NCBI GenBank assembly: GCA_964591265.1
Contig: CAZQAB010000015.1
Location: 301-64,300 of the forward strand
Reading direction: 5' to 3'
DNA length: 64,000 bases
Origin: an uncultured Lachnospiraceae bacterium
GTDB lineage: Bacteria; Bacillota; Clostridia; Lachnospirales; Lachnospiraceae
Part shown: in pieces, positions 1-64,000 of the stretch
How positions within the stretch are numbered: position 1 is the first letter of the stretch
Layout: each line of letters opens with the position of its first letter
The notes under the pieces: model-generated
The model's database searches: none
The model's input: the letters and a program-made list of their open reading frames with translations, nothing else
What the model was told of the DNA's origin: nothing
Program-made: the position numbers and the translations under genes

Positions 1-851
1 CGCTCAACGCGAAAATGCTCTACACGTTTTCTATTACCTTCAATAAACTCAATATCTGCCGGATCAGAAGTAAACACTTCAAATGTCGGAACGATTATTT
101 TGTTGCTGAAAGAAGTCATTTCTAAGAATTCTTCCATCCTGTCAGCTTTTGCGAATCTATTTTCCGGTTTCAAAAAGTTGCTGAGCATTTCGTCCTTGGC
201 ACTATCACTAATCTCATCTAAATACAAATAACCATTGTATACTTTCAACACACTCAATTGGCTGATAAAAATAACCATCTCGCGAAGTTGACGTCGCTCC
301 GTGTCAGTATAATTGTAAGTAACAGGAACAAGTGCCTTGTAATAATCGATATCTTCAAATCCGGTACAGCCATTCCCTATGATATAATTAAATATATCAT
401 CCAAAGACAGTTTTGCCTCGACACCCAGCTCCCTTTGCGCAATTAAATATTTGAGGATCGCGCAGAAAGGATATATCCGTTGTTCAGTAGCGTTGTAATT
501 ATCAAAAGCAGGAAACGGAAAGCGAAACTTGCTAATGTAGTTAAACAAATAATCGTCTGCGCTTTTTATGCTTCCATCCAAATTCGCTAAATCCCGGCAG
601 ATATCCGTTACCAACAACTTATTCCCCATAAACTTTGCCAAAAAGGAGCATTGAAAAACTCTTGAATAGTTACGCTTAATTGTATAGTGATCCGGCAAAA
701 ATGGCATTCCGGTTTCACTTACAAGTGTTTTTCGGAACAGTTCTTCACAACGTGAAATATCTGCGTTATCAAACCTAACTAATGTCTTGGCAATCTCTCT
801 TAATACATCAAATTGGAAATATAAAAGTCGCCCTTGATCCCAGCGCCACAT
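1..851 (-). CDS. McrA-like HNH endonuclease (putative restriction/defence nuclease); C-terminus runs off the window
   Basis: Manual translation from ATG 851 (GGAGG RBS at 861-865) is open to the window edge: MWRWDQGRLLYFQFD...EFIEGNRKRVEHFRVER. The EGxxxxxxHxxxER motif typically precedes McrA-type HNH domains. The HNH motif itself lies outside the window. Confidence 0.7.
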   Translation of the reverse strand, partial: MWRWDQGRLLYFQFDVLREIAKTLVRFDNADISRCEELFRKTLVSETGMPFLPDHYTIKRNYSRVFQCSFLAKFMGNKLLVTDICRDLANLDGSIKSADDYLFNYISKFRFPFPAFDNYNATEQRIYPFCAILKYLIAQRELGVEAKLSLDDIFNYIIGNGCTGFEDIDYYKALVPVTYNYTDTERRQLREMVIFISQLSVLKVYNGYLYLDEISDSAKDEMLSNFLKPENRFAKADRMEEFLEMTSFSNKIIVPTFEVFTSDPADIEFIEGNRKRVEHFRVE

Positions 852-874
852 ATCTATGTACCTCCTTAGAGTAG

Positions 875-1081
875 TTAATCATTGCGTGAAAAGCTCATTA
901 TATCTCCTACATCGCACTCTAGAGCAGCACATATTCTGTCCAAGCATTCCATTGAAACATATTCATCTTTTCCAAGCTTTGCAACTGTTGTCGTGCTTAT
1001 TCCTGCAAGGTCGCGTAGATCGGTGCGTTTGAGTTTTCTATCGATTAACAACTTCCATAACTTGTTATAATTGGCAGCCAT
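875..1081 (-). CDS. Xre/Cro-C1 HTH transcriptional regulator (HTH_26-like)
   Basis: MAANYNKLWKLLIDRKLKRTDLRDLAGISTTTVAKLGKDEYVSMECLDRICAALECDVGDI; GGAGG RBS before ATG 1081. Confidence 0.9.
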   Translation of the reverse strand: MAANYNKLWKLLIDRKLKRTDLRDLAGISTTTVAKLGKDEYVSMECLDRICAALECDVGDIMSFSRND

Positions 1082-1251
1082 ATATACGCCTCCTTTTTGT
1101 CTCACTATATTTTACCATAAAACCCGCCCAAAATCAAGCGCGTGCAAAAAATATATTTGAATTTACAAATATTATGTCCGATCCAAAAGCAAAGCAATAG
1201 AACATAGTGGTATCGTCTGATTTGTCACTTTTCCGGCTCTTGACCGTGTTT

Positions 1252-1452
1252 TTACGCTTTCCTGTTTGTACGGCTTTTCAGCCATTCCACAAGCTCATTT
1301 TTCATCACCAGCTTGCGCCCGCCGATCCGCAAAGTCGGGAAATCCGGACTGCTCAAAAGGTTATATGCTCCCGCTTTGGAAATTTGCAACGCCTTTGCAA
1401 GCTGCTTTGCGTCCATTACATCGGGCATGGCTTCAAACGGCTCTCTGCTCAT
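1252..1452 (-). CDS. Excisionase-like HTH_17 DNA-binding protein
   Basis: PDVMDAKQLAKALQISKAGAYNLL...FPTLRIGGRKLV motif; AAAGGAG RBS. Confidence 0.85.
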   Translation of the reverse strand: MSREPFEAMPDVMDAKQLAKALQISKAGAYNLLSSPDFPTLRIGGRKLVMKNELVEWLKSRTNRKA

Positions 1453-1518
1453 AAAAACTCCTTTCCCGCATGAAAAACAGCAGTCACCTCACGGCAACTG
1501 CTGCGTCTCTGCGCTGTT

Positions 1519-2451
1519 TTATTTGTCCAAATATTTCTGATATTCCGCTGTAACATAGTCCTCATAGGCACTGGCGATTCGGGCGATCCGCTTATGGACT
1601 GCACTGGCGGTTTTGTAGCCAACCTTGTCTGCAATTTCCTGTTCGGTAAAGCCCTCCATGCGCAGCTCCAATATCTTCCGATCCTTCTCTGTGATATTGC
1701 TCTCCGAAAGTGCGGCAATTTGCATTTCGGAAATAACCGACTGTTCAAACTCGCCTCGTGGGTCTGCCACCTCAAAAATGTCCCCGTCCTCGCTTTCCAT
1801 CATTTCATCCAGCGAGATCAGCTTCCCGGAGCGGTTGTGATGCCACTTCCGCATAAAGTCCGTCTTAACATTGCTGCTGGTAGTTTCATAGTCCTCGACG
1901 GTGCGGTTATCCCAGATAGCATCAATCACGGGCTGCCATTCCTGCTCCGCAATCACCATATCGGTAACATTGCCAATCAGGTTACTGAATTGCTGATAGG
2001 TCAGCCACGGCACTTCCACGCCTTGTGCGATGTTGTAAAGATTTTGGAAGCCAAGTCCGTGCTGTTCAAACTTCATACGGATGTAGGGAATAATGCTGTA
2101 TGACAGTCGCCAAAGGGGAAAAAATCCCGCATACTGTGATCTGCTTCCGGGAATGTCCCGATAGTTGCCCTTGCGGTCTTTCACTTGGAAAAACTGCCAT
2201 GCGCTCCATGAGTAGCAGTCCCACACAATCAGCTTAAACATATCGTCACTTATTATGTGGTCGTATTTACCCGTTCGCAGCACTTCATAGGGACAGCGGG
2301 GCAACTCGTAGGCCGGCCTCCATTTCTCCGCAAGTTCTCTCGGCAAACTGTAAAACAGGGTAAGCCATGATTTATCGCTGTCCTGCGGTATCTCGATGAT
2401 CTCACTGGGCAGCACTACGATAAAACCCTTCGGGCTTTTCTGCTTGTCCAT
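1519..2451 (-). CDS. Sigma-70 region-4-containing protein typical of Firmicutes integrative elements
   Basis: C-terminal ITEKDRKILELRMEGFTEQEIADKVGYKTASAVHKRI HTH; ISLDEMM linker; GGAGGTG RBS before ATG 2451. Confidence 0.75.
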   Translation of the reverse strand: MDKQKSPKGFIVVLPSEIIEIPQDSDKSWLTLFYSLPRELAEKWRPAYELPRCPYEVLRTGKYDHIISDDMFKLIVWDCYSWSAWQFFQVKDRKGNYRDIPGSRSQYAGFFPLWRLSYSIIPYIRMKFEQHGLGFQNLYNIAQGVEVPWLTYQQFSNLIGNVTDMVIAEQEWQPVIDAIWDNRTVEDYETTSSNVKTDFMRKWHHNRSGKLISLDEMMESEDGDIFEVADPRGEFEQSVISEMQIAALSESNITEKDRKILELRMEGFTEQEIADKVGYKTASAVHKRIARIASAYEDYVTAEYQKYLDK

Positions 2452-2639
2452 AAACGTCACCTCCAATCAATTTGAAATAAGCCCTCTACTATACATGGCT
2501 TGAGAAGGGCTGAATTGTTCCAATCCTTACAAAATTTTTTGAGATTTTTTCAAAAAATCTCGGAATGGATGGGATCGGATAGATGTGATTTAATTATACT
2601 CGAAAACTGTGAATAAATCTATTTCTTTAAAAATGAGCA

Positions 2640-2680
2640 AAAAAACAACGGGTACTCGGCTTTTTCACCGAATACCCGTT
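2640..2680 (-). terminator. Intrinsic terminator-like hairpin
   Basis: aacgggtactcgg-ctttttca-ccgaatacccgtt (2647-2680) preceded by an A-run, giving a U-tract on the minus strand. Confidence 0.5.
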
Positions 2681-2908
2681 ATCTTGTTTACCAACCCCGT
2701 CTGACAGATGCCATAATCGTAATTTTCACATTACTTTCTTATGAGCACCCGTGTAATAGCGGAGGCGCTTTTTTTATGGGGAAAGAGTCAGTTATTTCAG
2801 GTTTATAGGGAAAACATATTGAATTTATAGGGATTTGGGGATATACTGAATGATAATGAAAGTACTTTATGTGATGCCGCGCAGCAGGGCGGCGGAATGG
2901 AGATCAGA

Positions 2909-3337
2909 ATGCGAATATCGACAAAAGGAAGGTATGCAATGCGTCTTATGCTGGACCTTGCGACCAATCAGACAGGAGAGCCGATCCGGCTGAAGGATGT
3001 GGCCCGGAGACAGGATATTTCCGAAAAGTATCTGGAGCAGATCATTTCCGTACTGAATAAGGCGGGATATGTGCGCAGCATCCGGGGGCCCCAGGGAGGC
3101 TATATGCTGCAGCGCACACCGAAGGAGTATACGGTGGGAATGATCCTGCGGCTGACGGAAGGAAGCCTGACGCCGGTGGATTGCGCGGGAGCGGCGGCCT
3201 GCGACCGGGAGGAAAACTGTGCCACGAGGATACTCTGGAAGAAGCTGGACGACGCCATCAATTCGGTGGTAGATACGGTCACTCTGGAGGATCTGCTGGA
3301 GTGGCAGGCAGCCCAGATGAGCGACTATGTGATCTGA
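2909..3337 (+). CDS. Rrf2-family regulator (IscR/CymR-like, three Cys)
   Basis: MRISTKGRYAMRLMLDLA...SEKYLEQI...SIRGPQGGY; C-x5-C-x5-C (DCAGAAACDREENC). Confidence 0.92.
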   Translation: MRISTKGRYAMRLMLDLATNQTGEPIRLKDVARRQDISEKYLEQIISVLNKAGYVRSIRGPQGGYMLQRTPKEYTVGMILRLTEGSLTPVDCAGAAACDREENCATRILWKKLDDAINSVVDTVTLEDLLEWQAAQMSDYVI

Positions 3338-3349
3338 GGTGAGGATGCC

Positions 3350-3563
3350 ATGAAGCGGAGTTTTACAAAATCAGCCGGGGTGGACAGCCCTGGGAGCTGA
3401 CGGACTGACCTGGCTTAAAGACCGCAAGGAGCCGTACAATCTGGGAAACGAGGAGTTTCGCCTGGCATTTTGTACCGATGATTTTGAGGCGGGCCGTAAG
3501 CTGCGCAGTGAGACGGGCTGTATCTGCTTTGAAAATCTGGAATTGCCGGGATGGAAATTCTGA
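3350..3563 (+). pseudogene. Degraded VOC/lactoylglutathione lyase (glyoxalase I) gene
   Basis: RBS+ATG at 3350 stops early. A different frame from 3405 reads LTWLKDRKEPYNLGNEEFRLAFCTDDFEAGRKLRSETGCICFEN, resembling the C-terminal half of clostridial glyoxalases. Confidence 0.7.
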
Positions 3564-3592
3564 ATTTTCAGATAGGCGGAAAGGTAAGAAAA

Positions 3593-5446
3593 ATGTTCAG
3601 ACTTTTGAAATACATGAAACCTTATAAGAAAGAATCCATATGCGCCCCCTTGTTTAAAATGCTGGAGGCGCTGTTTGAGTTGTTTGTGCCCCTTGTGGTG
3701 GCGAAGATCATCGATGTGGGCATCAAAAATCAGGATGTGGGTTATATTGTCAGGATGTGTCTGCTGATGGCGGCGCTGGGACTGATCGGCCTTGGATGCT
3801 CGGTCACCGCCCAGTATTTTTCCGCGAAAGCGGCCACGGGGTTCTGCACAAAGCTCCGCCATGAGTTATTCGCCCATATCCAGAGCCTGTCTTTCTCGGA
3901 GCTGGATACCATCGGCGCCTCCACGCTGATTACAAGGATGACCAGCGACGTTAACCAGGTGCAGTCCGGGGTCAACCTGTTTTTGAGGCTGTTTATGCGA
4001 TCCCCCTTTATCGTATTCGGGGCGATGATCATGGCGTTTGCCATCGATGTAAAAGCGGCCCTGATCTTTGCGGTTGTGATCCCGGCGTTGTGTGTGATCG
4101 TCTTTGGAATCATGCTGATCAGCATTCCCCTGTACCGGCGGGTACAGGAACGGCTGGACCGGATCGTCGGGGTGACCAGGGAGAATTTGCAGGGGGTGCG
4201 GGTGATCCGGGCTTTCTGCATGGAACCCCGGGAGGAGGCGGCTTTCGAGGAGAGCAACGGAGCGCTGGTGAAGATCCAGCTCTTTTCCGGCAAAATCTCC
4301 GCCCTGATGAACCCCATGACCTATGTAGTGGTGAACGTGGGGCTGGTCGTTCTTTTGAATGTGGGAGCGGATCGGGTTGACGAGGGGATTCTGCTCCAGG
4401 GAAATGTGGTGGCCCTGGTCAATTATATGTCCCAGATCCTGGTGGAGCTGGTGAAACTGGCGAACCTGATCATCACGGTGACGAAGGCCATCGCGTGCGG
4501 CAACCGGATACAGACGGTGCTGGAGACGCAGTCCGGCATGACCGATGGAAACGGAGCGAAATCCGAAGCGGCTGCGGGGGATGCTCCCGGGAGCACGGAG
4601 CGGATCGAGACGGCCATCAGGAGCATGGGCGACATGAAGGAAGTATATTCCGACGATAGAGATGAGACAATGAAGGGAATACAGGAATATGCGCCCGCAG
4701 TCGTCTTCGACAAGGTATATTTCCGATATCAGGGAGCCGGCGGAGATTCCCTCTCAGACATCAGCTTCCGGGTGGAGCGGGGACAGACCATCGGCGTGAT
4801 CGGCGGCACCGGCTCCGGCAAGACCTCCCTGGTGAGTCTGATCCCCCGGTTTTACGACGTGCGGGAGGGCTGCGTGAGGGTGAACGGGATTGACGTCCGG
4901 GATTATCCGATCGAAAAGATAAGAAGCAGGATCGGCATCGTCATGCAGAAAGCGGTGCTGTTTCAGGGAACCATCCGGGAAAATCTGCTCTGGGGCAACG
5001 AACACGCCACGGATGAAGAACTGAGGGAAGCCGTCCGTGCGGCCCAGGCAGAGGAAGTGGTGTCCCAGGCCAGGGGCGGCCTTGATGCTGAGGTGGAGCA
5101 GGAGGGCCGCAACTTTTCCGGCGGCCAGAAGCAGCGGCTGACCATCGCCCGGGCCTTGGTCCGCAGGCCGGAGATCCTGATCCTGGACGACAGCGCTTCG
5201 GCGCTGGATTTCGCCACGGATGCGAAGCTGCGAAAGGCGATCCGGGAGCTGTCCGGGCAGATGACGGTATTCATTGTATCTCAGAGGGCTTCCTCCATCC
5301 AGTACGCGGATCAGATCATCGTGCTGGACGACGGGGAGATGGTGGGGCTCGGCGCCCACGAAGAACTGCTGGAGAACTGCGGAGTCTATCAGGAGATCTG
5401 GTATTCCCAGTTTCCCAGGGAAGATCTGGAGGCGGCTGCGCAATGA
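3593..5446 (+). CDS. Multidrug-type ABC exporter, permease/ATPase subunit 1 (heterodimer)
   Basis: TM domain, GGTGSGKT, FSGGQKQ, degenerate Walker B ILDD and SQR switch (non-canonical site). Confidence 0.92.
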   Translation: MFRLLKYMKPYKKESICAPLFKMLEALFELFVPLVVAKIIDVGIKNQDVGYIVRMCLLMAALGLIGLGCSVTAQYFSAKAATGFCTKLRHELFAHIQSLSFSELDTIGASTLITRMTSDVNQVQSGVNLFLRLFMRSPFIVFGAMIMAFAIDVKAALIFAVVIPALCVIVFGIMLISIPLYRRVQERLDRIVGVTRENLQGVRVIRAFCMEPREEAAFEESNGALVKIQLFSGKISALMNPMTYVVVNVGLVVLLNVGADRVDEGILLQGNVVALVNYMSQILVELVKLANLIITVTKAIACGNRIQTVLETQSGMTDGNGAKSEAAAGDAPGSTERIETAIRSMGDMKEVYSDDRDETMKGIQEYAPAVVFDKVYFRYQGAGGDSLSDISFRVERGQTIGVIGGTGSGKTSLVSLIPRFYDVREGCVRVNGIDVRDYPIEKIRSRIGIVMQKAVLFQGTIRENLLWGNEHATDEELREAVRAAQAEEVVSQARGGLDAEVEQEGRNFSGGQKQRLTIARALVRRPEILILDDSASALDFATDAKLRKAIRELSGQMTVFIVSQRASSIQYADQIIVLDDGEMVGLGAHEELLENCGVYQEIWYSQFPREDLEAAAQ

Positions 5447-7188
5447 AAAAGGACGGACAGAAGAAAGTTTTAGTACAGGTACTCAGTTATATAAAGCCCC
5501 ATAGGGCGCTGGTAATTATTTCTCTTCTCATGGCGGTTATTTCTGTGGCGCTGACCCTTTACCTGCCGGTCCTCACCGGACAGGCCATAGACTGTATCCT
5601 TGGGCCGGGGGCGGTGGATTTCGGAGCGGTTGCCGGAATCATCCGTAATATGCTGACCGCTGTTTTACTGACGGCGGCGGCCCAGTGGATTATGAACGTC
5701 TGCAACAACCGGATCGTATACGCGGTGTCCCGGAAGGTGCGGGAGAGGGCGTTTCGCAGGATCGAGGCGCTGCCGCTCAGCTATCTGGATGCCCATTCCT
5801 CCGGGGAGCTTCTGAGCCGGATCATCGCGGATGTGGATCAGTTTTCGGACGGCCTGCTGATGGGATTCACCCAGCTGTTCACCGGTGTGGTGACGATCCT
5901 GGGGACTCTGGGGTTCATGCTCTTTGTGAACGTTCCCATCACGCTGGTGGTGGTGATTCTTACGCCCGTGTCCCTGCTGGTGGCGCGGTTTATCGCTACC
6001 CGCACCTACTCCATGTTTAAGCTCCAGTCGGAGACCAGAGGCGAGCAGACGGCGCTGATCAATGAGATGATCGAGAATCAGAAGGTGGTGCAGGCTTACG
6101 GGCAGGAGAAGAAGGTGGAGGAAAAATTCGACGGGATCAATGCCCGACTCCAGAAGTATTCCCTGCGTGCGATCTTCTTTTCCTCCCTCACGAACCCCTG
6201 CACCCGGTTCGTGAACAGCCTGGTGTACACGGGCGTGGGGCTGACCGGGGCGCTGACGGCGGTTCGCGGACTGATGACCGTCGGGGAACTGTCGGCGTTT
6301 TTATCCTATGCGAACCAGTATACGAAGCCCTTCAACGAGATATCCGGTGTGGTGACGGAGCTGCAGAATGCCCTGGCCTGTGCCGGACGGATCTTTGAAC
6401 TGATCGGGGAGCCGGCCCAGACGCCGGAGGCGGATCCGCCGGAGGAGCTGCCAAAACATGTGGGAGCTGTTTCGGTGGAGCATGTATATTTTTCCTATAA
6501 TCCGGAAAAGAAATTAATTGAGGATTTCAATCTTTCCGTGCAGGACGGCCAGAGGGTGGCCATTGTGGGGCCCACCGGCTGCGGCAAGACCACCATGATC
6601 AATCTGCTGATGCGCTTTTATGATGTGGACACAGGCAGCATCCGCATTGAGGGAAAGGATATCCGGGATCTCAGGCGGAGGGATCTGCGCAGCGCCTACG
6701 GCATGGTGCTGCAGGATACCTGGCTGTGCAGCGGAACGATCCGCGACAACATCCGGTTCGGACGGCCCGACGCCTCCGAGGAAGAGGTGGAGAAGGCTGC
6801 CAGAGCCGCCCATGCCCACAGCTTTATCCTGCGGCTTCCGGAAGGGTATGACACAGTCGTTGGGGAGGCCGGAGGAAATCTGTCCCAGGGACAGAAGCAG
6901 CTTCTGTGCATTGCCCGTGTCATGCTCTGCCTGCCGCCCATGCTGATCCTGGATGAAGCCACTTCCTCCATTGACACCCGCACCGAGATCCGCATCCAGA
7001 AAGCGTTTCAGACCATGATGGAGGGCAGGACCAGCTTTATCGTTGCCCACCGCCTTTCCACCATCCGCAACGCGGACGTGATTCTTGTGATGAAAGACGG
7101 CAATATCATCGAGCAGGGAACCCATCAGGAGCTGCTGGATCAGAAGGGATTTTATGCGAACCTGTACAACAGCCAGTTTGCGCATTGA
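5443..7188 (+). CDS. Multidrug-type ABC exporter, permease/ATPase subunit 2
   Basis: GPTGCGKT, LSQGQKQ, ILDEATS, AHRL; ATGA overlap with the previous gene. Confidence 0.93.
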   Translation: MKKDGQKKVLVQVLSYIKPHRALVIISLLMAVISVALTLYLPVLTGQAIDCILGPGAVDFGAVAGIIRNMLTAVLLTAAAQWIMNVCNNRIVYAVSRKVRERAFRRIEALPLSYLDAHSSGELLSRIIADVDQFSDGLLMGFTQLFTGVVTILGTLGFMLFVNVPITLVVVILTPVSLLVARFIATRTYSMFKLQSETRGEQTALINEMIENQKVVQAYGQEKKVEEKFDGINARLQKYSLRAIFFSSLTNPCTRFVNSLVYTGVGLTGALTAVRGLMTVGELSAFLSYANQYTKPFNEISGVVTELQNALACAGRIFELIGEPAQTPEADPPEELPKHVGAVSVEHVYFSYNPEKKLIEDFNLSVQDGQRVAIVGPTGCGKTTMINLLMRFYDVDTGSIRIEGKDIRDLRRRDLRSAYGMVLQDTWLCSGTIRDNIRFGRPDASEEEVEKAARAAHAHSFILRLPEGYDTVVGEAGGNLSQGQKQLLCIARVMLCLPPMLILDEATSSIDTRTEIRIQKAFQTMMEGRTSFIVAHRLSTIRNADVILVMKDGNIIEQGTHQELLDQKGFYANLYNSQFAH

Positions 7189-7296
7189 CAAAACCGGAAA
7201 GGTGTGGTAAAAGGGGTACGCGGCAGAAAATACAGCTCCATTTTGAAGCCGGAGACGGAAATCCGAAAAGAGAACGGAAAAAGAAGGGAGCAAACC

Positions 7297-8283
7297 ATGA
7301 AAATCACTTTTTTTGCGGCAAAGAAATACGATAGGAACTCTTTCAACGCGATTAGAAACCAGTATCCGGAGTTGGAGCTGGAATACTGGGAGGCGGATCT
7401 GTCCCCCTGGACGGCGGGGTATGTAAAAGACAGCGAGGCAGTCTGCTGTTTTGTCAGCGCCGATGTGGGAGCGAAGTCTCTGGAGATTTTGAGCGGCCGG
7501 GGCGTGAAGCTGGTGCTGATGCGCTGCGCGGGATTTAATAACGTAGATATGGAGACGGCCTCCCGTCTGGGCATCACAGTGATGCATGTGCCGGGCTATT
7601 CCCCGGAGGCGGTGGCAGAACATGCTATAGCCCTGGCGCTGGCAGTCAACCGCCATCTCCATAAAGCATATATAAGAGTGAGGGAAAATAATTTCAGCCT
7701 GCAGGGCCTGGAGGGCGTGAACTTTTACGGTAAGACTGCCGGTATCGTGGGCACCGGCAGGATCGGCGCCGCCATGGCCCGTATCTGCCACGGTTTCGGG
7801 ATGAAGGTGCTGGGCTACGACGCGTATCACAACCCGGATCTGGATTTTATGGAGTACGTGGAGATGGAGGAACTGCTGGCAAAAAGCGATCTGATTTCCC
7901 TGCACTGCCCCCTGACGGAGAGCACCCACCATATGATCAATAAGGACACGATCAGTAAGATGAAGGACGGCGTGCTTCTTGTCAACACTTCGAGGGGCGG
8001 CCTGATCAAGACGGAGGATCTGATCGCGGGGATCCGTGAGAAGAAGTTTTTCGGCGTTGGCCTGGATGTATACGAGGAAGAGCAGCAGAACGTATATGAG
8101 AACCGGGAGGACGAGATCCTGATGCATTCCACTGTTTCACGGCTTCTTTCCTTCCCCAACGTGATCGTGACCTCCCATCAGGGATTTTTCTCCAGAGAGG
8201 CGCTTGAGGCCATCAGCCGGACCACGCTGGACAACGCGGCGGCTTTTCTGAAGGGGGAAAAGGCAGGTACGGAGCTGAACTGA
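7297..8283 (+). CDS. ldhA: D-isomer 2-hydroxyacid (D-lactate) dehydrogenase
   Basis: RCAGFNNVD, YSPEAVAEH, GTGRIG, SLHCPLT, NTSRGGL, LDVYEEE, TSHQGF. Confidence 0.85.
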   Translation: MKITFFAAKKYDRNSFNAIRNQYPELELEYWEADLSPWTAGYVKDSEAVCCFVSADVGAKSLEILSGRGVKLVLMRCAGFNNVDMETASRLGITVMHVPGYSPEAVAEHAIALALAVNRHLHKAYIRVRENNFSLQGLEGVNFYGKTAGIVGTGRIGAAMARICHGFGMKVLGYDAYHNPDLDFMEYVEMEELLAKSDLISLHCPLTESTHHMINKDTISKMKDGVLLVNTSRGGLIKTEDLIAGIREKKFFGVGLDVYEEEQQNVYENREDEILMHSTVSRLLSFPNVIVTSHQGFFSREALEAISRTTLDNAAAFLKGEKAGTELN

Positions 8284-8380
8284 GAGTAACAGGAGAATGC
8301 CGGATCCGGCATATATCCTTTCCTGCGATAAAAGGGGCGCGGGAAAGGAAAAACAGAATAAAGCGATAAGGAGATATGAA

Positions 8381-9727
8381 ATGGGTAAGTATTTTGGGAC
8401 AGACGGCTTCCGGGGCGAGGCAAATAAAAAACTGACCGTGGACCATGCGTTTAAGGTCGGGCGTTTTCTGGGCTGGTATTTCGGACAGGAGTACAAAGCC
8501 CGTATCGTCATCGGCAAGGACACCAGGCGCTCCAGCTATATGTTTGAGTATGCGCTGGCGGCGGGGCTGACGGCTTCCGGGGCGGACGCGTTTCTGCTTC
8601 ATGTGACCACCACCCCCAGCGTATCCTACGTGGTGCGCACCGAGGATTTTGACTGCGGCATTATGATTTCCGCCAGTCATAACCCCTACTACGACAACGG
8701 CCTCAAGATCATCAGCGGCAGCGGGAAGAAGATCGAATCCGAGGTGGAGGATAAGATCGAAGCCTATATCGACGGAGAGATCCCGGAGCTGCCTCTGGCG
8801 ACCGGGGAGAAAATCGGGCGCACCGTGGACTATGTGGCGGGCCGGAACCGTTATATCGGCCATCTGATCGCCATGGCGACCCGTTCCTTCAAGAATACAA
8901 AGGTGGGGCTGGACTGCTCCAACGGCAGCGCTTCCTCCATTGCCAAGAGCGTGTTCGACGCCCTGGGCGCCAAGACCTATGTGATCCACAACGAGCCGGA
9001 CGGCACCAATATCAACCGGGATTGCGGTTCCACCCACATCGGGGAACTGCAGAAATTTGTACTGGAGCGGGGGCTGGACGTGGGCTTTGCCTTTGACGGG
9101 GACGCGGACCGCTGTATCGCGGTGGACGAAAACGGCCGGGTGGTAAACGGCGATCTGATCCTGTATGTTTGCGGGAAATATATGAAGGAAGAGGGCAAGC
9201 TGACCAACAACACGGTAGTGACCACGATCATGTCCAATCTGGGCCTTTACAAGGCGTTTGACCGGGAGGGTATCTCCTACGAGAAGACGGCTGTGGGGGA
9301 TAAATATGTCTACGCGAATATGTGCGCTAACGGCCACTGCCTGGGGGGCGAGCAGTCCGGCCATATCATCTTTTCCAAATACGCCACCACCGGGGACGGC
9401 ATTCTGACGGCGCTTATGGTTATGGGCGTGATGATGGATAAGAAAGTAAGCCTGGCAACGCTGGCCTCCGAGGTGCGCATCTACCCCCAGCTTCTGAAAA
9501 ATGTCCGGGTGGCCGACAAGCAGGCGGTGAAGGACAACAAGGCGGTGCAGGAGACAGTGAACGAAGCGGCTTCGGCCCTGGGAGAAAACGGAAGGATCCT
9601 GGTGCGGGAGAGCGGCACGGAGCCGGTGGTCCGGGTCATGGTGGAGGCAGAGACGGATGAGATCTGTAAAAAATATGTGGACCGGGTGGTTGAAGCGATC
9701 CGTTCCCAGGGCCTGACAGAAGAATAA
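8381..9727 (+). CDS. glmM: Phosphoglucosamine mutase
   Basis: MGKYFGTDGFRG, ISASHNPYYDNG, FDGDADR, GGEQSGH, RESGTEP. Confidence 0.97.
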   Translation: MGKYFGTDGFRGEANKKLTVDHAFKVGRFLGWYFGQEYKARIVIGKDTRRSSYMFEYALAAGLTASGADAFLLHVTTTPSVSYVVRTEDFDCGIMISASHNPYYDNGLKIISGSGKKIESEVEDKIEAYIDGEIPELPLATGEKIGRTVDYVAGRNRYIGHLIAMATRSFKNTKVGLDCSNGSASSIAKSVFDALGAKTYVIHNEPDGTNINRDCGSTHIGELQKFVLERGLDVGFAFDGDADRCIAVDENGRVVNGDLILYVCGKYMKEEGKLTNNTVVTTIMSNLGLYKAFDREGISYEKTAVGDKYVYANMCANGHCLGGEQSGHIIFSKYATTGDGILTALMVMGVMMDKKVSLATLASEVRIYPQLLKNVRVADKQAVKDNKAVQETVNEAASALGENGRILVRESGTEPVVRVMVEAETDEICKKYVDRVVEAIRSQGLTEE

Positions 9728-9783
9728 AAGGCATACAAAATCACAGAAAGGATCAGACGTGGCAAAGGCCATTGTAAACGGGT

Positions 9784-11508
9784 ATGGAGCATAAATGGAA
9801 ACGGCTTGTAGGGTACTACAGGCCGTATCTTGGGTTATTTATAAGCGATATGTTTTTTGCAATACTGGGGGCGGGAGTCACACTGGCGATCCCCCTGATC
9901 GTACGGTTCATCACCTACAATGTCATCAGCCTGCCGGGAGCCGAGGCGATAGCGATCATCCGACGGCTGGGGGCTATTATGATCGCCATGGTGGCGGTGG
10001 AGTGCTTCTGTAATTTCTATATCGGTTATTACGGACATATCATGGGCGCGAAGATCGAGCACGATATGCGCAATGAGATATTCAGCCATTATCAGAAGCT
10101 GTCCTTTGCTTTCTATGACAATCAGAAGATCGGGCAGCTTCTCTCCAGGGTCACCTCGGATCTGTTCGATATCAGCGAGCTGCTTCATCACGGACCGGAG
10201 GATATTGTGATCTCACTGATCAAATTTTTCGGATCCTTTGTCATCCTGGTGCATATCAACCGGACGCTGACCTTTGTGGCGTTTGCCTTTGTGCCGGTGA
10301 TCCTGCTCTATGCCCTGATCCTGAACAAGCGGATGAAAAAGGCATTCCGGCGCAACCGGGAGCGGATCGCGGATATCAACAGCCAGATCGAGGACAGCCT
10401 GTCCGGTATACGGGTGGTGAAATCCTTTGGCAATGAGGCCATCGAACTGGACAAGTTCCACGAGGGCAATGACCGCTTTGTACAGTCGAAGCGCAGCAGC
10501 TATTTGTATATGGGCGCCTACAATTCCGGACTGGGGGCGCTGGTGACGCTGGTAACCATTGTGGTGCTTATCGCGGGCGCCGGGCTGATTACCGGGGGGC
10601 GCATGGCGGTGACGGATCTTGTGACCTTCCTGCTCTATATCAACAACTTTACGGAACCCATCAAAAAGCTGATCACCCTGACCGAACAGTTTCAGAACGG
10701 GTTTTCCGGCTATGAGCGGTTTCTGGAGATCATCGATATCCAGCCGGACATCGAGGACGCCCCGGATGCGGTCCCCGTGGATCATGTCACCGGGGATATC
10801 TGTTTTGACAATGTATCTTTTAAATACGAGGAAAAACAGGATACGGTGCTCAGCCACATCGACCTGCACGTAAAGGCGGGAGATTATCTGGCCATTGTGG
10901 GCTCCTCCGGCGGAGGCAAGACCACGCTGTGCAGCCTGATCCCCCGGTTTTATGATGTGGATGCAGGACGCATCCTTCTGGACGGCACGGACATCCGCAA
11001 GATTCGTCTGGAGGATCTGAGACGGCAGATCGGCATTGTGCAGCAGGACGTGTATCTGTTCGCAGAGAATATCATGGAAAACATCCGCTACGGAAAGCCG
11101 GACGCCACGGACGAGGAGGTTATCCGGGCGGCCAGGCTGGCGAATGCCCATGAGTTTATCAGTCAGCTTCCAGACGGTTATCTGACGGAAATCGGCCAGC
11201 GGGGCGTAAAACTCTCCGGCGGCCAGAAGCAGCGGCTCTCCATCGCGCGGGTATTTCTGAAAAACCCGACCATCCTGATTTTTGATGAAGCCACCTCCGC
11301 TCTGGACAATGAGAGCGAGAAGATCGTGCAGCAGTCCATGGAAGCGCTGGCAAAGGGCAGGACTACGTTTGTGATCGCCCACCGCCTTTCCACCATCCGC
11401 AACGCGCCGAAAATTCTCGTGCTGACGGCCAGGGGGATCGAGGAGCAGGGCACCCACGAGGAACTGATGGAGCAGAACGGCATTTACGCGGGGCTGTACC
11501 GGGCGTAG
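9784..11508 (+). CDS. ABC exporter, fused permease/ATPase
   Basis: GSSGGGKT, LSGGQKQ, IFDEATS. Confidence 0.92.
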   Translation: MEHKWKRLVGYYRPYLGLFISDMFFAILGAGVTLAIPLIVRFITYNVISLPGAEAIAIIRRLGAIMIAMVAVECFCNFYIGYYGHIMGAKIEHDMRNEIFSHYQKLSFAFYDNQKIGQLLSRVTSDLFDISELLHHGPEDIVISLIKFFGSFVILVHINRTLTFVAFAFVPVILLYALILNKRMKKAFRRNRERIADINSQIEDSLSGIRVVKSFGNEAIELDKFHEGNDRFVQSKRSSYLYMGAYNSGLGALVTLVTIVVLIAGAGLITGGRMAVTDLVTFLLYINNFTEPIKKLITLTEQFQNGFSGYERFLEIIDIQPDIEDAPDAVPVDHVTGDICFDNVSFKYEEKQDTVLSHIDLHVKAGDYLAIVGSSGGGKTTLCSLIPRFYDVDAGRILLDGTDIRKIRLEDLRRQIGIVQQDVYLFAENIMENIRYGKPDATDEEVIRAARLANAHEFISQLPDGYLTEIGQRGVKLSGGQKQRLSIARVFLKNPTILIFDEATSALDNESEKIVQQSMEALAKGRTTFVIAHRLSTIRNAPKILVLTARGIEEQGTHEELMEQNGIYAGLYRA

Positions 11509-11526
11509 AAAGGAGCAGGCAGACAT

Positions 11527-12582
11527 ATGAAGAACTGGGAAAAGAACATCCGCAGGGTCGTCCCCTATGTGCCGGGAGAACAGCCGAAAAATCAGGGCGT
11601 GATCAAATTAAATACCAACGAGAACCCCTATCCTCCCTCTCCTAAGGTAGCGGAAGCGCTGCGGGAGATGACCACAGGGCGGATGCATAAGTACCCCGAT
11701 CCCGCAGCGGAGCAGCTGATCGGCGCCATTGCGGCGGAGTATCAGGTGAAGCCCTCCCAGGTTTTTCCGGGAGTGGGTTCCGACGATGTCCTTGCCATGT
11801 CCTTTCTGACCTTTTTCAACTCGGACCGGCCGATTCTCTTTCCCGATATCACGTATTCCTTTTATGATGTCTGGGCGGATCTGTTTCGCATACCCTATAA
11901 GCGCCAGCCTCTGGACGGCGAATTTCAGATCGTCAAGGAGGATTACTACAAAGAGAACGGAGGCGTGGTTTTTCCAAACCCAAACGCCCCCACCGGGGCG
12001 CTGATGCCCCTTTCGGATATCGGGGATATCCTCTCCCACAATCCGGATGTGGTTGTGATCGTGGATGAGGCGTATATTGATTTCGGCGGCGTATCCGCCC
12101 TTGGCCTGCTGGACAAATATGAGAATCTGCTGATCGTGCAGACCTTCTCCAAGTCCCGCTCCATGGCGGGGATGCGCATCGGTTACGCTCTGGGCAATGA
12201 GACGCTGATCCGGTATCTGAATGATGTGAAATATTCTTTCAATTCCTACACTATGAACGAGGCGGCCATCGTTCTGGGCATGGCGGCGTCCCGGGATCAC
12301 GCTTATTTTGAGGAGACCAGGGAGAAAATCATCGCTACCAGAGAGAGGGCAAAAAAAGAGCTTGCGTCTCTTGGCTTTACCTTTGCAGACTCAAAAGCAA
12401 ACTTTCTATTCGTAACCCATGAGCGCGTCCCGGCCTCAGAACTCTTTGCCGCTCTGAAGCAGGAGGGCATCTACGTCCGCTATTTCAACAAGCCCCGGAT
12501 CGACAATTACCTGCGGATCACCATCGGGACCGACGAAGAGATGGAGGTGCTGTATCGGTTTCTGCGTGAGTATCTGTTGTGA
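11527..12582 (+). CDS. hisC: Histidinol-phosphate aminotransferase
   Basis: KLNTNENPYPPS, NPNAPTG, VDEAYIDF, TFSKSRSMAGMRIG. Confidence 0.95.
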   Translation: MKNWEKNIRRVVPYVPGEQPKNQGVIKLNTNENPYPPSPKVAEALREMTTGRMHKYPDPAAEQLIGAIAAEYQVKPSQVFPGVGSDDVLAMSFLTFFNSDRPILFPDITYSFYDVWADLFRIPYKRQPLDGEFQIVKEDYYKENGGVVFPNPNAPTGALMPLSDIGDILSHNPDVVVIVDEAYIDFGGVSALGLLDKYENLLIVQTFSKSRSMAGMRIGYALGNETLIRYLNDVKYSFNSYTMNEAAIVLGMAASRDHAYFEETREKIIATRERAKKELASLGFTFADSKANFLFVTHERVPASELFAALKQEGIYVRYFNKPRIDNYLRITIGTDEEMEVLYRFLREYLL

Positions 12583-12648
12583 AAAGGCCAGGATCTTCAG
12601 GAATGTTTGGGCAGCCTGAAGTGTTTTGCCATACATTAATTTTACGCC

Positions 12649-12683
12649 AACTGCCGGATCCTTTCGAGATCTGGCAGTTTTTT
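12649..12683 (+). terminator. Intrinsic terminator after hisC
   Basis: aactgccggatc-ctttcga-gatctggcagtt followed by a T-tract. Confidence 0.85.
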
Positions 12684-12849
12684 ATTTCATGCAAACCACA
12701 GATGTGGCTCATCCATTTATCCCCTCCTCCTGGTATCAAAATCTTCATAGTATTTTGATGGGAAATATCATATAATGGGCACATAATACAGGCGGTTGTG
12801 AGAAGGCTTGATTTATGGGTGATTGGTACGGAAACTGGAAGGTGTTGAG

Positions 12850-13689
12850 ATGAAAGAACAGAAGAAATTTTTCATTGAGGGAACCAAGATACCGGTGATG
12901 GTGACAGACTATGACTGGACTTATGCTGCGCTGCACTGGCATAGCTATTGGGAGATCCTGATGCAGACAGAGGGGAGAACAGAGGTGGTTATAGGCAAGG
13001 AAACATTTGTTTCGGAGGAGGGAAACATTACCATTGTACAGCCGAATCAGATTCATGCCACAAGAAAGATATCTGATAAGGCAAACATTCTGCTGCTTCA
13101 GTTTGAAACCTCCGTGCTGATGCCGGTGATGGATTTTGACATAGAGCAGAAATATATTTCTCTGCTGATCAACGGGGGATACTTTGTAAAAAATCGTGTG
13201 GAAATGGCAGACTGCCGGGAAATCGCGGAAGATCTATATCAGCTTCTGGAGTCGCAGAAAGGAAAAAGAGACGGATATGAATTTGAGATGTATGCCAGGA
13301 TCCTGCATCTTTTTTCTACGCTTATACGAAAAAAATATCTGGATATTCCGAAGCTGGAAGATGATCGGAACAATGCGTTTCTGGCAATCAGGCCGGCTAT
13401 CCTGTTCATTGAGCAGAATTACAGCAAAAAAATCAGTCAGCAGGAGATGGCTCAGCTATGCCATCTGAGTTTGTCTCATTTTTCAAGGCAGTTCAAAAAA
13501 GCGGTAGGGGCGAGTATGGTGGATTACATTAACCGGATCCGGTTAAAAGAAGCGGTTCGTATGCTGAAGACAGAAACAACCTGTATCTATGAAATCAGCG
13601 CGGCCACCGGATTTTCATCTGTGAATTACTTTAATAAAGTGTTTAAAAAACGCTATGGTGTCAGCCCGAGAGTATATCGAGCAAAATAG
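12850..13689 (+). CDS. AraC-family regulator with cupin sensor domain
   Basis: LHWHSYWEI cupin motif; C-terminal double HTH (GFSSVNYFNKVFKKRYGVSP). Confidence 0.93.
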   Translation: MKEQKKFFIEGTKIPVMVTDYDWTYAALHWHSYWEILMQTEGRTEVVIGKETFVSEEGNITIVQPNQIHATRKISDKANILLLQFETSVLMPVMDFDIEQKYISLLINGGYFVKNRVEMADCREIAEDLYQLLESQKGKRDGYEFEMYARILHLFSTLIRKKYLDIPKLEDDRNNAFLAIRPAILFIEQNYSKKISQQEMAQLCHLSLSHFSRQFKKAVGASMVDYINRIRLKEAVRMLKTETTCIYEISAATGFSSVNYFNKVFKKRYGVSPRVYRAK

Positions 13690-13802
13690 TTTAAGTTTGT
13701 AATAAGATTTCTGTAGAAACAGCTAAGATAAATTGACTAAAATATAGTCACAAAACAGCGCTGCGTTAGTAAAAATTACAATGAAAAGGGGGAAATCTGT
13801 TT

Positions 13803-15053
13803 ATGAGGACAAAAAGAGGAATAGCGTTCCTTGCATGTGCTTCTGTTCTGTGTTTAAGTTTGCCATTTTCTGCGGCGGCGGAAGAGGAAAAACCAGAGTC
13901 AGTTACGATTATCTGCACTACGGATGATGTGGCTTATTTTGAGTATGTCGGAGAAAAATACACCCAGGAGTATGGAGTTGGTGTTGAAGTGATCAGCCAG
14001 GCATACGATGACACAAAGACCAAGATTACTGCCAGTGTGACGAGCGGAAACGCGGATATTGCATATCTGGATGTGGTGTGGCCGGCGGAATTTGCAAAAA
14101 ATGGTATGCTTCTTCCGCTCGATGATTATTATACAGAGGAGATGAAAGAAGATCTTCTGGAAGGCTCCATAGATCAGATGTCTGCAAATGGTGTCATTTA
14201 CGGGGTTCCGTTCTGTAACAATGGTATGTTTATGTATTACAATACAGAGATGCTTCAGGAAGCGGGCTACGAGGCGCCTCCCGAAACCTGGGAGGAACTG
14301 AAAGAGATGAGCCAGACCATGCAGGAGATGGGAATCTGCAAATATGGAACTGCATGGCCGGGCCTGCAGGCGGAGGGTTCTGTATGCAATATGTCTACGC
14401 TGCTCTATTCCTTTGGCGGAAAGTGGATCGACGACGATGGCAATTTTGCTTTCAACAGCGATGCCGGCGTAGAGGCAGTGGAATTTATGGTAGATTCCAT
14501 CGCCGATGGATGGGCGGATCCCTCCTCTACGGCATATTCGGATCGTGATATTCTGGATACTTTTCTCGCGGGAGATATAGCGTTCGTGACGAATTGGTCT
14601 TATGCCCTTGGGGTGGCGAATGACCCGGAGCAGTCTCAGGTGGCGGGGCAGGTGGATGTGTGCCTGGTTCCTGGCGCGAATGGAACGAGAAGCGCTTTTG
14701 TCACAGGGGGAGGAGGACTTGGAATTCTGAGCACTTCCAAATCCCCGGACTATGCATGGAAGTTTTTGGAAATGGTTGCGGATTATGATAATCAGGCATA
14801 CGCCTGTGAGAACTATGGCGTGATGCCCACGCTCAAGTCAGTGTTTGAGAATCCGCAGCTCCAGGAGGAATATGAATATCTGAAGCTCATGTATCCGCAG
14901 TTTGAGTATCCCGCAAACCGTCCAGCGGTTCCAGACTACAGCGAATGGTCAAACACAATACAGGTGGCGCTGAGTTCTATTATGATCGGAGAAGTGGATG
15001 TGAAAACGGGACTGGACAATGCATACGAGGCAGTGAAGGGTTATCTGGACTGA
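13803..15053 (+). CDS. Carbohydrate ABC transporter (CUT1) solute-binding protein
   Basis: Signal peptide, DVVWPAEFA, MYYNTEML...PPETWEEL; acidic composition. Confidence 0.92.
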   Translation: MRTKRGIAFLACASVLCLSLPFSAAAEEEKPESVTIICTTDDVAYFEYVGEKYTQEYGVGVEVISQAYDDTKTKITASVTSGNADIAYLDVVWPAEFAKNGMLLPLDDYYTEEMKEDLLEGSIDQMSANGVIYGVPFCNNGMFMYYNTEMLQEAGYEAPPETWEELKEMSQTMQEMGICKYGTAWPGLQAEGSVCNMSTLLYSFGGKWIDDDGNFAFNSDAGVEAVEFMVDSIADGWADPSSTAYSDRDILDTFLAGDIAFVTNWSYALGVANDPEQSQVAGQVDVCLVPGANGTRSAFVTGGGGLGILSTSKSPDYAWKFLEMVADYDNQAYACENYGVMPTLKSVFENPQLQEEYEYLKLMYPQFEYPANRPAVPDYSEWSNTIQVALSSIMIGEVDVKTGLDNAYEAVKGYLD

Positions 15054-15159
15054 GGACTGTTTTCTCGGATTGAAGAACTGCCACAGGCGATGAAAATCAG
15101 CCATGTGGCAGTTCTGTTTTACAGGGAGGTCAGGCAACAGGCAGACAGGAGAGATTATT

Positions 15160-16047
15160 TTGAAAAAATGGCATCGATATTTGGAAAAAGAAAAAAACAC
15201 GGCGCATCTGATGGTTTTTCCGGCAGCGCTGATGATCATGCTGCTGGGCGTCGTGCCGATCCTCTATGTGATATGGCTTAGTTTCAGTTGGGTGAATCCG
15301 GTCACAATGGAGACGGAATTTATCGGGCTGGCAAATTACAGAGAGATAATGGGCAATACCGAGTTTTGGAGATCCATGGGAATCACCTTGTATTTTACGT
15401 TTGTATCCATTTTTCTGCAGATTTTTCTGGGCATTATGGTGGCGCTGCTCCTCAACCAGGAATTCCGGGGGAGATGGTTTGTACGGACGATCTGTCTGCT
15501 GCCCTGGACCGTTCCGACGCTGGTAAACGCAAACCTTTGGAAGTGGATGCTCAATACCACTTACGGGATTGTAAACAAACTGCTTATGGCACTTCATATC
15601 ATCCATCAGGAAATTTTCTGGATGGGGAAGCCCTTTCTGACCCTGAACACGGTGATCGTCGTAGATACCTGGCGAATGCTGCCGATGGTGGCTCTGATGC
15701 TGCTGGCATCGATGCAGACAGTCTCCCGGACTATGCTGGAGGCGGCTACTGTGGATGGGGCGGGAGCGGCGAAACGACTGATTTATATATATCTGCCTTC
15801 GATCCGTCCTATGATTCTGGTGGTTCTGGTGCTCAGAACTATTCAGGCCTTCCGCGTCTTTGATATAATCTATACCATGACAAAAGGAGGTCCTGGAAAC
15901 GGAACCATGGTTTTGAGCTTTTATACTTACTATGAGATTTTTAATTACCTGAATTATGGAAAGGGAGCGGCCATTGCCCTGATTATTCTGGCGGTGGTAT
16001 TGGCTCTGTCCCTTGTATATATGAAGGTACTCAGCAAAAAGGAATGA
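15160..16047 (+). CDS. CUT1 sugar ABC permease
   Basis: FIGLANY; EAA loop LEAATVDGA; probable TTG start after AGGAG. Confidence 0.9.
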   Translation: MKKWHRYLEKEKNTAHLMVFPAALMIMLLGVVPILYVIWLSFSWVNPVTMETEFIGLANYREIMGNTEFWRSMGITLYFTFVSIFLQIFLGIMVALLLNQEFRGRWFVRTICLLPWTVPTLVNANLWKWMLNTTYGIVNKLLMALHIIHQEIFWMGKPFLTLNTVIVVDTWRMLPMVALMLLASMQTVSRTMLEAATVDGAGAAKRLIYIYLPSIRPMILVVLVLRTIQAFRVFDIIYTMTKGGPGNGTMVLSFYTYYEIFNYLNYGKGAAIALIILAVVLALSLVYMKVLSKKE

Positions 16048-16051
16048 TACC

Positions 16052-16921
16052 ATGACTAAAAAGAAGTGGAAACGAATCGGGATCTATTTTGCAGCCGCAG
16101 TGCTGGTGCTCTGGAGTATTCTCCCGGTACTTTGGATGTTCATATCGAGCATCACGCCCAGCAATGAAATCATTGACGCGTCGCAGTTACTGCCATCCCA
16201 TTTCACCTTTGACCGGTATAAAATGATTTTCTTCGGATGGCAGATCGAGGGAGTGAACAGAAATGCCGCGATGCAGTCTGCGGTTTTTCGGAATGCCCTG
16301 CTCAACAGCACGATTGTGGCGGTGGTGACCACAGCGGTCAGCATTGGGATTGGAGCCTCGGCTTCCTACGCGTTTGCGCGGCTCAAATTCAGGGGCAAAA
16401 ACATTTTGAGCTTCTCAGCACTGTTTTTCCAGCTGCTGCCGCCCATTGCGCTTCTGATTCCATACTACATTGTAATCAGTCGGCTGGGGATGCTTGACCG
16501 CCTGGAAACGCTGATCCTGGTCAATGTAAACTTTGTGTTATCCTATGTGATCTGGGTGATGCAGAACTTTTTTAAGACCATACCGGCGGATCTGGAAAAT
16601 GCCGCCAGGGTTGACGGTTGCACCTGGCTTCAGGCGTATAGCAAGGTGGCACTTCCCAACGCGCTTCCGGGATTTGTCGCGGTGGGCGCTCTGGCTTTTT
16701 TGATGTGCTGGGACGAATTCATGTACGCCCTCGTATTTGCCCAGTCTGACCGGGCCAAAATGATCACGGTGGCGGTTTCGGAGTTTGGTACAAAGTACGG
16801 CATTGACTATGGGATGATGATGACTGCGGGCGTGGTGGCGACAATCATCCCCATGCTGCTGGTACTGTTTTTCCAGAAATATATTGTATCTGGGCTGACA
16901 TCAGGTGCAGTCAAAGAATAA
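16052..16921 (+). CDS. CUT1 sugar ABC permease
   Basis: LENAARVDGC loop; FFQKYIVSGLTSGAVKE C-terminus. Confidence 0.93.
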   Translation: MTKKKWKRIGIYFAAAVLVLWSILPVLWMFISSITPSNEIIDASQLLPSHFTFDRYKMIFFGWQIEGVNRNAAMQSAVFRNALLNSTIVAVVTTAVSIGIGASASYAFARLKFRGKNILSFSALFFQLLPPIALLIPYYIVISRLGMLDRLETLILVNVNFVLSYVIWVMQNFFKTIPADLENAARVDGCTWLQAYSKVALPNALPGFVAVGALAFLMCWDEFMYALVFAQSDRAKMITVAVSEFGTKYGIDYGMMMTAGVVATIIPMLLVLFFQKYIVSGLTSGAVKE

Positions 16922-16949
16922 TAGACAGATTAAGGAAAGGTGACTTAGG

Positions 16950-19271
16950 ATGGAATTGCAGTTTTTATCTATATATGAAAAATTTTTTTTGGTTCTGAAG
17001 GACGAGCTTCGCAAAGCGGAAGTAAGGGTTGATTTTCCGGCGCTTATCCAGATTCTGGGGGGAAAAAACATCCGGACGCGTTATGATAGGGTACAGAAGA
17101 ATGGGAATGTATATACGGCGGAGGCGGCAGTTTGCGTAAACAAAGATTACAGGCTGCTTTTGACGGACGAGTGGGAAATAAGCGATGAGGATGAAGTGTC
17201 TCTCAAAAGAAGCGTAGTGTGCCAGAGCAGGGAGAATTACAAGAAGGGTCTGCGTTTCACCACGGAATTTCGGATCAATGATGCGTGCGCGGACAGCTTT
17301 GACGATTATCAGATCGTCTTTCCGGGATCGTTTTATAACAAAAACGACACGGATCTGGATGGCATGGACGATTATCTTGGCACCTATAATCAGGATTATA
17401 AGGATGACAGGAACCCGGGACTTTTTGAAACGGCATGGTGTCCGAAATCCGGGAACTACTTTTCCCTGCTTAGAGGGGATGTGCCCAGCCTGGATGAGAG
17501 CGTAACGAGGGAACAGTTAGAAATGCGTCACTTCATCCAGCGTACAGACATTGGTTCCCTTGGCTTTTCGCCCTCCATGTACAGAACCGGAGAGATGGTT
17601 TTGCGGTGTGACTATCCGTTCTATGAGAGGAATTCCTTTTGCCTGAATGTAGATGGCTCGGAATGGGCCGGTTATAAGGAAATGGGGGATGGGGATGAGT
17701 TTGCTGTATCCTATATTTTCAGAACGGGTAGCGGGAATTCTCTTACGGATGCCGGATGGCAGTGCTGTGTTTATCAGATGGAACGTATATTAGATGATGA
17801 TATCCAGCTGCCTTTTACCCTGCAGGAATCTATGGACAGCAGACGGGAACTGACCCATAACAGCTACCGGGAGTTTCCTGAGAAGAGGGATTGTCCGGCG
17901 GGCTATTTTGTACATTTTTCTCCCCGGCAGGAATATGGGAAGCAGAATATTCTGGAATATGGATTTGCAGGCCAGCAGCAGATGCTAAGCTATACAATGC
18001 TGTGCGCCGCCAGAGACCTGAAATCGTCAGAACACAGGCGCCGTGCGATACGTACTCTGGAATTTTTTATGAAAAAGGGGATACACAGCTCCGGTATACC
18101 TTATGGTTTGTATGATGTTGACAGGGAGGAATATATTTTCTGGTGGACGGGGGTATTGTTTCCGTTCCAGTACAGCCATAACCGGGACGAGCTGGAAAAA
18201 TATCTGGGCAAACAAGTAGTCAGCGCGATCCTGCCGATTGCGGACGAGCTAAAGAAAAACGATGGCAATTATACCAGGACAATGGTGGAAGCAATGTATT
18301 ATCTGTGGCTGTGTTATGAAGAGGAGCGAAAGGACGGTATTCTCCATGAGGACTGGAAAAAAGCAGTGTTGGATTTCTGCGATACGCTTATCCGTATACA
18401 GAATGAAAATGGCTCCTGGTACAGAGCATATACCATGGATGGCAGACCGCTGACCTCGCCTGCGCAGTGGTTTGGATGCAATGAGCTTGAGCAGGGATCC
18501 GGTTCTATTTTCCCGGTCGAGGTGCTGGAAAAGGTATACCGGGAAACAGGGAATGAAAAATACCGGGCGGCCAGCAGGAAAGCGGCGGATTTTATATGCA
18601 GATTCTATGTGCCAGAGATCTGCTATGTCGGTGGGCTGAACGATACGACCCATAGAAAATCTGTGAAAATTGACGCCGTGGGCGTGATGTTCGCTATGAG
18701 GACCCTTTTGCTTACCTATGAAATGACAAAGGATGAAAAATATCTGGCAGCGGCATCGGATGCCGGGAAAGTGCTGGCCACATGGACGTATTTGTGGGAT
18801 ATTCCCTTTGATAAGCGTACGCTGCTTGGGCAGCACGGATTTAAGACCACCGGCTGGGCAGGTTGCGACGTGATTCCGGCCTGCAGTTATGTGGATGATG
18901 AATTCGCGGAATTTGTACCGGACCTGCTCAGGATTGCGGAGTATTGTAAGAATATCCACCTCGCAAAAATTGCGAAAATTGTGTTTCTGGGAATGCAGCA
19001 TGGGATGTCCACGCCAACGGATATGTATGGATATTCCATGGCGGGAATCCAATGTGAGGGCTATATGACCTCCTTTTGGCTGTCAGACACGGAAAATCCC
19101 GAATTTTCGGGGGCTGTCGCGAAGATGAAGGGGGATGACAATGACACGTGCAATGGGCTGATCAACGGTCAGCAGCTTGCCACCATGCACACCCTCCTGC
19201 ACCGATATGGGACCATGGACATGAACCGGATTATCGCGCAGGTTATGGGGAGGGGAAAAAGAGGGGAGTGA
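16950..19271 (+). CDS. Uncharacterised 773-aa cytoplasmic protein with probable C-terminal (alpha/alpha)6 six-hairpin glycosidase-like domain
   Basis: Repeated helical-hairpin motifs (IQNENGSWYR; VYRETGNEKYRAASRKAADFI; TYEMTKDEKYLAAA); no signal peptide; inside a sugar ABC operon. Confidence 0.6.
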   Translation: MELQFLSIYEKFFLVLKDELRKAEVRVDFPALIQILGGKNIRTRYDRVQKNGNVYTAEAAVCVNKDYRLLLTDEWEISDEDEVSLKRSVVCQSRENYKKGLRFTTEFRINDACADSFDDYQIVFPGSFYNKNDTDLDGMDDYLGTYNQDYKDDRNPGLFETAWCPKSGNYFSLLRGDVPSLDESVTREQLEMRHFIQRTDIGSLGFSPSMYRTGEMVLRCDYPFYERNSFCLNVDGSEWAGYKEMGDGDEFAVSYIFRTGSGNSLTDAGWQCCVYQMERILDDDIQLPFTLQESMDSRRELTHNSYREFPEKRDCPAGYFVHFSPRQEYGKQNILEYGFAGQQQMLSYTMLCAARDLKSSEHRRRAIRTLEFFMKKGIHSSGIPYGLYDVDREEYIFWWTGVLFPFQYSHNRDELEKYLGKQVVSAILPIADELKKNDGNYTRTMVEAMYYLWLCYEEERKDGILHEDWKKAVLDFCDTLIRIQNENGSWYRAYTMDGRPLTSPAQWFGCNELEQGSGSIFPVEVLEKVYRETGNEKYRAASRKAADFICRFYVPEICYVGGLNDTTHRKSVKIDAVGVMFAMRTLLLTYEMTKDEKYLAAASDAGKVLATWTYLWDIPFDKRTLLGQHGFKTTGWAGCDVIPACSYVDDEFAEFVPDLLRIAEYCKNIHLAKIAKIVFLGMQHGMSTPTDMYGYSMAGIQCEGYMTSFWLSDTENPEFSGAVAKMKGDDNDTCNGLINGQQLATMHTLLHRYGTMDMNRIIAQVMGRGKRGE

Positions 19272-19276
19272 AACAT

Positions 19277-20485
19277 ATGAATTGCAGACCGGTATGCGCG
19301 GCGATTGTGGGAGCAGGGGCAATCAGCGACATATATCTTACAAATCTTACAACGCGGTTTTCCATCATAGAGATAAAAGCGATCTGTGCGGCTCATCTGG
19401 AAAATGCCCGGAGAAAAGGAAACCAGTACGGGATTCGCGCCTGCAGCTACGAAGAAATCCTTTCGGACAGGGATATTGAGCTGGTTATCAATCTCACGCC
19501 GGCTTATGTACACTATGACATTATCAAGAAAGCGCTGGATGCGGGAAAGCACGTATACACTGAAAAGACAATGACCGAGTCTGTGAATACAGCGGCAGAT
19601 CTGCTGCGGACAGCAGGAGAGAGAGGGCTTTATCTTGCCTGCGGACCGGACAATTTTCTTGCGTCCTCGTTGCAGACAGCCCGCAGGGCGCTGGATGAGG
19701 GATTGATCGGAAAAGTGACTTCATGCTTTGCTGCTGCCAACCGCGATAATGATGTCTATACCAGCAGATATTCTTTTCTGCGCATGCCGGGCGGCGGAAT
19801 ATGCCATGATTACGGGGTGTATTACGTCGGCGCGATGGCATCGCTGCTGGGGCCGATCCGGAGGGCTGCCGCGTTTGTGAAAGCACCCTATAAAAAACGG
19901 ATCAATATCGAGAAGGGAGACCCTGCATTTGGAATGGAAATAGATACGCCTAATGAGAGCCAGGTCTCTGCCATACTTGAATTTGAGAGCGGTATTACAG
20001 GAAATCTTCATCTGAACGCGGACAGTGTCCTGGAAGATCAGGCATATTTTGCAATCTATGGGACGAAGGGAATCCTTTATCTTCCGGAGCCTAACTGGTA
20101 CGGGAAACCGGTCCGACTTTTGCCTTACAATAAAGAGACGGGGGAACTGACGGATATGCGGGTGCTTTCCGGTTCATACGCGTTTCAGGGAAACGACCGC
20201 GGGATTGGAGCTGCGGAGCTGGCATGGTCGATACGAACGGGCCGTCCCTGCCGTGCGAGCAAAGAGCTGGCATATCATATACTGGAAGTGCTGAGCGCTA
20301 TTATAGAGAGCGGAGAGGATGGACAGATACAGGAGATTCACTCTTCCTGCGAACGCCCCGCTCCATTAAAACCGAGAGGAGAAAATGATACGGAAGAGAG
20401 CGTGCTTATCCCGAATCCGCCCGGTAGTGACGGGAAGAATACAGGCCTCTGTTCGGATGACATCCTTACAAAGTCTCTAACGTAA
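19277..20485 (+). CDS. Gfo/Idh/MocA family oxidoreductase
   Basis: AIVGAGAIS, INLTP, GKHVYTEK, GGGICHDYGVYY. Confidence 0.92.
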   Translation: MNCRPVCAAIVGAGAISDIYLTNLTTRFSIIEIKAICAAHLENARRKGNQYGIRACSYEEILSDRDIELVINLTPAYVHYDIIKKALDAGKHVYTEKTMTESVNTAADLLRTAGERGLYLACGPDNFLASSLQTARRALDEGLIGKVTSCFAAANRDNDVYTSRYSFLRMPGGGICHDYGVYYVGAMASLLGPIRRAAAFVKAPYKKRINIEKGDPAFGMEIDTPNESQVSAILEFESGITGNLHLNADSVLEDQAYFAIYGTKGILYLPEPNWYGKPVRLLPYNKETGELTDMRVLSGSYAFQGNDRGIGAAELAWSIRTGRPCRASKELAYHILEVLSAIIESGEDGQIQEIHSSCERPAPLKPRGENDTEESVLIPNPPGSDGKNTGLCSDDILTKSLT

Positions 20486-20502
20486 AACGTGAAAAATATT
20501 GC

Positions 20503-20531
20503 TTGACATAATAAAAAATGCGGAATATAAT
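20503..20531 (+). promoter_or_regulatory. Consensus sigma-A promoter of the LacI gene
   Basis: TTGACA (20503-20508), 17 bp spacer, TATAAT (20526-20531). Confidence 0.85.
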
Positions 20532-20533
20532 GA

Positions 20534-20547
20534 GTTATACGATTAAC
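20534..20547. promoter_or_regulatory. Putative LacI operator 1
   Basis: GTTATACGATTAAC, imperfect palindrome with central CG overlapping the predicted +1; near-copy at 21603. Confidence 0.65.
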
Positions 20548-20574
20548 CAGATGCATGATGCTTGAGGTTTCTAG

Positions 20575-21579
20575 ATGCAAACGACAATAAAAAACGTTGC
20601 AGAGGCAGCAGGCGTATCCACAGCCACTGTTTCCAACGTGTTGACACAGAAAAAATATGTCAGCGCTGAAGTTGCACTAAAAGTAAAGGCAGCGATGAAG
20701 GAGCTGAATTATCACCCTAATTCCATAGCCAGAAGCTTGAAGGTGAAAAAGACCTTTCGTATTGGGATTATGGTTCCTGATATTACGAACCCGTTTTTTG
20801 GAGAAATTGTGGAGAGCGCGGAACGGGTAGCTAATGCAAACGGTTTTCAGATCTCTTTGTGCACGACAAAAAATAATGCGGTAAAAGAAAAAAAGATTAT
20901 AGATACATTTTTAGAGACAGGGGTCGACGGAATTATCAATGTAGCGCCAACTACATCGGACGTCAAGCTAAATAAAACCCTGAACATTCCGATGGTAATT
21001 GCGGATCGCCCTCATTTTGAAACAAAGAGAAACATAGCTTTTGTATACGCTGATAATTATAGCGCCAGCGCGGACGTTGCCCGGTATTTGATACAAAAAG
21101 GTTATAAAAAGTTCCTCTGTTTTTCGGGATATGGAGATAAAATTCCCAATGCGAAATGCAGGGATGAAGGGTTTTGCGATGAACTGAAACGCAATGGTTT
21201 CTCTGAAGAGGATTACGAGGTGCATTATTGTGAATTCACCTTTGAGGCCGGTTACCAGATGATGACGGAATTTCTGGAAACCCATTCGCTGAAAACCAGG
21301 TATGGAGCATATATAAGCAGTGATATAATGGCTTGGGGCGTCATGGAGGCGCTAAAGACAAAAGGCTTCAAAATCCCAAGGGACATGGGGATTGTCGGGT
21401 TCGATAATATTTATTTCTCCAAATTTTTATATCCGGGCTTAACGACAGTAGAGAATCCGGCAAAGGAACTGGGCGGCCAGTCCATGCGCCTGTTGTTGGA
21501 CTCGATTGAAAGTCAACAGAAGTTGAATGGGAAATATATGGTACTCAGCACATCGATGATTATACGCCAGTCAGTATGA
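20575..21579 (+). CDS. LacI-family repressor
   Basis: TIKNVAEAAGVSTATVSNV, YHPNSIARSL, VGFDNI. Confidence 0.95.
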   Translation: MQTTIKNVAEAAGVSTATVSNVLTQKKYVSAEVALKVKAAMKELNYHPNSIARSLKVKKTFRIGIMVPDITNPFFGEIVESAERVANANGFQISLCTTKNNAVKEKKIIDTFLETGVDGIINVAPTTSDVKLNKTLNIPMVIADRPHFETKRNIAFVYADNYSASADVARYLIQKGYKKFLCFSGYGDKIPNAKCRDEGFCDELKRNGFSEEDYEVHYCEFTFEAGYQMMTEFLETHSLKTRYGAYISSDIMAWGVMEALKTKGFKIPRDMGIVGFDNIYFSKFLYPGLTTVENPAKELGGQSMRLLLDSIESQQKLNGKYMVLSTSMIIRQSV

Positions 21580-21602
21580 TTGGCGTATAAAAATAAAATT
21601 AA

Positions 21603-21616
21603 TTTAAACGATTAAC
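21603..21616. promoter_or_regulatory. Putative LacI operator 2
   Basis: TTTAAACGATTAAC, 12/14 identical to operator 1, upstream of the rbsD-like gene. Confidence 0.6.
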
Positions 21617-21634
21617 TAAAAAAGGAGAAGAAGA

Positions 21635-22078
21635 ATGAAAAAGAGAGGTATTTTAAACGCAGAATTATCAAAAGCAGTAGGAAAAATGGGACATGGGGAT
21701 ATTATTTTGATAGGAGACGTTGGCTGTCCGTTCCCGAGGCATACTATGACGACCTGCATTGATCTGGCCGTGACAGACGGTATTCCAAAGGTATCGGATG
21801 TGCTGAAGGTGGTTTTGGATGAACTGGAAGTGGAAGAGTATATGGTGGCGAAGGAAACAACGGAAATCAATCCGAAAATTTATGAAGAATTCAAGGAAAT
21901 CATCTCTGGATACAGCAACAAAGGAAACGCGTTGAAAGAGAATGTGGTGGAACATCCAAAAATGAAAAATATGTGGTTAAACGGGGCGCTGGAAGGGCAG
22001 GAAGTAAAAGTGTTTGTCCGGACAGGGCAGAGAAGTCCCTATTGCTATATCGCATTAGTTGCTGGCGTTGATTTCTAA
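21635..22078 (+). CDS. rbsD: RbsD/FucU family pyranase/mutarotase (divergent)
   Basis: MKKRGILNAEL...MGHGDIILIGD...IDLA...VRTGQRSPY. Confidence 0.8.
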   Translation: MKKRGILNAELSKAVGKMGHGDIILIGDVGCPFPRHTMTTCIDLAVTDGIPKVSDVLKVVLDELEVEEYMVAKETTEINPKIYEEFKEIISGYSNKGNALKENVVEHPKMKNMWLNGALEGQEVKVFVRTGQRSPYCYIALVAGVDF

Positions 22079-22146
22079 ATCAGCCTTTGGACATTGTAAG
22101 AGATGTAAAACAGGACGGGAAGGTATGGGAAGCAGGAGGGATATAA

Positions 22147-22974
22147 GTGAGAACGCTTGAAACTGTGTTTAGGAATAAAAAGCCGGTCATTGGAATGGTG
22201 CATCTGCGCCCTCTGCCGGGATCTGCAATGTATGATCCGGTTGTGATGGGAATGAATCAGATTTTGAAGACAGCCGCCGAAGAAGCAAAAATGCTTGAGG
22301 CGGCCGGGGTGGACGGGGTGCAGGTAGAAAATATGTGGGATATCCCTTATTTTCAGAGCGACAGAATTTCCAGCGATACGATAGCGTCTCTTGCAGTTGG
22401 GGTTTATGAGGTCGGCAGGCACGTGTCAATTCCCGTGGGAGCCGAGTGCCATATGAACGGCGCGGATATTGCGTTGTCGTGCGCGGTGGCGGCGGGAGCA
22501 AAATGGATCCGTGTATTTGAGTGGTGCAATGCGTTTATTTCTCAGGCTGGCTACATTGAGGCGATTGGCGCAAGGGTCGCAAAAAAACGGCATGATTTAA
22601 GGGCAGAGCATATCCTTGCTCTCTGTGACGTAAACGTTAAGCATGGCAGTCATTATATTATCCATGACCGCAGTGTGGAAGAACAGGCAATGGACATAGA
22701 AGCCCAGGGCGGCGATGCGGTCATTGTAACGGGCTTTGATACCGGGACGCCGCCCACGGCAGAACGCGTATTGGCATGCAAAAAAGCGGTCTCTCTCCCT
22801 GTTTTCTTAGGAAGCGGTGTAAACAATCAAAATATTTCTACTTTATTGGCTGCGGCAGACGGCGCAATTGTAGGAAGCTGGTTCAAGGAAGATGGCAATT
22901 GGAAAAAAGGGGTAAGTTATGAACGGACAAGAGACTTTATGCGGGAAGTAGAGAAGCTGAGGGGGGAACGGTGA
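22147..22974 (+). CDS. BtpA/SgcQ family protein
   Basis: KPVIGMVHLRPLPGS, VENMWDIPY, DVNVKHG, DAVIVTG, LGSGV, DGAIVGS. Confidence 0.9.
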   Translation: MRTLETVFRNKKPVIGMVHLRPLPGSAMYDPVVMGMNQILKTAAEEAKMLEAAGVDGVQVENMWDIPYFQSDRISSDTIASLAVGVYEVGRHVSIPVGAECHMNGADIALSCAVAAGAKWIRVFEWCNAFISQAGYIEAIGARVAKKRHDLRAEHILALCDVNVKHGSHYIIHDRSVEEQAMDIEAQGGDAVIVTGFDTGTPPTAERVLACKKAVSLPVFLGSGVNNQNISTLLAAADGAIVGSWFKEDGNWKKGVSYERTRDFMREVEKLRGER

Positions 22975-23900
22975 AAATGAAAAAAAAGATTTTATGTATG
23001 GGCAGCCTCAACATTGACCTGACAATGTATATGGAAAAATTGCCGCTTCCAGGAGAAACGGTTGTCACGGATAATTTCCAGACGTTCCCCGGGGGAAAAG
23101 GAGGCAACCAGGCGGCTGCAGCTTCTATCCTGGGCGGAGACGTGCGATATTTTACAAAGCTTGGGGACGATGCGTTCAGCGCCGAACTGATCGCAAGTCA
23201 GAAAGCCGCCGGCGTTGATACGGATTATATTGTTATTGAGCCAGGAGAGACTGCCGGAATTGCAATGATACAGGTAGACAACAACGGGCAGAATTCAATT
23301 TCCTTTACGCCGGGCGCCAATCGTTTGCTGACGCCGGAAGATGTAAGGGCCAACAGCCATGTTTTTGAAAACTGTGAAATTTTGCTGATCACAATGGAAA
23401 TACCAGAAGAGACAGTCTATGAGGCAATAAAAATTGCAGCCGGCAGAGGGATGGAGATTATTCTCGATCCGGCTCCGGCTCCGGCGGAGGGAATACCTGA
23501 GACAGTGGCCCGGCTGGTAGATTATGTAAAGCCTAATGAGACAGAGGCGGCAATCCTGGCCGGAATGCCGGTGGAAAGTATGGAAGAAGCAAAAACGGCT
23601 CTGGATTGTCTTCGGGGGAAAGGATTTAAAACGCCGATCATTACTTTGGCAGAAGACGGAGCATTGACATGGATCGGTCATACCTGTTATGAGGTAAAGC
23701 CAATGAAGGCGGACAGCATAGACGGTACTGCTGCCGGAGATATTTTTCTGGGAGCATTTGCGGCCGCCTTGTCAGATCATAAAGAAATCCGGTATTGTCT
23801 GGAATTTGCCAAAACGGCGTCAGCAATTAGTACGGAGAGGAAAGGAGCGCAATCGTCTATTCCTTCATACGAGGAAGTGCTGAAAAGGCTGCAAAAGTAG
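22971..23900 (+). CDS. rbsK: Ribokinase-like PfkB sugar kinase
   Basis: GSLNIDL, PGGKGGNQA, LDPAPA, PNETE, DGTAAGD; start is GTG 22971 or ATG 22977. Confidence 0.85.
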   Translation: MKMKKKILCMGSLNIDLTMYMEKLPLPGETVVTDNFQTFPGGKGGNQAAAASILGGDVRYFTKLGDDAFSAELIASQKAAGVDTDYIVIEPGETAGIAMIQVDNNGQNSISFTPGANRLLTPEDVRANSHVFENCEILLITMEIPEETVYEAIKIAAGRGMEIILDPAPAPAEGIPETVARLVDYVKPNETEAAILAGMPVESMEEAKTALDCLRGKGFKTPIITLAEDGALTWIGHTCYEVKPMKADSIDGTAAGDIFLGAFAAALSDHKEIRYCLEFAKTASAISTERKGAQSSIPSYEEVLKRLQK

Positions 23901-23918
23901 CAGAAAGGAGTAATACCT

Positions 23919-25421
23919 GTGGACAAGTCCTATATTCTTGAACTGAAGGGAGTAAAGAAAAGCTTCGGTGGAATCCATGCACTGAAAGGTGTTGACTTTG
24001 GACTTCGCAGGGGGGAGATACATGCGCTTCTCGGCGAAAACGGCGCGGGAAAATCTACGTTGATAAAAATCATAACAGGCGTATATCAGGCTGATGAAGG
24101 GCAGTATTTCCTTGAAGGCGAACCGGCGGCAATGCATTCTCCGATCGATGCAAAGCATTATGGGATTACAGCGATTTATCAGGAACTTAGCCTGATCGAA
24201 TCCTTGTCTGTGGCAGAAAATATTTTTCTGGGGCGGGAACCGGTATTTTCTGCGCTGGGTTTATGCAGACGGAATCAAATATACGATGAAAGTCAGGCAT
24301 ATCTTAATGAATTTAAAATTGACATTGATTGCAGAAAAAAAGTTTCTGAGCTCGGAATGGGACAGAAGCGAATTGTGGAAATAGTAAAGGCCTTAGCCAC
24401 GGATTCAAAAATACTATTGCTGGATGAACCGACAACAGGTATGAGTCAGGCAGAGATTGAAACATTGTTTAAGATCATGGATATGTTGAAGGAAAAGAAT
24501 GTGACTATGATCTACATATCCCATTACTTAGAAGAGATTTTCCGCGTCTGTACGAGGGCAACCGTTTTTCGGGACGGAAGGAATATTGGCGTGTTTCAGA
24601 TTGGAAAAGTGACCGAGCAGGAATTGATTCAAGCCATGATTGGAAAAGAGATCCGCTCCTCGTATATTCGTCGAACCCGTGATTTTTCGGAAAAGAAAAA
24701 TATTCTTGAATTAAGGGATTACAAAACGGATAAGATGAAGCATGCAATTAGTATGCGCGTCAGAGAAGGCGAGATCGTAGGAGTGACGGGCATTGTGGGG
24801 GCAGGAAAAAGCGAACTGGCGCACAGTATTTTTGGAAACGCATCGTATGAAAGCGGAAAAATGTATGTGAACGGACAAGAGGTTCACATGAAATCTCCCC
24901 GTGATGCAAAAAAACACCGGATGGCTTTTATTCCGGAGGATCGAAAGGCGGAGAGCCTGTTCTTAAAAGATACGGTAGCAAACAACATGGTTATTGCCAG
25001 CCTTGAACATTTCCGCAAATGGGGCGGTATTCTGGATGTGGGAAAAAAACGGAAAGAGTGCCTGCAGATGGCAGAGAAACTGCGCGTGACGCCGCTTAAC
25101 GTTGACCTTGAAGCAGGAAATCTGTCGGGAGGAAATCAGCAGAAAGTGGTGATTGGGAAATGGCTGACGGCTAATCCGGAACTGATTATTATGGATGAAC
25201 CGACAAGAGGAATTGATGTCGGCGCAAAAACAGAAATACATGAACTGATCCGGAGTTTGGCAAACGGTGGAAAGGGCATGCTGGTCATGTCCTCGGAGTT
25301 TGAAGAACTGATTGATTTGTGCGACAGGATCCTCGTGCTTTATAAGGGCAGAATTTCCGGAGAAGTTATGCCGGATGAAGCAACAAACGAAAAACTGTTG
25401 GAAATGTCACTGGGAGGTTGA
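23919..25421 (+). CDS. CUT2 monosaccharide ABC ATPase (RbsA-like)
   Basis: Tandem ABC domains, GENGAGKS, LSGGNQQK, DEPTRGIDVGAK. Confidence 0.93.
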   Translation: MDKSYILELKGVKKSFGGIHALKGVDFGLRRGEIHALLGENGAGKSTLIKIITGVYQADEGQYFLEGEPAAMHSPIDAKHYGITAIYQELSLIESLSVAENIFLGREPVFSALGLCRRNQIYDESQAYLNEFKIDIDCRKKVSELGMGQKRIVEIVKALATDSKILLLDEPTTGMSQAEIETLFKIMDMLKEKNVTMIYISHYLEEIFRVCTRATVFRDGRNIGVFQIGKVTEQELIQAMIGKEIRSSYIRRTRDFSEKKNILELRDYKTDKMKHAISMRVREGEIVGVTGIVGAGKSELAHSIFGNASYESGKMYVNGQEVHMKSPRDAKKHRMAFIPEDRKAESLFLKDTVANNMVIASLEHFRKWGGILDVGKKRKECLQMAEKLRVTPLNVDLEAGNLSGGNQQKVVIGKWLTANPELIIMDEPTRGIDVGAKTEIHELIRSLANGGKGMLVMSSEFEELIDLCDRILVLYKGRISGEVMPDEATNEKLLEMSLGG

Positions 25422-25424
25422 GGC

Positions 25425-26378
25425 ATGAAAAAAAGGTTTGGGAAAAAAGATATCGCCCTGATAGTAAGAGGCGAAGCCGGCCTGGCGCTGATTCTGATTG
25501 TTTTATGCATTGTTTTTTCCATAGTGTCTCCTTATTTTTTGGCGGCAAAAAATCTTTTGAATATTACGCGTCAAATTTCCGTTGTGCTGATTATCGCAGT
25601 GGGTATGCTTTGTGTTGTGCTGACAGGAGAAATTGATTTGTCTGTGGGATCCTGCGCGGCTCTGGCAGGTGTGGCCAGCGCGTGGGCGCTGCTTCGCACA
25701 GGAGCTCAGATTCCCGCAGTTGCGCTTGCGTTGATGATAGGAATCGGAACCGGGATGTTTAACGGATTTCTTACCGTTTATATGGAGATTCCGTCTTTTA
25801 TCGTTACACTTGCATCTATGGGGATTTTTCGTGGCTGCGTATTGGTCTGGACAAATGGGAAATCCATGTCCGGACTGCCGGAAGAGTTTTCACTGTGGGG
25901 AGCTAAATATGTATTTGGAATCATTCCGGTATCAACTGTTATTGCGCTTGTACTGATTGCCGCTGCTTTTGTGATTCTGCATAAGACAAAACATGGAATT
26001 TATCTGAAGGCAATTGGCGCGAACACGGAGGCGGCCACCCTGTCCGCAATTCCTGTGAAAGCTTATAAATTTGCCGCATTTGCAGTTTGCGGGTTGATGT
26101 CTGCAATTGGAGGTATTATTACAACTTCAAAATTGCTGTCGGCCCAACCCACTGCCTGCGAGGGGATGGAGATGGATGTTTTGTCGGCGGTAATCCTTGG
26201 CGGGGCGTCGCTGGCGGGCGGAGTAGGCACTATTACAGGAACATTGGTTGGCGCTTTGGTTATCGGGGTAATTAATAATGGAATGAATTTATTGGGTGTG
26301 ACATCCTTTTTACAGCAAATTGTAAAAGGATTCATCATATTAGCTGCTGTTTTACTTCAACGTAGCAAAAAACAATAA
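25425..26378 (+). CDS. CUT2 monosaccharide ABC permease (RbsC-like)
   Basis: GEIDLSVGS, IPSFIVTL, AVILGGASLAGG. Confidence 0.93.
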   Translation: MKKRFGKKDIALIVRGEAGLALILIVLCIVFSIVSPYFLAAKNLLNITRQISVVLIIAVGMLCVVLTGEIDLSVGSCAALAGVASAWALLRTGAQIPAVALALMIGIGTGMFNGFLTVYMEIPSFIVTLASMGIFRGCVLVWTNGKSMSGLPEEFSLWGAKYVFGIIPVSTVIALVLIAAAFVILHKTKHGIYLKAIGANTEAATLSAIPVKAYKFAAFAVCGLMSAIGGIITTSKLLSAQPTACEGMEMDVLSAVILGGASLAGGVGTITGTLVGALVIGVINNGMNLLGVTSFLQQIVKGFIILAAVLLQRSKKQ

Positions 26379-26395
26379 AAATGGAGGTAACGAGT

Positions 26396-27319
26396 ATGAA
26401 AAGGAAATTTTTGGCGGCGGTAATTACATGCGCGGCGGCATTGTCGCTGACAGGCGGGGCTCTCAGCGTATACGCAGAGGAAGAAAGCTATACAATTGGA
26501 TTCGCGGTCTCTACGTTGGCAAATGATTTTTTTGTAGAGATGAAGGAAGCCGCAGAGGCCAAGGCCGAAGAAATGGGAATCAATCTGGAAATTCTGGATG
26601 CGCAGGATTCTATGGAAACTCAGGCGACGCAAATGGAAGACCTGATTGCAAAGGGCGTAGATCTGATTATTTTAAATCCTGTTGATTCAGATGCAATCGG
26701 GACGTCTGTTGTGGCAGCAAATGAAGCGGAGATTCCGGTCATTACAGTGACTCGCGCATCGAATTCGGGCGAAGTAGTCCAGCACTTGGACATTGATAAT
26801 AAGGAAGCGGGTGCGCTTATTGCACAGCAGATGAATAAAGACCTTAATGGGGCGGGGAAAGTAGCGGTTCTTGAAGGGACTCCGGGAGCATCATCAACGG
26901 ATGACAGACAGAGCGGTTTTGTGGACGCATTGGAAGAGGATGCGCCGGATATAGAGGTTGTCACATCCCTTACCGCAAACTACTCAATGGACGAGGGGGC
27001 AACGGTAACCGAAGACATCCTTCAGTCAAATCCGGAGTTGGACGCCATTTATGCTCATAATGATGAAATGGCATTAGGAGCGGTCCGCGCAATAGCAGCT
27101 GCGGGAAGGCAAGGCGAGATCAAGGTGTACGGTATAGATGCAATAGCAGATGCAGTCGAAGCGCTTAAGAATGATGAGATGGCTGCGACTGTTCAGCAGC
27201 AGCCGGATCTTCAGATTGAAACCGCTCTTGAGAGCGCCGTAAAAGTCTTAGATGGAGAAGAGGTTGACGACTTGGTAAATATTCCGCTGAAGCTCTTAAC
27301 GAAGGAAGATGTGGAGTAA
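26396..27319 (+). CDS. CUT2 monosaccharide-binding protein (RbsB-like)
   Basis: Signal peptide, STLANDFF, NPVDSDA, AHNDEMALGA. Confidence 0.92.
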   Translation: MKRKFLAAVITCAAALSLTGGALSVYAEEESYTIGFAVSTLANDFFVEMKEAAEAKAEEMGINLEILDAQDSMETQATQMEDLIAKGVDLIILNPVDSDAIGTSVVAANEAEIPVITVTRASNSGEVVQHLDIDNKEAGALIAQQMNKDLNGAGKVAVLEGTPGASSTDDRQSGFVDALEEDAPDIEVVTSLTANYSMDEGATVTEDILQSNPELDAIYAHNDEMALGAVRAIAAAGRQGEIKVYGIDAIADAVEALKNDEMAATVQQQPDLQIETALESAVKVLDGEEVDDLVNIPLKLLTKEDVE

Positions 27320-27726
27320 AAAAAAGTGAGATAGGATAAAAGTAAAACAGCGCGGAAAGTGGGCTGCGAACTAAGCAATTAGTACACGGCTCCTTTTCTG
27401 CGTATAAAAATTGCCGGTTCCTTTGGAGGGAAGGGCAGATCTTTTTATCCGTCCTTGGGATATGCCAGGCGGGAAAGCCTTCCGGAAGGCCGGAAAAATG
27501 CAGTAAATATGGTGCGGGGAAATGAAAAAGTTTGGCAGGGAGAGGAAAGCGGCAGGGCTATGACAGTTCTGCCGCTTTCGATCAGTGGCTTCAGCAGGTT
27601 GCGCGCGGCGTGAAGCATCTGCGGGAGGAGCTGGCCGGGGCCGTGGGAGAGGGATACCGGAAGCCGGGTGATTATATAAAAACGCAAAATATTCCGGTAT
27701 TTGTGAAAGAGAATTTTTTTGATTTA

Positions 27727-27754
27727 TTGACATGCAGAAATGGTATGTTACAAT
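27727..27754 (+). promoter_or_regulatory. Sigma-A promoter of the DUF853 gene
   Basis: TTGACA, 16 bp spacer, TACAAT with extended TGn. Confidence 0.6.
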
Positions 27755-27810
27755 AAAATGAAAGATTTTAGTATTAAAACGGGTTACAAACTATATGATG
27801 GAGGAGAATT

Positions 27811-29382
27811 ATGTACAGCGAGAATTTAATCTGGATTGGACAAAGCGGCGAGGAAAAGGTCTGCATCATTCCCAGGATGGCAAACCGGCACGGACTGATC
27901 GCGGGGGCGACCGGCACAGGTAAGACGGTTACCTTAAAGGTGCTGGCGGAATCTTTCAGTGATGCGGGGGTTCCGGTATTCCTCGCGGATGCGAAGGGCG
28001 ACCTGGCGGGTATGTGCCGGCCTGGGGAGGACAGTGAAAGTATGCAGAAGCGGATCCAAAATTTCGGGCTGCAGGATATCTGGAGCTATCACGCGTATCC
28101 GACTGCACTGTGGGATGTATACGGCGAGCAGGGGCATCCGCTTCGTACCACGATCACCGAGATGGGGCCGATGCTGCTGGCAAAACTGATGGGGCTGAAT
28201 GATACCCAGTCCGATATTCTGTCTATCGTTTTCCGTATTGCGGATGACGCGCAGCTTCTGCTGATCGATATCAAGGATCTCAGATCGGTGCTGTCCTATG
28301 TGGGAGAGCACACGGATGAGTATATTACAAAATATGGTAACATAACGAAACAGAGCGTTGGCGCCATCGTCCGCACGCTGATCAATCTGGAGGAGCAGGG
28401 CGGCGGTTTCTTCTTCGGCGAGCCGGCGCTGGATATCCGGGACTGGTTCCGCACAGATGAGAACGGAAAAGGCTATATTAATATCCTTGCGGCGGACAAG
28501 CTGATGAATTATCCGGATATGTACGGCACATTCATGCTCTGGATGATGTCGGAGCTTTTTGAGACCCTTCCGGAAGCGGGAGATGCGGAGAAGCCCAAGA
28601 TGGTATTTTTCTTCGACGAGGCGCATATGCTGTTTGATACCGCCTCCTCCGAACTGCTCCAGAAGATTGAGCAGGTGGTAAAACTGATCCGCTCCAAAGG
28701 CGTTGGCATCTACTTTATCACCCAGTCTCCCTCCGATATTCCCGGCGAGATCCTGGGGCAGCTTGGCAACCGGATTCAGCATGCCCTCCGGGCCTACACC
28801 CCGGCTGAGCAGAAAGCGCTGAAAGCAGCGGCAGATTCTTTCCGCGAGAACCCGGATTTCAAGACCATTGATGTGCTTCCCATGCTGGGCGTGGGCGAAG
28901 CGCTCATCTCGGTGCTGGATGAAGAGGGACGTCCGGGGATGGTACAGCAGTGCAAGGTGCTCTGCCCCCAGAGCCGTATGGGAGCCATCACGGATGAAGA
29001 ACGCAAAGCGGTCATTGCGGGCGACGCTATGGCTGTAAAATATGATGAGAGCGTAGACCGTGACTCGGCTTATGAATTCCTGATCCGGAAGGCGGAAGAG
29101 GATCAGAAAGCGCAGGAAGAAGCTGCAGCAGCGGAGCAGAAGGCCAGGGAAGAAGAGGCCGCTGCAAAGGAAAGAGAGAAGGCGGAGGCTGCGGCCGAGA
29201 AGGAGAAAGAGAAGGAGGAAGCTGCGGCTGCGAAGAAAAAAGCTGCGGAAGAGGCCAGGGCTGCAGCGGCAGCCCAGAAACAAAAGGAGAAGATGCAGCG
29301 GGAGATGATGAAAGGAATCACAAAAGCCGCCTCGACCGTGGGGACACAGCTTGTGCGCGGGCTTTTGAAAAATCTCAAATAA
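27811..29382 (+). CDS. HerA-like ATPase, DUF853/YjgR family
   Basis: ANRHGLIAGATGTGKT, DAKGDL, FFDEAH, IRSKGVG, RIQHALRA; E/A/K-rich tail. Confidence 0.93.
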   Translation: MYSENLIWIGQSGEEKVCIIPRMANRHGLIAGATGTGKTVTLKVLAESFSDAGVPVFLADAKGDLAGMCRPGEDSESMQKRIQNFGLQDIWSYHAYPTALWDVYGEQGHPLRTTITEMGPMLLAKLMGLNDTQSDILSIVFRIADDAQLLLIDIKDLRSVLSYVGEHTDEYITKYGNITKQSVGAIVRTLINLEEQGGGFFFGEPALDIRDWFRTDENGKGYINILAADKLMNYPDMYGTFMLWMMSELFETLPEAGDAEKPKMVFFFDEAHMLFDTASSELLQKIEQVVKLIRSKGVGIYFITQSPSDIPGEILGQLGNRIQHALRAYTPAEQKALKAAADSFRENPDFKTIDVLPMLGVGEALISVLDEEGRPGMVQQCKVLCPQSRMGAITDEERKAVIAGDAMAVKYDESVDRDSAYEFLIRKAEEDQKAQEEAAAAEQKAREEEAAAKEREKAEAAAEKEKEKEEAAAAKKKAAEEARAAAAAQKQKEKMQREMMKGITKAASTVGTQLVRGLLKNLK

Positions 29383-29442
29383 GACCGCGTTATAGCGCCA
29401 TTCATAAAGAAGCTGCCTTGCTCATTCTTTTTTAAAGTATAT

Positions 29443-29489
29443 AACCCACTATAACACTTTCAAGGTTGAAAGATGTCATAGTGGGTTTT
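29443..29489. terminator. Hairpin between convergent genes
   Basis: aacccactataacactttcaa-gg-ttgaaagatgtcatagtgggtt. Confidence 0.7.
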
Positions 29490-29524
29490 GCAATACTACC
29501 GGGAATCTCAACGGTTTATACTTG

Positions 29525-29922
29525 CTATGATTTATTCATACCCAAATAAGATATCCATGCCAATTGAACCGTTTTAATGTCAAAATTCAACATTTCTTCA
29601 AACTGGTATTTTGTGTTTAGCCATTGAACAAATCTCGCTCCCAAATAGTATCCTACATCAGGATAGCCCTTATAATTAACCCAGTCCCCGAAATAGCGCT
29701 GATTTTCACGGGTCATATTTATCAGATCTGAATTGAAATCATTCCTAATTCTGTTCAAATTAGCAGAACACCAGTATGAATAGCCTCTTGCATATCATCT
29801 ATAAAAATGTTCTTGTGTAATGGCAAAACGGTATCCATGTATTTGTTCCATTGCTCAATAGAAAAGCAATCATCCTGAAAAAAATCCGCTATATTATTTG
29901 CTGCGTTAATTACTTTGAGCAT
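29525..29922 (-). pseudogene. Internally deleted AT-rich gene (resembles a putative Zn-protease family of Lachnospiraceae)
   Basis: RBS+ATG 29922 MLKVINAANNIADFFQDDCFSIEQWNKYMD... stops after ~55 aa; a second frame gives WCSANLNRIRNDF...ENQRYFGDWV..GYYLGARFV. Confidence 0.6.
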
Positions 29923-29991
29923 AATTCATCCTTCCCAGATTTATAAAAAGCAGTGTGTTTTGCATTAAAGGGCAAATAAGGCAGACGACCT

Positions 29992-30507
29992 TTACAGGAT
30001 GATTTCAGTTATATCATCGATGGAGATGCTCTCACCGTCTGAATTGTCGTTTCCGGCGCAGAAGAGAATTCTGCGCTCATAGGGGTCGATCTTCTTTACT
30101 GCGCCGGATATCGTGCTGTATTTGCCGCCGGACTTGCTTACGTCCGGGCGGAAAAAGGTAATGGAAACGGTGGGAAAGGCCATGCCCGGGTGATCGGAGC
30201 GTGAGAGAAGCTGCTCCTGTATCATCCGGAGTTTTTCATCCAGACGGGACTTCTTTTCTTCGGACAGTTCGATCCTGCCGTCTGTCAGGCGCGCCGTTTC
30301 GTCGAGCTGTTCCTCGTAACCGGAAAGAGCCGCGAACGGGCTGAACTGCGCGGCGCGGTTTTCCGGGGACATCTGCGGGTGGACGGAGGAGACATGGTGG
30401 GGCAGATCCAGCATATCGTTGTAGCGGGGTTCGCCGCAGGGAGCGCAAAGCAGCTCTTCTTTTTTACTGATTTTTCCGGTATCATGGAAGCCGCAATGAC
30501 CGTTCAT
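29992..30507 (-). CDS. YolD-like protein
   Basis: YNDMLDLPHHVSSVHPQMSPENRAAQFSPFAALSGY motif; GAVKKID; AAAGGAG RBS. Confidence 0.85.
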   Translation of the reverse strand: MNGHCGFHDTGKISKKEELLCAPCGEPRYNDMLDLPHHVSSVHPQMSPENRAAQFSPFAALSGYEEQLDETARLTDGRIELSEEKKSRLDEKLRMIQEQLLSRSDHPGMAFPTVSITFFRPDVSKSGGKYSTISGAVKKIDPYERRILFCAGNDNSDGESISIDDITEIIL

Positions 30508-30602
30508 GGTGCGCCGTCTCCTTTCTGGCTGACTGTTTCCGTGGGATGCGTACAGAATTTCCGGCAGATGGGAGGTCTGCATACTGGCGCCTCGCAGTTA
30601 TT

Positions 30603-32165
30603 TTACGCCCGGTGGCCGCCCACCTGCTTGTTCCGCTCTATCGTTGTGGCGCCCTCCTCAAAATTCATACCTTTCAGGATCGCATTTTTCCCATATTTCT
30701 TTTTTATCGTGAGTATGGCCTGCTGAAGGCGTTTCTCCTGTGCCCGGGCGTTTTCCTCGGCGCTGTGCTCCCGCTCCCGCTTTTCATAGTCTGCGAACAG
30801 CTCCAGTTGTTCAAAGACCGGTTTTTGCGCGGCAGCTTTTTCCCGGATCACGTGGTTGGCGGCAACGGTGACCCGCCGTATCAGCAGATTTTTGTTGGTG
30901 ATCCGCTCATAGAGCTCCCCGGTTTTGTCCAGAATCAGCTTTGTGCTGGAGGTGTGTTTTCCAAGCTGGATGCTTCCGTGGGCGTGTTGGGGAACGCGGC
31001 GACCGTAGTGGTCGGTGACAATCCTGCCGCGGTAGCTCCTGCCCCGTTCGCCCTCCAGACTGGCGACGTCATAGCCGATGGTCAGCACGATCTGGTCTGT
31101 GACAAGTTCCCTGTCCACCAGGTCAAGTACCAGCAGGTCCGTCATTTCCCGAACGATCAGACGGCCCTTCTCGTAATCGTAGGGACTTTGCAGTACCTGG
31201 CCGGAACTCAGGCTGTTGTTCTCCGGTTTGTACTGACGGATCAGATCGATCGTGCAGGGTTCCCAGCCCCAGGCGTGGTCGATGAGAAGCTCCGCGTTGA
31301 CGCCGAACAGTTTGTAGAGCAGTTCTTCGTTGTAATAGTCGTTTGCCCCTCCTATGGAGCACCGGGCAATATCCCCCATGGTAAACAGGCCGTTGGCCTC
31401 CAGCTTTCTGGCGTAACCGCGCCCCACCCGCCAGAAATCGGTGAGAGGCCGGTGCGCCCAGAGCAGCCTGCGGTATTCCCGTTCGTCCAGTTCCGCCAGG
31501 CGCACCCCGTCCTTGTCCGGTTCCACATGCTTTGCCACGATGTCCATTGCCACCTTGCAGAGATACAGATTGGTCCCAATGCCGCCGGTGGCCGTGATGC
31601 CGGTGGTATACAGCACCTCCCGGATCATGGTCATAGCCAGTTCCCGGGCGGTCATCCCGTAGAGCGCCAGGTACTCCGTCACATCCATGAAGCACTCGTC
31701 GATGGAATACACATGGATATCCTCCGGGGAAATGTATTTCAGGTATATATTGTAGATACGGGTGGAGTAATCCATGTAAAGCTGCATGCGCGGCGGGGCC
31801 GTGATGTAGGAGAGCTCCAGGGACAAATCGGACTGCAGCGCCGTATCATCGAAGGAGGAAGCCCCAAAAGCGGCGTCCCTGCCTGAAGGGATGCCGCGGG
31901 CCTGAGCGGCGGCCAGCCTTTGGCTGTTGATTTCCTGCACTTTTTGCACCACCTCAAAGAGCCGGGGCCGGCCCGGAATCCCATAGGCCTTCAGGGAAGG
32001 GGAGACCGCCAGGCAGATGGTCTTCTCAGTGCGGGATGGGTCGGCCACCACCAGATTGGTTGTCAGAGGGTCAAGCTGCCGCTCGGCGCATTCAACGGAA
32101 GCATAGAAACTCTTCAGGTCGATGGCAATGTAAATGCGCTGCTTTTCTGAGACATCCCGGGGCAT
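30603..32165 (-). CDS. Y-family DNA polymerase (UmuC/UvrX/ImpB-like)
   Basis: IDLKSFYASVE, YSIDE catalytic motif, EQLELF clamp-binding motif, RNKQVGGHRA end; GGAGG RBS before ATG 32165. Confidence 0.93.
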   Translation of the reverse strand: MPRDVSEKQRIYIAIDLKSFYASVECAERQLDPLTTNLVVADPSRTEKTICLAVSPSLKAYGIPGRPRLFEVVQKVQEINSQRLAAAQARGIPSGRDAAFGASSFDDTALQSDLSLELSYITAPPRMQLYMDYSTRIYNIYLKYISPEDIHVYSIDECFMDVTEYLALYGMTARELAMTMIREVLYTTGITATGGIGTNLYLCKVAMDIVAKHVEPDKDGVRLAELDEREYRRLLWAHRPLTDFWRVGRGYARKLEANGLFTMGDIARCSIGGANDYYNEELLYKLFGVNAELLIDHAWGWEPCTIDLIRQYKPENNSLSSGQVLQSPYDYEKGRLIVREMTDLLVLDLVDRELVTDQIVLTIGYDVASLEGERGRSYRGRIVTDHYGRRVPQHAHGSIQLGKHTSSTKLILDKTGELYERITNKNLLIRRVTVAANHVIREKAAAQKPVFEQLELFADYEKREREHSAEENARAQEKRLQQAILTIKKKYGKNAILKGMNFEEGATTIERNKQVGGHRA

Positions 32166-32268
32166 CTTTTTCCTCCTTCCGAAATGATCGCTGCGAACTG
32201 CGAAAACAGATTTGGAACGCGCAGCCGTATAATCCAACGTAAATTCCATGCCGGAGCGGCGGATCACT

Positions 32269-32580
32269 TTACGAGCCGGCGCCTGAAACAGCGGGCCGCT
32301 CCACAAACCAGCGCCCGAAGCGGCTTGCAAAGATGGGATCCGTCCGCTCAAAAAAGAGATGCTTTTCTTCTCCCCGGATCATCACCGTATAGCAGTCGCT
32401 TTTCCGCCGTTTCTCCGATTCGACGGCGGGCCGGAAGTCTTTGACCTGCTCAATCTGAAAGGTACGGCCGTCGTTCCAGGTGATGGCGCGGGGCTGCATA
32501 TAGCCGGTGGGATCAAAATCGGAATTGACCTTTACGTATATTTTTTCTCTTTTCTCTGAAATTTTCTCCGGATGTTCCAT
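32269..32580 (-). CDS. Small hypothetical protein of the mutagenesis cassette
   Basis: GGAGG RBS; YVKVNSDFDPTGYMQPRAITWNDGRTFQI...YTVMIRGEEKHLFFE...RWFVE; sits between repressor and polymerase. Confidence 0.8.
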   Translation of the reverse strand: MEHPEKISEKREKIYVKVNSDFDPTGYMQPRAITWNDGRTFQIEQVKDFRPAVESEKRRKSDCYTVMIRGEEKHLFFERTDPIFASRFGRWFVERPAVSGAGS

Positions 32581-32619
32581 ATGGACACCTCCCTGTAACA
32601 GGAAATAAAAACAAATTAT

Positions 32620-33465
32620 TCAGGAGGTCACGCGTCCCACAATGAAAAGCGTGTCCTCCGGCCCCACCTCCACGTCGCAGTCGGCCCGCTCCCGGTTCAG
32701 GGACATCAGGCGGATCCTGGGGCGGAGATGGCCGTCGCTGGACATATAATCGGAAAGCTCATCCGTACCGGGCTGCATCTCCGTATATTTCTTGATGTAG
32801 GCGCTGCCATTGCAGACGAACACGCCGATCTCTCCGGGGTACAGTTCCCTGCATTGTTCCACGAACACGATCTCCCCGGGGGCGTAGCGGGGCAGCATAC
32901 TGTCGCCGGTGACCCGGATGCCGAAATCCCAGCGCTCCGGCATGCTGGCGGGACTGCAGGGGACCATCTCATAGTCCTCGCTGTCCAGAAAGGAACCGGA
33001 GCCGGCCGCAGCCGGAGTGGTAAACACTTTCACCAGAATATCCTCCGGGGGTTTGAAATCTGTCCTGCGGCTGCGGGGACGGTAATTGCCGGAGGCGATC
33101 AGTGTCTCCTTGAACATCCGGAGAAGCTCCAGGCCCTTTTGGCTGAGCTGGGGCGCATAGTCCGGAGCTTCCGGCTGGCTGTCTGTAAAGTAGGGCAGGA
33201 TCTCGCTGATCTGCAGAATATGGCAGAGGGCGAGAAGCTGGTAGGGATTGGGCATGGCGTCCCCCTTTTCCCACTTGCTGACCGCGCCGGAACTGACCGA
33301 TATGTGATAAGCCCCAAGGGCGGCGGCCAGATCCTTTTGGCTGAGCCGCTGCAGCTTTCGTGCCTGGGCCAGCTTCTGTCCCAGTGTATTGGCGGCTTTC
33401 AGGGCCCCCGCGTCAAAGGGCGGCGCCCCCTGGAAAGCGGTACTCTTATCTCTGGTTTTGGCCAT
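32620..33465 (-). CDS. Xre HTH + S24 peptidase (LexA/CI-like self-cleaving repressor)
   Basis: N-terminal HTH (VSKWEKG), AAAG cleavage site, RVTGDSM catalytic Ser, YIKKY catalytic Lys. Confidence 0.92.
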   Translation of the reverse strand: MAKTRDKSTAFQGAPPFDAGALKAANTLGQKLAQARKLQRLSQKDLAAALGAYHISVSSGAVSKWEKGDAMPNPYQLLALCHILQISEILPYFTDSQPEAPDYAPQLSQKGLELLRMFKETLIASGNYRPRSRRTDFKPPEDILVKVFTTPAAAGSGSFLDSEDYEMVPCSPASMPERWDFGIRVTGDSMLPRYAPGEIVFVEQCRELYPGEIGVFVCNGSAYIKKYTEMQPGTDELSDYMSSDGHLRPRIRLMSLNRERADCDVEVGPEDTLFIVGRVTS

Positions 33466-33498
33466 GCTCTGTATCCTCCCTGCTTTTTTATTGCTTAC

Positions 33499-33527
33499 AG
33501 TATAGCCCGGCTGACCGGGAATGTCAA
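33499..33527 (-). promoter_or_regulatory. Sigma-A promoter of the mutagenesis cassette
   Basis: Minus strand TTGACA (33527-33522), 17 bp spacer, TATACT (33504-33499). Confidence 0.8.
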
Positions 33528-33742
33528 TGGAAAAAAGAGGAATAAGAGAAAAATAAAATAATATAGAAGATTTATCGATTCAGGGCGGCGCAAAATAAAA
33601 ATCCGTTCCGGCTGACGGATTCTCTCATGTCCGCTCATGTCCGCAGGAAATAAAAAATTGACTTCGTACATACAGACAGTATATAATTGACGTACCAGAC
33701 TAAAAGGGTCGGTACAATATTAATTCAGAGAAGGTATGTGAA

Positions 33743-34426
33743 ATGAAACGTTCGGAAGTAAACGCTTGTATCCGCTATATGGAAAATCTGATCCGGGAGC
33801 ACGGCTTTGAGCTGCCCCCCTTCTGCAGCTGGACGCCCGTGGAGTGGGAGAGGAAGGGTCATGAGTACGATGAGATCCGGGATAATATGCTGGGCTGGGA
33901 TATCACGGATTACGGCCTTGGAGACTGGGAAAAGGTGGGGTTTGCCCTGATCACCCTGCGCAACGGCAACCAGCACGATCCGAAATATAAGAAGGTCTAT
34001 GCGGAGAAGCTTCTGATGCTGAAGGAGACGCAGCATTCCCCGATGCACTTCCACTGGACCAAGAGCGAGGACATCATCAACCGGGGAGGCGGCGTCCTGA
34101 TCATCCATGTGTACAATGACGACGGCAACGGAGAACTTGCGGATACGGACGTCCTGGTAAATTCCGACGGGCGTTCCTACTATGTGCCGGCGGGTACCGG
34201 CGTGGAGCTGCATCCGGGGGAGAGCATCACCCTGTGGCCCCACCAGTACCATGATTTTGACGTTAAGCCGGACACCGGCGATGTGCTGATCGGCGAGGTG
34301 TCCATGTGCAACGACGACAATACGGATAACCGTTTTTATGAGGAGATGGGCCGCTTCCCGGCCATCGAAGAGGACGAGCCGCCTTACCGTCTGCTGTGCA
34401 ATGAGTATCCGGCGGCGAAGGACTGA
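33743..34426 (+). CDS. D-lyxose/D-mannose family sugar isomerase (cupin)
   Basis: LGWDITDYG, TLRNG, YAEKL, PMHFHWTKSEDIINRGGG, GEVSMCNDDNTDN. Confidence 0.93.
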   Translation: MKRSEVNACIRYMENLIREHGFELPPFCSWTPVEWERKGHEYDEIRDNMLGWDITDYGLGDWEKVGFALITLRNGNQHDPKYKKVYAEKLLMLKETQHSPMHFHWTKSEDIINRGGGVLIIHVYNDDGNGELADTDVLVNSDGRSYYVPAGTGVELHPGESITLWPHQYHDFDVKPDTGDVLIGEVSMCNDDNTDNRFYEEMGRFPAIEEDEPPYRLLCNEYPAAKD

Positions 34427-34524
34427 GGCATGAACTGAATTTGAAGCGCGCTGCGATGCGTTGGCGGCCATGGCCGTAAACAGGGATATGCAGAAGAATT
34501 GCGCGCCCGGAAAGAAGGAAGGCA

Positions 34525-35400
34525 ATGATTTATACGATTCATAATGAAAATCTGACGGTGACCGTCAGCGATCTGGGGGCGGAACTGCAATCTGTCCGGG
34601 GAGCGGGCGGCACGGAGTATCTGTGGCAGGGAGATCCGGCAATCTGGCATGACCGGGCGCCGAATATCTTTCCTTACGTGGCCCGCCTGACGGAGGGGAA
34701 ATATACGCTGAATGGCCGGACCTACGAAATGAAGATCCACGGCATCGCCAAATATGCGGTTTTCCGGGTGGAGAACCAGACGCCGGATGCTGTTACTTTC
34801 TGTCTGGAAAGCAGCGAGGAGATCCGCAAACAGTACCCCTTTGACTTTGTCTACCGGATCACCTACCGCTTGGAGGGCAATACGCTTCTGACCACCAATC
34901 GAGTGGAAAATCCGGGACAGGAACAGATGTACTTTGGCCTGGGAGGCCATCCTGGATTCAACGTACCCATGGAGGAAGGGCTTGCATTCGAGGACTATTA
35001 TCTGGAGTTCTCCCGGGAAGCCCATCCCTGGCGGGTGGGATTTACCGGAGACTGCTATCTGAACGGGCGGGAAACGCCCTATCCCCTGGAGGGGGACAGA
35101 CGGATTCCCCTCCGGCATGATCTGTTCGACCAGGACGCTGTCGTTTTGAAACATGCGGCCCGGCAGGTGCGGATCGCCAGCGGGAAAGGCAGCCGGAGCA
35201 TCACCGTGAGTTATCCGGATTTCATGTACATCGGATTTTGGCATATGCCCGGCATGGAGGCGCCCTACGTGTGCGTGGAACCCTGGAGCTCGCTTCCCTC
35301 CCGTGCCGGTATTGTAGAGGATCTTGCGCAGCAGGAGGATCTGGTCAGGCTGGAGGGCGGGAAGCGCTACAGTAATACCTGGACGATTGCGTTTGAGTGA
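34525..35400 (+). CDS. Aldose 1-epimerase family (LacX-like)
   Basis: GAELQS, EYLWQGDP, HGIA, GGHPGFN, YVCVEPW. Confidence 0.92.
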   Translation: MIYTIHNENLTVTVSDLGAELQSVRGAGGTEYLWQGDPAIWHDRAPNIFPYVARLTEGKYTLNGRTYEMKIHGIAKYAVFRVENQTPDAVTFCLESSEEIRKQYPFDFVYRITYRLEGNTLLTTNRVENPGQEQMYFGLGGHPGFNVPMEEGLAFEDYYLEFSREAHPWRVGFTGDCYLNGRETPYPLEGDRRIPLRHDLFDQDAVVLKHAARQVRIASGKGSRSITVSYPDFMYIGFWHMPGMEAPYVCVEPWSSLPSRAGIVEDLAQQEDLVRLEGGKRYSNTWTIAFE

Positions 35401-35432
35401 ATAGAATGAATAAATGAACAGAAATTGAACTG

Positions 35433-35465
35433 AAAAGGCGCCCGCAGCAAAAGGCTGTGGACGCC
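35433..35465 (-). terminator. Terminator-like hairpin between convergent genes
   Basis: aaaa-ggcgcccgcagc-aaaag-gctgtggacgcc. Confidence 0.55.
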
Positions 35466-35509
35466 GCAAATTTTGCCCTGTGGGCGGAAAACACTGTGAA
35501 CACCGGAAT

Positions 35510-36031
35510 TTACGCTTTTTCCGGCTCCGGATAGTCCACCCCGAACGTATCGACGGTCATGGATTTGATCTTCTGCTCCTTCAGAGGACGGTCCCGGAAG
35601 TCCGTGGCGGTCTCCGCGATCTGATTTACCGCATCCATGCCCTCAGTCACCTTTCCAAAGGCGGCGTAAGCGCCGTCCAGATGGGGCGCGTACCTGTGCA
35701 TGATGAAGAACTGGGAGCCTGCGGAGTCCGGATGCATGGCCCGCGCCATGGACAGGACGCCCGCCTCATGCTTCAGACCGTTTTTGAAGCCGTTCTGGGA
35801 AAACTCGCCCGGAATGGAATAGCCCGGGCCGCCTGTGCCGGTTCCCTGGGGGCAGCCGCCCTGGATCATAAATCCCCGGATCACCCGATGGAAGATCAGT
35901 CCGTCATAAAAGCCCTTCCGGATGAGGCTGATGAAATTGTTGACAGAATTCGGGGCAATCTCGGGATAAAGCTCCGCCCTGATCACGTCGCCGTTTTCCA
36001 TGGTTATAGTTACAATCGGATTCTGTGCCAT
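35510..36031 (-). CDS. Cyclophilin-type peptidyl-prolyl isomerase
   Basis: FYDGLIFHRVIRGFMIQGG, LSMARA, SAGSQFFI, HLDGAYAAFG. Confidence 0.96.
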   Translation of the reverse strand: MAQNPIVTITMENGDVIRAELYPEIAPNSVNNFISLIRKGFYDGLIFHRVIRGFMIQGGCPQGTGTGGPGYSIPGEFSQNGFKNGLKHEAGVLSMARAMHPDSAGSQFFIMHRYAPHLDGAYAAFGKVTEGMDAVNQIAETATDFRDRPLKEQKIKSMTVDTFGVDYPEPEKA

Positions 36032-36277
36032 GTTGGAAATTCCTTTCTAAATTTATTATTCGGCGCTGCAGATGCTGACGGGACAGACCTGAACGATGCC
36101 CTGCAGCTCCCGGCATCCCAGATTATATTTGATTTCAACCCGGAATGCAAGCCTGGATCAGCCGGCTGGGATATCCGGTTGTCTGCGGCCGGGAAATCTG
36201 CTATAATTGCAATAATAACGGTTAAAAAGCAATACAGTATGATTCATTTTAAAATTCTGAGAACAGGAGGCAGGACA

Positions 36278-37078
36278 ATGGAAAACAGGGAGTTTTATCT
36301 GGAGGATGACGGATGGCGGATCCACTGCAAGCTGGATTATCCGGACTGTATGCGCCGGGCGGAGGACCGGTGTCCGCTGCTGATTCTGGTGCATGGCCTG
36401 ACCGGGCACATGGAGGAGCGTCACATTGTCAGCGTTGCGGGGGAGGCGACATCCATCGGGCTTGCGGTGCTGCGGGTGGAGCTGTACGGGCACGGGAAGA
36501 GCAGCGGTGAATTCCGGAAGCATACGGTCCTGAAGTGGGTGGATCAGATGCTGACGGTGGTTGACTGGGCCGCATCCCGCCCGTTTGTGACGGATCTGTA
36601 TCTGGCGGGACATTCCCAGGGGGGACTTGTGACGATTCTTGTGGGGGCCCTTGAGAGGGACCGGCTGAAAGCCATTATACCTCTGGCGCCTGCGATCGTG
36701 ATCCGGGATCGTGCGGATGAGGGGCAGCTGCTGAGTTATCAGTTTGATCCGGAACATATTCCGGATGAGGTAGTCGTTCCAAAAGGGGCGGATGATTCCG
36801 AGGGCAAAAGTATCTGCGGAAATTATTTCCGCGTGGCGCAGCTTCTTCCGGTGGAGGAATCCATCCGCCGCTATGAGGGGCCGGTTCTCATCGTCCACGG
36901 AGATGCGGACGAGGCGGTTCCGGTGCAGTATGCGTATGACGCCGCAAAACGCTACAAAAACTGCACCCTGAAGATCATAAAAGGGGACACCCACTGTTAC
37001 GACCACCATCTGGACGAGGTGAACGCGGCGGTCCGGGAATTTCTGGCGGCGCAGACGGCGGAGAAGCATTCTCTTTGA
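36278..37078 (+). CDS. Alpha/beta hydrolase, feruloyl/cinnamoyl esterase-like
   Basis: HGLTGHMEERHI, GHSQG nucleophile, HGDADEAVP, GDTHCYDHHL; motif order recalls Butyrivibrio Est1E-type esterases. Confidence 0.85.
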   Translation: MENREFYLEDDGWRIHCKLDYPDCMRRAEDRCPLLILVHGLTGHMEERHIVSVAGEATSIGLAVLRVELYGHGKSSGEFRKHTVLKWVDQMLTVVDWAASRPFVTDLYLAGHSQGGLVTILVGALERDRLKAIIPLAPAIVIRDRADEGQLLSYQFDPEHIPDEVVVPKGADDSEGKSICGNYFRVAQLLPVEESIRRYEGPVLIVHGDADEAVPVQYAYDAAKRYKNCTLKIIKGDTHCYDHHLDEVNAAVREFLAAQTAEKHSL

Positions 37079-37278
37079 AAGGATCTCGCGGCCTGAAAAT
37101 CCGGAATTATGAGATGTCTGAAAATTTGCCGGAAATCCGGCCAAAAATTCGAGCCTGGGAAACCTTTGCATTTCCGCTCCGCTTGTGGTATGCTATATAT
37201 TAACCGTTTTTTGTGTCGCGACAGATAAGACTGTTCAGAGAGGAGAAGGGAGACAAAGGAGTTTCCCTGAAAACACAT

Positions 37279-38934
37279 ATGGGAATTAGCAGTATCATAT
37301 CATTGCTTGGAGGACTTGGCTTATTTCTGTTTGGTATGAAATACATGGGGGAGGGGTTGGAGCTTGCGGCGGGCCCGAAGATGAAGGATCTGCTGGAAAA
37401 GCTCACCAGGAACCGAGTAATGGGATTCCTGCTTGGCGCGCTGGTGACGATTGTCATTCAGTCCTCCTCTGCGACCACTGTAATGGTCATGGGCTTTATC
37501 AATGCGGAGATCATGGATCTGGTTCAGGCCACCGGCGTCATCTTCGGTGCGAATATCGGTACAACGATCACCAGCGTCCTGATCGCCCTTGATGTTTCCG
37601 GGATCGCTCCGGTCTGTATTTGCCTTGGCGCGGTGCTGATGCTCTACGCCAAGAGAAAGAAAAAACGTTATATCGGGCAGGTCATTCTCGGGTTTGGTAT
37701 TCTGTTCCAGGGGCTTCATACCATGAGCAGCGCCATGTCCCCGCTGAAAGACTATGCGCCTTTCCAGAATTTCATTATGAACGCCAGGAATCCCTTTGTC
37801 GGGTTCATACTGGGCGTGATTATCTGCGCGGTGGTCCAGAGCTCCTCCGCAGCAGTCGGTGTACTGCAGGCGCTGGCAATGCAGGGCCTGATGCCCCTTT
37901 ATTTTGCCAGCTTCATTATCTGCGGGATCAACGTGGGTTCTTCCGCGCCGCCGCTGCTGGCCGCGCTGAATGCCAAGAACAACGCAAAACGCGCGGCGAT
38001 CATATATCTTATATTTAATGTCGTGGGTGCGGTTATCTTTATTCCTGTTTCCATGTTTACTCCTTTGACTTCGCTTATAGAAGCGTATATTCCAACCGGC
38101 GAGTTCCAGATCTCCCTGTATCATATCCTGTTTAAAGTGGTCACGGGCGTGATTCTTCTTCCGCTGGTCAACCTCGTCGTGAAGTGGACGTACAGGATCA
38201 TCCCGAAGCAGGCCCACGAGAGCGCATTCCGGCTGGAGTATATCGACGCCAACATGGAGGGGTCCCCTGCGGTGATCCAGCTTCAGGTGGGCAAGGAAGT
38301 AGAACGTATGAGCAATCTGGTCACCGAAAATTTGGCCAGGGCTTCCAACGGCCTGATCCATTACGATCTCAGCGAGGCCAACCAGATCCGGGATACGGAG
38401 GAAGTGGTGGATTATCTCGCCTCGGAGATTACCGATTACCTGACCACAGTGAATATCCAGGAGCTTCCGGCCAAGGTATCCCAGTATATGGGCTGCGCGT
38501 TCCATGTGATCAACGATCTGGAGCGGATCGCGGATCATGCGATGAAGATCATGGAACAGACGGAGAAATGCGTGGAGAGCGGCCTTGCCTATTCCGAAGC
38601 GGCCCAGGAAGAGCTGCAGGATATAGCGGATATGGATATCGAACTGATACATGACGCCATGGGAATCTTCCGCGACCGGGCGATCACGCCGGAGCTATGG
38701 CTGCAGCTTCGCAAGAAAGAACGGAAGATCATAAAGAAAGCCTCCAAGGCCCAGATGAACCACATGGACCGTCTGAAAAGGAAAGAATGCACCTTTGATC
38801 AGGGGCTCACTTTCGTCGAGGCGCTGAACAGCTATCTGCGCGTGGTGAACCATACCATCAACATTGCGGAAGCGGCGGGCAGCGATATCCTGGCGGGCCT
38901 TGTAAAGGGCAGCCTTGAAGAGACCCAGGGCTGA
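37279..38934 (+). CDS. Na/Pi cotransporter with C-terminal PhoU-like domains
   Basis: Two QSSS repeats, GANIGTT, DLERIADH. Confidence 0.93.
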   Translation: MGISSIISLLGGLGLFLFGMKYMGEGLELAAGPKMKDLLEKLTRNRVMGFLLGALVTIVIQSSSATTVMVMGFINAEIMDLVQATGVIFGANIGTTITSVLIALDVSGIAPVCICLGAVLMLYAKRKKKRYIGQVILGFGILFQGLHTMSSAMSPLKDYAPFQNFIMNARNPFVGFILGVIICAVVQSSSAAVGVLQALAMQGLMPLYFASFIICGINVGSSAPPLLAALNAKNNAKRAAIIYLIFNVVGAVIFIPVSMFTPLTSLIEAYIPTGEFQISLYHILFKVVTGVILLPLVNLVVKWTYRIIPKQAHESAFRLEYIDANMEGSPAVIQLQVGKEVERMSNLVTENLARASNGLIHYDLSEANQIRDTEEVVDYLASEITDYLTTVNIQELPAKVSQYMGCAFHVINDLERIADHAMKIMEQTEKCVESGLAYSEAAQEELQDIADMDIELIHDAMGIFRDRAITPELWLQLRKKERKIIKKASKAQMNHMDRLKRKECTFDQGLTFVEALNSYLRVVNHTINIAEAAGSDILAGLVKGSLEETQG

Positions 38935-39042
38935 GAAAAATGGGGGTTGTTTTTTGCTGTCATAAGTGATAGAATCTTTATAAAATTTTTAGAAATTTAT
39001 AAAGATTTAAGATAAATGGGGCAACGGAGTCGCATCGATGGG

Positions 39043-39071
39043 ATACCGGTACGTTGTGTGCCGGTATTTTT
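39043..39071 (+). terminator. Intrinsic terminator in the leader upstream of the hypothetical-cstA genes
   Basis: ataccggtac-gttgt-gtgccggtat followed by a T-tract. Confidence 0.65.
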
Positions 39072-39142
39072 GTATTGTGGGATATCCCAACCGAAGACCG
39101 TCTCCGAGGTCCCGCTGCGCCAAAGGAGCGGCGGATGGCGAC

Positions 39143-39664
39143 ATGACCGGAAAAGAGACACTGGAACGGCTCTTGCAGAGCCTTCGTACCTATTACAATA
39201 TTGAGACGCCTGAACCAAAGCAGGATTATCTGATCGCCCGCTGCGATTATTTTGAGCGCAACGAGAAGTATGTGCTATCCAGGAAGGCCAACCTCTGGTC
39301 TGCGGAGGGGGAAGAGTTCCTGTATCTGTTCGATGTGCCTCATCTGACCAGGGAAATCTATGAGCAGTGCCGGCAATGGGCCTGTGAGGACGGGATGGGC
39401 CGCCTGAATATCAGGCCGGACCATATGTGTTCCTATATCACAGCCCTGGTCATCTGCGATTCCTGTGAGGATGCCGCGCTGGCTGCTCTTAAAAAGAGCC
39501 GCTTTCACAAAAGTTTTCATTTTTCGCTGCGCGGGTGGATGGATTACCGCGCCGCCCTGGTATGCGCCGGGGATGACCGCGTCGAAGCCAATGCCGCCGG
39601 AAGAAGCACAGCGAAATTTTTGAAAAAGGTACTATATAATTCAAAAAAGAAGGGAGAGAAATAG
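39143..39664 (+). CDS. Hypothetical protein
   Basis: Backbone-like codon usage; ends 1 nt before the cstA start; start codon uncertain. Confidence 0.75.
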   Translation: MTGKETLERLLQSLRTYYNIETPEPKQDYLIARCDYFERNEKYVLSRKANLWSAEGEEFLYLFDVPHLTREIYEQCRQWACEDGMGRLNIRPDHMCSYITALVICDSCEDAALAALKKSRFHKSFHFSLRGWMDYRAALVCAGDDRVEANAAGRSTAKFLKKVLYNSKKKGEK

Positions 39665-39665
39665 T

Positions 39666-41402
39666 ATGAATTCACTAGTACTTCTTATCGTCTGCATCGC
39701 AATACTGGTATGCGGCTACATCTTCTACGGCGGATGGCTCTGCAAACAGTGGGGTGTGGGCGACAGCAAAGAGGAGACGCCGGCCCACACGCTGGAGGAC
39801 GGTGTTGACTATGTCCCTGCGAAGGCTCCGGTCCTGATGGGACACCATTTTTCATCCATTGCAGGAGCCGGACCGATCACCGGGCCCATCGGCGCCGCTA
39901 TATTCGGATGGCTGCCGGTAACGCTCTGGATTCTGATCGGCGGTATTTTCTTTGGCGGCGTCCATGACTTTGGCGCGCTGTTTGCATCCATACGCCACAA
40001 AGGGCAGTCCATCGGAGAGGTTATCTCCGCAAACATGAGCCGCCGGGCCAAGAGGCTGTTTATCATTTTTTCCTACCTGACTCTGATCCTGGTAGTGGCG
40101 GCATTTGCTTCCATCGTTGCAAGTACCTTTGGCGCTGTTGTGGATGAGTCGGGCGCCATCGACAAGGCTGCGTCCGCGACGAACGCGTCGGTTGCGATGG
40201 TATCCGTGCTGTTCATTGTCATCGCCGTCGCCTTCGGGTTCCTGGTATACCGCCGGAATGCCCCCATGGCCGTTGCCTCCGTCATCGGTGTGCTTGCCAT
40301 CGTGGTCTGCATGGCGATCGGCATGAACTTCCATCCGATCTATCTGACGGGCAACACCTGGATGATTATCGTTGGCATTTACATTGCGGTTGCTTCCGTA
40401 ACGCCGGTGTGGATCCTGCTCCAGCCCCGTGATTATCTGAGCTCTTTCCTGCTCTACGCGATGATGGCGGTGGCGCTGGTGGGCGTTTTGATCTCCCACG
40501 CGAACCTGGGCGGAGCAGACGGACTTCCCATGGTTACCGGTTTTGCTGTGGACAACGGAAACGGCATCCAGTATCTGTTCCCGGTACTGTTCACCACAGT
40601 GGCCTGCGGCGCGATCTCCGGTTTCCATTCTCTGGTATCCTCCGGCACCACTTCCAAGCAGCTTGACAAAGAGACGGATGCAAAACCCATCGCTTACGGC
40701 GGTATGCTGCTGGAGTGTGTGCTTGCGGTAATTACGATCTGTGCCATCAACTTCGCGTACAAATACAACGCGGCTAATCCGGACAGCGCGCTGTCCGGCG
40801 CCACTGCGATCTTCGGCGGCGGTATCGCACAGATGTACGCAGGGCTGGGCGACGGCGCAGTTACCATTCTGAGAACGCTGCTGGTACTTACATACTCCGC
40901 ATTCTGTCTGACTTCTCTGGACACCGCGACGCGTCTCGCACGTTTCATGTTCCAGGAATTCTGGCTTGAGCCGGGACAGACGGCAAAGGATGTAAAAGAC
41001 GGCTATAAGAAGATTCTGGTAAATCCCTACGTTGCCACCATTATCACGGTGGTGCTGGGCATTGCCCTTGGCATGACCGGTTACTCCAAGATCTGGGGCC
41101 TGTTCGGAGCTGCAAACCAGCTGCTGGCGGGAATCGGCCTTCTGGCTGTGGCTACCTGGCTTGGCAACGCCGGGAAGAACAACAGGATGTTCCTGTTCCC
41201 CATGGGCTTTATGATCATTGTTACGATCTGCTCCCTGTGTCTGACCATCAAGAACCAGCTCGGCATCATCTCCGCAGGAGGAGCCGACTGGGGTCCCTAT
41301 GCACAGGTCATTATCGGCGCGCTGCTTGTCATTCTGGCCGTGGTGCTTGTAATTGAGGGCGTTCAGACTCTGACCGGCAAGAACAGGCACGGGAACGCTT
41401 AA
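39666..41402 (+). CDS. cstA: Carbon starvation protein A (peptide/pyruvate transporter)
   Basis: TPAHTLEDGVDYVP, GHHFSSIAGAGPI, LLQPRDYLS, ACGAISGFHSL, LDTATR. Confidence 0.96.
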   Translation: MNSLVLLIVCIAILVCGYIFYGGWLCKQWGVGDSKEETPAHTLEDGVDYVPAKAPVLMGHHFSSIAGAGPITGPIGAAIFGWLPVTLWILIGGIFFGGVHDFGALFASIRHKGQSIGEVISANMSRRAKRLFIIFSYLTLILVVAAFASIVASTFGAVVDESGAIDKAASATNASVAMVSVLFIVIAVAFGFLVYRRNAPMAVASVIGVLAIVVCMAIGMNFHPIYLTGNTWMIIVGIYIAVASVTPVWILLQPRDYLSSFLLYAMMAVALVGVLISHANLGGADGLPMVTGFAVDNGNGIQYLFPVLFTTVACGAISGFHSLVSSGTTSKQLDKETDAKPIAYGGMLLECVLAVITICAINFAYKYNAANPDSALSGATAIFGGGIAQMYAGLGDGAVTILRTLLVLTYSAFCLTSLDTATRLARFMFQEFWLEPGQTAKDVKDGYKKILVNPYVATIITVVLGIALGMTGYSKIWGLFGAANQLLAGIGLLAVATWLGNAGKNNRMFLFPMGFMIIVTICSLCLTIKNQLGIISAGGADWGPYAQVIIGALLVILAVVLVIEGVQTLTGKNRHGNA

Positions 41403-41421
41403 TTCAGAATATACTGATGAA

Positions 41422-41460
41422 AGACGGGTGTTATCCGATGATCCGGATAACGCCCGTTTT
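41422..41460 (+). terminator. Intrinsic terminator after cstA
   Basis: gacgggtgttatccg...cggataacgcccgtttt. Confidence 0.85.
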
Positions 41461-41564
41461 GATGGTTTATCCTATGCGCGGCGATATGTCTTGCAAAAAA
41501 GCAGGTTTTAGGGTATAGTTGTAAAAAATGTAAAAACAGGCAGACATACAGAAGGAGTGGCCTT

Positions 41565-42092
41565 ATGACAAGACAGGAATTTCTGGATACGCTCAGAAGA
41601 GCCTTGAACCGGGAACTGAGCGCCGCCCAGGTGGAGGAGAATATCGCCTACTATGACAACTACATCCGGGAGCAGATGGCAAAAGGGCAGACGGAGGCCC
41701 AGGTGATCGCCCGGCTTGGAGATCCGAGGCTGATCGCCCGGACGATCCTTCAGGTGGATGATAACCGGGAAACGGCCAGAAGCAGTGTTTTCGATACGGA
41801 CGAGACCGTGTATATGGAGGAAACCGGAAGGGACGGTTATTTTTCCGACCAGGACTTTGACGGGGAGCTTCGTGAAGAGCGCGGCCGTTCGCGCTTCCCG
41901 CATATACATTTTTTTCAGATAAAAGGCTGGATGGCGGCGCTCGTGCTGATCCTGGCGCTGATCCTGGTGCTGGCCCTGGTGCTGGCGCTTGCCGGAATCG
42001 CCATGGCCGTACTCTGGAAACTGCTGCCGTTCCTGCTGATCCTGTGGCTGGTCCTGTGGGTGGCCGCGTGGCTGTACCGCCGGTTCTGGTGA
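41565..42092 (+). CDS. DUF1700 membrane protein
   Basis: MTRQEFLDTLRRAL...YYDNYI...LGDPRLIA; C-terminal TM segments. Confidence 0.85.
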   Translation: MTRQEFLDTLRRALNRELSAAQVEENIAYYDNYIREQMAKGQTEAQVIARLGDPRLIARTILQVDDNRETARSSVFDTDETVYMEETGRDGYFSDQDFDGELREERGRSRFPHIHFFQIKGWMAALVLILALILVLALVLALAGIAMAVLWKLLPFLLILWLVLWVAAWLYRRFW

Positions 42093-42216
42093 AAAGTCAC
42101 AGATACCTGCGATATGCTTGCGAAACACTGCGAAAAATGGTATAGTTTCCGGGTATTTGTACAGGGCATGGTTCGGATGCGTTTCGGCTGATTGAAATGA
42201 GAAAGGGATGGGTAAA

Positions 42217-42741
42217 ATGAAAAAGATCGAAGAGTATGTTAGAAGTATTCCGGATTTTCCGGAACCGGGTATCATTTTCCGGGATGTGACCAGCATTCTG
42301 CAGGATGCGGAGGGCCTTCAGCTTTCCATTGACCTGATTCAGGAAAAACTGAAGGGCATCGATTTTGACGTGGTGGCCGGAACGGAGTCCCGTGGTTTTA
42401 TTTTCGGGATGCCGGTGGCATATAATCTTCACAAACCCTTTGTTCCGGTGCGGAAGAAAGGCAAGCTGCCCTGCGAGACCGTTTCCATCGAGTATGCGCT
42501 GGAATACGGCACGGCGGAGATCGAGATCCACAGGGATGCGATTAAACCGGGCCAGAAGGTGGTTATGATCGACGACCTGATCGCCACCGGAGGAACGATC
42601 GAGGCGGCGGTCAAGCTGGTGGAAAAGCTTGGCGGCGAAGTGGTCAAAATCGTTTTCCTGATGGAACTTGCCGGCCTGAAGGGCCGGGAGAAGCTGGCCG
42701 GATATGACGTGGAATCTGTAATTTGCTACGACGGAAAATAA
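42217..42741 (+). CDS. apt: Adenine phosphoribosyltransferase
   Basis: IPDFPEPGIIFRD, ESRGF, RKKGKLP, YALEYG, IDDLIATGGT. Confidence 0.98.
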   Translation: MKKIEEYVRSIPDFPEPGIIFRDVTSILQDAEGLQLSIDLIQEKLKGIDFDVVAGTESRGFIFGMPVAYNLHKPFVPVRKKGKLPCETVSIEYALEYGTAEIEIHRDAIKPGQKVVMIDDLIATGGTIEAAVKLVEKLGGEVVKIVFLMELAGLKGREKLAGYDVESVICYDGK

Positions 42742-42762
42742 ACAGACAAAAATGGTGGATCT

Positions 42763-45063
42763 ATGTCGATTGATACAATTACAAATCAGGAGAGAATTGA
42801 GGAAATCAAAAAAGCGGACGCCAGCGTGAAGACAACAGAGGATTTCACCAGCCCCGACGAGCTGTACCGGGAGCTGATCGACAGTATCAGAAGGTATCAC
42901 CCTTCGGATGATCTTTCCATGATCGAGAAAGCCTATAAGGTGGCCTGTGAAGCGCACAAAGGCCAGCTGCGCCGGTCCGGCGAGCCTTACATTGTCCATC
43001 CGCTGTGCGTAGCCATCATACTTGCGGATCTGGAGCTGGATCTGGAATCCATCGCGGCGGGCCTTCTCCATGATGTGGTCGAGGACACGGTTATGACCAC
43101 GGAGGAGGTGGAGCGGGAATTCGGCAAAGAGGTGGCGGTGATCGTGGACGGAGTCACCAAGCTGGGCAAGCTGAATTATTCCGCGGACAAGGTGGAGGTG
43201 CAGGCGGAGAATCTGCGCAAGATGTTTCTGGCTATGGCCAAGGATATCCGGGTGATCCTTGTAAAGCTGGCGGACCGTCTTCACAATATGCGGACCGCGA
43301 AATACTGGCCCCCGGAGAAACAGCGGGAAAAGGCCAGAGAAACCATGGATATCTACGCGCCCATTGCCCACCGGCTGGGCATCTCCAAGATCAAGGTGGA
43401 ACTGGACGATCTCTCGCTGAAATACCTGGATCCGGAGGTCTACTATGACCTGGTGGAAAAAATTTCCCTGAAGCGGGATGCCAGACAGGCTTTTATCGAT
43501 CATATCGTGGCGGAGATCCGCCGGCATATTGAGGACGCGGGCATCCGGGCGCAGATCGACGGACGGATCAAGCATTTCTTCAGCATTTATAAAAAAATGG
43601 TAAACCAGCAGAAAACGCTGGATCAGATCTACGATCTGTTCGCGGTACGGATCATTGTGGATACGGTGAAGGACTGTTATGCGGCCCTTGGAGTCATCCA
43701 TGAGATGTACAAACCGATTCCGGGACGGTTCAAGGATTATATCGCAATGCCCAAACAGAATATGTACCAGTCCCTTCACACGACGCTGATTGCCTCCAAC
43801 GGCACGCCCTTTGAGATCCAGATCCGCACCTTTGAGATGCACCGCACAGCGGAATACGGCATCGCGGCGCACTGGAAATACAAAGAGGCCGCAGACGGCA
43901 AAAAGGGGGACAACAAGAGCGAGGAGGAGAAGCTGAGCTGGCTGAGACAGGTGCTGGACTGGCAGATGTCCGACAACCGGGAGTTTATGAGCCTGCTTAA
44001 AAGTGATTTTGACCTGTTCTCCGAGAGCGTCTACTGCTTTACACCCACGGGGGACGTAAAGAATCTTCCCACTGGATCGACGCCCATCGATTTTGCCTAC
44101 AGCATCCACAGCGCCGTGGGCAACCGCATGATCGGCGCCAGGGTCAACGGCAAGCTGGTGACCATCGATTACGTGATCCAGAACGGCGACCGCATTGAGA
44201 TCATCACCTCCCAGAATTCCAGGGGTCCCAGCCGGGACTGGCTGAAGATTGTAAAAAGCTCACAGGCCAGAAACAAGATCAATCAGTGGTTCAAGCAGGA
44301 GCTGAAAGAAGAAAATATCGTCAAGGGCAAGGAAATGCTGTCCTCCTACTGCAAGACGAAGGGGATTGTCCTGTCCGATATAATGAAACCGGAATACATG
44401 GAACGCGTGCTGACCAAATACGGTTTCCGGGACTGGGACGCGGTGCTTGCGGCGCTGGGCCACGGCGGCCTGAAGGAAGGCCAGGTGGTCAACAAGCTGC
44501 TGGAGGGCTACGAGCGGGATCACAGGCAGGAGGCTACGGATGAGCAGATCATGGAGGCCGTGCAGAACGCCAACACCCTCTCGGTCCGGGGGAAGAAAAC
44601 CAAGGGCGGCATTATGGTGCAGGGGATCGACGATATCAGCGTCCGTTTTGCGAAATGCTGCAGCCCCATCCCCGGGGATGAGATCATCGGATTTGTGACC
44701 AGAGGGCGGGGTGTGACGATACACCGGACGGACTGTATCAATATCATCAATCTCCCCGAGGAAGAACGCGCCCGTCTGATCGACGCGGAATGGCAGAAGG
44801 AAGCCGCGGCGGGCGACAGAGGCTTGTATCTGGCGGAGATTATGATCTACTGCAACAACCGCACCGGCCTTCTGGTGGATGTGACGAGAATTCTGACGGA
44901 AAACAAGATCGATGTGATTTCCGTAAATTCCCGCACCAGCAAGCAGGGGATCGCCACCATTACCATGTCCTTTGAGGTGGCGGGAAAGAACAAGCTGGAT
45001 TACCTGATCGATAAGATCCGGCAGGTGGAGAGCGTCATTGACGTGGAACGCACCACCGGCTGA
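42763..45063 (+). CDS. relA: Bifunctional (p)ppGpp synthetase/hydrolase
   Basis: HDVVED, KLADRLHN, YQSLHT, EIQIRT; TGS, ZFD and ACT domains. Confidence 0.97.
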   Translation: MSIDTITNQERIEEIKKADASVKTTEDFTSPDELYRELIDSIRRYHPSDDLSMIEKAYKVACEAHKGQLRRSGEPYIVHPLCVAIILADLELDLESIAAGLLHDVVEDTVMTTEEVEREFGKEVAVIVDGVTKLGKLNYSADKVEVQAENLRKMFLAMAKDIRVILVKLADRLHNMRTAKYWPPEKQREKARETMDIYAPIAHRLGISKIKVELDDLSLKYLDPEVYYDLVEKISLKRDARQAFIDHIVAEIRRHIEDAGIRAQIDGRIKHFFSIYKKMVNQQKTLDQIYDLFAVRIIVDTVKDCYAALGVIHEMYKPIPGRFKDYIAMPKQNMYQSLHTTLIASNGTPFEIQIRTFEMHRTAEYGIAAHWKYKEAADGKKGDNKSEEEKLSWLRQVLDWQMSDNREFMSLLKSDFDLFSESVYCFTPTGDVKNLPTGSTPIDFAYSIHSAVGNRMIGARVNGKLVTIDYVIQNGDRIEIITSQNSRGPSRDWLKIVKSSQARNKINQWFKQELKEENIVKGKEMLSSYCKTKGIVLSDIMKPEYMERVLTKYGFRDWDAVLAALGHGGLKEGQVVNKLLEGYERDHRQEATDEQIMEAVQNANTLSVRGKKTKGGIMVQGIDDISVRFAKCCSPIPGDEIIGFVTRGRGVTIHRTDCINIINLPEEERARLIDAEWQKEAAAGDRGLYLAEIMIYCNNRTGLLVDVTRILTENKIDVISVNSRTSKQGIATITMSFEVAGKNKLDYLIDKIRQVESVIDVERTTG

Positions 45064-45074
45064 CGGGAGGCAAA

Positions 45075-45701
45075 ATGAAGAATTTTGAGGTAGAAACCCT
45101 TGTGCTGGGGATGATGGAGACCAACTGTTATCTGGCGAAGAACCGGGATACAGGTGCGCTGCTGATCATTGATCCGGCGGAGGAGGCAGAGCGGATCACG
45201 GATAAGATCGCCGCCATGGGAGGCAGGCCGGAGGCGGTGCTGCTGACCCACGGTCATTTTGACCATATCGGCGCGGCCCGGGCGGTTCGGGACCGGTATG
45301 GGATCCCCGTCTGCGCGTTGGGTGCGGAGCGGGAGATTCTGGAGGATCCAAATAAAAATCTGTCTGCGGCCTTCGGACGGGGTTATACGCTGGCGGCGGA
45401 TCGTTTTTTGAAAGACAGAGAGATCCTGAATCTGGCGGGGACCGATATCACGGTGCTTCACACCCCCGGCCATACGGCGGGGAGCTGCTGCTATTATCTG
45501 CCGGAGGAAAATACCCTGTTTTCCGGGGACACGCTGTTTCACTGCAGCGTGGGCCGGACGGATTTCCCCACGGGGAGCATGAGCCAAATCCGCCGCTCCC
45601 TCCATGAGAAGCTGTTTGCGCTGCCGGAGGAGACTCTGGTGCTGCCGGGTCATGAGGCGTCCACGGATATTAAATACGAGAAAATGTTCAATCCTTATTA
45701 G
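45075..45701 (+). CDS. MBL-fold metallo-hydrolase
   Basis: THGHFDH, TPGH, FSGD, PGH. Confidence 0.93.
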   Translation: MKNFEVETLVLGMMETNCYLAKNRDTGALLIIDPAEEAERITDKIAAMGGRPEAVLLTHGHFDHIGAARAVRDRYGIPVCALGAEREILEDPNKNLSAAFGRGYTLAADRFLKDREILNLAGTDITVLHTPGHTAGSCCYYLPEENTLFSGDTLFHCSVGRTDFPTGSMSQIRRSLHEKLFALPEETLVLPGHEASTDIKYEKMFNPY

Positions 45702-45742
45702 ATACTGCCCGCAGCCGGATCCGGCTGCATTGGAAATACTGT

Positions 45743-47203
45743 ATGATAACCGTAGAATTAAATGTAAAGAACTTTGAATACGACATCCATTCGCTGGTAA
45801 AGGCATTTTATCCGGAACAGGAGGTCCGTATCCGCTATGAGGAAGCACCGGAGGAGGGAACGGAGGAGTTGCCGAGGCTGGTGATTTCTTTCGTGTCAGA
45901 GGAAAGCGCAATCCATATCCGGTTTTATGCGGGAGAGAGGCTGCTGGCAAAGGATCAGGTTTCCCTGCCCGACGGCATCGACCGGAAGGAGACGAAGAAC
46001 CGTCTGAAACGGCTGCTGTACCGGCTGCTTTCCGCTTACACCGGGCGAAGGCTTCCCTGGGGGACGCTGACCGGTATCCGCCCCACGAAGATCCCCATGG
46101 CCCTTCTGGAGCAGGGCCATGATCGGGCTGAAATCGCCCGGTATATGCAGGAAACCTACTATACCAGCGATGAAAAGACAGAGCTTGCTATCCGGATCGC
46201 AGAAAGGGAGAGACGGATCCTCCGGGACATCAATTTCAAAAACGGATACAGCCTGTACGTGGGCATTCCCTTTTGCCCCAGCATCTGCCTTTACTGCAGC
46301 TTCAGCTCCAGTCCCCTGCATCTGTGGAAGGATCAGGTGGACGCCTATCTTCGGGCCCTTTTCAGGGAGATCGATTATGCCTCCGGAGCATTTGCGGACC
46401 GGGAACTGGACGCGGTATACATCGGAGGCGGGACGCCCACTACTCTGGAGCCCGGCCAGATGGACGCCCTGTTATGTAAGCTGGAGGAGCGGTTCTGTTT
46501 TGACCATCTTCGGGAATTTACAGTGGAGGCCGGCAGGCCGGACAGCATCACGCGGGATAAACTGGCGGTGCTGCGCGATCACGGCATATCCAGGATATCC
46601 ATCAATCCGCAGACGATGAATCAGGCGACGCTGGATTTCATCGGACGGGGGCATACGGTGGAGGAGACCGTGCAGGCATTCCATCTGGCCCGGGAGATGG
46701 GGTTTAGCAATATCAATATGGATCTGATCGTAGGCCTGCCCGGGGAGGAAAAGCCCCAGGTGGAGCACACCATGCAGGAGATACTGAAGCTGGACCCGGA
46801 CAATATCACGGTACATTCCCTGGCGGTAAAGCGGGCGGCGCGGCTGCGGCTCTTCAGGGAGGAGCACCGGGAGATGACTATGACCAACAATCAGGAGATC
46901 ATGGATATGACCGCCTCGTATGCGGCGGAGGCCGGGCTTTATCCCTATTATCTGTACAGGCAGAAGAATATGGCGGGAAATTTTGAGAATGTGGGGTATG
47001 CAAAAGAAGGCCGGGCCGGACTCTATAATATTCTGATTATGGAGGAGGTGCAGAGCATCCTGGCTCTGGGCGCCGGGGCATCCACCAAGCTGGTGTGGGC
47101 GAAGGATCGGATCGAGCGGATCGAGAATGTGAAGGATATCCGGAATTATATCGACCGGATCGACGAGATGATTGACAGAAAGAGGGCGGGACTGCATGGG
47201 TGA
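45743..47203 (+). CDS. hemZ: Radical SAM HemZ (HemN-like)
   Basis: PWGTLTGIRP, CPSICLYC, GGGTP, EAGRPD, YLYRQK. Confidence 0.93.
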   Translation: MITVELNVKNFEYDIHSLVKAFYPEQEVRIRYEEAPEEGTEELPRLVISFVSEESAIHIRFYAGERLLAKDQVSLPDGIDRKETKNRLKRLLYRLLSAYTGRRLPWGTLTGIRPTKIPMALLEQGHDRAEIARYMQETYYTSDEKTELAIRIAERERRILRDINFKNGYSLYVGIPFCPSICLYCSFSSSPLHLWKDQVDAYLRALFREIDYASGAFADRELDAVYIGGGTPTTLEPGQMDALLCKLEERFCFDHLREFTVEAGRPDSITRDKLAVLRDHGISRISINPQTMNQATLDFIGRGHTVEETVQAFHLAREMGFSNINMDLIVGLPGEEKPQVEHTMQEILKLDPDNITVHSLAVKRAARLRLFREEHREMTMTNNQEIMDMTASYAAEAGLYPYYLYRQKNMAGNFENVGYAKEGRAGLYNILIMEEVQSILALGAGASTKLVWAKDRIERIENVKDIRNYIDRIDEMIDRKRAGLHG

Positions 47204-47825
47204 AAAACAGCGTGAATATAAGAAAAAATATCAACTGATCCAGCCGGGAATCGTCACGGAGATCGCCCACGGCACGGTGGTCAGCAATCTGGCTTTCCGT
47301 GTGGGGAAGCACATGAATCTGTCCCCGGAGGATTGCTATGATCTGGCAGTCGCCGGGTTTGTACACGACATCGGCAAGCTGGAACTGGCAAAATACGTCC
47401 GGGGCCGGGAGGATAAGACGCTGGTGATCGAGGAGATCCGATACATACGGAGCCATGCTATGATGAGCGCCCTGATTCTTCAGGAAAAGGGGTATTCTCA
47501 GAAGATCGTGGATATGGTAAAATCCCACCATGAGAACTGCGACGGTTCCGGTTATCCCCTGAATCTGACCAGAGAGGAGATCCCTCTGGGGGCCAGGATC
47601 CTGCGGGTCTGTGATGTGTTCGCGGCTCTGACGGCGGACCGTCCATACCGCAAGGCTTTCGACGTCCCCACTGCGATCCGGATGATGATAGAGGAGTCAA
47701 AGGATTATGATGTAGGAGTATTTCTGGCTTTTATGAATCTGGTGCATTCGGAGGATATCGGAAAGATTCTGGATACCCGGGAATTTGAAGAGCGTTTCAG
47801 ACACAATGAGGAGGAGATCATATGA
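47196..47825 (+). CDS. Stand-alone HD-GYP domain protein
   Basis: [30 protein letters not shown]. Confidence 0.9.
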
Positions 47826-49081
47826 TTACACAGGCGCCAAGAGGGGTGCAGGACTGGTACGGCGAGGAAATGCGCCGGCGTTCCATCGTAGAAAAGACCG
47901 CGCGGGAGATCGCCCGCACTTACCATATGACGGAGATCATCACCCCCATGTTTGAGCACACCGTGCTGTTTCAGCGGAGCGTGGGAGAGACCACGGACGT
48001 GGTGCAGAAAGAGATGTACACCTTTGAGGATAAGGGCGGCCGGAGCATCACCCTGAAGCCGGAGGGAACGGCGGGGGTTATGCGGGCGTATCTGGAGCAC
48101 AATATGTATGCGCAGCCGGCTCCCACAAAGCTGTATTACGTGACCCAGGCCTTCCGGTATGAGAAGCCCCAGAGCGGACGGCTCCGACAGCATCATCAGT
48201 TTGGCGTGGAGTTTGTGGGCGCCGCCAGCCCGCTGGCTGAGGTGGAGCTCATCACCCTGATCACGGAACTGCTCGGGAAGCTGGGGGTGAAGGATGCGAA
48301 GCTGCACATCAACAGCATTGGCTGCAAAAACTGCCGGAAAACCTACAACGACGCTCTGATGGCCTATCTGAGGCAGCATGAGGAGAGCCTTTGCCCCACC
48401 TGCCGGGAGCGTATGCGGAAGAATCCCCTGCGGGTTCTGGACTGCAAGTCGGACGCCTGCAAGGCGATTGTGGCGGACGCGCCCCGTACCATCGAGTACC
48501 TGGATGAGGAGTGCCGGGAGCACTTTGAGGAACTGAAATCCCTTCTGGATGAGATGGGAATTGAGTACATGGTGGATGCGGGGATTGTAAGAGGCCTGGA
48601 TTACTATACAAAGACCGTATTTGAGTTTGTGGATTCCCAGGGCCTTACCATCTGCGGCGGCGGCCGGTATGACGGGCTGATCCGCGAGATCGACGAGAAG
48701 CAGGACATCCCCTCCGTGGGATTCGGCATGGGCATCGAGCGCATCCTGAATGTCATGGAAAAACAGGGCGTGGCCTTTCCGCCGGCAGAGCCGGTGGCGC
48801 TGTACGCGGGCATTCTGGGAAAGGAAGCCAGAGGCCGCACGTACCGTCTGGTGGCTGAGCTTCGCCAAAAAGGCCTGGTGGTGGAGACGGATTATATGAA
48901 CCGCAGCGTGAAAGCCCAGATGAAGTATGCCAACAAGCTGGGCGCTGAAAAAACGGTCATCATAGGCTCCCGGGAACTGGCGGACAATCTGGCCCGTGTG
49001 AAGGATATGAAGACCGGCGAACAGACGGAAGTGGCGCTGGATAAAATCGCGGATCTGCTGACCGGCGGGGGCAAATGCTGA
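47822..49081 (+). CDS. hisS: Histidine--tRNA ligase
   Basis: [37 protein letters not shown]. Confidence 0.98.
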
Positions 49082-49167
49082 ACCGGGCTTTGGAGATCGC
49101 GGGAGCTTCGTCAGATAAATGAAAGAACGATCCATATCAATATAAGAAATTTTAGGAGGACTGAAAA

Positions 49168-50961
49168 ATGGCTGAGACAATGAAGGGCCTGAAAAGGACT
49201 CACCGCTGTACCGAGGTGTCCAAAGGGGAAATCGGTCAGAACGTTACCGTCATGGGCTGGGTGCAGAAGCGAAGAAATCTGGGAGGCATGATCTTTGTGG
49301 ATCTGCGGGACCGCTCCGGTCTGCTGCAGATCGTCTTTGATGAGAAGGATATCGGAACGGCCGGTTTTGCGAAGGCCGGGGCGCTGCGCAGCGAGTATGT
49401 AATCGCGGTGGTAGGCCGCGTGGAACTGCGGGGCGGAGCCGTGAATGAGAACCTGAAAACCGGAGAAATCGAAATCCGCGCTCTGGAACTGCGCGTCCTC
49501 TCTGAGTCGGAGACGCCCCCCTTCCCCATTGAGGAGGACAGCCAGACAAAGGAGGAGCTTCGCCTGAAATACCGTTTTCTGGATCTGCGCAGGCCGGATA
49601 TTCAGCGAAACCTGATGCTCCGCAGCCAGGTGACCAACGAGGTGCGCAGATTTCTGACGGAAGAGGGCTTTCTGGAGATTGAGACGCCCATCCTGATCAA
49701 GAGCACGCCGGAAGGAGCCAGGGACTATCTGGTGCCGAGCCGGGTGCATCCGGGACACTTTTACGCCCTTCCCCAATCCCCTCAGCTGTTCAAGCAGCTT
49801 CTGATGTGCTCCGGCTACGACCGCTATTTTCAGATCGCCAAATGCTTTCGGGACGAGGATCTGCGGGCAGACCGCCAGCCGGAATTTACGCAGATCGATA
49901 TGGAACTGTCTTTTGTGGATGTGGATGATGTGATCGACGTCAATGAGCGGCTGATCGCAAGGCTGTTCAAGACGATTCTGGGCGTTGAAGTGCCGCTGCC
50001 GATCCCCCGGATGACCTGGCAGGAGGCCATGGACCGCTTCGGTTCTGACAAGCCGGACCTGCGGTTTGGGATGGAACTTCACGATGTGTCGGAGGTGGTG
50101 AAGGGCTGCGGCTTCGGGGTGTTTGCAAATGCGCTGGCAGCAGGCGGCAGCGTCCGGGGCATCAATGCCGGCGGACAGGGCGCTATGCCCCGCAAGAAGA
50201 TCGACGCGCTCGTGGAATTTGCCAGAGGCTATGGTGCGAAAGGGCTTGCTTACCTGGCCATCAATCCGGACGGCACATACAGGTCTTCCTTTGCGAAATT
50301 TATGACCGAAGAGGAGCTGGACGCCCTGATAAAGGCTATGGAAGGCCGCCCGGGGGATCTTTTACTGTTTGCGGCGGATCAGAATAAAGTGGTCTGGGAC
50401 GTGCTGGGCGCGCTCCGAATCGAGATTGCAAAGAATCTGGGACTGCTCCAAAAGGATGAATTCCGCTTCCTGTGGGTGACCGAGTTCCCGCTGCTGGAGT
50501 GGAGCGAGGAGGAGAGCCGTTTCGTGGCGATGCACCATCCTTTCACCATGCTGATGGAAGAAGATTATGACAAGCTTGACACAAATCCCGGCGCAGTCCG
50601 GGCCAAGGCCTATGATATCGTGCTCAACGGCACGGAGCTGGGAGGCGGGAGCGTCCGTATCTTCCAGAGGGACGTCCAGAGCCGGATGTTTGATATGCTG
50701 GGCTTCACAAAGGAGCAGGCCGGGGACCGGTTTGGCTTCCTGCTGGATGCGTTCAAATACGGGGTGCCGCCTCACGCGGGACTGGCTTTCGGGCTGGACC
50801 GGCTGATCATGCTTATGGCCGGCTGCGAAAGCATCCGCGATGTTATTGCCTTCCCGAAGATGAAAGACGCCTCCGATCTGATGACAGGCGCTCCCGGCGT
50901 TGTGGATGAAAAGCAGCTTCAGGAGCTGGCGCTGGAGACAACGGCAAAGGAAGAACAATAG
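49168..50961 (+). CDS. aspS: Aspartate--tRNA ligase
   Basis: TPEGARD, LPQSPQ, FRDEDLRADRQPEFTQ, HHPFT, PPHAGLAFG. Confidence 0.98.
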   Translation: MAETMKGLKRTHRCTEVSKGEIGQNVTVMGWVQKRRNLGGMIFVDLRDRSGLLQIVFDEKDIGTAGFAKAGALRSEYVIAVVGRVELRGGAVNENLKTGEIEIRALELRVLSESETPPFPIEEDSQTKEELRLKYRFLDLRRPDIQRNLMLRSQVTNEVRRFLTEEGFLEIETPILIKSTPEGARDYLVPSRVHPGHFYALPQSPQLFKQLLMCSGYDRYFQIAKCFRDEDLRADRQPEFTQIDMELSFVDVDDVIDVNERLIARLFKTILGVEVPLPIPRMTWQEAMDRFGSDKPDLRFGMELHDVSEVVKGCGFGVFANALAAGGSVRGINAGGQGAMPRKKIDALVEFARGYGAKGLAYLAINPDGTYRSSFAKFMTEEELDALIKAMEGRPGDLLLFAADQNKVVWDVLGALRIEIAKNLGLLQKDEFRFLWVTEFPLLEWSEEESRFVAMHHPFTMLMEEDYDKLDTNPGAVRAKAYDIVLNGTELGGGSVRIFQRDVQSRMFDMLGFTKEQAGDRFGFLLDAFKYGVPPHAGLAFGLDRLIMLMAGCESIRDVIAFPKMKDASDLMTGAPGVVDEKQLQELALETTAKEEQ

Positions 50962-50991
50962 ATTTGCAGTGTGTATGCAAAACCCCGGTAT

Positions 50992-52317
50992 TCAATACCG
51001 GGGTTCGATGATCTGAACATTTTCGTCTTCGGTCTCGGAATTGAAAGCCCGGAGCGCCTCCTCCATATTTCCCATGACGGCGTCTGAGAAAGAGGAATCA
51101 TACTTTACGTTCCATATGCTTCCGTCGTTATAGAGCGTCATTTCGACGTCAGTAGATGCGGTCTGCTCATTTTCCCGGATAGACTGAAGCAGCAGGGCGG
51201 AGATCTCGTTGGAGGAAGCGATGGAATCGTCCCGCAGGGACCGCGGTGAGGAAGCATATTCTCTGAGATACTCCCGGTAGGCCTCCAGAATGCTGATCAT
51301 ATCGACGCTGCTGATCCGGACTGCCGCCGTCGCCGTATTCCCTTCTTCCGTACATTTCAGGATCCTGTAACTGAAATTTTCCGCGAGCCGGGAGACATAC
51401 GCTTCGTCGATCTGCCCGGAGTAATCTGTGTTATAGGTGGCGAATACATCATTGATATTCAGATAGTCAGCCCACTGTTCCACGGTAAGATTTTTCAGGG
51501 CGTCCAGGTGGATGGACAATACCTCGGAGGCAGAAAGCAGATAAGGGTCGTTGATGTACGAAATGAACCCGCTCACCAGTTCGTCCTCCAGTTCATCTGT
51601 GGCGAGGATGACCCAGCCCGACTCGTCCTTTTTCAAATGAAAACAGGCGGTGGTCGCCACCGGCTCATAGGTGTTGGAGCGCAGCGTGTCCCGGAGAAGC
51701 CGGTAGTAATCGTCGGTGGCGCCGGCCGGGGAATCCTGGTAGATTGCGACGGATTCCTCCAGAATCTGCCGGCACAGATCCACGGCCAGGGCGTGCATAT
51801 CGATATTGGTTATATTGACGCTGACCGTTGCCTCGTCGCCGTCGATTTCCTCGTTCTGTATATTTGCTTTAAAGTTCTGGAAAAAAAGATCCACTGCCTC
51901 GGCGGTTTCATCATTAATGGCGCCGGAGGCGAGATCGGAATTCATCAGATTTTCGTAGGAAATAAAAGATTGGATGGTGTCGGCGTCCAGTTCTTCGATC
52001 CGGGCCAGCTCCCGCTCCACGGCCTGGGCCGGCCGGCCGGTCCACCTGGCGTACCAGGAGAAGAGGAGGATTGCAGCAAGGCACTGGATTACCAGGATTG
52101 CGGGGATTCCCACGGAAAATGAGAGATGCCTGGTTTTATGGCGGAACACATACATCCCTGCCAGAATACCTAAGCTCCCAAGAAGAAGGGCGATCAAAAA
52201 GAGAGTCCGCTCACGCACACGCCATTTGCCGCGCACCGATTTTTTCTTATCTATCCCCATGAGAAAAAATCCGATCAGATTTACAGCGATAACATATAGA
52301 AGCAGGATCGTCTTCAT
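50992..52317 (-). CDS. DUF1294 membrane domain fused to a duplicated acidic extracytoplasmic domain
   Basis: N-terminal MGIDKKKS..WRVRERTL..FRHKTRH (DUF1294); two similar downstream modules. Confidence 0.75.
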   Translation of the reverse strand: MKTILLLYVIAVNLIGFFLMGIDKKKSVRGKWRVRERTLFLIALLLGSLGILAGMYVFRHKTRHLSFSVGIPAILVIQCLAAILLFSWYARWTGRPAQAVERELARIEELDADTIQSFISYENLMNSDLASGAINDETAEAVDLFFQNFKANIQNEEIDGDEATVSVNITNIDMHALAVDLCRQILEESVAIYQDSPAGATDDYYRLLRDTLRSNTYEPVATTACFHLKKDESGWVILATDELEDELVSGFISYINDPYLLSASEVLSIHLDALKNLTVEQWADYLNINDVFATYNTDYSGQIDEAYVSRLAENFSYRILKCTEEGNTATAAVRISSVDMISILEAYREYLREYASSPRSLRDDSIASSNEISALLLQSIRENEQTASTDVEMTLYNDGSIWNVKYDSSFSDAVMGNMEEALRAFNSETEDENVQIIEPRY

Positions 52318-52649
52318 AAATCAAAAACCTCCAAAACTGCAGTGAGGCCGTCACATTTAAAGCGGTATAGCATCACGTATAATAAATATTCAGTGTTTTT
52401 ATTTTATAGGAAAATCTGTAGAATGTCAAATATTATATTTCTTCGATAAAATGCGACAAAAAACGGAATATGATTCGACATATTTGACAGAATGTGCGGG
52501 TTCATATATCATAATAACGCTGGTACTGGAAGATATCAGACAGATCGCAGCCGGGAAAGCCAATTGGATTTTCCGCTTTGCACGGCGATTGAATAAAAGA
52601 AAACACAATGCATGATCCGGACTTTGGATAAATGGAAAGGATTGAAAAA

Positions 52650-53483
52650 ATGGAAAACGAACGGATGGAGAAATATGAGGCTTTGAGAAACTATATCAGG
52701 GGACTGGGCAGCGTGGCGGTGGCGTTTTCCGGAGGTGTGGATTCCACCCTTCTGCTGAAAGTGGCCCATGACGTGCTGGGGGACAGGGCGGTGGCTGTGA
52801 CCGCCCGGTCCTGCTCCTTCCCGGAGCGGGAGTTTCAGGAGGCCGCGACATTTTGCAGGGAAGAGGGGATACGCCATTTTATAGTGGAGTCCGAGGAACT
52901 TGCGATTGAGGGCTTCCGGCAAAATCCGAAGAACCGCTGTTATCTGTGTAAGAAGGAGCTGTTCGGAAAAATAAGAAAGCTCGCGGATGAGCAGCAGATC
53001 GCATATATCCTGGAAGGCTCCAATCTGGACGATGACGGGGACTACCGTCCGGGGCGCCTGGCGGTGGCAAAGAGCGGAGCAAAGAGTCCGCTGCGTTCTG
53101 TGGGGCTGACGAAACAGGAGATCCGGGAGCTGTCCAGGGACCTGGGCCTTCCCACCTGGAAGAAACCTTCCTTCGCCTGTCTGGCCTCCCGGTTCGTGTA
53201 CGGCGAGGAGATCACCGAGGAGAAGCTTTCCATGGTGGATCATGCAGAACAGCTTCTTTTGGATCTGGGCTTTACCCAGGTGCGGGTGCGGATCCACGGC
53301 GCCATCGCCCGGATCGAGGTGCTGCCGGAGGAACTGCCCAGGCTGGTGGAGGAAAAGACAAGGAGTGAGATTGCCGCCCGCTTTGAGCTGTACGGCTTCT
53401 CCTATGTGACGGCAGACCTGAAAGGGTACCGCACCGGCAGCATGAACGAGATGCTGACGGAGGAGGAGCGGAAGCTGCCATAA
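52650..53483 (+). CDS. larE: LarE-family ATP-dependent sulfur transferase
   Basis: PP-loop SGGVDS, RCYLCK, DYRPG, ACLASR, GYRTGSMN. Confidence 0.93.
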   Translation: MENERMEKYEALRNYIRGLGSVAVAFSGGVDSTLLLKVAHDVLGDRAVAVTARSCSFPEREFQEAATFCREEGIRHFIVESEELAIEGFRQNPKNRCYLCKKELFGKIRKLADEQQIAYILEGSNLDDDGDYRPGRLAVAKSGAKSPLRSVGLTKQEIRELSRDLGLPTWKKPSFACLASRFVYGEEITEEKLSMVDHAEQLLLDLGFTQVRVRIHGAIARIEVLPEELPRLVEEKTRSEIAARFELYGFSYVTADLKGYRTGSMNEMLTEEERKLP

Positions 53484-53618
53484 ACTGCTTTTTGTGACAG
53501 AGCATCCATTTACGTCCGGCTCCTGAACCGCAGCATTATGAGGGGAAACCGCCATATTTTCAACCGGCGCATGGTAGTTTGGATTACAGAGCGCAACCGA
53601 AAAGATTGCTCCGTAAAC

Positions 53619-53647
53619 TTGACAAACTGATATCAAAATGATATCAT
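53619..53647 (+). promoter_or_regulatory. Sigma-A promoter with tandem TGATATCA boxes
   Basis: TTGACA (53619-53624), 17 bp spacer, TATCAT (53642-53647); TGATATCA at 53628-53635 and 53639-53646. Confidence 0.75.
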
Positions 53648-53722
53648 TAAGAAACAAGAAAGCGAAGAGAAAGGTTTTGCACCGGTCCGGGTGCAGACCG
53701 GATCGTGACAGGAGGATTACAT

Positions 53723-54745
53723 ATGAGCGAGAAAGTATTATCGAATCGGGAAAATGGCATGGCGGTCCTGCTTGGTACCATTGCGCTGTATCTTCTGGCC
53801 GTTGCGGCGGTGATAGCGGGCGCGCTTATGGCGAATGAGGGGAAAAGCCCGGCGCTGATGGCAGCGGGCATCATCTGGCTTTGCATCGGCTGGATTCCAT
53901 TTCTGGGCCTGAAGGTATTAAAGCCCCAGGAAGCCCTGGTGCTGACCCTGTTTGGGAAATATGTGGGAACGCTGAAGAAAGAAGGGTTTTATTTTGTGAA
54001 TCCCTTCTGTATGGGCGTCAATCCCGCAGCAAAGACGAAGCTGAACCAGAGCGGCGACGTGGACAGCGGTTCCCGAAGACCGTTTTCCATATCCCTGAGC
54101 AGCAGCGAGGGGGCATTCCTGGAAATGTCAAGCAAGAAGATCTCCCTGAAAATCATGACACTGAACAACAACCGGCAGAAAATCAACGATTGCCTGGGAA
54201 ATCCGGTGGAGATCGGCATCGCGGTGATGTGGCGGGTGACGGACACGGCGAAAGCGGTATTTAATGTGGACAATTACAAGGAATATCTGTCCCTCCGGTG
54301 CGACAGCGCCCTGCGCAACATAGTCCGCATTTACCCCTATGATGTCGCTCCGAATGTGGACACCACCGGGGACGGCTTTACGGATGAGGGAAGCCTGCGG
54401 GGTTCCAGCGAGGTGGTGGCGGCCCGCATCCGGGACGAGATCCAGCAGAAGGTGGCGGAAGCGGGGCTTGAAATCATTGAGGCCCGGATCACCTATCTGG
54501 CCTACGCGCCGGAGATTGCCGCCGTGATGCTCCAGCGCCAGCAGGCTTCCGCCATCATCGACGCCAGGAAGATGATCGTGGACGGGGCAGTCGGCATGGT
54601 GGAGATGGCGTTGGACCGCCTGAGCGCGAATCACACAGTGGAACTGGATGAGGAGCGGAAAGCGGCGATGGTATCCAATCTGCTGGTGGTGCTTTGCGGC
54701 AACCACGACGCCCAGCCTGTCGTGAACACCGGAAGCCTGTACTGA
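53723..54745 (+). CDS. SPFH/Band 7 domain membrane protein
   Basis: Two TM segments, [41 protein letters not shown]. Confidence 0.93.
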
Positions 54746-54746
54746 T

Positions 54747-54974
54747 ATGGCTGACATGAAGAAAAAACAGATCCCCCTGCGGCTTTCTGAGAAGCTGTAC
54801 GATGCCGTGGCCGCCTGGGCTGAGGACGATTTCCGCTCTGTCAACGGGCAGATCGAGTATCTGCTGACGGAATGTGTCCGGCAGAGAAAGAAAAACGGAA
54901 AGTATGTCTCGGAGCATCTGGACGAGCCGCCTCAGCTGGATATGAAACAGGCAAATTCTGCCGGACGTTCATAG
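54747..54974 (+). CDS. Arc-like ribbon-helix-helix DNA-binding protein
   Basis: [35 protein letters not shown]. Confidence 0.85.
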
Positions 54975-54990
54975 AAAAGGAGAAAAGATT

Positions 54991-55956
54991 ATGCTTACCC
55001 CTGTATTGCTGTTCATTGTCGGACTGCTGTGCCTCATCAAAGGAGGAGACTGGTTTGTGGATGGGGCGACGGGAATCGCCCGTAAGTTTCATCTTCCGGA
55101 GCTGCTGATCGGAGCGACGGTGGTATCCATCGGGACGACGCTGCCGGAGGTCATGGTTTCCACCACGTCGGCGCTGGCCGGCCACGGTGAGATTGCGTAT
55201 GGAAACGCCATTGGTTCTGTAATCTGCAATACGGCGCTGATCGCCGCGCTCACGGTTGCGCTAAGACCCGGCAAGGTGGATAAAAAGTCGCTGCGCACGC
55301 CGGCTCTGTTTTTCTTCATTTCGGCCGTGATCTATGCCGCTGTGGCTTATTTGTCCGGGTATTTCAGCAGGGCCGTCGGCCTTTTGATGCTGGCTTTATT
55401 CATACTATATATGGTAACTACGGTGGTTCAGATGAAAAACAATCCGGATGCCGGCGCAGGGGAAGAAGAGAGGGAAACTAAGAGCTCTCTGGGCAGGAAT
55501 CTGCTCCTGCTGGTGATCGGCGCCGCGCTGATCGCGGTGGGCGCGAATCTCCTGGTGGATAACGGAACGTTGATCGCCCAGGCCATGGGCGTGCCGGAAT
55601 CCGTGATTGCGCTGACGTTTGTCGCGCTGGGGACCTCGCTGCCGGAACTTGTGACGGCGATCACTTCCCTGGCAAAGGGCCATGGGGCGCTTTCGCTGGG
55701 AAACGTGATTGGCGCCAACCTTTTCAATATTGTACTGGTCAGCGGCGTTTCCATCACGCTCGCTCCCTTCAGCATTCCTCAGAACGCTGTGATCTTCGGG
55801 CATAACGCGTCGCTGGTACTGGACATCCCGGTGATGTTTGGGGTGATGCTGCTTCTGACGCTGCCGGGGCTGATAAAAGGAAAACTTTTCAGGGCCCAGG
55901 GCATTTTGCTGCTGGCTGTCTATGCCGCTTTCTGCGTGATCCAGTTTACTTTGTAA
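54991..55956 (+). CDS. Calcium/sodium antiporter (YrbG-like)
   Basis: Two alpha repeats GTTLPE / GTSLPE; GNAIGS / GNVIGA. Confidence 0.94.
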   Translation: MLTPVLLFIVGLLCLIKGGDWFVDGATGIARKFHLPELLIGATVVSIGTTLPEVMVSTTSALAGHGEIAYGNAIGSVICNTALIAALTVALRPGKVDKKSLRTPALFFFISAVIYAAVAYLSGYFSRAVGLLMLALFILYMVTTVVQMKNNPDAGAGEEERETKSSLGRNLLLLVIGAALIAVGANLLVDNGTLIAQAMGVPESVIALTFVALGTSLPELVTAITSLAKGHGALSLGNVIGANLFNIVLVSGVSITLAPFSIPQNAVIFGHNASLVLDIPVMFGVMLLLTLPGLIKGKLFRAQGILLLAVYAAFCVIQFTL

Positions 55957-56369
55957 TCCTCCAGATCCCGTTTAGTTTCTTTTTTTGTACATAAACTGGG
56001 CGAGCATCCAGGTAAGACCTTGTGATCCGGAAAGATTCTGCGATCTTTCATAGAGAAAACTGCTATTTTTTAGGAGTAAAATTTACCACGGTACGGTACC
56101 AAAATCCGCGTGAATGTTCATTTTACCAAATCTTATTGAGGGGTCTGCTACGATACGCGTCTACTGCTGTAATCATCAACTCTTTGATTAAAGTGTGAAA
56201 ACTTTGGAAATACACAAAAACTACATATTTTTTTTGTAGGATTTTAATAGCTTATTCATAGATAGAAGATTGAAAATGCAAAGTAGAAGGTACCCATTAC
56301 CTTAAGCACACGACAAATAAGCCCTCTTTCGGTGGCTGCTTTAAAAATTAAATATTGAAAATGTTAAGG

Positions 56370-56838
56370 TTATGCAGTTGCTGACTTGACCTATAGCCTT
56401 GATTCCTTGCTATAATGATTGCCTGCTCTACCGTGATCTCACGGTCAACGGGAGGCGGATGTCAGCAGGTGGCATAAAGCTTCCGGCGACAAGATCGTGC
56501 TTAAACAGGTCAGCAATCCATTTGGCATCTTTCTTGTCGGTTTTCTTTCCACGGATAGCGTTAACATATTTGGGATGAGCAAGGACAATCGAACATTCTT
56601 TTTCAAGGATGTTGTAAACAGGAATCCAGTATTTACCGGTAGATTCCATACAGACGTCTTTGCAGTTGCGAGCGAGCAGCCATTGTAACAAATTTTTCAG
56701 ACCGCTCGTGTAGGTTGAAAAACGGTGGCTCTCATAGGTGGTCACGCCTTTGCTGTCAGTAGAAGCAATGCAGGCCACTACAAAAGTCTTGTGGACATCA
56801 ATGCCACAGCAGATTTTGTACACGATTTTTAAAGCCAT
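56370..56838 (-). pseudogene. IS110 transposase remnant (DEDD RuvC-like domain plus C-terminal tail; Tnp serine domain lost)
   Basis: CGIDVHK, MESTGKYW, KTDKKDA motifs; after PPADIR a different frame reads PPVDREITVEQAIIIARNQGY, then a further frameshift to VKSATA-stop at 56370. Confidence 0.88.
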
Positions 56839-56869
56839 AGGGACTCCTTTCAGAACCGAGAGGTTCGCT

Positions 56870-57088
56870 AAAGATTATAGGGAGAGACAGCATTGACTGA
56901 ACGCATAAGCCATAAACGAGATTGTTTAATCAAAGATAAGATTACGCGCTTGGAATGCGAACTTGTTCGCTATACACACTTATTTGTGTTTGAAAAGGCG
57001 GACTACACATATAAATATATAGTCATCCGGTAAGCCGGACAGCCCACTCATCCCCCCGTGATTTGTAGTATACCGAATTCCCTACAAA
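56870..57088 (-). ncRNA. Candidate IS110-associated structured ncRNA (bridge-RNA-like)
   Basis: TATAAT on the minus strand (57099-57094) followed by hairpins at 57062-57088, 57026-57039, 57001-57024, 56957-56970 and 56927-56944; G-U pairs favour the minus strand. Confidence 0.55.
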
Positions 57089-57283
57089 AAAGAATTATAA
57101 CGAGAAAATACGCTCAGGGAAACCATTTTCATAACGTTTTGTGCCTGAGCGAAGCGAAATGGATATAAATATGGAAATATAAAGGGAGATATCTGTGCTG
57201 AATTACTACATTATAAGCATAGCTCAGGAAATGTATTAAGAAGTGCAGATACCCAAAGAATTCAGGCGAAAATATATAGATAA

Positions 57284-57401
57284 ATATTTCTGAACTTTTT
57301 AGGAAATTAACTCTCTGAAATGGGAGTTAAAACATACGATTTTCCAGTAAATATGGGCCTTTTTACTATTGAGAGTTAATTTTTCAAGAAATTCAGAATA
57401 T
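57284..57401. repeat. ~118 bp element with ~32 bp imperfect terminal inverted repeats (MITE-like)
   Basis: atatttctgaactttttaggaaattaactctc (57284-57315) versus gagagttaatttttcaagaaattcagaatat (57371-57401); inner 12 bp perfect. Confidence 0.6.
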
Positions 57402-57425
57402 TATACCGGGAAGGAGAATGTATAA

Positions 57426-58103
57426 GTGAAAACAATACTAATTATTGAAGATGATATAGATATTCAGGAAATGATGCGTTTTTTCCTAGAGGATCAGAAT
57501 TATAAAGTTGTTACAGCAGATGATGGCGTGTCTGGAATAGAAATTTTTTTAAATAATCAACCAGATTTGGTATTGTTGGACATTATGCTACCAAAGATGA
57601 ACGGGTATGCTGTTTGTGAGTTAATACGGAAACAATCAGAGGTACCGATTATTATGATTAGTGCATTGGGGAGTGAAGAAGATCAGATAAAGGGATTTGA
57701 ATTGCAAATAGATGACTACATTTCAAAACCTATTTCTCTTCCTATCATGATGAAAAAAATTGAAGCTATTTTACGTAGATACCAGAAAAAAGACCTGGAA
57801 GAACAACTTGAATTACAATATCATGAAATTTCTTTGATGCTTGATGATTACAGAGTAAAAATAGGAGAGGATTTTGTGGATTTGACACAAAAGGAATACG
57901 AAATCCTGAAGGAATTGATGGAAAATCAAGGTCATGTTATTTCAAGAGAAAGTTTTTTGAATCGTTTATGGAAATATGAATTCATGGGAGAAGAACGGGC
58001 AGTGGACAATCATATCAAAAATTTGAGAAGAAAACTTGGTAAAGCAGGAAATTATATTGAAACTGTAAGAGGGGTGGGATACCGAATTGATAAAATATAT
58101 TAA
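57426..58103 (+). CDS. OmpR-family response regulator
   Basis: IIEDD, LLDIMLP, DDYISKP, TVRGVGY; GTG start. Confidence 0.95.
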   Translation: MKTILIIEDDIDIQEMMRFFLEDQNYKVVTADDGVSGIEIFLNNQPDLVLLDIMLPKMNGYAVCELIRKQSEVPIIMISALGSEEDQIKGFELQIDDYISKPISLPIMMKKIEAILRRYQKKDLEEQLELQYHEISLMLDDYRVKIGEDFVDLTQKEYEILKELMENQGHVISRESFLNRLWKYEFMGEERAVDNHIKNLRRKLGKAGNYIETVRGVGYRIDKIY

Positions 58104-59493
58104 AGAGCATTTAGCTGTCAAAATATTTATTGTAACTGTAGGAGTGCTTTTAATGGTATGTATATTACTTTATGGAATGATTGTGCTGGGGATTTCCCAC
58201 AGTTATATTGCAGAACTGGATGAGAGTATAGACAGGCAGATGGAACAGATTGTTGAACAAATACCTGAAATTTCCGAAGATGAAATGAAGGGTATGATAA
58301 GTATGTTTGCGATGGAACATGTGATTAATATTAGTATCAGAAACGATGATGGAAATGAAGTAGGAAACTATGGATCAATTGCATATGATATATCACCTGT
58401 GATAAATACGAATGAAAAACAGGAAAATACGGGTATCACGAAATCTTATACGGCAAGTAATAAGGAAGGGGAAAAATATCATCTGCTGGTATTTGGAGAC
58501 AGACAGCAGACAAATGCTGTATTAAACTCACTTAGTCGAGTATTTCCGATGTTAGGCATGGTTACATTTCTAGCAGCGCTTATCACAGCGGCTTTTTATG
58601 CAAGATACGTTACAAAGCCAATTCTGGCGATCAGTGATGTGTCGCGTAGAATGGCAGATTTAAAATTTGATGTACGTTGTTTGGAGAACAGAGAAGATGA
58701 ATTGGGGATTTTAGGAGAAAATTTAAATCATTTGGCAGAACGGCTTGAGGAATCGCTTAGGGAGCTGCATGAAAAGAATAAGCTTCTTCAGCATGATATT
58801 ATCAGAAAACAGCAAATTGAACAGGAACAAATGGCTTTTTTCTCAGCAGTATCACATGAATTGAAAACACCAGTCACTATTCTGAAAGGGCAGATACAGG
58901 GAATGCTGTATAATATTGGTGGGTACAAGGATAGAGATAAATATCTAAAACGATCAGGTGAAGTGGTTAATTCCCTGGAAGAGATGGTACAGGAAATTTT
59001 AGAAATTGCAAGAATTAAGTCAAAAGGGTTTTCTTTAAATATGTCAGCAGTAGACATGAAACAACTGATCAAAGAAGTGCTGAAAGATATGGAGGATATT
59101 GCCATTGATAAGGGATTGCAGTTAAATATCAGCTTATCAAATATACCAGTAATAAATGCAGACCGATCATTTATGAAAAAGGTACTGAATAATCTTGTCG
59201 GGAATGCAATAAAGTATTCAGAAGCAGAGGCGAATATTTGGATAGATCTGTATGAAGAAAACAAAAGTATCGTTTTTTCTGTTGAAAATGAAACATCACC
59301 TATCCCAGAAGAAGAAATCCCAAAACTTTTTGAAGCCTTTTACAGACGTGAACAGTCGAGAAATAGAATGTCAGGAGGAAGCGGTTTGGGGTTGTACATT
59401 GTAAAGATGATTTTGGAACTACATCATTTTCAATATAATTTTGTAAATACAAAAAATGGAATAAGAATGAGAATTATATGCCCGATAGTATAA
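58087..59493 (+). CDS. HAMP-domain sensor histidine kinase
   Basis: Two TM segments, EDELGIL HAMP, SHELKTP, NAIKYS, GSGLGL. Confidence 0.95.
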   Translation: MIKYIKEHLAVKIFIVTVGVLLMVCILLYGMIVLGISHSYIAELDESIDRQMEQIVEQIPEISEDEMKGMISMFAMEHVINISIRNDDGNEVGNYGSIAYDISPVINTNEKQENTGITKSYTASNKEGEKYHLLVFGDRQQTNAVLNSLSRVFPMLGMVTFLAALITAAFYARYVTKPILAISDVSRRMADLKFDVRCLENREDELGILGENLNHLAERLEESLRELHEKNKLLQHDIIRKQQIEQEQMAFFSAVSHELKTPVTILKGQIQGMLYNIGGYKDRDKYLKRSGEVVNSLEEMVQEILEIARIKSKGFSLNMSAVDMKQLIKEVLKDMEDIAIDKGLQLNISLSNIPVINADRSFMKKVLNNLVGNAIKYSEAEANIWIDLYEENKSIVFSVENETSPIPEEEIPKLFEAFYRREQSRNRMSGGSGLGLYIVKMILELHHFQYNFVNTKNGIRMRIICPIV

Positions 59494-59530
59494 GAGACGG
59501 TTCGTTGCGATAAGCAGCGGACCGTCTTTT
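59493..59530 (+). terminator. Intrinsic terminator after the kinase gene
   Basis: agacggttcgttgc-gataa-gcagcggaccgtct followed by ttt. Confidence 0.8.
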
Positions 59531-59618
59531 AATATACATGAAAACTACACAGAAAAAACGAGATAAAAACAGATGAAGAACGGAAAATAAGAAGCAGCAA
59601 GGCAAAGGAGACGAGAAA

Positions 59619-60836
59619 GTGAACTGTAAAAAAAGGGCACTACGTTACATATTAAGAAAGAAAGTAAAAACAATGACTTTATTTTTGGTTCTTTTACTTG
59701 CAGAGACGATGATTTTATCCATAGTAATAATATTAAGAGCTTCAACGGAAGAAAAAAAGTCATTGCAGGAAAGGACTAATACAAAAGTCATTGCAGAAAT
59801 CCAGAACGAAAAACAGTTTATTACAGAGGCAGAATTAAAACAAATGAAAAAAATGGAAAATGTCAGGGAGTTAAATTCTTCATTAAAGGTTACTGCTTAT
59901 CCATATGATTTTCAACTAATATCATACAGTGAAAACAATTCGGAAAAAAATATTCAGTTGCAGTTGACAGCGTATGACGATTTAAGTGCAGATGGTCCGT
60001 TCGCCGACAGTCAGGTGCGGTTGGTTGATGGGGAATATCCCCAAAAACAAAATGAAATTGTAATAAACAAAGTGTTGGCGAATTACAATTCGTTGACAGT
60101 TGGAAGCAGCTTGACGATAGAGAGTAAAGAAGGAACTGAAATAACTGCAATCGTATCTGGAATTTATAGTTCGGGATTGGAAGAGAAACAGGAAGAAGAG
60201 ACTCTGGCAGTATACAGAATAGAAAATACGATTTACACCAGTTCAGAATTTGCATTGGATATTCAATCGGATCAGGGATATGAAAGTGTCGTTGTTTATC
60301 TCAATGATCCAGAACAAATGGATGAAACGGCAGAAAAATTAGCTGCATTACTAAATGATAAGGTGACAATCACAAAATCAGATACGTTGTTTCAACAAAT
60401 GAAAGCTCCATTAGAACAGGTGGAGCGAGTGGTAAAACTAATGTTGATATTAACAATAGGAACATCAGTGATTGTGATCGCACTGCTGTTATGTATGTGG
60501 ATGCGAGCAAGGAAAAAGGAAATAGCAGTGTATATCAGTTTGGGAGAACCAAAAGGAAGTATTTTTTTACAAGTCTGTTTAGAAAGCCTAATGGTATTTT
60601 TGACAGCAACCTCCTCGTCCGTTTTTACTGGCGGTGTTGTAGCTTGGTTTTTAAATTTGATTTTATTTAATCATGATACTGAAAATTCCATAACACTTCA
60701 GATAGGAATACAAGGAGCGGATGTAGGGTATTTACTGGCATTGGGAATAAGTATATTAATTGCAGCATTGGGAATTTCTTTATTTCCTATTTTGCAAATG
60801 AATCCAAAAGATATTTTATCAGAAATGGAGGGATGA
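59619..60836 (+). CDS. FtsX/MacB-like ABC permease
   Basis: 1+3 TM topology, RKKEIAVYISLG, MNPKDIL. Confidence 0.9.
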   Translation: MNCKKRALRYILRKKVKTMTLFLVLLLAETMILSIVIILRASTEEKKSLQERTNTKVIAEIQNEKQFITEAELKQMKKMENVRELNSSLKVTAYPYDFQLISYSENNSEKNIQLQLTAYDDLSADGPFADSQVRLVDGEYPQKQNEIVINKVLANYNSLTVGSSLTIESKEGTEITAIVSGIYSSGLEEKQEEETLAVYRIENTIYTSSEFALDIQSDQGYESVVVYLNDPEQMDETAEKLAALLNDKVTITKSDTLFQQMKAPLEQVERVVKLMLILTIGTSVIVIALLLCMWMRARKKEIAVYISLGEPKGSIFLQVCLESLMVFLTATSSSVFTGGVVAWFLNLILFNHDTENSITLQIGIQGADVGYLLALGISILIAALGISLFPILQMNPKDILSEMEG

Positions 60837-62278
60837 AGATGGGAATTTTAAAAAGAGGCTTTTTCTCTATTATCAGAAAGCCAATAAAAAGTGTATTGCT
60901 TTTAGCGATTGTGACAGCAATTAGTAGTTTTTTTATAGCGGGACTGGCCTGCAAATCAGCCAGTGTTTTAGTGCAGGATTCTGCCAGACAGGCTGTGGGA
61001 GCAACTTTTCGGTTAGAAGAAAATGAAGAAAACCGGCATACCAGAATGGAAGAAGCCGTGAGAATAATAGGCGAGGATCAGAGCGGAAGTTACCAGGGCT
61101 ATTATCAGGAGAAGTTGGAAAACGGCAGTTGGAAAACTGGAACAGATAATTCATTTGAAACAATAAAAGTAGATGATGTTGAAATGATTGCGAATGTAGA
61201 TGGAATTGAAGACTATAATCTCATTACAGTTCCTACGGTAGTCAATCCTGTAAATTTTAAACGAATCGAGGATCAGGAGACCGATCAGAGTAATGATGTT
61301 GGCGGTGTCAATTTGAGGGGAAACCGTATCATGGAGATGGATATGGATGTTGCCGCCGGAAAGATTGAAATTGTGGAAGGAAGAATGGTGGACGAAAACG
61401 ATACAGATGTAGTTGTAGTCTCGCAACAGCTGGCTCAGTTAAATGATTTGAAAATTGGAGATATGTTGGAATTTAATGATTACCAGGATAAAGAAGATTC
61501 CACAATATATAGTGCTACTATAATAGGAATTTATAAAGCGGTACAAGAATTGAAACCAATTATGTCAGGCGATTCCTACCGTTCAGAAAATACGATATTT
61601 ACAGATATGAGTTTTCCGGAAAAGCCATCCGGGGATGAAGGAAATCCACTTTTTCAATATGCAATTTTCAAAGTAGAGGATGTTGATTTATATGATCAGG
61701 TAAAAGAAAATATTCGTAAGGCGGATATTGACTGGAGCAGGTATGACTTAATTGATAATAATGGAAATATGGAAAGCATGGCGGAAAATTTCAACAGTAT
61801 GGAAAAAATCAGTAATATCCTTTTGATTTTCATATCAGCAGCAAGTTTCGCAATACTAGTTCTGATATTTATTTTTTGGACGAGAAATCGTATTCAGGAG
61901 ATCGGGATTTTTATGGCCATTGGTGAAAGTAAGAAAAAAATCTGGGGACAGTTCATGTGGGAGGGAATGCTCGTAGGAATGATAGGGTTATTATTGTCTT
62001 TTGTAATTTCACCAATGCTGTCAGAAGTAACGGCGGTCTATTTGGCGCAGGAAACGATGATGGTACAGCAAGAACAGAATGCAGCAAGCTTGAATCAGGT
62101 TGCAACAGACGTACCCGAAACAGATTTGGATATTCAAGGCGTTGAAATACACATAACACGGATCATGATTTTGGAAGATGTTGTTGCAATCATTATGCTT
62201 TTGTTTGCTTCGGTATCTGTGGCGGGTATCACGATTATGAAAAGAAAGCCTAAAGCAATACTAAATGAAATGGGATAA
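60833..62278 (+). CDS. FtsX/MacB-like ABC permease
   Basis: RKPIKS, RIQEIGIFMAIG, RKPKAIL. Confidence 0.9.
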   Translation: MKMGILKRGFFSIIRKPIKSVLLLAIVTAISSFFIAGLACKSASVLVQDSARQAVGATFRLEENEENRHTRMEEAVRIIGEDQSGSYQGYYQEKLENGSWKTGTDNSFETIKVDDVEMIANVDGIEDYNLITVPTVVNPVNFKRIEDQETDQSNDVGGVNLRGNRIMEMDMDVAAGKIEIVEGRMVDENDTDVVVVSQQLAQLNDLKIGDMLEFNDYQDKEDSTIYSATIIGIYKAVQELKPIMSGDSYRSENTIFTDMSFPEKPSGDEGNPLFQYAIFKVEDVDLYDQVKENIRKADIDWSRYDLIDNNGNMESMAENFNSMEKISNILLIFISAASFAILVLIFIFWTRNRIQEIGIFMAIGESKKKIWGQFMWEGMLVGMIGLLLSFVISPMLSEVTAVYLAQETMMVQQEQNAASLNQVATDVPETDLDIQGVEIHITRIMILEDVVAIIMLLFASVSVAGITIMKRKPKAILNEMG

Positions 62279-62298
62279 ATACAGGAGGAGAATTACAG

Positions 62299-62433
62299 AT
62301 GAAAGAAAATACAGTTATTGGTATCCTGAACTTTTGTGCTGTGTCTCCTAAAAAAGAAACCGTTAGATATGAATACAGAACAGGCGATGTATTTTATAAC
62401 GAATTACCTGAATCATCACGATATCTTAATTAA
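62299..62433 (+). CDS. 44-aa ORF or gene remnant inside the ABC operon
   Basis: AGGAGG RBS, then MKENTVIGILNFCAVSPKKETVRYEYRTGDVFYNELPESSRYLN. Confidence 0.35.
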   Translation: MKENTVIGILNFCAVSPKKETVRYEYRTGDVFYNELPESSRYLN

Positions 62434-62507
62434 GAGCAATAAGATAGAGGGAAATGCTGGAGTTAACATAGGTATAGGGTTTCGGTATAAGACTGGGGAA
62501 GATTAAA

Positions 62508-63167
62508 ATGATTTTAGAGGCAAAAAATGTTGTTTATTACTACAAAGCTAATAAAACAAGAAAAATACTGGATGAGGTCTCCTATTCGTTTAAGGATGGA
62601 AATATGTATGCAATTTTAGGCCCTAGTGGATCTGGTAAAACAACATTTTTATCTTTACTGGCGGGATTGGATACGCCTGTAACGGGAGAGATTCTTTATG
62701 CAGGAGAAAATATTCAAAAAAAAGGATTGAATTATCACCGCAAAAATAATATTTCTTTGGTATTTCAGAACTATAATTTAATTGATTATCTGACGCCAAA
62801 AGAAAATGTTATGCTGGGCGGAAGTACCAATGTAGGAAGACTGTTAGAAATGGTCGGAATTCCAATGGAGGATTGGAATAGAAAGGTCCTTCAGTTATCA
62901 GGAGGTCAACAACAGAGAGTTGCTATCGCAAGAGCACTTGCAAGTTCAGCAAAAGTTTTACTGGCAGATGAACCTACAGGTAATCTTGATGAAGAAACCG
63001 AGGAACAAATTATAAAAATTTTGCAAAATAGTGCTCATAAACAAGGTAAATGTGTGATTGTAGTCACTCATAGCAGAAAAGTAGCTTCCGCAGCAGATGT
63101 AGTTATTAAAATAAACCTAGGAAAAATCACGGAAGAAAAAAAGATTGAATTGCTTCTGTCTGATTAA
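62508..63167 (+). CDS. ABC ATP-binding protein (LolD/MacB-like)
   Basis: GPSGSGKT, LSGGQQQ, ADEPTGNLD, VTH. Confidence 0.95.
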   Translation: MILEAKNVVYYYKANKTRKILDEVSYSFKDGNMYAILGPSGSGKTTFLSLLAGLDTPVTGEILYAGENIQKKGLNYHRKNNISLVFQNYNLIDYLTPKENVMLGGSTNVGRLLEMVGIPMEDWNRKVLQLSGGQQQRVAIARALASSAKVLLADEPTGNLDEETEEQIIKILQNSAHKQGKCVIVVTHSRKVASAADVVIKINLGKITEEKKIELLLSD

Positions 63168-63288
63168 AAATTGCTTTAGTATATGTTTGGCAATTACACA
63201 TAAATCATACAAAAAATACGCAGAAAGCATAAAGAATGACGATATGATAATGATGATACGATAATGATGTAAAGGAAAAGGATGGTAA

Positions 63289-63840
63289 ATGAAAAGAATT
63301 ATATTTTTTATTGCGCTTTTAACATTAGTTATGGTGGGAACTGCAGGGTGCAGCCAAGAAACCACGAATACCGATCAAACAGAAAATATGTCGCAAAATT
63401 CTCAAGATGAAACAGAAGATAAAATGTCAAGTTCAACCTACGATGAAAATGCTTATATGCAGGAAAGTGACTTAGATGAAGTAAAGGAAGAAGATTTAGA
63501 GGAAACAAACATTTTTGATTTGGCAGATCTGCAGGGAACTGTTTTGGAGTTTACAAATTCTGGCTGTACGATATCTCCACAGATAAATGAAGGGGATGAT
63601 TTAGCATATGAGGCAGCCGTTGGAGTAGAAGATGATGCAGGGAACATAACTGTATTATATTCTGCCGATACACAATTTCAAATTGTAACAGCTAACGCAG
63701 AACAGCAAGAAATAGAGAGTATAAACAATACAGAAAAGGACGAGTTAAAAAAGCAATCAGAGGTTTGCTTATTTGGGAATTATCAGGAAGATAATACATT
63801 TTTGGCAACAAGAGTGGTTATTGTCAGGTGGAATAGTTAA
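63289..63840 (+). CDS. Acidic lipoprotein of unknown function
   Basis: Signal peptide with lipobox TAGC. Confidence 0.8.
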   Translation: MKRIIFFIALLTLVMVGTAGCSQETTNTDQTENMSQNSQDETEDKMSSSTYDENAYMQESDLDEVKEEDLEETNIFDLADLQGTVLEFTNSGCTISPQINEGDDLAYEAAVGVEDDAGNITVLYSADTQFQIVTANAEQQEIESINNTEKDELKKQSEVCLFGNYQEDNTFLATRVVIVRWNS

Positions 63841-63859
63841 ATTCACAGGAGGTAATTGA

Positions 63860-63991
63860 ATGGAAGCTAAGGAATATACTTGCGTGATTGAACATTGTAT
63901 TAGTGAGAAAAGTTTTATAGGGTTAAGAGAAGAAGCAAGTGGTGTCATAGGAGTTCAATATGGTAAATGCTGCACCAGTAGAGCGCTTTAA
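63860..63991 (+). CDS. 43-aa Cys-containing ORF or gene remnant
   Basis: AGGAGGT RBS, then MEAKEYTCVIEHCISEKSFIGLREEASGVIGVQYGKCCTSRAL. Confidence 0.35.
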   Translation: MEAKEYTCVIEHCISEKSFIGLREEASGVIGVQYGKCCTSRAL

Positions 63992-64000
63992 AAAAATAAA

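What the first reader, a model, noticed from the sequence alone, without database searches (positions are those of the whole stretch)
56291..57167. Non-autonomous mini-IS110 retaining both ends and a highly structured upstream ncRNA region
Seen: the DEDD domain is joined at ~56455 (atCCGCCtccc) to the transposase C-terminal tail, so the middle of the gene is deleted. The ~330 bp upstream holds a -10 box, a 5' stem-loop, a multi-branch domain (tgagtgggc/gccttttca enclosing two hairpins), more hairpins, a possible long-range gggggga/tctctccc closure, and a separate stem cgctcagg/cctgagcg near the end. Known: IS110 recombinases use bridge RNAs encoded in their non-coding ends. Inference: an RNA-guided element that could be mobilised in trans. 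The fold looks multi-branched rather than the two-internal-loop IS621 pattern, so it may be a distinct bridge-RNA class. I could not assign guide segments with confidence.
Basis: partly seen in the sequence, partly recalled or inferred. Interest (0 to 1): 0.7.

Follow-up and report, generated by a model that had tools for sequence, protein, structure and literature searches.

The report
Decayed IS110 copy keeping its bridge RNA
This is a single, internally deleted and probably immobile copy of a common gut-Clostridia IS110-family insertion sequence that still carries its guide ("bridge") RNA gene; its intact relatives show the family uses that RNA to insert just upstream of host start codons.

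Summary
On the minus strand, 56266-57168 is a 903-bp derivative of a ~1.67-kb IS110-family element. About 475 relatives were found in Lachnospiraceae and other Clostridia. A 778-bp deletion between CCGCC/CTGCC microhomology removes the coiled-coil and serine (Tnp) domain and shifts the frame. Both ends are present.

The ~280 nt upstream of the truncated gene is a real structured RNA gene. A fold tested on 42 relatives is 92.7% paired, against 27-40% for slid controls, with 14 compensatory pairs.

Two guide segments can be assigned:
- AU-NN-UU copies the flank next to the left end and matches it at 44 of 53 insertion sites.
- AA(U/C/A)CUU copies the right end plus the TT core in five variants.

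The "CAT" beside the left end is the host start codon. The family inserts between the Shine-Dalgarno sequence and ATG, and one empty site confirms this. IS900 is known to target the same kind of site.

Guide order is IS1111-like, not IS621-like, and no right-donor guide was found. The window copy is single, not at a gene start, and has no transposase partner in the assembly. It is most likely a relic, not a mobilisable mini-IS. The scan's note e1-5479245 raised the SD/ATG idea.

The parts
56266..57168 (-). Whole mini-element, from the left-end TT core (57167-57168) to the right-end TT core (56266-56267). It is 903 bp, against ~1668 bp in full-length relatives.
   Evidence: blastn to the full-length copies in G019 and G022. 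Junction alignments of about 55 copies. Empty site L138. Coordinates.
57169..57173 (-). Flank next to the left end: CATAT, the left target (CAT + NN). In relatives the CAT is the host start codon. Here the reading frame from it is only 3 codons.
57111..57151 (-). Hairpin H0 (CGCTCAGG / CCTGAGCG), followed by a T-rich tract and lying upstream of the -10 box. Its loop TGAAAATG (57124-57131) is complementary to right-end bases CATTTTCA (56271-56278).
   Evidence: Helix 1 is 87% paired. Loop and right end covary across subfamilies: UGAAAAUG/CATTTTCA, UGAAAAUA/TATTTTCA, UGAAAAAG/CTTTTTCA, UGAAACA/TGTTTCA, UGAAUCC/GGATTCA. Its role is unexplained.
57094..57099 (-). Conserved -10 box TATAAT, the presumed bridge-RNA promoter. 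Diverged relatives have TGnTAnnnT extended -10 boxes at the same place.
   Evidence: Alignments. Not picked up by the consensus promoter scan because the -35 is weak. There is no transcript evidence.
56888..57087 (-). Inferred bridge RNA of about 200 nt. It has a closing stem P0 (57070-57075 with 56888-893), a target loop and a donor domain.
   Evidence: Covariation-tested model: 92.7% paired, 14 pairs with changes on both sides. alifold. Single-sequence fold z = -2.07.
57003..57068 (-). Target-binding loop. Stem P1 is CTACA (57064-068) / TGTAG (57003-007) and the cap hairpin H2 is at 57025-57040. The 5' strand carries the SD-like GGGGGGATGAG (57047-057). The 3' strand carries ATATTT+ATAT (57009-57018), which equals left target AT-AT + core TT + right donor ATAT.
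   Evidence: H2 has 5 of 7 pairs with compensatory changes. NN covaries with the flank: MI 1.24 and 1.11, and 44 of 53 sites match against a shuffle mean of 9.3.
56900..57002 (-). Donor domain. Long-range stem S_L (56996-57002 with 56900-906) encloses hairpin H3 (56975-988), an 18-nt optional hairpin (56957-974, shared with L050), the guide AATCTT (56938-943, equal to the right end plus core) and hairpin H4 (56912-930).
   Evidence: S_L has 5 of 7 pairs with compensatory changes, and the window has one C.U mismatch. The guide covaries with the right end in five states: AATCTT, AACCTT, AAACTT, ACACTT, ACACTA.
56428..56838 (-). Truncated transposase ORF of 136 aa. It has an RBS AAAGGAG at 56844-850, preceded by hairpin H5 (56853-866) and a second TATAAT (56874-879).
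   Evidence: Pfam PF01548, positions 1-109 of 155. NCBIfam NF033542 at 95.6 bits, below the cut-off of 140.
56453..56462 (-). Deletion junction: 778 bp lost between CCGCC/CTGCC, with a frameshift.
56266..56452 (-). Out-of-frame remnant of the last ~22 transposase codons (56393-56449), plus the right non-coding end. This includes the sub-terminal repeat AATGGGTA (56291-298, the partner of TATCCATT at the left end) and the terminus GCATTTTCAATCTT (56266-279).

Best explanation
Window 56266-57168 (minus strand) is one decayed copy of an IS110-family insertion sequence that is common in Lachnospiraceae and other Clostridia.

Shown:
- A microhomology-mediated 778-bp deletion removed the coiled-coil and the serine-bearing Tnp domain and shifted the frame. 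The copy therefore cannot make a recombinase.
- Both ends and the roughly 200-nt bridge-RNA gene upstream of the ORF are still present and nearly intact.
- In the family, the RNA 3' strand of the first loop carries (C)AU-NN-UU. This copies the DNA left of the insertion point plus the TT core. NN differs between lineages and matches the flank.
- That flank is the host start codon plus two bases. Elements sit between a Shine-Dalgarno sequence and ATG, antisense to the host gene, at GGAGG-n3-AA-NN-ATG.
- A second RNA segment, AA(U/C/A)CUU, copies the right end plus the core.

Inferred:
- The RNA is transcribed from the conserved TATAAT.
- Its 5' loop strand GGAGGUGA pairs with the antisense strand of the host SD.
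- Recombination runs as in IS621, with a circular donor, a DEDD/Ser recombinase tetramer and exchange at the core.

The window copy itself lies in an AT-rich spacer at the edge of a low-GC island. It is not at a gene start and has no partner transposase. It is most likely an immobile relic that arrived with the island or was inserted off-target.
For: Identity and deletion:
-.
- The catalytic Ser motif (RVSKAG, aligned to IS621 RMSKAG in 8wt6, E = 8e-13) lies in the deleted part.

Ends and core:
-.
- The empty site L138, GGAGAGGAT-AA-TAATG, has one AA. The occupied site has AA on both sides of the element.

Structured RNA:
- 47 pairs are 92.7% paired, against 27-40% when slid.
- 14 pairs have double changes, against 3-7 in the slid controls. 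0 of 500 shuffles reach the observed pairing.

Target guide:
- MI is 1.24 and 1.11, with 86% and 95% identity between RNA columns and flank positions.
- 44 of 53 sites match exactly, against a shuffle mean of 9.3 and a maximum of 19 in 20000.
- The same rule holds in relatives with 51% identity: CATTTTT, CATTCTT and CATTCAT each reappear in their own RNA.

Start-codon targeting:
- In 37 of 48 sites the reverse-complemented flank read from that ATG is an ORF of 60 aa or more. The median is 206 aa, and the other two frames give 0 and 6.5.

SD contribution:
- 31 of 44 sites have an SD-like 4-mer within 12 nt, against 14.5% of all AANNATG sites in G000.
- SD plus a long ORF occurs at 26 of 44 sites, against 7.4%.

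Donor guide:
- Five covarying states.

Relic status:
- Single copy.
- No other IS110-type transposase in the assembly.
- None of the exact-pattern metagenome hits is this element.
- The flank ORF is 3 codons and there is no SD.
- The GC content steps from 56% to 35% at the element.
Against: - There is no transcript evidence, so the start site and RNA ends are inferred.
- No segment antisense to core plus right donor (the RDG of IS621) was found.
- The SD-like strand does not pair with the core, and its distance to the core varies from 0 to 5 nt among sites. Its guide role is therefore not proven.
- The background for the SD enrichment comes from a different genome, and fixed insertions have passed through selection.
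- The assembly is only 81% complete and multi-copy IS often fail to assemble, so a full-length partner could exist.
- The N-terminal 128 codons are still open (92% identical to G019), so the deletion may be recent.
- The window copy is only 85-88% identical to the nearest full-length copies found, so its own parent lineage was not sampled.
Confidence: 0.8

Rival explanations
1. One reading: a non-autonomous mini-IS that is still mobilised in trans by a full-length relative, like a MITE of the IS110 family.
For: - Both ends, the core dinucleotides and the guide-bearing RNA gene are retained.
- Its own target-guide bases AT-AT-TT match its flank.
- Published work shows that an IS110/IS1111-type mini-element with intact ends moves when transposase and the non-coding region are supplied in trans (PMC11187229, section 'Moving cargo').
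- The assembly is 81% complete.
Against: - There is one copy only.
- There is no IS110-type transposase elsewhere in the assembly.
- No further copy of the deletion junction turned up among the 19 exact-pattern hits in metagenome contigs.
- The copy has private changes: a 4-nt loss just inside the left end, a C.U mismatch in stem S_L, and an altered SD-like strand.
Confidence: 0.08
2. The upstream region is not a guide RNA. In this reading the repeats of flank and end sequences inside it are DNA-level features, such as recombinase binding sites, sub-terminal inverted repeats or a 5' UTR, and target choice is made by the protein.
For: - No transcript data exist.
- One covarying element (the H0 loop against right-end bases -13..-6) lies upstream of the presumed promoter and behaves like an inverted repeat.
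- An 8-bp sub-terminal inverted repeat, TATCCATT/AATGGATA, exists.
- Rfam has no match.
Against: - Compensatory base-pair changes in H2, S_L, H4 and P0 are the signature of selection on RNA or single-strand structure, not of duplex binding sites.
- The NN bases that covary belong to host DNA outside the element, and a protein site inside the element has no reason to track them.
- The family transposase is homologous to the IS621 and ISCro4 recombinases solved with bridge RNA.
- NCBIfam names it an RNA-guided transposase.
Confidence: 0.05
3. A mechanistic rival inside the main reading. Here only AU-NN-UU guides the target. The GGAGGUGA strand is a structural or protein-binding motif, and the SD next to insertion sites is a by-product of landing before start codons.
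For: - The SD-to-core distance varies from 0 to 5 nt, as natural SD-ATG spacing does.
- The strand lacks bases to pair with the TT core.
- The strand is nearly invariant across subfamilies, so it offers no covariation test.
- The window copy inserted with no SD present.
Against: - A 6-7-nt match alone predicts mostly non-start sites. Only 7.4% of AANNATG sites in G000 have both an SD and a long ORF, against 59% of insertions.
- GGAGG peaks at positions -8..-4 from the core in the site profile.
- One variant, GGGAAGG in L078, sits at a site with AAGG in the same register.
Confidence: 0.3

Closest known systems
IS621 / ISCro4 bridge recombinases and their bridge RNA (IS110 group; PMC11208160, PMC11208158)
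   Same: - DEDD RuvC-like domain plus Transposase_20 domain with a Ser motif, in the full-length relatives.
- A long non-coding left end upstream of tnp.
- No terminal inverted repeats and no target duplication beyond a shared core dinucleotide.
- An RNA of about 180-200 nt with guide-bearing loops.
- A guide that equals left target plus core, and a guide that equals the end of the element plus core. Both covary with the DNA.
   Different: - The core is TT, not CT.
- The bottom-strand (sense) target guide is on the 3' strand of the loop, not the 5' strand.
- That guide continues with four bases equal to the right donor.
- No antisense right-donor guide was found.
- A long-range stem closes both domains.
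- The donor domain is a three-way junction.
- The promoter appears internal to the left end rather than formed at the circle junction.
- The window copy lacks the recombinase.
IS900 / IS901 of Mycobacterium avium (IS110 family)
   Same: - Insertion in one orientation between a Shine-Dalgarno sequence and the start codon. The IS900 motif is CATGNNNNNNTCTCCTT (PMC8141618; PMC2942039 citing Doran 1997 and Inglis 2003).
- The family here uses CAT-NN-TT-nnn-CCTCC.
   Different: - A different phylum, and a transposase only distantly related.
- I did not find a paper in the searched library that explains IS900-type targeting by a guide RNA.
- No hed-like gene role was tested here.
IS1111-type seekRNAs (ISEc11, ISPa11, ISKpn4; PMC11187229)
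   Same: - The order of target matches: the top-strand complement lies 5' of the bottom-strand match.
- Sub-terminal inverted repeats are present.
   Different: - The non-coding region is upstream of tnp, whereas in IS1111 it is downstream.
- The inverted repeat is 8 bp, with 3-nt and 25-nt terminal extensions. IS1111 has 11-13 bp with 7-nt and 3-nt extensions.
- Clade membership of the transposase was not determined.
Internally deleted IS copies / engineered mini-IS110 cargo elements
   Same: The ends and the RNA gene are kept while the recombinase is lost. Engineered versions move when transposase and RNA are supplied (PMC11187229).
   Different: - This is a single copy with no evidence of amplification.
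- It arose by a microhomology deletion, presumably in place.

Membership tests
IS110-family insertion sequence | N-terminal DEDD (RuvC-like) domain PF01548 | tested here: met
   Window ORF: E = 2.3e-19, profile positions 1-109 of 155. Full-length relative: positions 1-151 of 155.
IS110-family insertion sequence | C-terminal Transposase_20 domain with catalytic serine | tested here: not met
   Absent from the window copy because it was deleted. Present in relatives: PF02371 at aa 256-343, and RVSKAG aligned to the IS621 S241 motif.
IS110-family insertion sequence | No terminal inverted repeats and no target-site duplication, with the same core dinucleotide at both junctions and once in the empty site | tested here: met
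   TT is at both junctions in about 50 copies. The empty site L138 carries a single AA/TT.
Bridge RNA (IS621 type) | Structured RNA encoded in the long non-coding end, with helices supported by covariation | tested here: met
   92.7% paired, 14 pairs with compensatory changes, 0 of 500 shuffles as high, and slid controls at 27-40%.
Bridge RNA (IS621 type) | A loop segment identical to left target plus core that covaries with the target | tested here: met
   AU-NN-UU: (44 of 53 sites). Also seen in diverged subfamilies.
Bridge RNA (IS621 type) | A loop segment complementary to core plus right target | tested here: inconclusive
   GGAGGUGA is complementary to CCTCC in the right flank and sites are enriched for an SD. 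However, there is no core pairing, the register varies and there is no covariation.
Bridge RNA (IS621 type) | A loop segment identical to left donor (right end of the element) plus core that covaries with it | tested here: met
   AATCTT, AACCTT, AAACTT, ACACTT and ACACTA each match their own right end.
Bridge RNA (IS621 type) | A loop segment complementary to core plus right donor (RDG) | tested here: not met
   The exact and antisense match search found only AT-rich chance matches inside hairpin H4, and these do not covary.
Bridge RNA (IS621 type) | Sense (bottom-strand) target guide lies 5' of the antisense guide | tested here: not met
   The sense guide lies 3' of cap hairpin H2. That is the IS1111-type order (PMC11187229).
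Bridge RNA (IS621 type) | The RNA is expressed and bound by the recombinase | not testable with these tools
   Only a conserved -10 box supports expression. Rfam has no matching model.
IS1111 group | 11-13-bp sub-terminal inverted repeats with 7-nt and 3-nt terminal extensions, and the non-coding region downstream of tnp | tested here: not met
   The repeat is 8 bp with 3-nt and 25-nt extensions. The long non-coding region (~320 nt) is upstream, and ~104 nt lie downstream.
Trans-mobilised non-autonomous element (MITE-like) | Several copies of the same derivative at different sites, and an autonomous partner in the same genome | tested here: not met
   Caveat: the assembly is 81% complete.
IS900-type SD/ATG targeting | Insertion between the Shine-Dalgarno sequence and the start codon of a host gene | tested here: met
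   Met for the family. Not met for the window copy itself: the ORF is 3 codons and there is no SD.

The most novel reading that the evidence does not exclude
The family's bridge RNA is a distinct architectural variant that reads a translation-initiation region. One loop strand is itself a consensus SD (GGAGGUGA) and pairs with the antisense strand of host SDs. The other strand reads the start codon plus two freely reprogrammable bases and the AA/TT core. It then runs on into the donor sequence as a product-stabilising extension. This would give an RNA-level explanation for the long-known IS900-type preference for the gap between SD and ATG. It would also mean that the orphan RNA gene in this window could still guide a related recombinase.
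Probability: 0.4. Interest if true: 0.6.

Novelty: new member of a known kind. Interest (0 to 1): 0.38.

Why it matters
The window feature by itself is an ordinary dead IS copy. Its value lies in what the intact relatives show.

- **A simple guide code.** This abundant gut-Clostridia IS110 lineage uses the start codon, two programmable bases and a TT core, probably helped by an SD-like strand.
- **Consequence for host genes.** Insertions separate genes from their ribosome-binding sites.
- **Link to older work.** This connects the bridge-RNA mechanism to the IS900-type targeting of translation signals described in the 1990s.
- **A natural test case.** The lineage carries an upstream-encoded RNA with IS1111-like guide order, which bears on how guide geometry can vary.
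- **Annotation.** The true element boundary lies 5 nt inside the conserved 'CAT', a trap for automated end-calling.

Tried and rejected
- **First boundary call.** I first placed the left end at TTTCC/CAT. I rejected this when the CAT proved to be the host start codon and the empty site showed the real junction.
- **'Donor guide' reading.** I first read AU-NN-UUAUAU as a donor guide. It is a target guide plus a 4-nt donor-matching extension.
- **CUUUUCAAG as a split donor guide.** This segment (5' strand of the donor domain) matches TTTTCAA of the right end in this subfamily. It stays the same in L008 and L014, whose right ends differ, so I rejected it.
- **GUAUAAAC as right-donor guide.** This is the H4 arm. 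It does not covary and is part of a helix with compensatory changes, so I rejected it.
- **H0 loop bases before AUGAAAA.** I tested them as an antisense reader of NN and found no covariation.
No covariation.
- **Rfam.** Only chance-level hits.
- **Empty site for the window copy.** The flanks are not conserved in 62 genomes of the genus.
- **Search for the same deletion derivative.** The 19 metagenome hits to the junction 19-mer are all unrelated DNA. L004 (G037) is a different, more degraded remnant.
- **Circle-junction promoter.** I looked for one by eye and found no convincing -35/-10 pair.
- **IS110 versus IS1111 clade placement.** Not resolved (one search was not informative).

Full report
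**What is in the window**

The finding lies on the minus strand. The only gene-like feature is a 136-aa ORF (56428-56838). It matches the first 109 of 155 positions of the DEDD_Tnp_IS110 domain and falls below the NCBIfam cut-off for an IS110 RNA-guided transposase. Rfam gives nothing meaningful.

A search of the window's own assembly (47 contigs, 81% complete) finds this DNA once. It finds no other relative of the family's transposase.

**Full-length relatives and the deletion**

Relatives in the same genus carry full-length copies. There are seven in G022 (88% identical) and one in G019 (85%). Each encodes a 415-aa protein with PF01548 and PF02371.

That protein aligns to the IS621 recombinase solved with its bridge RNA (8wt6, E = 8e-13). 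Its RVSKAG aligns to the IS621 catalytic-serine motif.

In the window, residues 1-128 and 388-409 remain, in different frames. Against G019, 778 bp are missing between CCGCC and CTGCC, which is the mark of a microhomology deletion. The serine domain is gone, so the copy is non-autonomous.

A scan of one genome per species found about 475 relatives. The best 80 (84-100% identical) come from Lachnospiraceae, Oscillospiraceae, Clostridium, Enterocloster, Blautia, Dorea and others.

**True ends and the target**

Aligning about 55 copies with their flanks first suggested a left end starting CAT-NN-TTATATCC and a right end ..TTTTCAATCTT. The two bases NN varied oddly even within one genome.

Reading the reverse-complemented left flank from that CAT explained it. 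In 37 of 48 independent sites it opens a host ORF of 60 aa or more, with a median of 206 aa. The other two frames give 0 and 6.5. The CAT is therefore the host start codon.

An uninterrupted copy of one host locus (L138) reads GGAGAGGAT-AA-TAATG. The occupied locus has ..GGAGAGGAC-AA-[element]-AA-TAATG. From this:
- The core is TT (AA on the host strand).
- The element runs from TT-ATATCC.. to ..CAATC-TT.
- The family inserts between the Shine-Dalgarno sequence and ATG, antisense to the host gene.
- The site in host sense is GGAGG-n3-AA-NN-ATG-AAA.

In the window this gives 56266-57168 for the element and CATAT (57169-57173) as flank.

**The upstream RNA**

I aligned 42 distinct left ends and tested a fold with eight helices. 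Of the 47 pairs, 92.7% of cells are paired, against 27-40% when the partner column is slid. Fourteen pairs carry changes on both sides, against 3-7 in the slid controls, and no shuffle of 500 reaches the observed values.

The strongest helices are:
- Hairpin H2, with 5 of 7 pairs compensatory.
- A long-range stem S_L, with 5 of 7 pairs compensatory.

A closing stem P0, a stem P1 and hairpin H4 are consistent with the data.

They show no signal, and 452 of 500 shuffles do as well.

The supported picture has three elements:
- A first domain of stem P1, a large internal loop and cap H2.
- A second domain in which S_L encloses two hairpins and a long single strand.
- A stem P0 that closes both domains.

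A conserved TATAAT (TGnTAnnnT in diverged relatives) lies about 10 nt upstream. No transcript evidence exists. The single-sequence fold of the window RNA is only modestly stable (z = -2.07).

**Guides**

The 3' strand of the first loop reads (C)AU-NN-UU-AUAU. Its NN columns carry the highest mutual information with the flank NN in the whole alignment (1.24 and 1.11 bits, with 86% and 95% identity). At 44 of 53 sites the two dinucleotides are identical, against a shuffle mean of 9.3 and a maximum of 19 in 20000.

Because NN is host DNA, this is covariation between guide and target. It has the polarity of the IS621 left target guide: same sense as left target plus core (PMC11208160). The next four bases equal the right donor ATAT, which I interpret as a product-side extension.

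Relatives with only 51% protein identity obey the same rule.

In the second domain, AA(U/C/A)CUU equals the right end plus core in five states. This is the polarity of the IS621 left donor guide.

The 5' strand of the first loop, GGAGGUGA, is complementary to the CCTCC found right of the element. It is conserved across all subfamilies. Sites are strongly enriched for an SD relative to all AANNATG sites of G000: 70% against 14.5%. With a long ORF as well, the figures are 59% against 7.4%.

Three things leave its guide role probable rather than shown:
- The distance to the core varies.
- It cannot pair with the core.
- It offers no covariation.

No antisense right-donor guide was found.

The order of the two target matches is the one reported for IS1111-type seekRNAs, not for IS110-type ones (PMC11187229). 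The RNA gene is nevertheless upstream of tnp, and the 8-bp sub-terminal repeat does not fit the IS1111 definition.

**An unexplained element**

Hairpin H0 lies upstream of the promoter and is followed by a T-rich tract. Its loop is complementary to right-end bases -13..-6 and covaries with them across subfamilies. It may be a DNA-level inverted repeat, or part of a longer RNA.

**What is known already**

- Bridge and seek RNAs of IS110 and IS1111 elements are established (PMC11208160, PMC11208158, PMC11187229).
- Thousands of variants have been mined (bioRxiv 10.64898/2026.10.21.760802).
- Insertion between SD and start codon is known for IS900 and IS901. The IS900 motif is CATGNNNNNNTCTCCTT (PMC8141618; PMC2942039).
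- I found no paper in the searched library that ties that preference to a guide RNA.
- Another note of this scan on the same stretch (e1-5479245) proposed SD/ATG insertion at a TA core. The family data agree on SD/ATG, but the core is TT and the window copy is not at a gene start.

**The window copy itself**

Its guide AT-AT-TT matches its flank. However, the site has no SD and only a 3-codon frame.

The copy has private changes:
- A 4-nt loss just inside the left end.
- An altered SD-like strand (GGGGGGAUGAG).
- A C.U mismatch in S_L.
- An 18-nt optional hairpin, shared with L050.

It sits exactly where the GC content drops from about 56% to about 35%. This is the edge of a low-GC block encoding an OmpR-type regulator, a histidine kinase, two FtsX permeases and an ABC ATPase.

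No copy of its deletion junction was found elsewhere.

**Verdict**

This is a real but ordinary relic of a known kind of element. Its bridge-RNA gene is nearly intact. Mobilisation in trans is possible in principle but has no support.

Noticed in passing
window 56000-64000: The GC content falls from about 56% to 33-37% at the element and stays low to the end of the window. The low-GC block encodes an OmpR-type response regulator (57426-58103), a HAMP/HisKA kinase (58087-59493), two FtsX-type permeases (59619-62278) and an ABC ATPase (62508-63167). This looks like a Bce-like peptide-sensing/export module on a probably acquired island, with the IS relic at its edge.
   Followed up: partly
window 57111-57151 and 56271-56278; same places in L007-L010, L098, L114: The loop of the hairpin upstream of the bridge-RNA promoter is complementary to bases -13..-6 of the right end and covaries with them across subfamilies. 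It is unclear whether this acts as DNA (an inverted repeat) or as RNA.
   Followed up: partly
left junctions of L036-L111 (for example L003 1495-1530): After insertion the host ATG is preceded by ..AAAGGA-ATG-GAT-ATA-ANN-ATG. An ATG supplied by the IS lies 12 nt upstream and in frame with the host start, so ORF finders extend host genes into the element (for example MSEAKGMDIIMKIGV.. in L003). I did not test whether host genes stay expressed from IS-borne signals.
   Followed up: no
L003 2260-2694 (-) and L002 2262-2696 (-): A 144-aa ORF antisense to the transposase gene is open in both the G019 and G022 copies. It recalls the antisense 'hed' ORF of IS900, but it may be a chance open frame.
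   Followed up: no
L093 (Acetatifactor MAG) and L004 (G037): These are other decayed copies. L093 keeps the transposase gene but has lost most of the bridge-RNA region. L004 has a deletion between the two GCACAAA repeats of the left end and a truncated gene next to a tRNA.
   Followed up: partly
window 57210-57239 (-): A promoter-like site (TTAATA-18-TATAAT, 10 of 12 matches) lies in the flank just outside the left end and points into the element.
   Followed up: no
G000:C27:59-127 and window 55906-55974: A 69-bp stretch covering the 3' end of the Ca/Na antiporter-like gene recurs at 97% identity near the end of another contig. There it is followed by tandem GGATTACAAxGTAAACxGGATC units.
   Followed up: partly
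L055, L069, L090 (alignment A1 columns 152-172): Some family members carry a 21-nt extra hairpin inside the cap loop of H2. Others, including the window and L050, carry an 18-nt hairpin in the donor domain. These look like tolerated insertion points in the RNA.
   Followed up: no
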